Below are positions 1-36,930 of a stretch of DNA of 36,930 nucleotides, piece after piece; position 1 is the stretch's first letter, and the number at the start of each line of letters is the position of its first letter. This stretch comes from Gemmatimonadales bacterium (GTDB taxonomy: Bacteria; Gemmatimonadota; Gemmatimonadetes; Gemmatimonadales; GWC2-71-9), in the NCBI GenBank assembly GCA_039794085.1, contig JBDIWC010000041.1:1-36930 (forward strand). Reading direction: 5' to 3'. The notes under the pieces were generated by a model that saw only the letters and a list, made by a program, of their open reading frames with translations, made no database searches and was not told the origin of the DNA. The translations under genes were made by a program, and so were the position numbers.

Positions 1-101
1 ACCACGAAGGCCAGGTGTCGGGCCGCATCTGGTCTTGGGAGTAGGAACCCCGCAGACCGCGAGCATACCCGGGCAGTATCTGTGGCTCCGAGTGTGTAAG
101 C

Positions 102-130
102 CTCTTTGGTTCCGGCTCTGCCGGCTTGGG
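102..130 (+). repeat. Right end (R) of dispersed non-coding element, copy 0; the rest probably extends off the window start
   Basis: CTCTTTGGTTCCGGCTCTGCCGGCTT is identical to 2412-2437 and 2741-2766. Confidence 0.85.
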
Positions 131-210
131 GAATAGGGAATCGGGAGTAGGGAGTAGGGGGGCGCCTTCCCTCACGCCCTGTTCCCCACTCCCTACTCCC
201 CACTCCCCGG
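128..210. repeat. Heptamer tandem array (GGGAGTA/GGGAATA) followed by its inverted complement (TACTCCC/CACTCCC)
   Basis: Read directly: gggaata gggaatc gggagta gggagta ggg ... cactccc tactccc cactccc. Confidence 0.8.
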
Positions 211-276
211 GTGGGGGTTGGGGGGGGGGCGTGGGGCGGCGGTCGCGGAGGGCGGCCCGCCAGCATACTTTGCAGC

Positions 277-1548
277 GTGGCCCGACCCTCCCTCCCCCGC
301 GGCGCGCTCCGGCACCCCGACTTCCGGCGGTTCATCGCGGGCCAGTTCGCCTCGCTGGTCGGCACCTGGATCCAGCAGGTGGCCCTTGGGTGGCTCGTCT
401 TCGAGCTGACCGACTCGGCGTTCAAAGTCGGCATTGCGGCGGCGGCGGGAACCCTGCCCGTTCTGCTCCTCACCCTCTACGGCGGCGGAGTGGCGGACCG
501 GGTGAACAAGCGACGGGCCCTCATCCTGCTCCAGTCGCTCATGGCGGTGGAAGCGCTCATTCTCGGGGTGCTCGCCCTGACCGGCCACGTGACCTTCGTC
601 TGGATCGTGGTACTGGCCCTGGCCAATGGTGTCCTCGGCGCCTTCGAGATCCCGATCCGGCAGAGTTTCCTGCTCGACCTGGTGGGCCGGGACGACCTCA
701 TGAGCGCCATCGCCTTCAACTCGATGGCCTTCAGCGTTTCCCGCGTCCTCGGACCGGCCATCGCGGGAACCCTGGTGGCGATGTTTGGCGCGGGTGTCGG
801 ATTCCTGGTCAACGCGGTGAGCTACGGTGCCGTGATTGCGGGTCTGGCCCGGATCCGGTCCCAAGGCGATGCACGTCCTCCCGACCGTCACCCGCCGACC
901 CTGGTCGAAGTTCACCACTATGTCCGGGCCCGGGGTTGGCCCCGCACCCTGCTGATACAGGCCCTCGTCACCACCATCTTTGCCTATTCGGTCACCGCGA
1001 TGCTGCCGGTGCTGGCCCGCGATGGTCTGGGAACCGGCGCCAGCGGATACGGGGGTCTGATGTCCGCCTTCGGGGTGGGGGCCGCGATCGGCGCGACGCT
1101 GTTGGCGGCGGTGGGGCACCGGGTGCGCCGGGGGGAATTGGCGGTGGGGGGAGGAATGGTGATCGGCGTGGTCCATCTCTTGATCGGGGCGTCGGGGAGC
1201 TACCCCCTTACCTTCGGGCTCCTCCTGCTGTCGGGCACCGTGGGGGCGGCCGCGGGGATCACCAGCAACACCCTGCTCCAGGTCGATGCGCCCGAGCATC
1301 TCCGGGGCCGGGTGATCGGGGTCTACGCGACGATCGTGGTGGGAATGGCGCCGGTCGGATCACTGTTGATGGGATGGGTCGCCGACCGCGCGTCGGTCGG
1401 ACTGGCCATCGCGGGAGGCGGAGCGGTCACGCTCCTGGCCGCGGCGACGCTCTGGCGAGGCCGGCCCCGGAAGGCGGTCGCCCTGTCTGCCCTGCCGGTG
1501 GAGCGTGAGGAAGCTGTCGGTGTACCTGTCACCTCGGAGGAACGATGA
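277..1548 (+). CDS. MFS transporter (MFS_3/H+ antiporter-like, about 12 TM)
   Basis: N-terminal ALRHPDFRRFIAGQFASLVGTWIQQVA, motif A-like GGVADRVNKRR, late PEHLRGRV, many hydrophobic helices. GTG 277 preferred because the ORF extension to 211 lies in G-rich repeats. Confidence 0.9.
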   Translation: MARPSLPRGALRHPDFRRFIAGQFASLVGTWIQQVALGWLVFELTDSAFKVGIAAAAGTLPVLLLTLYGGGVADRVNKRRALILLQSLMAVEALILGVLALTGHVTFVWIVVLALANGVLGAFEIPIRQSFLLDLVGRDDLMSAIAFNSMAFSVSRVLGPAIAGTLVAMFGAGVGFLVNAVSYGAVIAGLARIRSQGDARPPDRHPPTLVEVHHYVRARGWPRTLLIQALVTTIFAYSVTAMLPVLARDGLGTGASGYGGLMSAFGVGAAIGATLLAAVGHRVRRGELAVGGGMVIGVVHLLIGASGSYPLTFGLLLLSGTVGAAAGITSNTLLQVDAPEHLRGRVIGVYATIVVGMAPVGSLLMGWVADRASVGLAIAGGGAVTLLAAATLWRGRPRKAVALSALPVEREEAVGVPVTSEER

Positions 1549-2192
1549 TCATCACGGTGTCGCGCGAATTCGGAGCCGGGGGGGCCCAGGTGGCGGCGGA
1601 AGTGGCCCGGGCTCTGGGCTGGACCCTGGTGGACGATCAGTATGTGGACGAGGTGGCGCGCCGGGCGGGGATGAGCCGGGAGGAGGTGGCCCAGCAGGAG
1701 GAGCGGGCGCCGGGGTTCCTGGAGCGCCTGGCGCGCACTCTGGCCAATGCCACGAGCGAATATGTGACGCCCGATGGGAGCGTCATGCCGGAAATGGAGG
1801 AGGCGCGGCTGGTGAAGATCACCGAGACGGTGGTGGCCGAGTACGCCGCCCAGGGGCGCGTGGTGATGGTGGGACGGGCATCTCCCGCGGTGCTGGAACA
1901 GGTGGAGGACGCGATCCACGTGCGAATCGTGGCCCCCTGGGCGCACCGCGTGGCCGCGGTGGTAGCGCGGCAGGGGGTATCGGAGGACGACGCGGAGAAA
2001 ATGATCCGCGACCGCGACGGAGCCCGGGCTCGCTATCACAAGATGTACTACGACCGCGAATGGGCCGACCCGGTGAACTATCACATGGTGCTCAACTCCG
2101 CCGTGCTCGGCGTGGAGGGGGCCGCGGAGGTGGTGGTGGGGAGGGCGAGGAGGATGTGGCAGGGAGTAGGGAATGTAGGGAATAGGGAGTAG
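1545..2192 (+). CDS. Cytidylate kinase-like family protein (Cytidylate_kin2)
   Basis: IITVSREFGAGGAQVA P-loop variant, VVMVGRAS, RDRDGARARYHKMYYDREWADPVNYHMVLNS. ATGA overlap with the MFS gene. Confidence 0.9.
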   Translation: MIITVSREFGAGGAQVAAEVARALGWTLVDDQYVDEVARRAGMSREEVAQQEERAPGFLERLARTLANATSEYVTPDGSVMPEMEEARLVKITETVVAEYAAQGRVVMVGRASPAVLEQVEDAIHVRIVAPWAHRVAAVVARQGVSEDDAEKMIRDRDGARARYHKMYYDREWADPVNYHMVLNSAVLGVEGAAEVVVGRARRMWQGVGNVGNRE

Positions 2193-2197
2193 GGAGT
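2160..2197 (+). repeat. Heptamer tandem array (GGGAGTA type) overlapping the cmk-like stop codon
   Basis: agggagt agggaatgt agggaat agggagt agggagt ag. Confidence 0.8.
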
Positions 2198-2440
2198 AGT
2201 CCCTTACGGACAAGATTGAACACAAAACGGCGACAATCTTTTGGGCGACGTCTGGAAACCCGCGTCGGCGGCCCGTGGGCCGCCGCGGGTTGGCAGGGAA
2301 GGCAGCGTACGGGCCGTTCGCGAACGGCCCGTACACGTGTCGGCAGATCGGCCCAGGGGCCGTTCACGAACGGGGATAGTCCCAGCGGAACAGTGACACA
2401 GGTTCGTGAATCTCTTTGGTTCCGGCTCTGCCGGCTTAGG
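2198..2440 (+). mobile_element. Non-autonomous element copy 1 (L end, REP-palindrome interior, R end)
   Basis: L = AGTCCCTTACGGACAAGATTGAACACAAAACGGCGACAATCTTTTGGGC at 2198; R at 2412-2440; interior perfect palindrome at 2307-2334. Confidence 0.7.
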
Positions 2441-2443
2441 AGT

Positions 2444-2768
2444 AGTCCCTTACGGACAGGATTGAACGCAAAACGGCAACAATATTTCGGGCGACGCCCG
2501 GGAACCAGCGCCGGTACTGCGTTTGACGGCGGTTCGGAATATATCCAACTTGTGTGCCTTCGGGTCGCGGAGCGAGCCGTGACCAGGCGATTGGTTTTTC
2601 CCGGGGCTGACGCCCCTTGCTCGGCCAGGGGAGGTGGCTCACGCCACCGGCAGCCCAGACGAACACCCGGCCGTGTGAACGGCCTCGCGCCGCCGAGCCC
2701 GGGGCGAAAGCCCCGGGAAAACCACGCGACCCCGAGGCCCCTCTTTGGTTCCGGCTCTGCCGGCTTAT
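2444..2768 (+). mobile_element. Non-autonomous element copy 2, in tandem with copy 1, with a different interior
   Basis: L variant AGTCCCTTACGGACAGGATTGAACGCAAAACGGCAACAATATTTCGGGC at 2444; R at 2741-2768; interior hairpins such as CCCGGGGC-GAAA-GCCCCGGG at 2698-2717. Confidence 0.7.
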
Positions 2769-3008
2769 GGGAGTCCGGCACTGTCTGAATCCAAGTTGTC
2801 CCCCGCTCCCTCCCGCACCCAAAAGCCGCCGCAGTCCACTTCCGCGACGGTCCTCCTCCGACGCCGGGCAGCGTCCGGGGACTGCTCGACCGAGTGCATT
2901 GCCAATACCCCCCCCCCGCCCCGGCCCCGCGCGATGGAACCGGGTCGCCGGGAGCATTCTCCATCCTGTCTCCTGTATTCCTGCCGCGAGCTACCGGGGG
3001 GGCGGGCG

Positions 3009-3858
3009 GTGAGATACCGGGATCTCCACACCCCACGATCGGAGACGGTTGCGCGCCTGACCGGGGACCCCACCTTCACTGGCATTCCCGTCAATCTCGT
3101 GGCGTGGACCTCAGCGGAGTGGCGCACGCCGCTGGCTCGGAGTCTACCCGATGGATGGCGGCTGATTCCGGCGGAAACGGTGTTCGCAGCGGTGCGTGCC
3201 CTCCGGGAATCGGTCGCGGCAACCGTGCTCGTCGTTGACGACCTTCGCGGCGTGAAAGCGATGGAGGCAAGCATTCCACGCCGTTTTCCGTTGTTTCAGA
3301 TCGGGCTACTCCCCGACCGTTCTGGTCGAAACCCCGTGCACCAGGCGAACCTTGCGGCCGCCCTGGGGGCGCTTCTTCTCCCCAATCCCCGGGCAGAGGG
3401 GGCCGCGTCCTTCCGGGAGGCCGGAATATCGGCGCGACTGATGAGTCCGGCGGGGGCTCGTGCTGGGCCGATTGGCGGACCGCCTCGTCAATATTTCCCC
3501 GCTGGCCCGACGTTACCTGGTCCTGTGCTTGACAGTGAACTCCGGCGTGACCCGGCCGTGCCAACTGAGCAGGAGCCTCGGCGTTTCCCTGCGCACGCTG
3601 GAGCGGGAGATGCAGGAAGAGCAGGTGCCAAGTCCCCTTCGGATGGCCGTGCTGGCGCGTCTTCTCCGGGTTGCGTGGCTGATGCAGAGCGAGGATCATT
3701 GCCTTGCTACGGTGGCCACCGCGTTGGGCTTCTCCTACCCCTCCGTGGTCAGTCGCCTCCTTCGACGTGCGGGGTTCACCGCGGAATCAATTCGTGGGCC
3801 ACTTGGGCTGGAGGGGGTTGTCGCTGTGCTCATGGGGAACCTGGCCATGGATAAGTGA
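3009..3858 (+). pseudogene. AraC-type HTH transcriptional regulator with receiver-like N-terminal part, split by a +1 frameshift near 3452-3456
   Basis: The C-terminal frame (3460-3858) has the AraC double HTH: LSRSLGVSLRTLEREMQEEQVPSP...LARLLRVAWLM...LATVATALGFSYPSVVSRLLRR. The upstream frame (GTG 3009) reads as a globular domain (AVRALRESVAATVLVVDD). Removing one G from GGGGG joins them (MSPAG-LVLGRL). Start uncertain. Confidence 0.7.
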
Positions 3859-4032
3859 GGGATCTGCGGCCGGCGGGACTGCTTGCATATCGGGGACGGG
3901 ACATGTTGACGCCCTTTGTCGGTTATTGGCGGGTTCGGTCCTGTTCCATCCAAGGAAAGTGACCGAGATTGGCTGGTGTCGTAGGAGCGTGTCTTACTCG
4001 ATCCGAAGCCATACCCACCAGGAGGATGATTG

Positions 4033-4245
4033 ATGAAACGCATGATGTGGATCGCCGCGATGCTGGTCCTGTCTCTCGTTTCCCTCGCCATGCGTCCTGC
4101 CAAGGAGATCGCCACCCTGCAAAGTCCCCCGTTCGAATGTGGCGCGAGCTGTTCCAGGGATATGCAGTGTACGATCCAGTGCTCGACATGTGGGGACGAC
4201 CCCTTTGATCTTGAACCCGGTAACGTCTGCTTTTGGGACCCCTAG
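4033..4245 (+). CDS. Small secreted cysteine-rich (knottin-like) peptide, 70 aa
   Basis: AGGAGG RBS at 4020-4025, Sec-type signal MKRMMWIAAMLVLSLVSLA, six Cys spaced CX3CX5CX3CX2CX12C, immediately upstream of a DsbA gene. Confidence 0.85.
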   Translation: MKRMMWIAAMLVLSLVSLAMRPAKEIATLQSPPFECGASCSRDMQCTIQCSTCGDDPFDLEPGNVCFWDP

Positions 4246-4260
4246 AGGGGATTGGGCGCC

Positions 4261-4953
4261 ATGAGGTTTCTGTTGCGGCGTATGAAGACGGCACGAAACT
4301 GGATCCTGAATCGGGACATGGTCTTCAACCTCGTGGCTGTTTTGGCGACCGTGGCAGCAGTCGGGGTCATCACCTCCGGTCGGTACTCGGCTGGGGGTGA
4401 CGACCAACAGCCCGAGACGAAGCAGCCCGAGATGGTGTTCGTCTCCGACTGGACCGAACTCGGGAGCGCTGGTTTCCGGACCGGGCCCGACAGCGCCGCG
4501 GTAACGATTGTGGTATTCATCGATCTCACCTGTGGAGCTTGTAGGGTGGTGGATTCTTTGCTCGTGGCAATTCAGGAATCACACCCGGGGCGCTTGGCAA
4601 CGGTGGCTCGGCACTTCCCCTTGAACCAAAGAGGGTATCAGGCTGCCCTTGCGGCGGAGTGCGATCCGCGAGATGGCAATGAACCGTTGCGATCTCTCAT
4701 CTTCCGGAGCCAGGACTCGCTTGGCACGTTGAATTGGAATGAGATTGCGACACGGGCCGGAGTTCGGGACATCACGTCGTTCGAGGCATGCATGAGCAAC
4801 CCCGATACACACGCCACATTATGGCGCGATATTCATGCTGGGGATGTGCTGTACGTTCGAAGCACGCCCACTATGGTGATCAACGACAGCATGATTGTCC
4901 GGGGAATACCATCCTTGAGCTGGTTGTCATCGCACATCCGTGACTTGCTCTGA
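4261..4953 (+). CDS. DsbA/BdbD-like thioredoxin-fold disulfide oxidoreductase with N-terminal membrane anchor
   Basis: GPDSAAVTIVVFIDLTCGAC (CXXC), RHFPL, AALAAEC and FEACM second Cys pair, cis-Pro loop VRSTPT, N-terminal hydrophobic helix. Confidence 0.9.
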   Translation: MRFLLRRMKTARNWILNRDMVFNLVAVLATVAAVGVITSGRYSAGGDDQQPETKQPEMVFVSDWTELGSAGFRTGPDSAAVTIVVFIDLTCGACRVVDSLLVAIQESHPGRLATVARHFPLNQRGYQAALAAECDPRDGNEPLRSLIFRSQDSLGTLNWNEIATRAGVRDITSFEACMSNPDTHATLWRDIHAGDVLYVRSTPTMVINDSMIVRGIPSLSWLSSHIRDLL

Positions 4954-5049
4954 CCCTCAAGACCATACAGAATTGTGACCAGTGCCCTGAGAGGGGTCCA
5001 GAGTGGTGAACTGTGCTCAGTAGGGGATGTGCCCCGAAAGGACGCTGTG

Positions 5050-5081
5050 TCAGGGGATTATTGATGATCCCCTGAGTTTCT
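5050..5081 (+). terminator. Stem-loop between dsbA and beta-propeller gene (possible terminator/attenuator)
   Basis: TCAGGGGATTAT-TG-ATGATCCCCTGA followed by GTTTCT. Confidence 0.45.
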
Positions 5082-5096
5082 ACCTGGAGGCAGGGG

Positions 5097-6299
5097 ATGT
5101 CTTTGAATCTTAAGCAGATAGGCGTTTTCGTGATGACGATGACGGGTTCTGCCATCGCGGTAGTTGGTGATGCGGAAGCGCGCCAGGTTCCCGTCGTCAG
5201 GAGTTACGGGGAACGGGACGCTCCGAGGGAGCGGTGGAGGGTGCAGGCCCGGCCCCGGACGGTGATCGGTAGCGAGGACGCAGTGGGCCCCGCGCTGTTC
5301 CAGTTGATTCACACGATTCAACCAATCGGAGATGGCGTTTTCGCTGTTGCGGATCTGGAGGCCGCCGAAATCCGGATATTCGACCGGGAGGGACGGCACC
5401 TGCGCACCATGGGGAGGCATGGCCGCGGACCGGGGGAGTTCGGAGCGATCTACGGTCTCTGGCGGATCGGCGACTCCCTCGCCGCCATGGACGAAGTGGG
5501 TGTGCTTCAGATCTTCACCTTGGAGGGCCGGCATGTGCGGGCCGTACAGCGTCCCACCGCCCTCGGCCTCCGGGTTGTCCGGAGCGGATTCCTGCGGAAC
5601 GGGAGCGCGATCGGGTACGTGGCGGACCCGCCGGATAGTGTGCCGATAGGGAGGCATGAAACGTTCGTCACCTTTCTCCGAATCGATCCGGACGGCACTC
5701 AGCGCCAGTTGGGGCGTTACCATGGGAGGCAGGTGATCCGCGAGGGGAGCGCGCCACGGTTCAAGGCGGTTATCTACGGGCCCCGTCTGGTCACGGCGGT
5801 TCTCTCGGACCGGGTGTGTCTCGGCTTCCCGTCAGAGGGATACCAATTCCGGTGTCTGGATGCCGAGGGGAGAACCATCGTGACCGTGTCGAGGAGGACG
5901 GCGACCGAGCGGGTTACGGAGGCCCACCGCCAGGGGTACTTTCACCTTATGGACAGCGCGAATTCCCTGCCGAGGAGCGCCGAGTACCGGAGACGCCTCC
6001 GCCTCACCACGGTGTTCGCGGACCGGTTCCCCCCCTATGGCCGTTTTGTGGGTTCCACCGCGGATGAACTCTGGGTGGGCCCGATGGACCCGGGTGACTG
6101 GGGAACGTTTCCCAACCCGGTCCCGCCGGAACCCACCGTCTGGTCGGTCTACTCGAAGGAGGGGGAATGGCTCTCCGACGTGACACTTCCGGCCTGGTTC
6201 CGGCTCCTCGCGGTGGATCAGGAGAGTGTGATCGGCCTGCTGCGGCACCCCGATGATGGAATCGAAAAGATCGCGGTCTATCCCCTGGTGCGCCGGTAG
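5097..6299 (+). CDS. Secreted 6-bladed beta-propeller (NHL/TolB-like) protein
   Basis: EIRIFDREGRHLRTMGRHGRGPGEF motif, C-terminal WSVYSKEGEWLSDVTLP blade, signal-peptide-like N-terminus ending AEA, GGAGG RBS upstream. Confidence 0.8.
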   Translation: MSLNLKQIGVFVMTMTGSAIAVVGDAEARQVPVVRSYGERDAPRERWRVQARPRTVIGSEDAVGPALFQLIHTIQPIGDGVFAVADLEAAEIRIFDREGRHLRTMGRHGRGPGEFGAIYGLWRIGDSLAAMDEVGVLQIFTLEGRHVRAVQRPTALGLRVVRSGFLRNGSAIGYVADPPDSVPIGRHETFVTFLRIDPDGTQRQLGRYHGRQVIREGSAPRFKAVIYGPRLVTAVLSDRVCLGFPSEGYQFRCLDAEGRTIVTVSRRTATERVTEAHRQGYFHLMDSANSLPRSAEYRRRLRLTTVFADRFPPYGRFVGSTADELWVGPMDPGDWGTFPNPVPPEPTVWSVYSKEGEWLSDVTLPAWFRLLAVDQESVIGLLRHPDDGIEKIAVYPLVRR

Positions 6300-6318
6300 C
6301 GCTCCCGTCCGCCCCGTC

Positions 6319-7065
6319 GTGAACGCCCTGGAGGGTTGGCTCACGGCCGCCCTCGTGGGAGCGCTGGCGGGTTCGCTGTTTCCGGTGCCCTCCCGCGCTC
6401 AGGAGGCATCGCCGTCCACGGTCGTGATCGTGGTCACCGATTCCCTCGACGGGCCGCTCGACCTTGCCTCCGCACTGTTGAGTCGGGCCGGCCGCCAGGG
6501 GGTGAGTGGCCGCGATGGCCGGATCGTCCTGCGCAACATTCCGCCAGGGCGCGACACCCTCACCATCCGGCGGATCGGGTACAGTCCTCTGATCGTGTCC
6601 CTCGATCTCTCCCCGGGGGACACCCTCCGGCTCGATGCCGTACTCGACCCGCTGGCCCTGGCGCTCAACGATATTCAGGTCACCGCCCGGCGCGGGCTCC
6701 GCACCTTCGACCGCCGGATGCGGAACGCGATCTTTTCCCCGCCCAATTCGTTTCTGACCCCGGAGTGGCTCGACACCTTCCCGCCCCGGATGCCGGTGAG
6801 CGAGATCCTCCAGAAGGCGGGGATTGTCTATCGCCGGTTTGGAATCCAGCGGCGCCTGGCCTGCCCTCCGGGCCGGACCGGTCGCACCGCCCCCGTCGTG
6901 ATCCTGCTCAACGGGGGCTACTACCCGGACCGTGAAGGGAGCTTTCTCGAATACATGGCCCGGATGGAAGTGAAGGCCATCGAGGTCTATCGGTCGAAGC
7001 TCGAAATGCCGTTGGATCTCCCCGTGGCCGCGGGCTCGTGCGCCGTGGTGGTGTGGACGAGGTAG
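6319..7065 (+). CDS. Carboxypeptidase-regulatory-like domain plus TonB-dependent receptor plug-like domain, no beta-barrel
   Basis: Signal ending SRA-QE, SGRDGRIVLRNIPPGRDTLTIRRIGYSP, LNDIQVTAR, C-terminal VKAIEVYRS...GSCAVVVWTR. Start could be 6253/6256. Confidence 0.75.
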   Translation: MNALEGWLTAALVGALAGSLFPVPSRAQEASPSTVVIVVTDSLDGPLDLASALLSRAGRQGVSGRDGRIVLRNIPPGRDTLTIRRIGYSPLIVSLDLSPGDTLRLDAVLDPLALALNDIQVTARRGLRTFDRRMRNAIFSPPNSFLTPEWLDTFPPRMPVSEILQKAGIVYRRFGIQRRLACPPGRTGRTAPVVILLNGGYYPDREGSFLEYMARMEVKAIEVYRSKLEMPLDLPVAAGSCAVVVWTR

Positions 7066-7206
7066 GGAGTGGCCACGATCGTGATCAACGTGGACGATTT
7101 TTCTGGACTGGACGACCAGATGCATGTGACCCTTCCCAACCCAGGGCAGGTGGTGCATGATATGACAAGTGTTACGATAGAGGGCCCCCTTCGAGCAGGG
7201 CATGGC

Positions 7207-8421
7207 ATGTTCCCCTCACCCGCACTCCAGCTCCTTGTGTCATTGGCGATCGCGTCCCTGGTGATGGCATGCACAGGCACCACGAGCGGCAATCGTGAAC
7301 GTTTCCGGGTCGATACGACGGAGAGTGGGCGCGTCGACGTCACGAACACGGGGGTTTCCCTCTGGGAGGAAGGCTCAGGTTGGCACCTCGAGGAGGATCT
7401 CCGGCTCGGCAAGGCGGCGGAGACCGGACCTGAATTGTTCGGTCAGATCGGAGCGCTCCTGTCGGATTCGAAGGGGCGGATCTATGTCCTCGACATCATG
7501 TCCCAGGAAATACGCGTTTTCGATTCCGATGGGTCCTGGTCCCACACGATCGGTCGGAAAGGCGCGGGGCCGGGTGAATTCAGGGGTGCCACCGGCATGG
7601 CGCTCGGTCAGGGTGACACGCTCTGGGTGGTGGATCCCACGATGGACCGCTATTCGGCGTTTACCGCCGAGGGGAGGCTGGTCGGAACGTATCCACGACG
7701 CATCCAGGGATATCTCGATTCATGGCACGGGGCCTTTCTCTCCGACGGACGCTACATGGATTGGGGCCTCTTGTTCCCGGAAGAAGGAGCGGGGGTCGCA
7801 GGCCCGCGGATTCTTCTTCAGCCCGTTACGCTCTCCGAGGGATTCCAGGTCAGGGACTCCTTCCCGCCCCTCGAATTCACCCAGGAAATGGCGGTCATCG
7901 CGGGCCAGCCCCGTCCGATGCCTTTCTACAACGATGGACTCGTTTTCAACGTTGATGCCGCTGGCAATATCTGGTTCGCCCGCTCCCGCGAGTACCGGAT
8001 CTACCGCCGGAACCTCGCCGGCGACACGACCCTCTCCTTCACCCTCCCCGCGCAAGCCGTCAGCCTGACCGATGCCGATCGGGCGTACGTGCGCCGACGG
8101 CTGTCGGGACGGCCGGGGCTGCTCGACGATTATCTGAGCGCGCTGCCGAAAGCCAAGCCGATCCTCCATGCCATCCTGGTAGACGGCGTGGGCCACCTGT
8201 TCGTCATTGTCAACGTGGAAGGGGAGGATGAGGGCTCGATTCTGGATGTGTTTCGCGATACCGGCGAATACCTCGGACGCCTCCACCTTCCTCGACCTGT
8301 GACCCTGGTTCCAGCAAATAGGTTGGTGGCTCATGTCACGAAGGACCACCTGTTGCTGGTGGTCACGGACGAAACGGAGGTCCCCTACGTCTCCCGACTC
8401 CGCCTGGTGAAGCCCCGGTAA
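7207..8421 (+). CDS. 6-bladed beta-propeller lipoprotein
   Basis: Lipobox-like LVMA-C after a hydrophobic stretch from ATG 7207, GRIYVLD, EIRVFDSDGSWSHTIGRKGAGPGEF, LDVFRDTGEYLGRLHLP. ORF is open from 7069. Confidence 0.8.
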   Translation: MFPSPALQLLVSLAIASLVMACTGTTSGNRERFRVDTTESGRVDVTNTGVSLWEEGSGWHLEEDLRLGKAAETGPELFGQIGALLSDSKGRIYVLDIMSQEIRVFDSDGSWSHTIGRKGAGPGEFRGATGMALGQGDTLWVVDPTMDRYSAFTAEGRLVGTYPRRIQGYLDSWHGAFLSDGRYMDWGLLFPEEGAGVAGPRILLQPVTLSEGFQVRDSFPPLEFTQEMAVIAGQPRPMPFYNDGLVFNVDAAGNIWFARSREYRIYRRNLAGDTTLSFTLPAQAVSLTDADRAYVRRRLSGRPGLLDDYLSALPKAKPILHAILVDGVGHLFVIVNVEGEDEGSILDVFRDTGEYLGRLHLPRPVTLVPANRLVAHVTKDHLLLVVTDETEVPYVSRLRLVKPR

Positions 8422-8451
8422 GGCCCGCAATCTACCGTCCCCTCCCGACCC

Positions 8452-8530
8452 CCCACTCCCTACTCCCCACTTCCTACTCCCTACTCCCCACTTCCTACTC
8501 CCCACTCCCTACTCCCTACTCCCTACTCCC
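8452..8530 (-). repeat. Heptamer tandem array (GGGAGTA on the minus strand, about 11 units) at a convergent gene junction
   Basis: ctactcc/ccactcc/ccacttc units; the ATPase stop codon lies inside the array. Confidence 0.85.
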
Positions 8531-9973
8531 TGGAGGGTGGCGCGGTGGGCGGCCGGCATACCCCAACTCCTCGTTCCGGGTGATTCGCCGGTGGGCCACC
8601 AGGGCCTCCAGCACCAGTTCGCAGGCGGCGACCGCTACGTTGGGCTCTTTGGCGCTCGCGAGACCCACCGTCGTCACCAGCGACAGCAACCCGGGAACCG
8701 TCCCGAAGATGTCGAGACACGCCGACGCCCGCTCCTCGCCGGTGAAGCGCAGGGCTCGGCCCTCGTCGAACCATTCCACGATCGGGTCGGTGTCGGCCCC
8801 TCCGGCCCGGGCGTCGAAGGTGGCGCCAGCCGCGTCCCGGATCAGCTCCCGCGCGATCGTCTCGCTCCCCTGCAGCTCCCCCTCGTACTCCAACTCGATC
8901 TTGCCGGTGACCGACGGGAGGGCGGCGTAGACGTCGCTCATGCGGGGCACGATCGCCTCCTCGCCAAGCCGCCGGGCGCGCCGCTCGGCGTTGGAGACGG
9001 CGTTCTCCAGCACCGTGATCGGGAGCCGCTGGGACACGCCGCTCCGCCGGTCCACCCGCTTGTCCTCCCGGGCCTCGAACGCGATCCGCTCGATGACCTC
9101 GGCGATGAAATCGGGGATCACCACCGGCAGATCCTCTCCCCGGTCGATCCACGCCTCCTGGGCCGTGATCGCCATGCCAAGCTCTACGGTGCGGGGATAG
9201 TGGGTCTGAACCTCGGAGCCGATCCGGTCCTTGAGCGGGGTGATGATCTTGCCGCGCGCGGTGTAGTCCTCCGGATTGGCGGTGAACACCAGGAGGACGT
9301 CGAGCGGGAGACGGACCGGGTATCCCTTGATCTGGATATCCCCCTCCTGCATCACGTTGAAAAGCCCGACCTGCACCTTCCCGCTCAGGTCCGGGAGCTC
9401 GTTGATGGCGAAGATGCCCCGGTTGGCCCGCGGCAGGAGCCCGAAGTGCATGGTCAGTTCGTCGCTCAGCAGATGCCCGCCGCGCGCGGCGCGGATCGGG
9501 TCCACATCGCCGATGAGATCGGCCACCGTCACGTCGGGGGTGGCGAGCTTCTCCACGAACCGCTGGTCGCGGTTCACCCACGCGATCGGGGTTTCCTCTC
9601 CCCGCTCGGCCAGGAGTTCCCGTGCGAATCGAGACACCGGGGCGAAGGGATCGTCGTTCACTTCGCTCCCGGCCACCACCGGAATGGCCGGATCGAGGAG
9701 AGCGGTGAGCGCCCGGAGGATCCGGGACTTGGCCTGTCCCCGGAGACCGAGGAGAATGAAATGGTGACGGGCCAGGAGGGCGTTCACGATCTGAGGGAGT
9801 ACCGAGTCGTCGTATCCGACGATGCCGGGAAAGAGCTCCTCGCCCCGTCCCAGGCGATCCTGCAGGTTGTGCCGGATCTCGTCCCGGACCGACCTTCCCC
9901 GCAGAGGCGGCTGCCCCCAGGGAGAGCGGATCAGGGCACCAAGTGTCTCAGGAAGTGCATTGGGTCTGGGCAT
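8516..9973 (-). CDS. AAA+ ATPase, magnesium chelatase subunit I (ChlI/MoxR)-related
   Basis: Walker A variant [28 protein letters not shown], Walker B region [33 protein letters not shown]. Confidence 0.85.
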
Positions 9974-10213
9974 CGCGACTCCGGCTGGTGCGGGGTAACG
10001 GGATCAATAGTCCACTTTCGCTCTCCTCGGGTGGCTACCCACCCACCCACCACGCCGACAATCGCGATCCCATCCTGCGTGAAAACAGCTCGTCACACGA
10101 AGACACGAAGGGGTGTGCGTTGCCGGGATCATCGCGAACTCCGACCCGTGACAAGAGCGTGCCCCCACCCCACCACCACTGGTGATCGCGCCACCACATT
10201 GATCTGCCGGACC

Positions 10214-10248
10214 ACTCTCTCCTCTCTCCTCTCTCCTCTCCCTCCTCC
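10214..10248 (+). repeat. Heptamer tandem array (TCTCTCC)
   Basis: ctctctc ctctctc ctctctc ctctccc tcctcc, directly upstream of a -35 box. Confidence 0.7.
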
Positions 10249-10276
10249 TTGACAGCACTGCTCGGAATGGTAACTT
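10249..10276 (+). promoter_or_regulatory. Sigma70-type promoter for the small lipoprotein gene
   Basis: TTGACA (10249-10254), 16-bp spacer, extended -10 TGnTAACTT (10271-10276). Confidence 0.6.
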
Positions 10277-10363
10277 CTGTCCACTCCATGACATGAAAAA
10301 GCGCCGCGCCGTACTGTCCCTTCGTCCGCACGAACAACCACTTTCACCCCTGAGGGCCGTTTC

Positions 10364-10549
10364 ATGTCGAAAATCGTGACACTCGTTGCCGTTCTTGCTC
10401 TGACTGCCTGTGGCGGGGGTGCCGCCAACGAGGCTCCGCCCGCCGCTGCGGAGCCGGCCGCCGTTGCGCCCGCACCGGTCGATTCGGCTCCGGCCGATTC
10501 GATGGCGATGTCGCACGACAGCATGGCGGGGGACACCACGTCGCACTGA
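10364..10549 (+). CDS. Small Ala/Pro-rich lipoprotein, 61 aa
   Basis: MSK, hydrophobic core, lipobox LTA-C; GAGGG RBS; own promoter and terminator. Confidence 0.85.
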   Translation: MSKIVTLVAVLALTACGGGAANEAPPAAAEPAAVAPAPVDSAPADSMAMSHDSMAGDTTSH

Positions 10550-10570
10550 TCCCCTGGAACGTACGATCTG

Positions 10571-10610
10571 CCCCTCCCCTAGGATCCACCCGGGGAGGGG
10601 TTCTGTTTTT
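10571..10610 (+). terminator. Rho-independent terminator
   Basis: CCCCTCCCC stem / GGGGAGGGG followed by TTCTGTTTTT, between convergent genes. Confidence 0.75.
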
Positions 10611-11611
10611 CACCCCCCCGGCTCTCCGGTCACCTCAGGGGGAGCGAAGGGGAGGTCCACGACCCGGGCCGGAGCGTCCCCCACCCGAACTGCGGCCCCC
10701 GCCTCGACCTCTCTCCGGAGCAGCGCCAGCCCCAGGTGTCGCCCCGGAGGGTGCAGCATCGAGGTGACCTTCCCCACCTCCTTCCCGTCATTGGTCCGGA
10801 TGGTGAGGGCTCCCTCGGTTGTGGAGGCGGTCCAGACCAAACCTCGCAGGTGACGGTTCGGATGACCCCGGAAGTGGATACGGGCCACCGTCTCCTGTCC
10901 CACATAACACCCCTTGGCGTAGCTCACCCCGCCGTGCTCATCGAACCGGACTTCCTGGGGCAGGGTCTTCTCCCCGATCTCGGCGCCGAGCGCCGGCCAG
11001 CCGGACAGGATGCGAGAGGCGGTGAGGTCGGCATGTGTTCCGGGGATTGCACCGGCCTCCATCAAGCGCGTCCGGGCCTGTTCCATCACCGCCTCCGGCC
11101 CGAGCAGCACGGCGACCCAGGGGGCACCGTCGGGAGCCATGGCCAGAACGGCGTCGCCGACGGGGAGGGTGACCGGGAGGGCGTTTCCCGGCTCCGGGGC
11201 GGGGCTCTCCAGGGCGCGGGAGACGGTGTCGCGGGCTCCGGGGCCGAGGAGCCAGAGGCCGGTCCATGCCGGTTCCGGGGTGCTGACGCGGGCGAGGCGC
11301 GGGGGAAACTGCTTCGTGAATCCCGCCCGGGCGGCTTCGAGTCCCTCGGTGGGGAAGAGCAGCGTGGCGCCGTCGGATTCCCGGAGGGTCCAAAGGTCGG
11401 TGATGATCATTCCCTTGGGGGTCAGCAGCGCTCCGTAGATGACGCTCCCCGGGCCGGGACGTTCCACGTCGTTGGTCAGCACCCCCTGGAGGCAGGTTAC
11501 CGCGCCGGGACCGCGCACGTGGAGCACGGCCGCGGGAGCGGCGACGATCACCGTGCCCGCGCGAAGGTGGGTGAGGGTGGGTTCGGAAATCGAGACGGAT
11601 GCCGGTTCCAT
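10610..11611 (-). CDS. ygfZ: Folate-binding Fe-S cluster repair protein YgfZ (GcvT family)
   Basis: Signature KGCYVGQETVARI, LQGVLTNDV, LLTPKG; ATG 11611. Confidence 0.9.
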   Translation of the reverse strand: MEPASVSISEPTLTHLRAGTVIVAAPAAVLHVRGPGAVTCLQGVLTNDVERPGPGSVIYGALLTPKGMIITDLWTLRESDGATLLFPTEGLEAARAGFTKQFPPRLARVSTPEPAWTGLWLLGPGARDTVSRALESPAPEPGNALPVTLPVGDAVLAMAPDGAPWVAVLLGPEAVMEQARTRLMEAGAIPGTHADLTASRILSGWPALGAEIGEKTLPQEVRFDEHGGVSYAKGCYVGQETVARIHFRGHPNRHLRGLVWTASTTEGALTIRTNDGKEVGKVTSMLHPPGRHLGLALLRREVEAGAAVRVGDAPARVVDLPFAPPEVTGEPGG

Positions 11612-11622
11612 CCCCAAACATA

Positions 11623-12873
11623 TCACCCTCCATACAGCCCCGCCGCCCGGTACGACTGATCGAGGAGTTCCATCGGATGCACCACCGTCACCATTGACCC
11701 CCGTGTCACGAGCCCGCCCCCGATCTGCATCAGACACCCCGGGTTCCCGGTCACGATCGCCGTGATCTCGGGATGATCCCGCAGGGGAGCCAGCTTGGCC
11801 TCGAGAATCGCGTCGGCCGCCTCCGGATGCAGGAGGCCATGGAGACCGGCGCTCCCGCAACAGTGGGATGCTCCCGGGAGGGTATGAACGGTGAGACCAG
11901 GAATGGCCCCCAGCACCGCCAGGACCTCGGCGTGTACCCCCTGCGCATGCTGGAGGTGGCAGGGCGGATCGTAGGCCACGTGGATCGGCAGAGGCCCCCC
12001 CGGACGCGGGCCACCGTCCCGGGCCAGCAACTCCGTGACGTCCCGCACCAGGCCGGCCAGGCGCCGAGTGTCTGGTGCATCGACGAGGTGCGGGAGCTCC
12101 CGCAGGTGGGCACCGCAACCCGCACTGTTGAGGACCACGGCCTCAATGGCGCCCGCGGCCCCGAGCGCCTGGGCATTGCCCCGGGCCAGGCGATCCGCCC
12201 CCGCACGATCACCGGCATGGGCATGGAGCGCCCCGCAGCATCCGAAGCCGGGAATCTCCACTGTCTCCCATCCATTGACCGCGAGCACCCGGATCGTGGC
12301 CTCGTGGACATGACGGAAGAGTCCGTCCATCACGCATCCGCGAAAGAGAGCCACCCGGCCCTTCGTCGGCGTTCCCGCCGCTGTCGTCGACAAGGGGACA
12401 GGGTGGATCGGCCGAGTGGCATGGAGTTGGGCCAGGAGACGCGACACCCGGTTCCGCCTGCGCTCGATGCCAACCAGAGGCACCCGGCGGGCGGCCCGCG
12501 CCATCGCCATGAGGGGGTGCCGCATGGTCGATCCCATCGCCGCCAGAACCATCCGGGCCAGGGCCGGGATCCCGTTGGCCTCCGCGAGCCGCCGCTGTGC
12601 CTCCGCGAGACCTTCTCCGTACCCCACCCCGGAGGGGCAGGCCGGTTCACAGCCCCGGCATCCGAGGCAGGCGCCGAGGTGGGTGCGCAGGTCGGGGTCG
12701 GTCGCCGGGATGTCCCCCCGTTCGAGGGCCCGCATCAGCACGATCCGGCCGCGCGGGCTGTCGTTCTCGTCCCCGGTGGCGAGGTAGGTGGGGCAGGCCG
12801 GGAGGCAGAACCCGCAGTGGACGCAGGGGTCGAGCGCTGCAAACCCCCGTGAGGAATCAGTCGGGGGAGACAC
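11623..12873 (-). CDS. glcF: Glycolate oxidase iron-sulfur subunit
   Basis: CVHCGFCLPACPTY, SPRGRI, CLGCRGCEPACPSGV, CCG domains (CCGALH, CCGSAG), NPGCLMQI; GTG 12873. Confidence 0.9.
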   Translation of the reverse strand: MSPPTDSSRGFAALDPCVHCGFCLPACPTYLATGDENDSPRGRIVLMRALERGDIPATDPDLRTHLGACLGCRGCEPACPSGVGYGEGLAEAQRRLAEANGIPALARMVLAAMGSTMRHPLMAMARAARRVPLVGIERRRNRVSRLLAQLHATRPIHPVPLSTTAAGTPTKGRVALFRGCVMDGLFRHVHEATIRVLAVNGWETVEIPGFGCCGALHAHAGDRAGADRLARGNAQALGAAGAIEAVVLNSAGCGAHLRELPHLVDAPDTRRLAGLVRDVTELLARDGGPRPGGPLPIHVAYDPPCHLQHAQGVHAEVLAVLGAIPGLTVHTLPGASHCCGSAGLHGLLHPEAADAILEAKLAPLRDHPEITAIVTGNPGCLMQIGGGLVTRGSMVTVVHPMELLDQSYRAAGLYGG

Positions 12874-14068
12874 GGGGGACCACGAGAGTGCCGGCGGGAT
12901 CGAAGGTGGCCTGGAGTCCCGTGACGAGCGCGCCCACGCCCTCCCGGTAGGCGCCGAAGTGACCGGTTGTCGATCGCAGCGCCCAGGGGGCCCGTTCCAC
13001 CGTGAGGGGGATCTCCCGTTCGGCCAGGGTGCGTCGCAGGAGATGAATCGTCTCGGCGTCGGTGTCGGCGCCGATCCGGATGCCGCCACTTGCGGGTTCC
13101 GCGGTGAGAGGACCCTCGCCCAGGTGGTTGATGAGCAGGTCGAGTGTGTCATCGATGCCGTCGGGGAGGACACCGAGCCGGATCGCGCAGGGCATCCCCA
13201 GGAAGGAGAGAGAGATCGTCTGACGGCGCTGGTGGGCCTCCTCCGGGGTCAGGACCGTGACCGGTGTGTCCGCGACCTCCGTGATCCGGGCCGCTTCCGC
13301 CTCGGTGCCCGCCGCCGATCCGAGGAGGCGAATGACGAGTACCCAGGACTGCGTGCCCGTGGCCGCCGGTGAGGCGAGTTCGATGGCGGCGGCATCGAGA
13401 TTGATCTCTGTCAGGTGACGGGCACACCGGGTGAGCTGGTCCCGAGGTCCGGCAAGCAGGAGGGTCCGGTCGTTCCCGGGGAGGGCCCGGAGCCGGAGGT
13501 GAACCTCGGTGAGAATGCCGAAGGCGCCGAATCCACCGACCTGGAGACGGGTGAGATCGTATCCCGCCACGTTCTTGACCACGGCGCCCCCGGCGGTGAC
13601 CACGCGTCCGTCCCCCGTGACGACGGTGCAGCCAAGCGTGAGTTCCCGCGGAGTTCCGCGGCTGTGCTGAAGGGCGCCGGCCGTGGCGGTGGCGAGCACC
13701 GATCCGAGAGTCCGCCCCGGGTGGCCGGGGGGATCGAGCGGGAGCCAGGCTCCGTCCGCGGCGAGCCGCTGCTGGAGGGCGTCGAGGGGAACGCCGGTCT
13801 CGACCGTGGCGGTGAGGTCCGCGGGGGAGACGCGCGGTATCGCGGTCAGGCCCGCGGTGCTGAGCACGAGATCGCAGGGAGCGTCGCCCGGGATCCAGGT
13901 GCCCGCTCCCCGCACGGCGACCCGCCATCCCGCCTCGTGGGCCTGCGTCATGACCTCGGCCACCTGGCCGGTGGTGGAGGGGGACACCAGGAGAATCCCC
14001 TCCGCCGTGGAGGAGAGGAGCCCGGCGGGCAATCGATCCCGGAGCTGGTCTCGCGGTGTCGGGCTCAC
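12857..14068 (-). CDS. glcE: Glycolate oxidase FAD-binding subunit
   Basis: GGAVVKNVAGYDLTRL, DLTATVETG, C-terminal FDPAGTL; GTGA overlap with glcD. Confidence 0.85.
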   Translation of the reverse strand: MSPTPRDQLRDRLPAGLLSSTAEGILLVSPSTTGQVAEVMTQAHEAGWRVAVRGAGTWIPGDAPCDLVLSTAGLTAIPRVSPADLTATVETGVPLDALQQRLAADGAWLPLDPPGHPGRTLGSVLATATAGALQHSRGTPRELTLGCTVVTGDGRVVTAGGAVVKNVAGYDLTRLQVGGFGAFGILTEVHLRLRALPGNDRTLLLAGPRDQLTRCARHLTEINLDAAAIELASPAATGTQSWVLVIRLLGSAAGTEAEAARITEVADTPVTVLTPEEAHQRRQTISLSFLGMPCAIRLGVLPDGIDDTLDLLINHLGEGPLTAEPASGGIRIGADTDAETIHLLRRTLAEREIPLTVERAPWALRSTTGHFGAYREGVGALVTGLQATFDPAGTLVVPRVSPD

Positions 14069-15495
14069 AGGGTCTCCGCCCCCCTTCCCCATTCCCGGCA
14101 ATACCGGACGGGAATCACCTTGCCGGGGTTGGCCCGCTCCTCGGGGTCGAACACATGTCGCACGGCGCACATCTGGCGAAGCGACGGCTCGGAGTAGAGC
14201 TCGGGCATCTGATCCGCCTTGTCGAGGCCGACACCATGCTCTCCGGTGATCGTGCCTCCCACGGCCAGACACGCGGTCATGATCTCCCGGCTCGCGGCCA
14301 GCACCCTTTCCCGGGCCCCCGGTTCCCGGTGATCGTAGCAGATGTTGGGGTGCAGGTTCCCGTCTCCCGCATGAAAAACATTGACGATGGTGAGACCATG
14401 GAAGCGCCCCACCGCCTCGACCCGATCGAGAATGTCGGGAAGGGCGGACCGGGGAACCACGGCATCCTGCACCACCATGTCCCGGGCGATTCGTCCCATC
14501 GCTCCGAACACCTTCTTCCGTCCCTGCCAGAGCCGGGCGCGTTCCTCCGCGGTGCGGGCTGTGCGGAGCGTCGTGGCCCCACCCTGCCGGAGGAGGGTGC
14601 CCACACGGTCCGACTCCGCGGCCACCGCCTCGGGACGGCCATCGAGTTCCACCAGGAGAACGGCGGCGGCATCGGTGGGATAGCCGGCGGCGTAGATCGA
14701 CGCCTCCACCGCGCGGACACTCGCCTGGTCGAGCATCTCGAGGGCGGCGGGCACGATTCCCGTGGCGATGATCTCACGCACCGCCTCACTGGCCGCCCGC
14801 ACGGTGGGGAACCCCGCGAGGAAGGTGCGGACCTCGGCGGGGAGGGGCACGAGACGCACCGTGACGGAGAGGGCGATTCCGAACATCCCCTCGCTCCCCA
14901 CGAAGAGCCCCACCAGATCGGGGCCCCACGGCTCTCCCGACGGGCTGCCGAGGCGAACCACGGTCCCGTCAGGGCGGAGGACGTCGAGGGCCACGATGTG
15001 GTTGGTGGTGACGCCATACTTGAGGCAGTGCGGGCCCCCGGCGTTCTCCGCCACGTTGCCGCCGATGGTGCAGGCGCTCTGGCTCGAGGGATCGGGGGCG
15101 TATTGCAGGCCGAGATGACGGATCGCCTCGGAGAGGGTGGCGTTGACCACACCCGGTTCCACGGTGGCCCGCCGGCCCGCGGGGTCGATGTGGAGGATCC
15201 GGTTGAGCCGGGTGAGGATGACGAGAACGGCCTCCCGATCAGCGAGAGCACCCCCGGAAAGACCGGTGCCAGCACCCCGGGCCACCCAGGGCGCGTGGTG
15301 GTGATGAAGAACGCGGATCACCCCGATGACCTCCTCCCGGGTTCCGGGGAGGACGGCAAGGCGGGGAACGGCGTGATGCGTTGGCAGGCCATCGGAGGTA
15401 AGGGCGAGAAGCTCGGCGGGTCGCACCCGGAGCCCACCGGGACCGACGACCCCACGGAGGTCACGGAGGAGGGCGTGGTCGAGGGGGGAGGGCAT
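14065..15495 (-). CDS. glcD: Glycolate oxidase subunit GlcD (FAD-linked oxidase)
   Basis: RGAGTGLSGGA, PDPSSQSACTIGGNVAENAGGPHCLKYGVT, HAGDGNLHP, GEHGVG, NPGK. Confidence 0.92.
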   Translation of the reverse strand: MPSPLDHALLRDLRGVVGPGGLRVRPAELLALTSDGLPTHHAVPRLAVLPGTREEVIGVIRVLHHHHAPWVARGAGTGLSGGALADREAVLVILTRLNRILHIDPAGRRATVEPGVVNATLSEAIRHLGLQYAPDPSSQSACTIGGNVAENAGGPHCLKYGVTTNHIVALDVLRPDGTVVRLGSPSGEPWGPDLVGLFVGSEGMFGIALSVTVRLVPLPAEVRTFLAGFPTVRAASEAVREIIATGIVPAALEMLDQASVRAVEASIYAAGYPTDAAAVLLVELDGRPEAVAAESDRVGTLLRQGGATTLRTARTAEERARLWQGRKKVFGAMGRIARDMVVQDAVVPRSALPDILDRVEAVGRFHGLTIVNVFHAGDGNLHPNICYDHREPGARERVLAASREIMTACLAVGGTITGEHGVGLDKADQMPELYSEPSLRQMCAVRHVFDPEERANPGKVIPVRYCREWGRGAETL

Positions 15496-15511
15496 GAAGG
15501 AACATAAGCAG

Positions 15512-16411
15512 TTACGCCGCGACCCAGGTGGTGCGGAGGCTCTGGACTTCCGGAGCGTTGCGGAGTTTCTCGAAGGCGCGTTCGCGGATCTGGCGGACCC
15601 GCTCGCGGGTGACGCCGAGGAGGTGCCCGATGTGTTCCAGGGTCAAGGGTTCGGCACAATCATCGAGGCCGTAGTAGAGGGTCAGGATCCGTCGTTCCCT
15701 CGGGGTCAGGTGTCGCCGGAAGAGCTGCGCCAGGAACTCGCGCTGGAGAGTGTCATCGGTGGCGTCCTCGATATCGAGGCTCCCGGATCCCGCCACCCGG
15801 TCCCCGAAGGTGGCCGCGGCGCTGTCGGAGCGATCCACCGGGGCGTCGAGGGACACTTCAAAGCGGGACATCCGGTGGGCGGCGCGCACATTGTCGACGG
15901 TGTCCCCCAGAGCTACGGCGGTTTCGCCATCGGTGGGCGTCCGTCCGAGTTCTCGCGCCAGGGTGGTTTCGAGCCGGGCGAGGCGGAGCAACGCGGAGTT
16001 CTGGTTCAGGGGTACCCGGACCGTTCGAGTCTGCTCCGCCAGGGCCTTGAGCACACACTGCCGGATCCACCAGACCGCATAGCTGATGAACTTGACCCCG
16101 TGAGAGGGATCGAACTTCGCGACCGCCTTGAGGAGTCCCTCATTTCCGATCGCCACCAGCTCCGCCAGGTCGAGGCCATGCCCCTGGAACCGCTTCACGT
16201 AGCTGATCACGAACCGGAGGTTCCCGGTGACGAGACGCTCCGCCGCCTCCCGATCGCCCCGTTGGGCCAACTCCGCCAACCGTCGTTCCTCCTCGACGCT
16301 GGGGATCATGGGCAGCTTGCGGACGTCCCCCAGGTACTGGTCAAATGCGGTGCCGGAGGGGGAATGGGCGAGGGTGTTCACCGGGTGGGTCTGGACGGAA
16401 CTGCGCGTCAT
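15512..16411 (-). CDS. RNA polymerase sigma70 factor, RpoD/RpoS-like, lacking region 1.1
   Basis: NLRFVISYVKRF, KFDPSHGVKFISYAVWWIRQ, region 4 TLEHIGHLLGVTRERVRQI. Confidence 0.92.
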   Translation of the reverse strand: MTRSSVQTHPVNTLAHSPSGTAFDQYLGDVRKLPMIPSVEEERRLAELAQRGDREAAERLVTGNLRFVISYVKRFQGHGLDLAELVAIGNEGLLKAVAKFDPSHGVKFISYAVWWIRQCVLKALAEQTRTVRVPLNQNSALLRLARLETTLARELGRTPTDGETAVALGDTVDNVRAAHRMSRFEVSLDAPVDRSDSAAATFGDRVAGSGSLDIEDATDDTLQREFLAQLFRRHLTPRERRILTLYYGLDDCAEPLTLEHIGHLLGVTRERVRQIRERAFEKLRNAPEVQSLRTTWVAA

Positions 16412-16491
16412 ACTACCTCGGAGCGGCAGAGAGAGATTCCCTCCGGGGGGAGGGTGATCCGCGATCAGGACGTCATGTTCATGAATGTCTC

Positions 16492-16522
16492 ATAATATGG
16501 GAAGCGGGAGAGTGGCGGTCAA
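16492..16522 (-). promoter_or_regulatory. Possible sigma70 promoter for the sigma-factor gene
   Basis: Minus strand TTGACC with TATTAT at 19-bp spacing (or CATATT at 17 bp), within an AT-rich region at 16480-16700. Confidence 0.4.
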
Positions 16523-16734
16523 GGAAAACTTTTCGTCCACATCACAAATTGTTGCCACTGCTGTCAATAGATTGTTCGTCAACTTTCTGCACAATTCACG
16601 GCACGTTAAACATTGTTGAAAATGCTCATAACATGCTTCTATACATGTCGTTAAGCGTGCTGCGTGACGTGTTGCGTTTGTGGGAAAGTAGATGGCCGGA
16701 TGTTCCTGATTCCTCTTGTCCCATGTCCTATGTC

Positions 16735-17037
16735 GTAGGCCCGCAGAGCCGGAACCACCGAGGCACCTCGGGGTTTCGCGTGGGTTTTCTTCGGCATGGG
16801 TTCCGGTCCTGCCCGAGTACCTCTCCCCACAGGCCCAGAGCCAACCACAAGAAGCACAAAAGGCACAGAAACCTCTCTCGCCCTTGGTGGGACCCTGCGC
16901 ACCGAGGTGTGCCTCTTGTGTTTTTGTGGCCATCCCCCTCGCACGGCGTAGCCGTGGCGATCTACGTGTCTGTGGGGGGCCGGAGTTGCCCAAAGGATTG
17001 TTGCCGGCTTGTGTCCAATCTTGTCCGTAAAGGGACT
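16735..17037 (-). mobile_element. Non-autonomous element copy 3 (diverged)
   Basis: Reverse-complement R (GCAGAGCCGGAACCACCGAGG) near 16743 and reverse-complement L (...CAATCTTGTCCGTAAAGGGACT) ending at 17037; interior similar to copies 4 and 5. Confidence 0.7.
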
Positions 17038-17048
17038 ATGTCCTATGT

Positions 17049-17362
17049 CCTAAGCCGGCACAGCCGGAACCAAACAGGCGCCTCGGGGTCGCGCATGGGT
17101 TTTCTTCGGCATGGGTTCCGGTCCTGCCCGAGTACCTCTCCCCACCCCCAGAGCCAACCACAAGAAGCACAAAAGGCACAGAAACCTCTTCGCCCCTGGT
17201 GGCCCCCATGCGCCCCGTGGTGTGCCTCTTGTGACTTCTGTGCTTTTTGTGGCCATTCCCCTTGCACGGCGCGGCCGAGGCGATCGACGTGTCTGACGGG
17301 GGGGGCGGGAGATGCCCAAAAGATTGTCGCCGTTTTGTGTTCAATCTTGTCCGTAAGGGACT
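17049..17362 (-). mobile_element. Non-autonomous element copy 4, in tandem with copy 3
   Basis: CCTAAGCCGGCACAGCCGGAACCAAA at 17049; GCCCAAAAGATTGTCGCCGTTTTGTGTTCAATCTTGTCCGTAAGGGACT at 17314-17362 is the exact reverse complement of the copy 1 L end. Confidence 0.8.
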
Positions 17363-17390
17363 ATGTCCTATGTCCTATGTCCTATGTCCT
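17361..17390 (-). repeat. Heptamer tandem array (ACATAGG on the minus strand); also at 16721-16734 and 17036-17050
   Basis: ctatgtc repeated four times. Confidence 0.8.
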
Positions 17391-18503
17391 GACTTCCAAC
17401 GGGTCCTCCAGGAACTCCCGCAACACCGATGCTGCCACCGGCATGGTCCCGTGCTGGTCGCCGGGGTGGGCCCGGCCGATTGCCTCGATGAAGCTGAAGC
17501 GAATCTCCTGATCGCGGTTCTTCTTGTCGCGGGTCATGGCGGTGACGAGATCCTCCGGGGCGAGCGAGGCGGGGAGGGAGACGGGGAGACCCGCGGCCGT
17601 GAGCAGAGCGGCGAGGCGAGGGGCGACGGTGGAGTCGGCGAGTCCCAGGCGGGTGGCGAGCCGAGCCTCGAGCACGAGGCCGATGGCCACCGCTTCGCCG
17701 TGAAGGAGGGACCACTCCGACAGGAGTTCGACCGCGTGGCCGATGGTGTGACCGGCGTTCAGGGCGGCCCGGAGTCCGGCCTCATGCTCGTCGGCCTCGA
17801 CGATTTCCGCCTTGATGCGCACGCTTCCCGCCACCACGTGCTGCAGGACATCGCTGTCCCGGGCCAGGACCCCGGGGATCATCCTCTCCACCCGAGCGAA
17901 ATACTCGCCGCTCGAGATGGCGCCATGCTTGACCGCCTCGGCGAGGCCGGCGCGCAGGTGGCGATCCGGGAGGGTCCGGAGCACCTCGACATCGGCCACG
18001 ACAGCCACCGGGGGGTGGAATGCACCGACCAGGTTCTTCCCGGCCGGGGTGTCGACTCCGGTTTTTCCGCCGATCGAGGCGTCGATCATGGCGAGGAGGG
18101 TGGTGGGCACCTGGAGCACGGGGATGCCTCGCTGCCAGGTCGCGGCGACGAAACCCGCCAGGTCCCCCACCATGCCGCCGCCGATCGCGATGACCGCGCC
18201 GTCGCGGCCCACCCCTCGCTCGGCCAAAGCATCGCTCAGGCGGGCCCACTCCTCCCGGGTCTTGGATCCCTCGCCCGGGGGCACCAGAAGGGGTGGGGGG
18301 GAAGACCAGGCGGGGGGGACGTACCGCTCCACCGCGGCATCGGCGATGACGGCGAGGGACCGGCCGGGCAGGTGCCGAGCCGCGAGGGCGGGGAGGTCGG
18401 CCAGGAGACCCGCGCCGACGTGGACCGGGTAGCGTCCTGCCGCATGCCGAACCGTGAGGAGGGGGACCGGGGGAGCGTCCTCCGCTCTACCAGGTGACGT
18501 CAC
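17382..18503 (-). CDS. aroB: 3-dehydroquinate synthase
   Basis: GGGMVGDLAGFVAATWQRG, PTTLLAMIDASIGGKTG, KNLVGAFHPP, LNAGHTIGHAVE, LHGEAVAIG, DKK; GTG 18503 chosen as start. Confidence 0.95.
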   Translation of the reverse strand: MTSPGRAEDAPPVPLLTVRHAAGRYPVHVGAGLLADLPALAARHLPGRSLAVIADAAVERYVPPAWSSPPPLLVPPGEGSKTREEWARLSDALAERGVGRDGAVIAIGGGMVGDLAGFVAATWQRGIPVLQVPTTLLAMIDASIGGKTGVDTPAGKNLVGAFHPPVAVVADVEVLRTLPDRHLRAGLAEAVKHGAISSGEYFARVERMIPGVLARDSDVLQHVVAGSVRIKAEIVEADEHEAGLRAALNAGHTIGHAVELLSEWSLLHGEAVAIGLVLEARLATRLGLADSTVAPRLAALLTAAGLPVSLPASLAPEDLVTAMTRDKKNRDQEIRFSFIEAIGRAHPGDQHGTMPVAASVLREFLEDPLEVRT

Positions 18504-19032
18504 CAGCGCCCTCACGATGGTTTGACACCCGGGCCAGGACAAACAGCAGGTCGGAGAGCCGGTTCAGGTAGACCAGAAAGAGCTCGGGGACCTCCTGGTC
18601 CGCCGCGAGCGCCACGACGCTCCGTTCGGCGCGCCGGCAGACGGTACGGGCCAGATGGAGCGCCGCCGCCTTCGGGGTTCCGGCCGGAAGCACAAAGGCC
18701 CGGAGGGCGGGGAGCTCCTCGTCGGCCGCGTCCATGGCAGCCTCGAACTCGAGGATGCGGTCGCCGGAGAGGGTGGCCTTTTCCAGGGCCTCCCGCACCC
18801 GCTCCGGCTCAGGAGTGGCCAGATGCCCGCCGATGGAAAAGAGATCCCGCTGGATCGTTTCGAGGAGGGTGTCGTAGAACTCGATCGGCTCGGTGGCCCG
18901 GACCAGTCCGAGGACGGCGTTGAGTTCGTCCACGTCCCCGTAGGCCGCGACGCGGGGGTGATGCTTGGGCACTCGGCCCCCGCCAAAGAGGGCGGTGTCG
19001 CCGGTGTCGCCGGTGCGGGTGTAGATGCGCAT
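18487..19032 (-). CDS. pduO: ATP:cob(I)alamin adenosyltransferase, PduO type
   Basis: MRIYTRTGDTGDT, AYGDVDELNA, ARTVCRRAER, YLNRLSDLLFVLAR. Confidence 0.93.
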   Translation of the reverse strand: MRIYTRTGDTGDTALFGGGRVPKHHPRVAAYGDVDELNAVLGLVRATEPIEFYDTLLETIQRDLFSIGGHLATPEPERVREALEKATLSGDRILEFEAAMDAADEELPALRAFVLPAGTPKAAALHLARTVCRRAERSVVALAADQEVPELFLVYLNRLSDLLFVLARVSNHREGAGDVTW

Positions 19033-19074
19033 GGGACCAAGATACTCGGGAGGTGGTGGGGGGAGGGAGGGAGG

Positions 19075-19176
19075 AGGACATAGGACATAGGACATAGGAC
19101 CTAGGACCTAGGACGGTAGGACAGAGGACAGTAGGACAGTAGGACAGAGGACAGAGGACAGAGGACAGAGGACAGT
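19075..19176 (+). repeat. Heptamer tandem array drifting from AGGACAT through AGGACCT to AGGACAG
   Basis: About 14 consecutive aggac-based units, read directly. Confidence 0.85.
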
Positions 19177-19395
19177 AGTCCCTTACGGACAAGATGGAAC
19201 ACAAAACGGCGGCAATCCTCTGGGCAACTCCCGACCTCCCCCAGGCACGTCGATCGCAACTGCCGCGCCGTGCGAGGGGGGATGGCCACAAAAAGCACAG
19301 AAGTCACAAGAGGCACATCTCGGGGGCGCGTGGGGGCCCACCAAAGGCGAGAGAGGTTTCTGTGCCTTTTGTGCTTCTTGTGGTTGGCTTTGGGC
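19177..19395 (+). mobile_element. Non-autonomous element copy 5 (L end plus interior; R end missing)
   Basis: AGTCCCTTACGGACAAGATGGAACACAAAACGGCGGCAATCCTCTGGGC; interior inverted repeat GCCACAAAAAGCACAGAAGTCACAAGAGGCACA / TGTGCCTTTTGTGCTTCTTGTGGTT shared with copies 3 and 4. Confidence 0.75.
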
Positions 19396-19449
19396 ACCCA
19401 CTCCCCAACACCCAGTACCCACTCCCCAACACCCAATCTCCGACGCGGG

Positions 19450-19851
19450 TCACTCCCAGAGGACGGGAACGCCACCCCAGGCGTGCAGGCGCTGGTCGGC
19501 CGTGATCAGGGTGGCGCCCAGGCCGAGCGCCGTGGCCGCGATGATCCGATCGGCGGGATCGCGGTGGGGAAAATCGGAGAGCTGCACCGCCCGCAGGGCC
19601 ACGGCGTTGTCGACGGGGACGAAGCGGAGGACCTGGAGAGCCGCGTTCCGGTCGAGCCAGGTGCTGACATCGAGTGTGAGGGTGAGTCGCTCGCGCTGCA
19701 CGAGCATGGCCACTTCCCAGACACTGATGGCGGAGATGGCGAGGGTTCCCTCCTCGGCCACCGTGTCGTCAATCCGCCTGCGGGCCGCGGCAGGGAGACG
19801 ATCCGGCGCCCCCACCCACCAGACCCACGCGTGGGTGTCGAGGAGGATCAC
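19450..19851 (-). CDS. vapC: PIN-domain (VapC) toxin
   Basis: ILLDTHAWVWW, ISAISVWEVAML, HRDPADRIIAATA, LITAD; GTGA overlap with the antitoxin. Confidence 0.93.
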   Translation of the reverse strand: MILLDTHAWVWWVGAPDRLPAAARRRIDDTVAEEGTLAISAISVWEVAMLVQRERLTLTLDVSTWLDRNAALQVLRFVPVDNAVALRAVQLSDFPHRDPADRIIAATALGLGATLITADQRLHAWGGVPVLWE

Positions 19852-20081
19852 TCCGCCACTTCCCATTCGGCGTCCGCCACAGGCTCCGTAGGGTCGTCGT
19901 AACGGACCACAGTGTCGCGGAGGAGGCTCAGGCCGGCCAGGGGATCTTCCCGGAAGGGGACGAGCTTCAGGACAGGCGTACCGCGGTCGGTGATGATGAG
20001 GGGAACACCGGTTTGCTCCACCTGACGGAAGAGCTCCAGGGCGTGCGCCTTGAACCGGGATTTGGAGACGGCGTTGGACAT
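19848..20081 (-). CDS. Phd/YefM-family antitoxin
   Basis: VSKSRFKAHALELFRQVEQTGVPLIITDRGTPVLKLVP; directly upstream of the PIN toxin. Confidence 0.9.
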   Translation of the reverse strand: MSNAVSKSRFKAHALELFRQVEQTGVPLIITDRGTPVLKLVPFREDPLAGLSLLRDTVVRYDDPTEPVADAEWEVAE

Positions 20082-20085
20082 TGAG

Positions 20086-20113
20086 ATGACTGTGGACATA
20101 TGACCATGGTCAA
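20086..20113. promoter_or_regulatory. Tandem palindromic TA operator
   Basis: ATGACTGTGGACAT plus ATGACCATGGTCAA (perfect TGACCATGGTCA at 20101-20112), overlapping a minus-strand TTGACC just upstream of the antitoxin ATG. Confidence 0.7.
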
Positions 20114-20148
20114 TATCAACCATTCCACCGATCCTCGCCAGGGGGGAC

Positions 20149-20228
20149 TGGGTGTTGGGTTTTGGGTGCTGGGTACTGGGCATTGGCCCCAACACCCGCT
20201 CCCCAACACCCAACGCCCAGAACCCCAG
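20149..20228. repeat. Inverted pair of heptamer arrays (TGGGTGT / ACACCCA)
   Basis: tgggtgt tgggttt tgggtgc tgggtac tgggcat ... ccccaac acccgct ccccaac acccaac gcccaga. Confidence 0.75.
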
Positions 20229-20274
20229 CGACCATCGCCACCCAGACGACGGGAAGTGCTCCCGTGAGGTTCTC

Positions 20275-20300
20275 AGATCCCTCGCTCTGCTCGGGATGAC
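20275..20300 (-). repeat. Single REP-like unit GTCATCCCGAGCAGAGCGAGGGATCT
   Basis: Resembles, from memory, the widespread GTCATCCCGAGCGxAGCGAGGGATCT extragenic palindrome class; only one copy in the window. Confidence 0.5.
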
Positions 20301-20321
20301 GCTCCGATGGAGACCTGGGAC

Positions 20322-20449
20322 CCCGACTCCCGACTCCCGACTCCCATTCCCTTTCGATTGCCTACCGCCTACCGCCTATCGCCTACCGCCTATCGCCTAC
20401 CGCCTATCGCCTACCGCCTACCGCATATCGCCTACCGCCTATCGCCTAC
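20322..20449 (+). repeat. Heptamer arrays CCGACTC x3 and GCCTAYC x about 12
   Basis: Read directly; the dacB stop codon lies inside the array. Confidence 0.85.
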
Positions 20450-21994
20450 GATTGCCGCCACCACGCTGTCGATCCGGGCGATCATCGCCGATCCCCCCTG
20501 CAGGTGGTGATTGGCCAGGATCGAGATCACGAGGGGGCGACCGTCCTCCCGTTCGATGTACCCGCTCAGCGTGTTCACCGTCGAGATGCTCCCCGTCTTG
20601 GCCACGACCCGGCCTTCCAGCGGGGTGCCGACGAAGCGGGTGCGGAGCGAGCCGGGCCGTCCGCTTCGGGGCAGGCCCGCCGAGAAGACGGGCCAGCGCG
20701 GATGATCCCGGATCCAGGAGAGGAGCCGGGTCATGGCCGCGGGCGTCATGAAGTTGGTGGCCGAGAGTCCGGAGGCGTCGCGCAGGGCGAACGAAGTCGA
20801 ATCGAGTCCGACCGAATCGATGAGCCAGCGGCGTTCGAGGGCGAGTCCTCCGGTCCAGGTTCCCGCGCCCCCCGTCTGCCGGTCGAGCTGGCGCAGGAGC
20901 ATCTCCGCGAACCAGTTCTGGCTGGTGTTGAGCACGGGGAAGATCCAGTCGGAAAGGGGCCGCGACCAGGTTTCCGCCAGCGGAGGGTGTGATCGGGCCG
21001 TGCGGGTGGCGAGGGAGTCCCCTGTCGCGGTGGTGCTGCCGCGGACCACAATGCCGCGTTCGGCGAGCGCGGTGCGGAAGGCCAGCGCGGTGAAGCGGTC
21101 GGGGTCGGCGATGGCGGCGTAGACGCGACGGGTGCGGCCCGGCGGGAGGACGCCGGTCGCCACGAGTCGCCACGGGTGCTCCCCCGTGGGGGCCCAGTGG
21201 AGATCGAAGGTGAGGGATTCGCCGGGTGCTCCCGTGCGGGTCTGGTTGTCGAGCACGATCTCGGGCAGGGCCGGGTAGAGGGTGATGGCGGCGGGCGCGC
21301 CCGGCGAGGTGGGTGTGGCGGTCACATCGACGCTGTTGTCGTTGAAGCCGAGCCCCGTCACCGGCGCCGCGTACCACCAGGTGAGATCGGCGGTCTCCCA
21401 GGTGGGGTGGACCCGGGGGCCCTGGAACCAGCTCCCGTCTCCCACCAGATCCCCCTCCACCGCCGTGATGCCCCGCTCCGCGAGTCGATCCGCGAGATCC
21501 CGGAGGCGGTCGAGCGGGTCCCGGTCGCAGGCCCCGGTGCGGGTGGTGTCGGTGTCGTAGCAGCGGCGGCTCAGGGTCGGGTCGCCCCGGCCGTAGAGGA
21601 TCAGGTCGCCCTGGACCACCCCGTTCCGGACCGGACCGGAGGCGTACACGCTGGTGGCCACGCGCAGGGCGGGATCGAGGAGGGTGCTGGCGGCGCCGGC
21701 CACCACCAGCTTGGTGTTGCTCGCCAGGATGAAGAGGCGATCCGCGTTGCGAGCATACTCCAGGGTGCCGCGATCGCCGGTGAGGGCGATGCCCCAGAGG
21801 TGCCGGTCGAAGGGGGGAGCGTCGAGGAGCCGGTCGAGGGTGCTGACGGTGACCGGGGGCGGGAGCGCGACGGAGGAAGTCTGGGCGACGAGCGCGCTGC
21901 CCGGTCCGAGCAGGGCAAGGAGACCCAGGACCGACCTCGACGACCGGAGGAGGCGGCGATCACGAATGACGGATGCGGGGATCGATGCGGGCAT
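20432..21994 (-). CDS. dacB: D-Ala-D-Ala carboxypeptidase/endopeptidase PBP4 (peptidase S13)
   Basis: SxxK in ASNTKL, GDLILYGRGDPTL, SxN in SQN, DASGLS, KTG in AKTGSISTVNTLSGY; signal peptide. Start uncertain. Confidence 0.9.
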   Translation of the reverse strand: MPASIPASVIRDRRLLRSSRSVLGLLALLGPGSALVAQTSSVALPPPVTVSTLDRLLDAPPFDRHLWGIALTGDRGTLEYARNADRLFILASNTKLVVAGAASTLLDPALRVATSVYASGPVRNGVVQGDLILYGRGDPTLSRRCYDTDTTRTGACDRDPLDRLRDLADRLAERGITAVEGDLVGDGSWFQGPRVHPTWETADLTWWYAAPVTGLGFNDNSVDVTATPTSPGAPAAITLYPALPEIVLDNQTRTGAPGESLTFDLHWAPTGEHPWRLVATGVLPPGRTRRVYAAIADPDRFTALAFRTALAERGIVVRGSTTATGDSLATRTARSHPPLAETWSRPLSDWIFPVLNTSQNWFAEMLLRQLDRQTGGAGTWTGGLALERRWLIDSVGLDSTSFALRDASGLSATNFMTPAAMTRLLSWIRDHPRWPVFSAGLPRSGRPGSLRTRFVGTPLEGRVVAKTGSISTVNTLSGYIEREDGRPLVISILANHHLQGGSAMIARIDSVVAAIVGDRR

Positions 21995-22880
21995 AGAGAA
22001 GATCCGTGGCGAGGTTGACGAAGGCGAAGACCACGCTCAGAAAGAGGATGCTCCCCTGGATGGCGGGGAGATCCCGCTTGTCGATGGCGGTGAGAACATA
22101 GCGGCCGACGCCGGGCCAGGAGAAGATGGTCTCGGTGAGGATGCTGCCGGTGAGGTAACTCCCGAAGTCGAGCCCGATGAGGGTGACGATGACCAGCATC
22201 CCGTTCCGGAGACCGTGCCGCCCGACGACGGTCCATTCCGAGAGGCCCTTGGCCCGGGCGGTCCGGATGTAATCGCTGGCGAGGATCTCCCGCATCGAGG
22301 CGCGGGTCATGCGGGCCAGGAAGGCCACCGAGCGCATGCCGAGGGTGACGGCGGGGAGAACGAGCCAGGCGAATCCTCCCGATCCGGAGGGAGGAAACCA
22401 CCGGAGGGACACCGCGAAGACCAGGATCAGGACCAGTCCCACCCAGTAGACCGGAAAGGAGACGCCGGCGTAGGCCCCGAGGGTGACCATCCGGTCCACC
22501 AGGGTGCCGGGACGCCAGGCGCCCCACAGTCCGATGCCGACGCCGACGGTCGTGGCCAGCAGCATCGCCGCGGTCGCGAGTTGGAGGGTGGCGGGGAACC
22601 GCTCCAGGAGGTCGGTCAGGATCGGGCGGTTGGTGATGTAGGAGCGGCCGAGGTCGCCCTGGAGCACGCCGGCGGCATAGTGACCGAAGCGGGTGGTGAC
22701 GGGATCGTCGAGTCGCAGTTCGGCGCGGAGCCGCGCCACGGTGACGGAATCGGATCGCTCGCCCACCATGGCCTGCACCGGATCCCCGGGGGCAAGGAAG
22801 AGGAGGACAAAGGTCACCACCAGGACGCCGGCCAGGGTCGGCACCAGGAGGGCGAGGCGGAGCAGCAGGTAGCGGGTCAC
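21960..22880 (-). CDS. Peptide/nickel ABC transporter permease (DppB/OppB-like)
   Basis: PGDPV, LQGDLGRSY, EAA loop DYIRTARAKGLSE, TETIFSWPGVG; GTGA overlap with the SBP gene. Confidence 0.93.
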   Translation of the reverse strand: MTRYLLLRLALLVPTLAGVLVVTFVLLFLAPGDPVQAMVGERSDSVTVARLRAELRLDDPVTTRFGHYAAGVLQGDLGRSYITNRPILTDLLERFPATLQLATAAMLLATTVGVGIGLWGAWRPGTLVDRMVTLGAYAGVSFPVYWVGLVLILVFAVSLRWFPPSGSGGFAWLVLPAVTLGMRSVAFLARMTRASMREILASDYIRTARAKGLSEWTVVGRHGLRNGMLVIVTLIGLDFGSYLTGSILTETIFSWPGVGRYVLTAIDKRDLPAIQGSILFLSVVFAFVNLATDLLYARIDPRIRHS

Positions 22881-24418
22881 GGACGGATCTGCGCCTCCTG
22901 CCAGCGCTGACCGGTGAAGAGGGCCGGGATCCGCCACCCCGTGACCTCGGGTCGCATGGCCCAGACATCCACCGGAAACCAGGCGAAGATCCAGGGGGCG
23001 AGGGCGTGAATCCGCGCGTCGATGCGGCGGAACCGCGCCGCCGTCTCGGCGGGGTCGCCGAGGGTGCGGGCCGAATCGAGGGCGGCGTCCAGGACCGGGT
23101 CGGCGAGGAAGGCGAGGTTGCCCCCGGTGCCCGCGTTACGGGAGTGGAAGAGGGGCCAGGTGAAGTTCTCGGCGTCGGGGTAGTCGCCGTACCAGTCGGT
23201 GAGGAAGAGGTCGGCCTCGCCATTTCGTGCCGCGGCACGGGCGCTCGACGCGTCGCGCTCCACGATCTCCACCCGGATGCCCACGTCTCCCAATTGCTGT
23301 TGCAGCGCCTGGGCGATGCGGCTGTAGACCGGACGCGGGGTGCGCCAGAGTTGCAGGGAGAGACCGTCAGGGTGACCCGCCTCCGCCAGCAGGGCGCGGG
23401 CCCGTGCCGGGTCGTGGCCCCAGGGTGTCCGGGTGCTGTCATGACCGGCCAGGCCGGGCGGGATGGCCCCGGCCGAGAGAACGCCTCGGCCCGCCGCCAC
23501 CGTCTCCAGAATCACCGGCATGTTGACGGCGTGGTTGAGGGCCTGACGGACTCGGACATCGGCCAGGGGACCGCGCCGGGTGTTGATGGCGACATAGAGC
23601 ACCCGAAGCGCGGTGCGTCGCTGCAGTTCGCCGGCGTGGGTGGATTCCCAGCGACGGGTTTCGCCGAAGGGAACCTCCACCACGCTCAGGCCACCGGCCT
23701 CGTACTCGGCGGCCTGGGTCAACGGTTCGGGGATGATCCGGATGCGGAGCGAGTCGGCGGCGGGGACGGTGCCCCAGTACGCCTCGTTCCGGGCCAGGAG
23801 GAGGGCGTCGTCGTGGGCCCAGTCGACAAAACGCCAGGGGCCGCTCCCGATGGGGTGCTCCTGGAAGTCGGCGGGGAGCGGGATCGGGACGATGGCGGCG
23901 ACCGGCATGGCCAGGAACTGGAGGAAGATGTTGAGCGGCTCGGCGAGGGTGATGGTCACGGTGGAATCGTCGGGCGCCGAGAGGCCCTCGATGCGGGAGG
24001 CGGATCCCGCCGTGAAAGCCGGAGCCCCGGCGATGGGATCGAGAGGCCAGCTCCGCCCGCCACTGCTTCCGGCGGCGAGGACCCGCTCGAAGGATCCGAT
24101 CACGTCGGAGGCCCGGACCGGGCGGCCGTCGTGGAAGGTGGCGTCGGTGCGGAGATGGAAGGTGTAGTGAAGGCCGCTCGGGTCGATGTCCCACCGCCGA
24201 GCGAGGCCCGGGACGATCTCTCCCTCGGGATTGGTCTGCACGAGGTTGTCGAAGAGGAGGACGATCGATTCTCCGGTCGGGACATCGGTGGAGAGAGCCG
24301 GATCAAGCGAGCGGGGATCGGAGCTGAAGAAATAGGTGAGGGTCCCGGGGGAGCCTCCCGAGCCGCAGGCACTGAGGGTGAGGAGCAGGAGCGCAAGCAG
24401 GGAAGTGTCAAAACGCAT
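22877..24418 (-). CDS. Peptide ABC transporter substrate-binding lipoprotein (family 5, DppA/OppA-like)
   Basis: Lipobox LSA-C, SLDPA, YTFHLRTDATFHDG, PIGSGPW, DVRVRQALNHAVN. Confidence 0.93.
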   Translation of the reverse strand: MRFDTSLLALLLLTLSACGSGGSPGTLTYFFSSDPRSLDPALSTDVPTGESIVLLFDNLVQTNPEGEIVPGLARRWDIDPSGLHYTFHLRTDATFHDGRPVRASDVIGSFERVLAAGSSGGRSWPLDPIAGAPAFTAGSASRIEGLSAPDDSTVTITLAEPLNIFLQFLAMPVAAIVPIPLPADFQEHPIGSGPWRFVDWAHDDALLLARNEAYWGTVPAADSLRIRIIPEPLTQAAEYEAGGLSVVEVPFGETRRWESTHAGELQRRTALRVLYVAINTRRGPLADVRVRQALNHAVNMPVILETVAAGRGVLSAGAIPPGLAGHDSTRTPWGHDPARARALLAEAGHPDGLSLQLWRTPRPVYSRIAQALQQQLGDVGIRVEIVERDASSARAAARNGEADLFLTDWYGDYPDAENFTWPLFHSRNAGTGGNLAFLADPVLDAALDSARTLGDPAETAARFRRIDARIHALAPWIFAWFPVDVWAMRPEVTGWRIPALFTGQRWQEAQIRP

Positions 24419-24555
24419 GACAGTCCATTTCCGATTCGGCCATGGTGGGACTCCGGGCGCGCGGGGCTCTGGTGACTGGAAACCTGCCAGTCGTCACGCC
24501 CGGCGAGTCCGCCGGTCCGGGTGGCGTAAGCCGAACAGACTACTAGATTTAGAGT

Positions 24556-26769
24556 GTGGCGTCAATTGGCCTCTCATCGACTGATCCGTCATGGATCGAT
24601 CCGCTGGCGAAATTTTTGTCGCCAGGGGCCTGGTGGGCATGCCTGGTGGTGCTGGGATTGGGAGTGCCGGGAGGGTCGCTTCCCGCGCAGGACCGGGAGG
24701 AGGAGTCGGGGCTGATCGTGCGCGGACTCCGCTTCGAGGGGAACGAGGCCATCGATGACCTGAGCCTGGCGGCGGCGATCGCCACCACGCGGTCGGGCTG
24801 GTTCGCCACCTCGGCGCTGCGTTTCCTCGGGCTCGGGGCCAAGCGCCGGTTCAGCGAGGTGGAGTTTCGCCGGGACGTGGAGCGGCTGCGGCTCTATTAC
24901 CGTCGCAGTGGTTTTCTCGAGGTGACGGTGGACACCCTCGTCCGGCGCACACCGGAGGATGTGTACATCACGTTCCGGATCCACGAGGGGCGACCGGTTC
25001 TGGTCCGCCGGTTGGATTTTCTTGGCGTGGACACGCTTCCCTTTCGGGACCGGTTGCTCCGGGATCTCCCGCTTCGGCGGGGGCGACCCTTCAACCGGGA
25101 TTCGTTGCGGGCGACCGCGGATACGATTGCGACCCGGCTCCAGAACCGGGGCTACCCCACGGCCGCGGTGTATCTCGCCCCGGCGGGAGATCCGAATGGG
25201 GTGGCCTGGGATGTCGATCCGGTGGCGCGCACGGCCGATGTGGTGCTGCGGGTCGATCCGGGGGCGCGAGCCGTGGTGGGGGATATCCGGGTGATCGGCA
25301 ACAACCGGGTCGATTCGGGCTTCGTGGTGAATCTCCTGGCCACCCAGCCGGGGCGCCTCTATCGACAGCAGGATCTGTTTCAGAGTCAGAGGAATCTGTA
25401 CCGGTCGGACCTGTTCCGGTTTGCGAGTGCCACGATCGACACGTCGCGATTCCGTCCCGGGGAGCCGGTGGTCCCGATCCTGGTACAGGTGGTCGAGGGC
25501 CGGTTGCACCGGGCGCGGGCGTCGGCCGGGTTCGGATCCAACGACTGTTTCCGCACCAGCGCGGGGTGGACCGAGCGGGATTTTCTCGGGCAGGGTCGCA
25601 TCCTCGACGTCTCGGGACAGCTCTCCAAGATCGGCGTGGGCGATCCGTTCAATTTCGGAATGGACAACAATTTCGTGTGCTCCCGGTTGCGGGAGGACTC
25701 GGTGGGGTCGTCGAAGGCCAACTTTGCGGTGAACGTGTCCTGGCGGCAACCGACCTTCCTGTCGCCGTCCAACACGCTCACCTTCTCGGCGTTCACGGAG
25801 CGGCGGTCGGAGTTCCTCGTCTACCTCCGCAACGAGGTCGGGGCCAGTGTCACCCTGGCGCATGAGGGGGCGAGCCGGGTGCCCCTCTCGCTCACCTACC
25901 GGGCGTCCTACGGGCGGACCGAGGCGAACTCGGCCAACTTCTGCGCCTTCTTCAACGCCTGCACCCTCCGCGACATCGACGAGCTCCGCAAGCGCCGGGT
26001 GCTCGCACTCCTCACCGGAACCGCGATTCGGGAGCGCACGGACAATCCCCTGGACCCGACCCGGGGGCAGGTCTACTCCGGCGAGGTCACGATCAGCTCC
26101 CGGCTGATCGGCTCCTCGTCGCTGCAGACCTTCACCCGGGCCGTGGGCGAGGTGACGTTCTATCGTCCGGTCATCGGGGACGTCGTTCTGGCCGTGCGGG
26201 GCCGGGGGGGAGTGATCTTCGCGCCCCAGGTGTCGCTCGACTCGGGGGCCACCAACTTCATTCCCCCGGATCAGCGGTTCTACGCCGGAGGGCCCAACGA
26301 CGTGCGGGGATTCGACCGGAACGAGCTGGGGCCGGTGGCGTATGTGATCGCGTCGAGTGCCCTCTCCCCCGACCCCGAGGCGCCGATCGCACGGGATTCG
26401 GTGCAGGTGTCGCCGGTGGGGGGAAACACGCTGGTGGTGGGGAACGTGGAACTCCGTTTCCCCTCACCGATCGCGGGGCATCGGATCCGGCTGGCGGCGT
26501 TCGTCGATGCGGGCGGGGTGTGGGAACGCGGGGGAAGGGTCCGCGCCCCGGCCCGGATCCGCGCCACGCCGGGACTCGGGATGCGGGTCACCACGCCGCT
26601 CGGGCCGGCGCGCGTGGACGTGGCCTGGAATCCGTACGACCTGGAGTCGGGGCCCCTCTTCGCGGTGGACGAGAACGGGGAACTCTCCCTGGTGCGCACC
26701 GGATTCCGGCCCGATGACCGGAGCCGGTCCCGGTTCACGCTGCATTTTTCCGTGGGGCAGGCGTTCTGA
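24556..26769 (+). CDS. Omp85-family outer membrane protein (TamA/BamA-like) with POTRA domains
   Basis: POTRA repeats (LRFEGNEAI, YYRRSGFLEV, LQNRGYP), FYAGGPNDVRGF lid motif, TPLGPARVD, C-terminal FSVGQAF. Start uncertain. Confidence 0.88.
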   Translation: MASIGLSSTDPSWIDPLAKFLSPGAWWACLVVLGLGVPGGSLPAQDREEESGLIVRGLRFEGNEAIDDLSLAAAIATTRSGWFATSALRFLGLGAKRRFSEVEFRRDVERLRLYYRRSGFLEVTVDTLVRRTPEDVYITFRIHEGRPVLVRRLDFLGVDTLPFRDRLLRDLPLRRGRPFNRDSLRATADTIATRLQNRGYPTAAVYLAPAGDPNGVAWDVDPVARTADVVLRVDPGARAVVGDIRVIGNNRVDSGFVVNLLATQPGRLYRQQDLFQSQRNLYRSDLFRFASATIDTSRFRPGEPVVPILVQVVEGRLHRARASAGFGSNDCFRTSAGWTERDFLGQGRILDVSGQLSKIGVGDPFNFGMDNNFVCSRLREDSVGSSKANFAVNVSWRQPTFLSPSNTLTFSAFTERRSEFLVYLRNEVGASVTLAHEGASRVPLSLTYRASYGRTEANSANFCAFFNACTLRDIDELRKRRVLALLTGTAIRERTDNPLDPTRGQVYSGEVTISSRLIGSSSLQTFTRAVGEVTFYRPVIGDVVLAVRGRGGVIFAPQVSLDSGATNFIPPDQRFYAGGPNDVRGFDRNELGPVAYVIASSALSPDPEAPIARDSVQVSPVGGNTLVVGNVELRFPSPIAGHRIRLAAFVDAGGVWERGGRVRAPARIRATPGLGMRVTTPLGPARVDVAWNPYDLESGPLFAVDENGELSLVRTGFRPDDRSRSRFTLHFSVGQAF

Positions 26770-29700
26770 TGCGCGTCGCCGTGGCGCGGTTCGTGTTCGT
26801 GACACTCTGCAGCCTGCTGGCGACGGTGCTGGGGGCACTCACCGCATTGACCCTCACCGCCACCGGGCGGGACGTGGTGGCCCAGGCGGTGGTTCACGTG
26901 GCGGCGCGGGTGCTGCTGGGATCAATCCGCCTCGGATCGCTGGAGGGCAACTTTCTGCGGACCCTGACGTTTGACGACCTCCAGATCCTCGACACGGCGG
27001 GCACGGCGGTGGTGTCGTTCGACCGCCTGAGTGTGGCCTACGATCCCGCCGATTTCCTCCTGGGCCGCGTGGTCTTCACCTCGGTGACGGCAGAGACGCC
27101 GGTCATGTGGATCTCCCAACGGCCGTCGGGCGTCATGAACTGGAAGGAAGTGCTCCGGCTCGGTGAGAATCCGGGAGGGCCGCCCTCACCGCTGATCGAG
27201 ATCCGGAATCTGGTCGTGACCGACGGGAACATCGAGATCCGGTCCCCCTGGTCGCTGCCCGGCCATCTTCGGGGGGCGGCCCGGGATTCGGCCTGGGCGG
27301 ACGAGCAGCAGAAGCCGGGACGCGAGTTCGACACGGTCTCGACCGACGGGGTGATCCGGGTGCGGAGGTTTGAACGGGTCCGGGCCGAGATCCCCCTGCT
27401 CCGCATCGCCACGCCGGAGCGGGATCCTCTCTTTGTCCGCATCACGTCCCTGGCCGCCTGGATCTCGGATCCGGGGATCGATCTCCGCGACCTGGAAGCC
27501 GAGGTGATGACCGCGGGAGACAGTCTGGTCTTCACGCTGGATCGCGCCCAGCTTCCCGCCACGCGGGTCTCGGGCGAGGGGCGGGTCACCTGGCCCGCGG
27601 ACACCGTGCTTTTCGATTTTCGGATGGAGGCGCCCCAGGTGGCGCTCCGCGACCTGCGATGGATCACCCCCCACTTTCCGAACCTGACGGGGCGGGGGAG
27701 GATGGAGGCGCTTTCGCGGAGCGGGATGCAGGTGGAGTACGACGTTCGGGATCTCCACCTGTCCGACGACGTGAGCGCCGTCGACGGCCAGGTGATCGCC
27801 ATCAAGCACCAGATCCGAGGGCTCGGGGTGCGCAACCTCGATGTGCAGCTTCGGCAGTTCGACCTCGACCTGGCTCGCCGGTTCCTGGACACCCTCCCCT
27901 TCGCTGGGACCCTGACCGGTTCGCTCCGGGCCTCCGGCTTCCTCACCGCCCTGCGCCTGCGCACGGACTGGGTCTTCCAGGACCATACCGTGCCGGGTCA
28001 CCCTTCCAACCTGGCCCGGATCGATGGCCGGATCCGGTTCGGGGGCCCGAACGGCATCGTGTTCGACAGCACCAACGTGATCGCCGCCGATCTCGATCTG
28101 GAGACGGTGCGCCGCATGGCCCCCGCCGTGCGCCTGGCGGGACGCTTCGCCCTGGGGGGAATGATCGATGGACCGTGGAGGAACGCGACCTTCACCGGCG
28201 TGGTGGAACATCGCCTCGAATCGATTCCCCCCAGCCTGGCCCAGGGGACCTTTCGCTTCGACGGGCGGGACACGACGGAGGTGGTGATCGACGTGGACGC
28301 CGACCTGGCTCCGCTTCGCTTCGACCTGCTTCGGCCCACCTTCCCGAATTTCACCCTGCGGGGCACGGCCGTGGGGCATGTGCGCATCCAGGGGACGATG
28401 GATTCCCTGTCGGTCGAGGGAGACGTGAACGGCGAGATGGGACGGGTTCGAGGGGATGGCGTGATCAGCCTCGGCGACACCACAGGAGCCTGGGCGGCGG
28501 AGAGACTGGACCTGGAGTTCACCGCGCTCGATCTGGAGGCGCTGCGGAGCACGGGCCTGCCGACCCACCTCACGGGTGTGCTGATGGCGCGAGGGGTCGT
28601 GGCGAGCGACACGCTCTGGACCGGATCGGGCTTCCTGTCACTCCACGAGAGCCGCGTCGGAGGGATCCCGCTCGACTCCGCGGTGTTCCGCGGGTCGCTG
28701 ATCGATGATCTGCTGACGGTGGACACCATCGGTGTCTCCTGGGGGGGAGGATTCCTGGCCGGCGGGGGCGCGCTCGGCTGGACCGGCGCCCACGAGGGGC
28801 AGCTGACCCTGCGCAGCGCCAGCCGGGGTCTGGCGCTCTTCGACAGCACCCTCGACGCCCTCACCGGGTTCCGCGCCGAGGACGAGGAGGAGCACCGCGG
28901 CCTCGATGGCCGCTTTGCCGCGGTCGGGGTGGTGCGGGGGTCCCTGGATGACTGGACCGGGGCCATCCAGGTCAACGCGCTCGAGGCCCGCTGGCACGAG
29001 ACGTCGAGCACTGCGATGCGCGGCCTGGCCACACTCTCCGGAGGGCGGACCCGACCCACCGGGTTCGATCTCTTTCTCGAGGCCGACTCCCTCCGAACGG
29101 CCCGCCTGGCCTATCCCACCGTGACCGTCACGGCGACCGGAACCACCGATTCGCTCGCGTGGTCCGTGGCCCCGGTCGATCCGGCCGGCCGCACCGGGTG
29201 GCTCGGGGGTTACCTCGCCCTGGGGCCCGAGACGGGAACGGCTCGGGTGTGGCTCGACTCCCTCCGGCTGGACCTTCCGGCCCACACCTGGACCCTGGGG
29301 GACCGGGGCATGATCACCATCACGGACGACGGGGTGACGCTGGCCCGCCACCGTCTGACCACCCGGGATGGGGGAGGACAGATCTCCCTGGAGGGATCTC
29401 TCCCCGCGGACGGTACCGGCACGCTCGACCTGTCGGCTGTCGGCGTGGCGCTCGGGGACGTGTATGCCGTGCTCCAGCGAGACCCCTCGACCGTGGCCGG
29501 GATGGCCTCGATGGATGTGAGTCTCACCGGGACTACCCGGCAACCGGTGATCCGAGGCACCGGGTCGATCACCGGCGGAGTCTTCGGCGATTTCCGCGCC
29601 CCGTTCGGTCGCACCGCCTTCTACTACACCGACGAGGTGCTGAGCGCCAACCTCAGCTTCTTCCGAACCGGCCGGACGGTTCTCGAAGTCGACGCCCGGA

Positions 29701-31169
29701 TTCCCGTCAACCTTGCGCTGGCCCCCACCCCGAGCCGGGAACGCCCCGGCCCGCTCGCCATCCGGGCCCGGACCGACAGCCTCGATCTCGGCGTGCTGGA
29801 GGCCTTTACGCCCAACCTCCGCCAGGTCGGCGGGCAGATGGCGGTGGATGTGACGGTGGATGGGACCTGGGAGAGACCTCGGCTGGGAGGGTCCATCTCC
29901 ATCGACCAGGGCCGAGTCCGCGTGCCTCCGCTGGGGGTGTCCTACGGGCCGATCGTGGGGGCGATCCATCTCGCGGGTGACTCCGTCCTCGTGGACAGCC
30001 TGCGGATCGGGAATCGGTCGTCCGGATTTCTGGATGTCGTGGGGGGAATCCGGTTGGAACGACTCACCCAGCCGGTGCTCGGGTTGACCCTGCACGCCGA
30101 GCGGTTCGAGGTGCTCGATGTCCCGGATTTTCTCCGTCTCCGGGCCACCGCTGACATGGACCTCCGGGGTACCCTGCTCAATCCCGTCCTGACGGGGCGT
30201 GGCACGGTCCGGAACAGTGTGCTCTATTTTTCGGATCTTCTCACCAAGGACATCGTGAACCTGGACGACCCTCTGAACGCCGACCTGATCGACACGGCGG
30301 CGATCCGGCGGGCCCGGCTCAGCGCCCCGTTTCAGAGCCGGTTCCTCGATTCGCTCCTGATCCAGCGCCTGGAACTGCGGGTGGCCGAGGATGTGTGGCT
30401 CCGGTCCGCGGAAGCGAACGTGCAGCTGGAGGGCACGGTGATCGTGGACAAGGGCCGCCAGCGGAACTATCTGATCAGCGGGGCCCTCGATGCCCCGCGC
30501 GGGAGCTATACGCTCAAGCTCGGTCCGGTGACGCGGGACTTCACCGTGACCCGCGGAACCGTGCGCTACTTCGGCACCCCGGACCTGAACGCGGAGCTCG
30601 ACATCGAGGCCCGGCACCTGATCCGGTCCAACACCGCCCAGGCCGAGGATCTCCCGATCGTGGCGCACATCGAGGGCACCCTGCTCGTGCCCCGGCTCCG
30701 GCTCGAGAGCGCCTCCCAGACCACCCTCTCCCAGAGTGACCTGATGACCGTGCTTCTCTTCGGAGGCGAAGTGAACCAGCAGAGTGCCCTGACCACCGCG
30801 GCGTCCGTGCTCTCCGCGGAGATCCAGCGTTCGCTCGTGGCCAACCAGAGCCCGGGGGCTCCCGATCTCCTGGAGATTCGCCCCGGGGCGGTTGGCCGGG
30901 GGGAAATCCGGGGCATCAACCAGATCCAGGCGGGGTGGCAGCTGGGAGAGCGGTGGTTCGTGTCGCTCAATGCGGGGTTCTGTTTCAACCAGCAGAACTT
31001 CGACTATCGGAGCTTTGGCGCCAGCCTCGAATACCGTCTCAGCCGCGATTGGCGCCTCCAGGTGAGCGCCGAGCCGGTTCAATTCTGTGGAACCTCCCGC
31101 GCCGTCAACTTTCTGGACCGCAACCGCTACCAGTTCGGTGGGGACCTGCGGTGGGATCGGGAGTTCTGA
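26769..31169 (+). CDS. tamB: Translocation/assembly module TamB-like protein
   Basis: 1466 aa, N-terminal membrane anchor, beta-rich repeats, C-terminal DUF490-like region (GTVRYFGTPDLNAELDIEA, HIEGTLLVPRLRLES); coupled to the Omp85 gene. Confidence 0.8.
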   Translation: MRVAVARFVFVTLCSLLATVLGALTALTLTATGRDVVAQAVVHVAARVLLGSIRLGSLEGNFLRTLTFDDLQILDTAGTAVVSFDRLSVAYDPADFLLGRVVFTSVTAETPVMWISQRPSGVMNWKEVLRLGENPGGPPSPLIEIRNLVVTDGNIEIRSPWSLPGHLRGAARDSAWADEQQKPGREFDTVSTDGVIRVRRFERVRAEIPLLRIATPERDPLFVRITSLAAWISDPGIDLRDLEAEVMTAGDSLVFTLDRAQLPATRVSGEGRVTWPADTVLFDFRMEAPQVALRDLRWITPHFPNLTGRGRMEALSRSGMQVEYDVRDLHLSDDVSAVDGQVIAIKHQIRGLGVRNLDVQLRQFDLDLARRFLDTLPFAGTLTGSLRASGFLTALRLRTDWVFQDHTVPGHPSNLARIDGRIRFGGPNGIVFDSTNVIAADLDLETVRRMAPAVRLAGRFALGGMIDGPWRNATFTGVVEHRLESIPPSLAQGTFRFDGRDTTEVVIDVDADLAPLRFDLLRPTFPNFTLRGTAVGHVRIQGTMDSLSVEGDVNGEMGRVRGDGVISLGDTTGAWAAERLDLEFTALDLEALRSTGLPTHLTGVLMARGVVASDTLWTGSGFLSLHESRVGGIPLDSAVFRGSLIDDLLTVDTIGVSWGGGFLAGGGALGWTGAHEGQLTLRSASRGLALFDSTLDALTGFRAEDEEEHRGLDGRFAAVGVVRGSLDDWTGAIQVNALEARWHETSSTAMRGLATLSGGRTRPTGFDLFLEADSLRTARLAYPTVTVTATGTTDSLAWSVAPVDPAGRTGWLGGYLALGPETGTARVWLDSLRLDLPAHTWTLGDRGMITITDDGVTLARHRLTTRDGGGQISLEGSLPADGTGTLDLSAVGVALGDVYAVLQRDPSTVAGMASMDVSLTGTTRQPVIRGTGSITGGVFGDFRAPFGRTAFYYTDEVLSANLSFFRTGRTVLEVDARIPVNLALAPTPSRERPGPLAIRARTDSLDLGVLEAFTPNLRQVGGQMAVDVTVDGTWERPRLGGSISIDQGRVRVPPLGVSYGPIVGAIHLAGDSVLVDSLRIGNRSSGFLDVVGGIRLERLTQPVLGLTLHAERFEVLDVPDFLRLRATADMDLRGTLLNPVLTGRGTVRNSVLYFSDLLTKDIVNLDDPLNADLIDTAAIRRARLSAPFQSRFLDSLLIQRLELRVAEDVWLRSAEANVQLEGTVIVDKGRQRNYLISGALDAPRGSYTLKLGPVTRDFTVTRGTVRYFGTPDLNAELDIEARHLIRSNTAQAEDLPIVAHIEGTLLVPRLRLESASQTTLSQSDLMTVLLFGGEVNQQSALTTAASVLSAEIQRSLVANQSPGAPDLLEIRPGAVGRGEIRGINQIQAGWQLGERWFVSLNAGFCFNQQNFDYRSFGASLEYRLSRDWRLQVSAEPVQFCGTSRAVNFLDRNRYQFGGDLRWDREF

Positions 31170-32089
31170 TGCCGTCACTGCTGTTGATCACCAATCTGGT
31201 GGCCGCCCGCACCAGTGAACGGGTCCTGCGGCGGGTCCGGGACCGGCTGGAGGCGGGGGGCCTCACCGTGGAGACGGCCCTCACGAGTGCCCCCGGGGAC
31301 GCCCGCCGCTTCGCCGAGGAGGCGGTGGCCCGGGGAGTGGATGGGGTCGCCGTGTTCGGGGGAGACGGGACCACGATGCGGGTCGCGGCGGCCCTCGTCG
31401 GAACCGGCGTCCCCCTGGGTCTCATTCCGGGGGGAACCGGCAACCTGCTCGCCGGCAATCTCCGGATTCCCCGGTCCCCGGTCGCGGCTGCCGAGGTGAT
31501 CCTGGCGGGACATCATCGCCCGGTGGACCTGGGACGGGTGGAGCGTCCGGATGGGGTGCACTACTTCGCCGTGGCCGGCGGGGCCGGACTGGACGCCCTC
31601 GTCATGGGGGGGACCTCCGCCGAGGCCAAGCGCCGGTTTGGAAGTGCCGCCTACTGGGCCACGACCTTCCGGATGCTGCCCGCCTTTCGGACCTCGCCCT
31701 TCCGGCTGGTGCTGGATGGTACGCCGGTTGAAACGGACGCCACGCTCGTGCTGGTGATCAACTGTTCCGAGGCCTTTCCGCCCCACCTGCCCATGGGACC
31801 CTCCATCGCCCTGGACGACGGGTGGCTCAACGTCACCATCGTCCGGGTGAATGGCCTGGGCCAGGCCGTCCGGGTGCTCTGGCACCTGGCCCGCAGGCAC
31901 CGCGGGACGGGGCCGGGCCGGCTCCTCGAGTTTCACCGGGTCCGCGCAGTGACCATCAGCACCGTGCCGGAACAGGGAGTCCAGTTGGACGGAGACCCGT
32001 GCGGCATGACGCCACTGACGGCCACAGTCGTTCCCGCGGCCATCGACATCTTTGCCCCTCCTTCCGCTTCCTCCACGAGACGGTCATGA
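31169..32089 (+). CDS. Diacylglycerol/lipid kinase family protein (YegS/DagK-like)
   Basis: GGDGT, LGLIPGGTGNLLA, GAGLDA, DDGWL, QLDGD; TGATG overlap. Confidence 0.9.
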   Translation: MPSLLLITNLVAARTSERVLRRVRDRLEAGGLTVETALTSAPGDARRFAEEAVARGVDGVAVFGGDGTTMRVAAALVGTGVPLGLIPGGTGNLLAGNLRIPRSPVAAAEVILAGHHRPVDLGRVERPDGVHYFAVAGGAGLDALVMGGTSAEAKRRFGSAAYWATTFRMLPAFRTSPFRLVLDGTPVETDATLVLVINCSEAFPPHLPMGPSIALDDGWLNVTIVRVNGLGQAVRVLWHLARRHRGTGPGRLLEFHRVRAVTISTVPEQGVQLDGDPCGMTPLTATVVPAAIDIFAPPSASSTRRS

Positions 32090-33456
32090 CAGACACGATT
32101 CTCCTGATCCATCACGAGGCCGATCACCTGCGCCAGACCGGGGCCCGGTTCGAGCGATTGGGGTACGACGTGGCCCGTGAACTCGATCCCGCCTCCGGTC
32201 TGGCCGCGTTCGACCGGCTTCGTCCCGATGTGGTGGTGGTCGATCTTCCGTTGGAGGCGCCGCCGACCGGCGAGGCGATCACCCACCTGCTCGCCCGTCG
32301 CGCGGTGGTGGTCCTCGTGGTCCACGCCCTCGACGCCGAGCCCGTGGCCTCCTGGCTCGAGGCCGGCGTGGACCAGGTGGTGCCCCGGGGCGCCTCCCCC
32401 TCGGAGGATGAGGTCGATCCCTGGCTCGCGGCGGCCGTGGCCCGGGCGGCGGACCATGCGCGGACCCGCCGTCTCCAGCAATTGCTCCACCTCCGGGACA
32501 GCGTCGCGGAACAGGGAGGACGCGAAGCTCTCGGGACATCCGCCCGCATGCGCGATCTGGCACGCCAGGTGGGGGCGCTGGCCCAGAGCGAACGGGCCAC
32601 CGTCTTCCTCACGGGCCCTCGCGGCGTGGGCAAGGGGTGGATGGCCCGGCTGCTGCACGACCTGGGCCCCCGGGCCGGGGCCCCCTTCTTCGAGGTGACG
32701 ACCGCGGGCCGGACCGTGCAGGAACTGGAGTCGCTCCTGTTCGGTCACGAACGAGGGGCCTTCGAGGGCGCGCGGTCCCGGCGGCTCGGTCTCTATGAGC
32801 TCGCCGAGGGCGGGACGCTGTATCTGGGCGATGTGGATCGCCTCCCGGTGGAATTGCAGCCCGGCATCCTGCGGCTCCTCGAATCCCGGACCTTTCGGCG
32901 AGCGGGGGGCCAGCGGGAACTGACCGCCGACACCCGCCTCCTGGCGGGGAGCGACGCCGACCTGGCCCGGGCCGTGGAAGAGGATCGCTTTCGCGGGGAC
33001 CTGTATTATCGGCTGAGCGTGGTCCGGTTGCCGATTCCTTCCCTGGCCGAGCGGGAGGAGGTGGACCGGCTCGCGCTGGTGAACCGTCTCTACGGCTCGA
33101 TCCAGCACTCGATCCCCGGGGCCCCACCCGCCATCGCGGTGGAAACCTACGAGCGGTTGCTCTCCTATCCCTGGCCCGGCAACATCCGCGAGATGCGGCT
33201 GGTGCTGGAGCGAGGGGCGATCCTGGCCCACGGCCAGCCGTCCATCAACGTCGAGCATCTGCCCGGGGAGTTTCGGGCCCGGGCGGGGCTGGGTGATCGC
33301 CGCCACACCCCGATGACCCTGGAGGAGCTTGAACGGGGGCACATCGAACGGACCCTGCGATATTACGGGGGGAACCGGACCAAGGCGTCGAAGGAACTGG
33401 ACATCTCTCGCGCGACCCTGATCAACAAGGTGAAGCGCTACAACCTGACGGAGTGA
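32086..33456 (+). CDS. NtrC-like sigma54 enhancer-binding protein (receiver-AAA-Fis HTH) with degenerate motifs
   Basis: ESLLFGHERGAFEGA, FRGDLYYRL, WPGNIREM, GGNRTKASKELDISRATL; ATG 32086. Confidence 0.88.
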   Translation: MTDTILLIHHEADHLRQTGARFERLGYDVARELDPASGLAAFDRLRPDVVVVDLPLEAPPTGEAITHLLARRAVVVLVVHALDAEPVASWLEAGVDQVVPRGASPSEDEVDPWLAAAVARAADHARTRRLQQLLHLRDSVAEQGGREALGTSARMRDLARQVGALAQSERATVFLTGPRGVGKGWMARLLHDLGPRAGAPFFEVTTAGRTVQELESLLFGHERGAFEGARSRRLGLYELAEGGTLYLGDVDRLPVELQPGILRLLESRTFRRAGGQRELTADTRLLAGSDADLARAVEEDRFRGDLYYRLSVVRLPIPSLAEREEVDRLALVNRLYGSIQHSIPGAPPAIAVETYERLLSYPWPGNIREMRLVLERGAILAHGQPSINVEHLPGEFRARAGLGDRRHTPMTLEELERGHIERTLRYYGGNRTKASKELDISRATLINKVKRYNLTE

Positions 33457-33463
33457 CCTTCGG

Positions 33464-33643
33464 ATGACCGACAAGCCTCCCGCACCCGATGCCATGATCT
33501 GCCGTTCCTGCCAGCAGGAGGAACGGGCGAGCGAGGGCTACCCCTGCGCCGGATGCGGCACCTTCATCTGCGTGATCTGCACCGTGCGCGGTGTCACCCG
33601 GTGCCGGACCTGCGCGGCGTCCGCCGGGGGAGCGGGATCATGA
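33464..33643 (+). CDS. Small four-CXXC zinc-finger-like protein, 59 aa (absent from the supplied ORF track)
   Basis: Hand translation: MTDKPPAPDAMICRSCQQEERASEGYPCAGCGTFICVICTVRGVTRCRTCAASAGGAGS. GGAG upstream, ATGA overlap with the next gene, fills the operon gap exactly. Confidence 0.8.
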   Translation: MTDKPPAPDAMICRSCQQEERASEGYPCAGCGTFICVICTVRGVTRCRTCAASAGGAGS

Positions 33644-34452
33644 TCACGGAGGGGACGGTGGTGGCCCGGGTGCCGCTGGTCCCGGTGCAGGCCGAGCCGT
33701 CCCTGCGGGCGGAGATGGTGACGGAACTGGTGGCCGGCGAGCTGGCGGACGTCACCGGCCGGGAGGGCGAGTGGCTCGCGGTGCGCACGCGGGTGGACCG
33801 GTACGACGGATTTGTCCACGAGGGGTATGTGACGCCGGTGGAGGGGGAGGACGTGGCGCTCTGGGAACGCGCCGCCTGGTGCGGTGGCGGAAGTGGCGAC
33901 GTGGTGTTCGCGGTGGCGGGGGACCGGATGACGTACCCGCTCCGCGCCCGTGTTCTGCTCCTGGAGGACGGGTGGGTAAATCTTCCCGATGGGCGGTCGG
34001 CGGAGCTGGTCCGGGGCCAGGTGTTTCCGCTGGAGCAGGCGATGGCCCGGACGGCGCGCCAACCGGTTCATCGCTGGGTGACGGCCGCCTTTGCCGGCAC
34101 ACCGTACCGCTGGGGGGGAGTAACCCCGTGGGGGGCCGATTGCTCGGGTCTGGTGCAGACGGCGTGGCGTGCCCGGGGGGTTTACCTCCCCCGCGACGCC
34201 GGCGACCAGGCCCTGGTGGGAGACGTCGTGTCTCCCGATGCCATCGCCCCCGACGACCTGCTCTGCTTCCGGGGCGACGTCACCGACCGGATCACCCACG
34301 TGGCCATCGCCGCTCCGGAGGGGCACCTCATCCACTCCACCGTGTCCTGTGGTGGCCTGACGGTGGAATCACTGCATGACTCCCCCCGCGGCGCCGCGCT
34401 GCGCGAACGGCTGGTGTCGGTGCGCCGGATCACCCGGCGGCGGCCCGCATGA
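33640..34452 (+). CDS. SH3 plus NlpC/P60 (C40) cell-wall peptidase
   Basis: GTPYRWGGVTPWGADCSGLVQ, LPRDAGDQ, ITHVAI, LIHS; N-terminal SH3b-like EWLAVRTRVDRYDGFV. Confidence 0.9.
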   Translation: MITEGTVVARVPLVPVQAEPSLRAEMVTELVAGELADVTGREGEWLAVRTRVDRYDGFVHEGYVTPVEGEDVALWERAAWCGGGSGDVVFAVAGDRMTYPLRARVLLLEDGWVNLPDGRSAELVRGQVFPLEQAMARTARQPVHRWVTAAFAGTPYRWGGVTPWGADCSGLVQTAWRARGVYLPRDAGDQALVGDVVSPDAIAPDDLLCFRGDVTDRITHVAIAAPEGHLIHSTVSCGGLTVESLHDSPRGAALRERLVSVRRITRRRPA

Positions 34453-35153
34453 AACGACGCCTGGTGCTCTTCGACATCGACGGTACTCTCCTCCACACCC
34501 ATGGTCTGGGGCGACGGGCCCTGGGCCGGGCCCTGGCCGAGCACCTGCATGACCCCGGCGTGGTGGACCAGGTGCGGTTCGACGGCAAGACCGATCCCGG
34601 CATCGTGGCGGAGGTTCTCCACGCGGCGGGAGTTCCGCATCCCGATGAACCGGTTCGGATCGGCCGGATCCTGGAGATCTATGTGGAGCATCTGGAGGAG
34701 GAGATCGCGGGTCCCCCCTCGGGGCCGGAACCCCGGCTGCTCCCGGGGGTCCTGGCCCTGCTGGACCGGCTGGCGGCCGAGCCACGGGTCCTCACCGGCC
34801 TCCTCACCGGAAATGTGGCCGCGGGAGCGGACCGGAAACTCCGAGCGGTGGGACTTGCCCCCTCCCGTTTTGCGGTGGGGGCCTATGGATCGGACCATGC
34901 CCGGCGTGACGCCCTTCCGGCGATCGCCGCGTCCCGCGCCGAGCCGATGCTGGGTCACCGTCCGCGGGGTACCGACCTGGTGATCATCGGCGACACTCCC
35001 GCCGATGTCACCTGCGGGGCGAGTCTCGGTGCCCGTGCCCTCGGGGTCGCCACGGGAAGCTACCCGGCCTCGGCGCTCGAGGCCGCGGGAGCGTACCGGG
35101 TCTTTTCCAGTCTCGAGGACTGCGACACGGTCTGCGAGGCTATCCTGTGCTAG
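34449..35153 (+). CDS. HAD-superfamily hydrolase (phosphoglycolate phosphatase-like)
   Basis: LFDIDGTL, GLLTGN, IIGDTPADV. Confidence 0.9.
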   Translation: MKRRLVLFDIDGTLLHTHGLGRRALGRALAEHLHDPGVVDQVRFDGKTDPGIVAEVLHAAGVPHPDEPVRIGRILEIYVEHLEEEIAGPPSGPEPRLLPGVLALLDRLAAEPRVLTGLLTGNVAAGADRKLRAVGLAPSRFAVGAYGSDHARRDALPAIAASRAEPMLGHRPRGTDLVIIGDTPADVTCGASLGARALGVATGSYPASALEAAGAYRVFSSLEDCDTVCEAILC

Positions 35154-35749
35154 AAACCGAGGTCAAGGCGGTGGTGCCCGATGCGGAGGCACTGCGTCGC
35201 CGGCTTCGGGAATCCGGTGCGCGCGCCGGGACCACGGGGCGCATGTCCGATATCCGCGTGGACCGGAATGAGGAACTGGCCCGCCGGGACGAGGTGGTCC
35301 GGATCCGGGTCCTTCCGGGAGCGGACGGCACCCCGACTGCGGAACTGACCTGGAAGGGACCGGTCCGGGTGTCGCCGGAGGGGTTCAAGGAGAGAGAGGA
35401 ACGCACCCTCCCCGTGTCCGCCGCGGGAGACGAGATTCTCACGTTCCTGGCGCGTCTGGGATATGCACCGGTCCTCCGGATCGATCGCCACGTGGAGTAC
35501 TTCGACCTGGCCGGCGTGTCGGTGCGTCTCGAGCGGTATCCTCGGATGGACGTTCTCGTGGAGGTGGAGGGCGACCCGGCCCGGCTGGAGGAGACCCTCG
35601 CCGAAACCGGGATCCCGAGGCACGAGTTCAGCGCCGCGGCTCTGGATGATTTTGTGACCCGGTGGGAACGGCGTACCCGAGAGCGAGCCGTGCTGTCGCT
35701 CGCCGAGCTCCCCTCCGGTGTCCTCCCCGACTGGCCGGACGTCCCGTGA
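35147..35749 (+). CDS. CYTH-domain protein (class IV adenylate cyclase/triphosphatase-like)
   Basis: ExExK in LETEVKA, VRIR, LTWKGP, KEREE, LVEVEG. Confidence 0.85.
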   Translation: MLETEVKAVVPDAEALRRRLRESGARAGTTGRMSDIRVDRNEELARRDEVVRIRVLPGADGTPTAELTWKGPVRVSPEGFKEREERTLPVSAAGDEILTFLARLGYAPVLRIDRHVEYFDLAGVSVRLERYPRMDVLVEVEGDPARLEETLAETGIPRHEFSAAALDDFVTRWERRTRERAVLSLAELPSGVLPDWPDVP

Positions 35750-36390
35750 CGCGCGAGTTCCCGGACGGTGGGGAGATCGGTCCCTGGCTCGGGAGTGTGG
35801 CGGATCCGCCCGTTCCGCCCGGGGACGAGTTGGATGCCATCCGCCTGGAACTGCTCGATGGGTTGCTCCGGCTTGGATCCCGCGCGGGGGATGGGGATGG
35901 GTCCGCCTGGTTCGCGGTGTGGCAGCGCGCGGTCGAGGGGTCCACCGAGCGGCTGGGTCTCCGGGTGGAGGAGGCGCTGGCCCGGGCGTCGGCGGTGTCG
36001 CGGATGCCGCCCGACCGGATCGCGACGCACCATCCGACCGATGCCGAGCGGGAGCGGTGGCGGGCGCGTCTGGACAGCACCGGCATCCCCCTGGAGCGGG
36101 TGCTCGCGGTTCCCGCGGAGAATGCCGAGGCGCGGGTCCGGCAGCGCGGCGTGGCGACCGACGAGGCGTGGCGCGCGCTGCACGATGTCTTTGCCGAGGA
36201 GCGAGCGCTCTGGGAGGCCCGGGCCCGGATGATTCACCGCTGGTTGCCGCCCACGCGGCCGGTGTGGATCGTGGGGGGGATCGCGATGGGGATTCTCTTT
36301 CTTTTCGGTCTCGCCGTGGGGGGCTATCTCCCGGTACCCGCCGCCCTGACACCCGTGATCGACTGGTGGTGGAGTCTCCCGTGGCCGTGA
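35746..36390 (+). CDS. Hypothetical protein with C-terminal transmembrane segment
   Basis: GTGA overlaps at both ends within the operon; helical body; hydrophobic VWIVGGIAMGILFLFGLAVGGYL. Confidence 0.7.
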   Translation: MTREFPDGGEIGPWLGSVADPPVPPGDELDAIRLELLDGLLRLGSRAGDGDGSAWFAVWQRAVEGSTERLGLRVEEALARASAVSRMPPDRIATHHPTDAERERWRARLDSTGIPLERVLAVPAENAEARVRQRGVATDEAWRALHDVFAEERALWEARARMIHRWLPPTRPVWIVGGIAMGILFLFGLAVGGYLPVPAALTPVIDWWWSLPWP

Positions 36391-36770
36391 TCGGAGTCGG
36401 CTTCGATCTGGTGGACATCGTCCGGGCCGAACGGTTGCTGGCTCGTCACGGCGAGAGGGCGCTGGCTCGGCTGCTGACACCGGAGGAGCGGGAGTACGTG
36501 AGGCGGCGGTCGGCCCGGGCGGCTCACCATGTGGCGGCGCGGGTGGCGGCGAAGGAGGCGGTGTACAAGGCGCTGCAAGGGCTGGAGGGAGCGCGGGCCA
36601 TCGGATGGCAGGAGATCGAGGTGGTGCGGGAGGATCGCCAGCGGCCGGTCATCGCCCTGCATGGTCTGGCTCGGCGGCTCACGGCGGAGCTGCCGGGTTT
36701 CCGGATCCACCTCTCGTTGAGCCACACCGAGGCGACGGCGGGGGCGGCGGCGGTGGCGGAGCGAGAGTAG
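36387..36770 (+). CDS. acpS: Holo-[acyl-carrier-protein] synthase
   Basis: IGVGFDLVDI, AARVAAKEAVYKAL, WQEIEV, IHLSLSH. Confidence 0.93.
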   Translation: MIGVGFDLVDIVRAERLLARHGERALARLLTPEEREYVRRRSARAAHHVAARVAAKEAVYKALQGLEGARAIGWQEIEVVREDRQRPVIALHGLARRLTAELPGFRIHLSLSHTEATAGAAAVAERE

Positions 36771-36775
36771 GGAGG

Positions 36776-36803
36776 GAAGTTCGAAGTTTGAAGTTTGAAG
36801 TTT
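36776..36803 (+). repeat. Heptamer tandem array GAAGTTT x4
   Basis: gaagttc gaagttt gaagttt gaagttt directly after the acpS stop. Confidence 0.8.
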
Positions 36804-36930
36804 GGGTTCTTCTCCAATTTAGGTGCAGGATCGGCCCGGGAACGCCTGCTTGACCCTGGGGGCGAAGTAGTCCGGATGGTGGAATCCGTCCGCTTTGCGC
36901 GTGATCGCCTGGATGCGGGTGTTCACTCTT

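What the first reader, a model, noticed from the sequence alone, without database searches (positions are those of the whole stretch)
3009..8421. Candidate disulfide-rich peptide system: regulator, secreted 6-Cys peptide, dedicated DsbA, two beta-propellers and a plug-only protein
Seen: six co-oriented genes sit between housekeeping loci, bounded by repeat elements and arrays, and the 4.0-5.1 kb part is visibly less GC-rich than the flanks. The peptide gene has a strong RBS and Sec-type signal and ends 15 bp before a membrane-anchored CXXC oxidoreductase. All three downstream products appear exported. Known: DsbA/BdbD-type enzymes form disulfides in exported substrates, and dedicated ones mature some bacteriocins (BdbB for sublancin). 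Inference: the peptide is Sec-exported and folded by its own oxidase, and the propellers and plug protein act as receptor, immunity, display or partner proteins under AraC control. No classical RiPP enzyme (LanM, YcaO, radical SAM) or peptidase-ABC exporter is present, so standard cluster miners would probably miss it. I know of no characterized system with this architecture.
Basis: partly seen in the sequence, partly recalled or inferred. Interest (0 to 1): 0.88.

Follow-up and report, generated by a model that had tools for sequence, protein, structure and literature searches.

The report
Disulfide mini-protein and propeller cassette
This bacterium carries an inserted gene cassette for a tiny six-cysteine protein, a disulfide-forming enzyme that likely folds it, and propeller-shaped and receptor-plug-like proteins that it is predicted to bind; the genome holds over twenty such cassettes with different mini-proteins, likely a family of variable ligand-receptor pairs whose job is untested.

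Summary
Real, conserved and undescribed in the papers searched, but not a unique six-gene system. The core is peptide (4033-4245, 6 Cys), DsbA-like enzyme, PF17170 propeller and barrel-less TonB plug protein, inserted between two genes that are neighbours in relatives. All six Cys are invariant in 12 homologues; 4 of 4 new hits found with the peptide profile alone sit directly before a DsbA. The genome has 22 peptide-bearing propeller/plug loci; only 4 include a DsbA, so the propeller or plug protein is the constant partner. Of 84 peptides, 81 have even Cys counts and 76 are acidic. Corrections: the AraC gene is frameshifted here and is not conserved with the cassette; the second propeller is an add-on; the flanking repeats are genome-wide. 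Best reading (0.42): DsbA-folded hypervariable ligands bound by cognate propellers in the cell envelope. The scan already noted this cassette type in other Gemmatimonadota genomes.

The parts
2186..2770 (.). Genome-wide intergenic repeat elements at the left edge of the insertion; not specific to the cassette
   Evidence: up to about 100 blastn copies in the genome; very high summed depth
3009..3858 (+). AraC-like regulator gene, frameshifted at the G run 3452-3456 (N-terminal part and HTH_18 part in different frames); likely pseudogene, accessory
   Evidence: HTH_18 E 1.6e-8 on 3460-3855 only; intact paralogue on C108 aligns to two frames
4020..4025 (+). Shine-Dalgarno AGGAGG of the peptide gene
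4033..4245 (+). Precursor of a 6-Cys mini-protein (70 aa; signal-like N-terminus; Cys spacing 3-5-3-2-12; mature part about 43 aa, net charge -6)
   Evidence: no Pfam/NCBIfam/PDB family
4261..4953 (+). Membrane-anchored DsbA-like thiol-disulfide oxidoreductase (PF13462; CGAC, Thr-Pro loop, second Cys pair), cassette-type clade
5097..6299 (+). NHL-like six-bladed beta-propeller (PF17170-related), conserved Cys241/Cys253 pair, no conserved His; likely cognate partner of the peptide
6319..7065 (+). CarboxypepD_reg plus TonB-plug-like protein without barrel (start uncertain, 6253-6319; two Cys)
7207..8421 (+). Second PF17170 propeller, lipobox-like Cys22 (start uncertain; open frame from 7069); accessory, not part of the conserved core
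   Evidence: soil contig stops matching at 7068; absent from sister-species remnant
8442..8531 (.). 7-mer tandem array at the right edge; a type found throughout the window and genome

Best explanation
This is an inserted, gain-and-loss cassette whose small six-cysteine protein is likely exported by Sec, likely folded into three disulfides by the adjacent membrane-anchored DsbA-like enzyme, and predicted to act as a variable ligand bound by the propeller encoded with it, one pair among more than twenty in the genome. Shown: gene content, insertion site, invariant cysteines, purifying selection on most peptides, linkage to a distinct DsbA clade and to propeller/plug genes, a DsbA-propeller fusion among close homologues. 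Inferred: export to the periplasm; disulfide formation (even Cys counts, dedicated oxidoreductase, re-oxidation by the genome's single VKOR or a MauE homologue); cognate binding (propeller diverges with the peptide while DsbA does not). Speculative: the pairs serve as a recognition code (signal or identity), with the barrel-less plug protein as co-receptor or decoy. The AraC gene and second propeller are passengers in this copy.
For: 24 of 33 detector hits in the genome have a propeller, plug or DsbA gene starting within 2 kb downstream, against 2.4% for random positions. 29 of 58 held-out DsbA hits have a same-strand peptide, 3 an opposite-strand one. DsbA tree: a branch with SH-aLRT 98 holds 41 rows with no peptide or propeller; 66 of the other 69 have one or both. 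81 of 84 peptides have even Cys counts. The 3 propellers closest to this one among 54 others all sit beside peptides of the same Cys framework. In a tandem duplication DsbA is 96% identical, peptide core 44%, propeller 82% with patchy differences and dN/dS 0.50; where the peptide is unchanged the propeller is 93% with dN/dS 0.20, and DsbA is 0.18-0.21 in both. DsbA-propeller fusion P0025, eighth of 150 listed homologues. No His conserved at 60% in 113 propellers; best PDB matches are NHL-repeat domains.
Against: No binding, expression or phenotype evidence. The co-divergence rests on two pairs; over all pairs, peptide and propeller identity do not correlate (Spearman -0.01, 1478 pairs), and 3 of the 6 other same-framework loci have propellers at background identity (23-28%). 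Linked genes share history, so shared subfamilies do not prove interaction. Several loci put two or three unlike peptides before one propeller, which fits a promiscuous partner. 36 of 56 propeller loci have no detected peptide. No conserved signal-output gene: regulators nearby vary (AraC, ECF sigma, response regulator) or are missing.
Confidence: 0.42

Rival explanations
1. Bacteriocin-like antagonism: the disulfide peptide is a narrow-spectrum, receptor-mediated inhibitor of related bacteria; the propeller (and the plug-only protein as a decoy for TonB-receptor uptake) protects the producer, and peptide-less propellers are orphan immunity genes.
For: Patchy, low-GC, gain-and-loss cassettes; small gene first, larger partner behind; 36 of 56 propeller loci without detected peptide; dedicated thiol-disulfide oxidoreductases occur beside bacteriocins (enterocin F4-9 passage in PMC6606811; sublancin BdbB recalled, listing only).
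Against: 76 of 84 peptides are acidic, unlike membrane-lytic bacteriocins (comparison recalled); no exporter, peptidase or barrel gene in the cassette or among 37 flanking ORFs scanned; peptide cores mostly under purifying selection (dN/dS 0.26-0.56 in 6 of 7 computable pairs, 1.2 in one); a 2012 survey found no beta-propellers among immunity proteins (PMC3482391 passage).
Confidence: 0.24
2. Obligate two-chain protein: the mini-protein is a small disulfide-rich subunit that caps the propeller, as the MauD-folded small subunit does in methylamine dehydrogenase, giving the complex a variable binding or catalytic site in the periplasm.
For: Same parts list as the mau cluster (small Cys-rich chain, thioredoxin-like MauD; six disulfides per 10.64898/2026.03.05.709764; propeller large subunit recalled); one MauE homologue lies directly before a propeller in this genome; DsbA-propeller fusion.
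Against: No conserved Trp or other cofactor residue in the peptides; no match to MADH or QHNDH subunit families; unrelated Cys frameworks across loci; plug-only loci replace the propeller directly behind some peptides.
Confidence: 0.15
3. The peptides are periplasmic or secreted inhibitors of foreign proteins (enzymes of competitors, predators or phage), and the propeller and plug proteins are a separate class of envelope binders that merely share the oxidative folding service and mobile islands.
For: Acidic, rigid, variable-loop scaffolds; propeller and plug proteins have their own Cys pairs that DsbA could oxidise; unlike peptides share one propeller.
Against: Tight one-to-one adjacency of peptide and partner and the paired divergence in the duplication; no PADLOC match.
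Confidence: 0.12
4. Metal handling: acidic Cys-rich peptides bind metal ions and the DsbA/ScsC-like enzyme keeps their thiols in the right state.
For: ScsC/copper-resistance proteins are among the nearest solved structures of the DsbA clade; acidic cores.
Against: Even Cys counts in 81 of 84 and dozens of unrelated frameworks are not what a single metal site needs; no MNIO or other modifying enzyme nearby; no NERD/NGRD-type motif conserved in the propeller consensus.
Confidence: 0.05

Closest known systems
Bacteriocin loci with their own thiol-disulfide oxidoreductase (sublancin BdbA/BdbB, enterocin F4-9); EntV folded by core-genome DsbA
   Same: Small exported Cys peptide whose disulfides depend on a DsbA/BdbD-type enzyme; BdbD is among the PDB matches of this DsbA clade. 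F4-9 and EntV from passages of PMC6606811; sublancin details recalled.
   Different: No glycosyltransferase, peptidase-ABC exporter or double-glycine leader; Sec-type signal; acidic cores; propeller and plug-only partners; over 20 paralogous cassettes per genome; diderm host.
Bacteroidota NVEALA small proteins (PF14055) beside DUF5128/TolB-like six-bladed propellers
   Same: Small signal-bearing Cys protein next to a PF17170 propeller (neighbourhood recalled and named in earlier scan notes, not tested here).
   Different: No PF14055 match in 12 plus 22 peptides scanned; no NVEALA motif; that neighbourhood is itself uncharacterised (0 papers hold the term).
Methylamine dehydrogenase mau cluster (MauA small subunit, MauD, MauE, propeller MauB)
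   Same: Small disulfide-rich chain matured by a co-encoded thioredoxin-fold protein; propeller partner (recalled).
   Different: No tryptophan cofactor residues, no MauG, three rather than six disulfides, hypervariable sequences, no family match.
NHLRC2/SOQ1 (thioredoxin-like domain fused to six-bladed NHL propeller)
   Same: Thioredoxin fold joined to an NHL propeller, as in fusion P0025.
   Different: NHLRC2 has a TlpA/DipZ-type domain with CCINC and no conserved gene neighbours in 7 bacteria examined (PMC6107167 passages); here a DsbA-type CXXC enzyme and a conserved peptide neighbour.
TonB-dependent receptors of SusC type (N-terminal extension plus plug)
   Same: Whole-length alignment to residues 25-228 of 9GBC; weaker to SusC and colicin I receptor plugs.
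   Different: No barrel in the protein and none among the flanking ORFs scanned; an added conserved Cys.

Membership tests
Glycocin / sublancin-type bacteriocin cluster | Co-encoded thiol-disulfide oxidoreductase | tested here: met
   PF13462 gene 15 bp behind the peptide
Glycocin / sublancin-type bacteriocin cluster | Glycosyltransferase and peptidase-containing ABC exporter in the cluster (features recalled) | tested here: not met
   None among the six products; insertion bounded by housekeeping genes
Glycocin / sublancin-type bacteriocin cluster | Antibacterial activity | not testable with these tools
   needs bench assay
Enzyme-modified RiPP (LanM, YcaO, radical SAM, MNIO) | Modifying enzyme beside the precursor | tested here: not met
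   None in the cassette nor among 37 flanking ORFs of paralogous loci (37 of 50 candidate ORFs were scanned)
NVEALA (PF14055) small proteins | PF14055 match | tested here: not met
   0 of 12 and 0 of 22; the genome-level search rang nowhere, controls included, and is uninformative
NVEALA (PF14055) small proteins | Adjacent DUF5128-type propeller | tested here: met
Methylamine/amine dehydrogenase (mau, qhp) clusters | Conserved cofactor-forming Trp residues and subunit family match | tested here: not met
   Only Met1 and six Cys invariant; no Pfam/NCBIfam match; QhpR hit of the HTH is 21 bits against a cut-off of 250
DsbA-like thiol-disulfide oxidoreductase (Thioredoxin_4) | PF13462 above cut-off, CXXC and cis-Pro loop residues | tested here: met
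   65.3 bits vs 23.2; C91/C94 invariant, T202-P203 nearly invariant in 18
DsbA-like thiol-disulfide oxidoreductase (Thioredoxin_4) | Oxidase or isomerase activity on the peptide | not testable with these tools
   needs bench assay
TonB-dependent receptor | N-terminal extension and plug domain | tested here: met
   profile to 9GBC E 1.7e-12; PF07715 in 6 of 15 family members at E up to 0.1, not in this member alone
TonB-dependent receptor | 22-stranded barrel | tested here: not met
   protein ends at 248 aa
Knottin / cystine knot | Three disulfides with knotted connectivity | not testable with these tools
   Six Cys with a spacing that resembles squash-type inhibitors (recalled); no Pfam or PDB support; structure prediction unavailable
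Polymorphic toxin system | Large trafficking N-terminus with variable C-terminal toxin domain and known immunity family | tested here: not met
   70-aa precursor, no toxin or immunity family match
Functional AraC-family activator | Continuous reading frame joining sensor and HTH domains | tested here: not met

The most novel reading that the evidence does not exclude
Gemmatimonadota run a venom-like repertoire of dozens of disulfide-stapled mini-proteins per genome, each folded by a cassette DsbA and read by its own propeller or by a barrel-less TonB plug: a new peptide ligand-receptor code for cell recognition or conflict in a diderm phylum, invisible to RiPP miners.
Probability: 0.35. Interest if true: 0.9.

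Novelty: new variant of a known kind. Interest (0 to 1): 0.7.

Why it matters
What is shown already marks a large, unannotated source of natural disulfide-rich mini-protein scaffolds (84 distinct peptides from the small sample read here, none of those scanned in Pfam or NCBIfam) with matched folding enzymes, in an abundant but barely cultured soil and sediment phylum. It also gives a testable role to two families of unknown function that are hugely expanded in these genomes: DUF5128 propellers and plug-only TonB receptor fragments. If cognate binding holds, it is a new kind of bacterial peptide recognition system; the cassette DsbAs could also be tools for folding Cys-rich peptides.

Tried and rejected
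No RNA holder listed for the region. The search for related loci gave nothing useful (0 loci; 1 distant locus). AraC homologue search among longer proteins found none at E 1e-10 (weak evidence). Promoter/terminator scan: 1 and 2 sites against 0.8 and 3.4 expected. Three spacers fold no better than shuffles (z -0.84, -0.19, +1.17), so the hairpin before the first propeller is not claimed. Atlas look-alikes of the peptide scored 0.76-0.78, leads only. PADLOC: 0 of 6. Positive selection on peptides: not supported in general. A DNA recombination motif at peptide 3' ends was rejected: the C-terminal Leu-Glu-Pro uses varied codons and stops. Horizontal transfer of the identical peptide shared by G000 and G001 was rejected as unnecessary: dS 0.09-0.19 matches the 90-94% identity of housekeeping flanks. 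Phase variation of the regulator: a five-G run is short (recalled norm) and no alternative allele was seen. The window's DsbA is unplaced in the tree, so its grouping with DsbAs of same-framework peptides is not shown. PMC6764417 was not held. PQQ/lanthanide enzyme reading: motifs named in 10.64898/2026.07.10.737718 are absent from the consensus.
Full report
Observation. The window is contig C41 of a 4.16 Mb, 66.8% GC genome. The 4.0-5.1 kb stretch has 57.7% GC, as low as 0.6% of 7385 genome windows. A profile of 15 plug-family proteins aligns over positions 8-218 of 223 to residues 25-228 of the TonB-linked receptor 9GBC, so 'plug-only' holds, although this member alone does not reach PF07715 (6 of 15 do at E up to 0.1). 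Export of the three downstream proteins is inferred only: my crude signal detector scored none of them.

Corrections. The regulator is broken. HTH_18 lies on 3460-3855 only; the intact paralogue on contig C108 aligns to the 3009 frame (E 4.6e-4) and then to the next frame (E 4e-24), and the switch falls at five G, 3452-3456. Contigs of runs X1-X3 span the place with no difference, but these are one sample and may be the source of the assembly. A profile of the two paralogues matched 2 of 301 genomes, this one included; of the nine same-family peptide loci with DNA in hand, AraC was found only at the two in this genome (two of the others are cut close to a contig end); one has a divergent ECF sigma and one a response regulator nearby. 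The flanking repeats are genome-wide.

Boundaries. The cytidylate-kinase-like gene and the AAA gene that flank the cassette are 26, 65 and 616 bases apart in three of five relatives searched (the other two lack one of the matches). In the same-genus genome G001 the gap keeps 111 bases, 95% identical, of the 3' end of the plug gene, followed by 7-mer arrays and the AAA gene: the cassette was there and has been deleted, and no second propeller follows. A soil-metagenome contig from another study matches 4033-7068 (243 other letters, 24 gaps) and then goes on unlike the window. The conserved core is therefore peptide, DsbA, propeller 1, plug; propeller 2 is an add-on.

The peptide is a real, variable gene family. 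In the soil contig 27 listed substitutions fall in the peptide; 15 codons change residue, 5 do not, and no Cys changes (several small gaps lie there too). Another allele is 67% identical, while the closest propeller homologues are 84-91% (not known to be from the same contigs). A peptide profile matched 8 of 401 phylum genomes; five of nine matches were training sequences, and all four new ones lie directly before a DsbA, three then followed by a propeller, the fourth with a divergent one upstream. All six Cys are invariant in 12 homologues. No Pfam, NCBIfam or PDB family explains them.

The genome holds a repertoire. It has 32 PF17170 matches and 7 PF13462 matches. Five DsbAs are paralogues of this one and four have a 6-Cys peptide beside them; the two others (one next to the only VKOR) have none. 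A crude detector (signal-like start, at least 4 Cys, RBS, 40-110 aa) gave 33 ORFs, 24 with a propeller, plug or DsbA starting within 2 kb downstream, against 2.4% of random positions. Of 78 propeller/plug loci, 22 have a peptide and 4 of those a DsbA; 20 of 56 propeller loci have one. So the peptide-propeller or peptide-plug pair is the constant, and DsbA an optional module. Among 37 of 50 candidate flanking ORFs scanned there is no barrel, exporter, peptidase or RiPP enzyme; there are an ECF sigma fragment, a transposase and a PemK-type gene.

Across the phylum. A profile of 18 cassette DsbAs matched 41 of 151 genomes at E 1e-42. In 55 regions from genomes not used for the profile, 54 gave 58 DsbA rows: 29 have a same-strand peptide within 3.5 kb (at least one looks spurious), 3 an opposite-strand one, 36 a propeller or plug gene. 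In a quick IQ-TREE of 110 DsbAs (the careful search did not finish), a branch with SH-aLRT 98 holds 41 rows without peptide or propeller; 66 of the other 69 have one or both, 54 a flagged peptide. Kin are not independent and the rows were collected with cassette-derived queries, so I give no p-value. Of 84 distinct peptides, 81 have even Cys counts and 76 acidic cores; a few detector artefacts are included.

Mechanism. Even Cys counts, a signal-like leader and a membrane-anchored CXXC enzyme of the ScsC/BdbD class point to oxidative folding after Sec export (inferred). The cassette has no re-oxidant; the genome has one VKOR and three MauE-like matches, one above cut-off, and MauE can replace DsbB (10.64898/2026.03.05.709764, abstract, introduction and first results read). 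Propeller 1 and the plug protein carry their own Cys pairs, so the enzyme may serve them too. A DsbA-propeller fusion ranks eighth among 150 listed homologues. The propeller looks like a binder: no His is conserved at 60% in 113 sequences and the best PDB matches are NHL repeats. Cognate pairing is suggested by the three nearest propellers all lying beside same-framework peptides and by one tandem duplication where peptide core (44%) and propeller (82%, dN/dS 0.50) diverged but DsbA (96%) did not, against 93% and 0.20 where the peptide is unchanged. Against it: no overall correlation, three of six other same-framework loci with unrelated propellers, and unlike peptides sharing one propeller. 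I put variable ligand with cognate receptor at 0.42, antagonism with immunity at 0.24, obligate small subunit at 0.15, independent inhibitors at 0.12, metal handling at 0.05. Acidic charge, no exporter, mostly purifying selection and the absence of propellers among immunity proteins in a 2012 survey (PMC3482391, passages) weigh against a bacteriocin but do not exclude it.

Literature and novelty. Ten searches (listings and abstract starts seen) returned no description of this cassette. Passages read in PMC11651109, PMC12426817, PMC12419801 and 10.64898/2026.07.10.737718 do not cover it; PMC6606811 and PMC6107167 give the nearest principles. Most subscription papers and all supplements were not seen and could hold a mention. 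The sublancin, NVEALA-neighbourhood, MADH propeller and squash-inhibitor comparisons are recalled. Every membership test on a characterised system failed on a defining feature, while the principle of an exported disulfide peptide with its own oxidoreductase is known; hence 'new variant of a known kind', with a 0.35 chance that it proves a categorically new recognition system. Earlier notes of this scan describe the same cassette type in other Gemmatimonadota genomes (unchecked AI notes, not counted as support); none covered this genome under my words.

Noticed in passing
G000 contigs C22, C27, C30, C53, C71, C79, C93, C103, C104, C109: 11 of 26 cassette peptides in this genome end in Glu-Pro (mostly Leu-Glu-Pro) despite unrelated Cys frameworks, with varied codons; 0 of 58 from other genomes in that count, though two in same-genus G001 do (one is identical to a G000 peptide, one lay outside the count). 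A possible lineage-specific C-terminal docking or sorting tag.
   Followed up: partly
L172:10045-10155 (G001:C47): 111-base remnant of the plug gene at the same chromosomal site in the sister species: a deletion scar of this cassette.
   Followed up: yes
L032:4977-5870 (G001:C65): The DsbA of the closest-framework cassette in G001 is split in two open frames by a stop; cassette decay seems common.
   Followed up: no
L126 (G149:C1:2284200-2298900): Tandem duplicated cassette with 10-Cys peptides: DsbA 96% identical, peptide core dN/dS 1.2, propeller differences in patches; best natural pair for a specificity swap test.
   Followed up: partly
G000:C13:14525-16188: MauE-like gene directly upstream of a propeller gene, no peptide detected there.
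   Followed up: partly
G000:C3:11524-16985 (L054): DsbA paralogue flanked by three propellers and an unassigned exported ORF but no detected peptide: the one exception among five.
   Followed up: partly
L058, L061, L063, L064: Multi-domain CarboxypepD_reg proteins of 500-840 aa without a barrel match sit in arrays beside peptide-plug loci.
   Followed up: no
P0025: 614-aa DsbA-propeller fusion, close to this propeller subfamily.
   Followed up: partly
window 2161-2199, 8442-8531, 10215-10249, 17361-17390, 19074-19175, 20360-20449, 36776-36804: Many intergenic 7-mer tandem arrays with different units; plus a dispersed repeat family (window 2186-2770) with up to about 100 copies in the genome and many more in the metagenomes.
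   Followed up: partly
window 10364-10549 (+): 61-aa Ala/Pro-rich ORF with a lipoprotein-like start, read by eye.
   Followed up: no
L036:1075-4857: A cassette-clade DsbA in G033 is followed by a 1260-codon open frame with a weak plug-profile match, possibly a full TonB receptor, with no convincing peptide.
   Followed up: no
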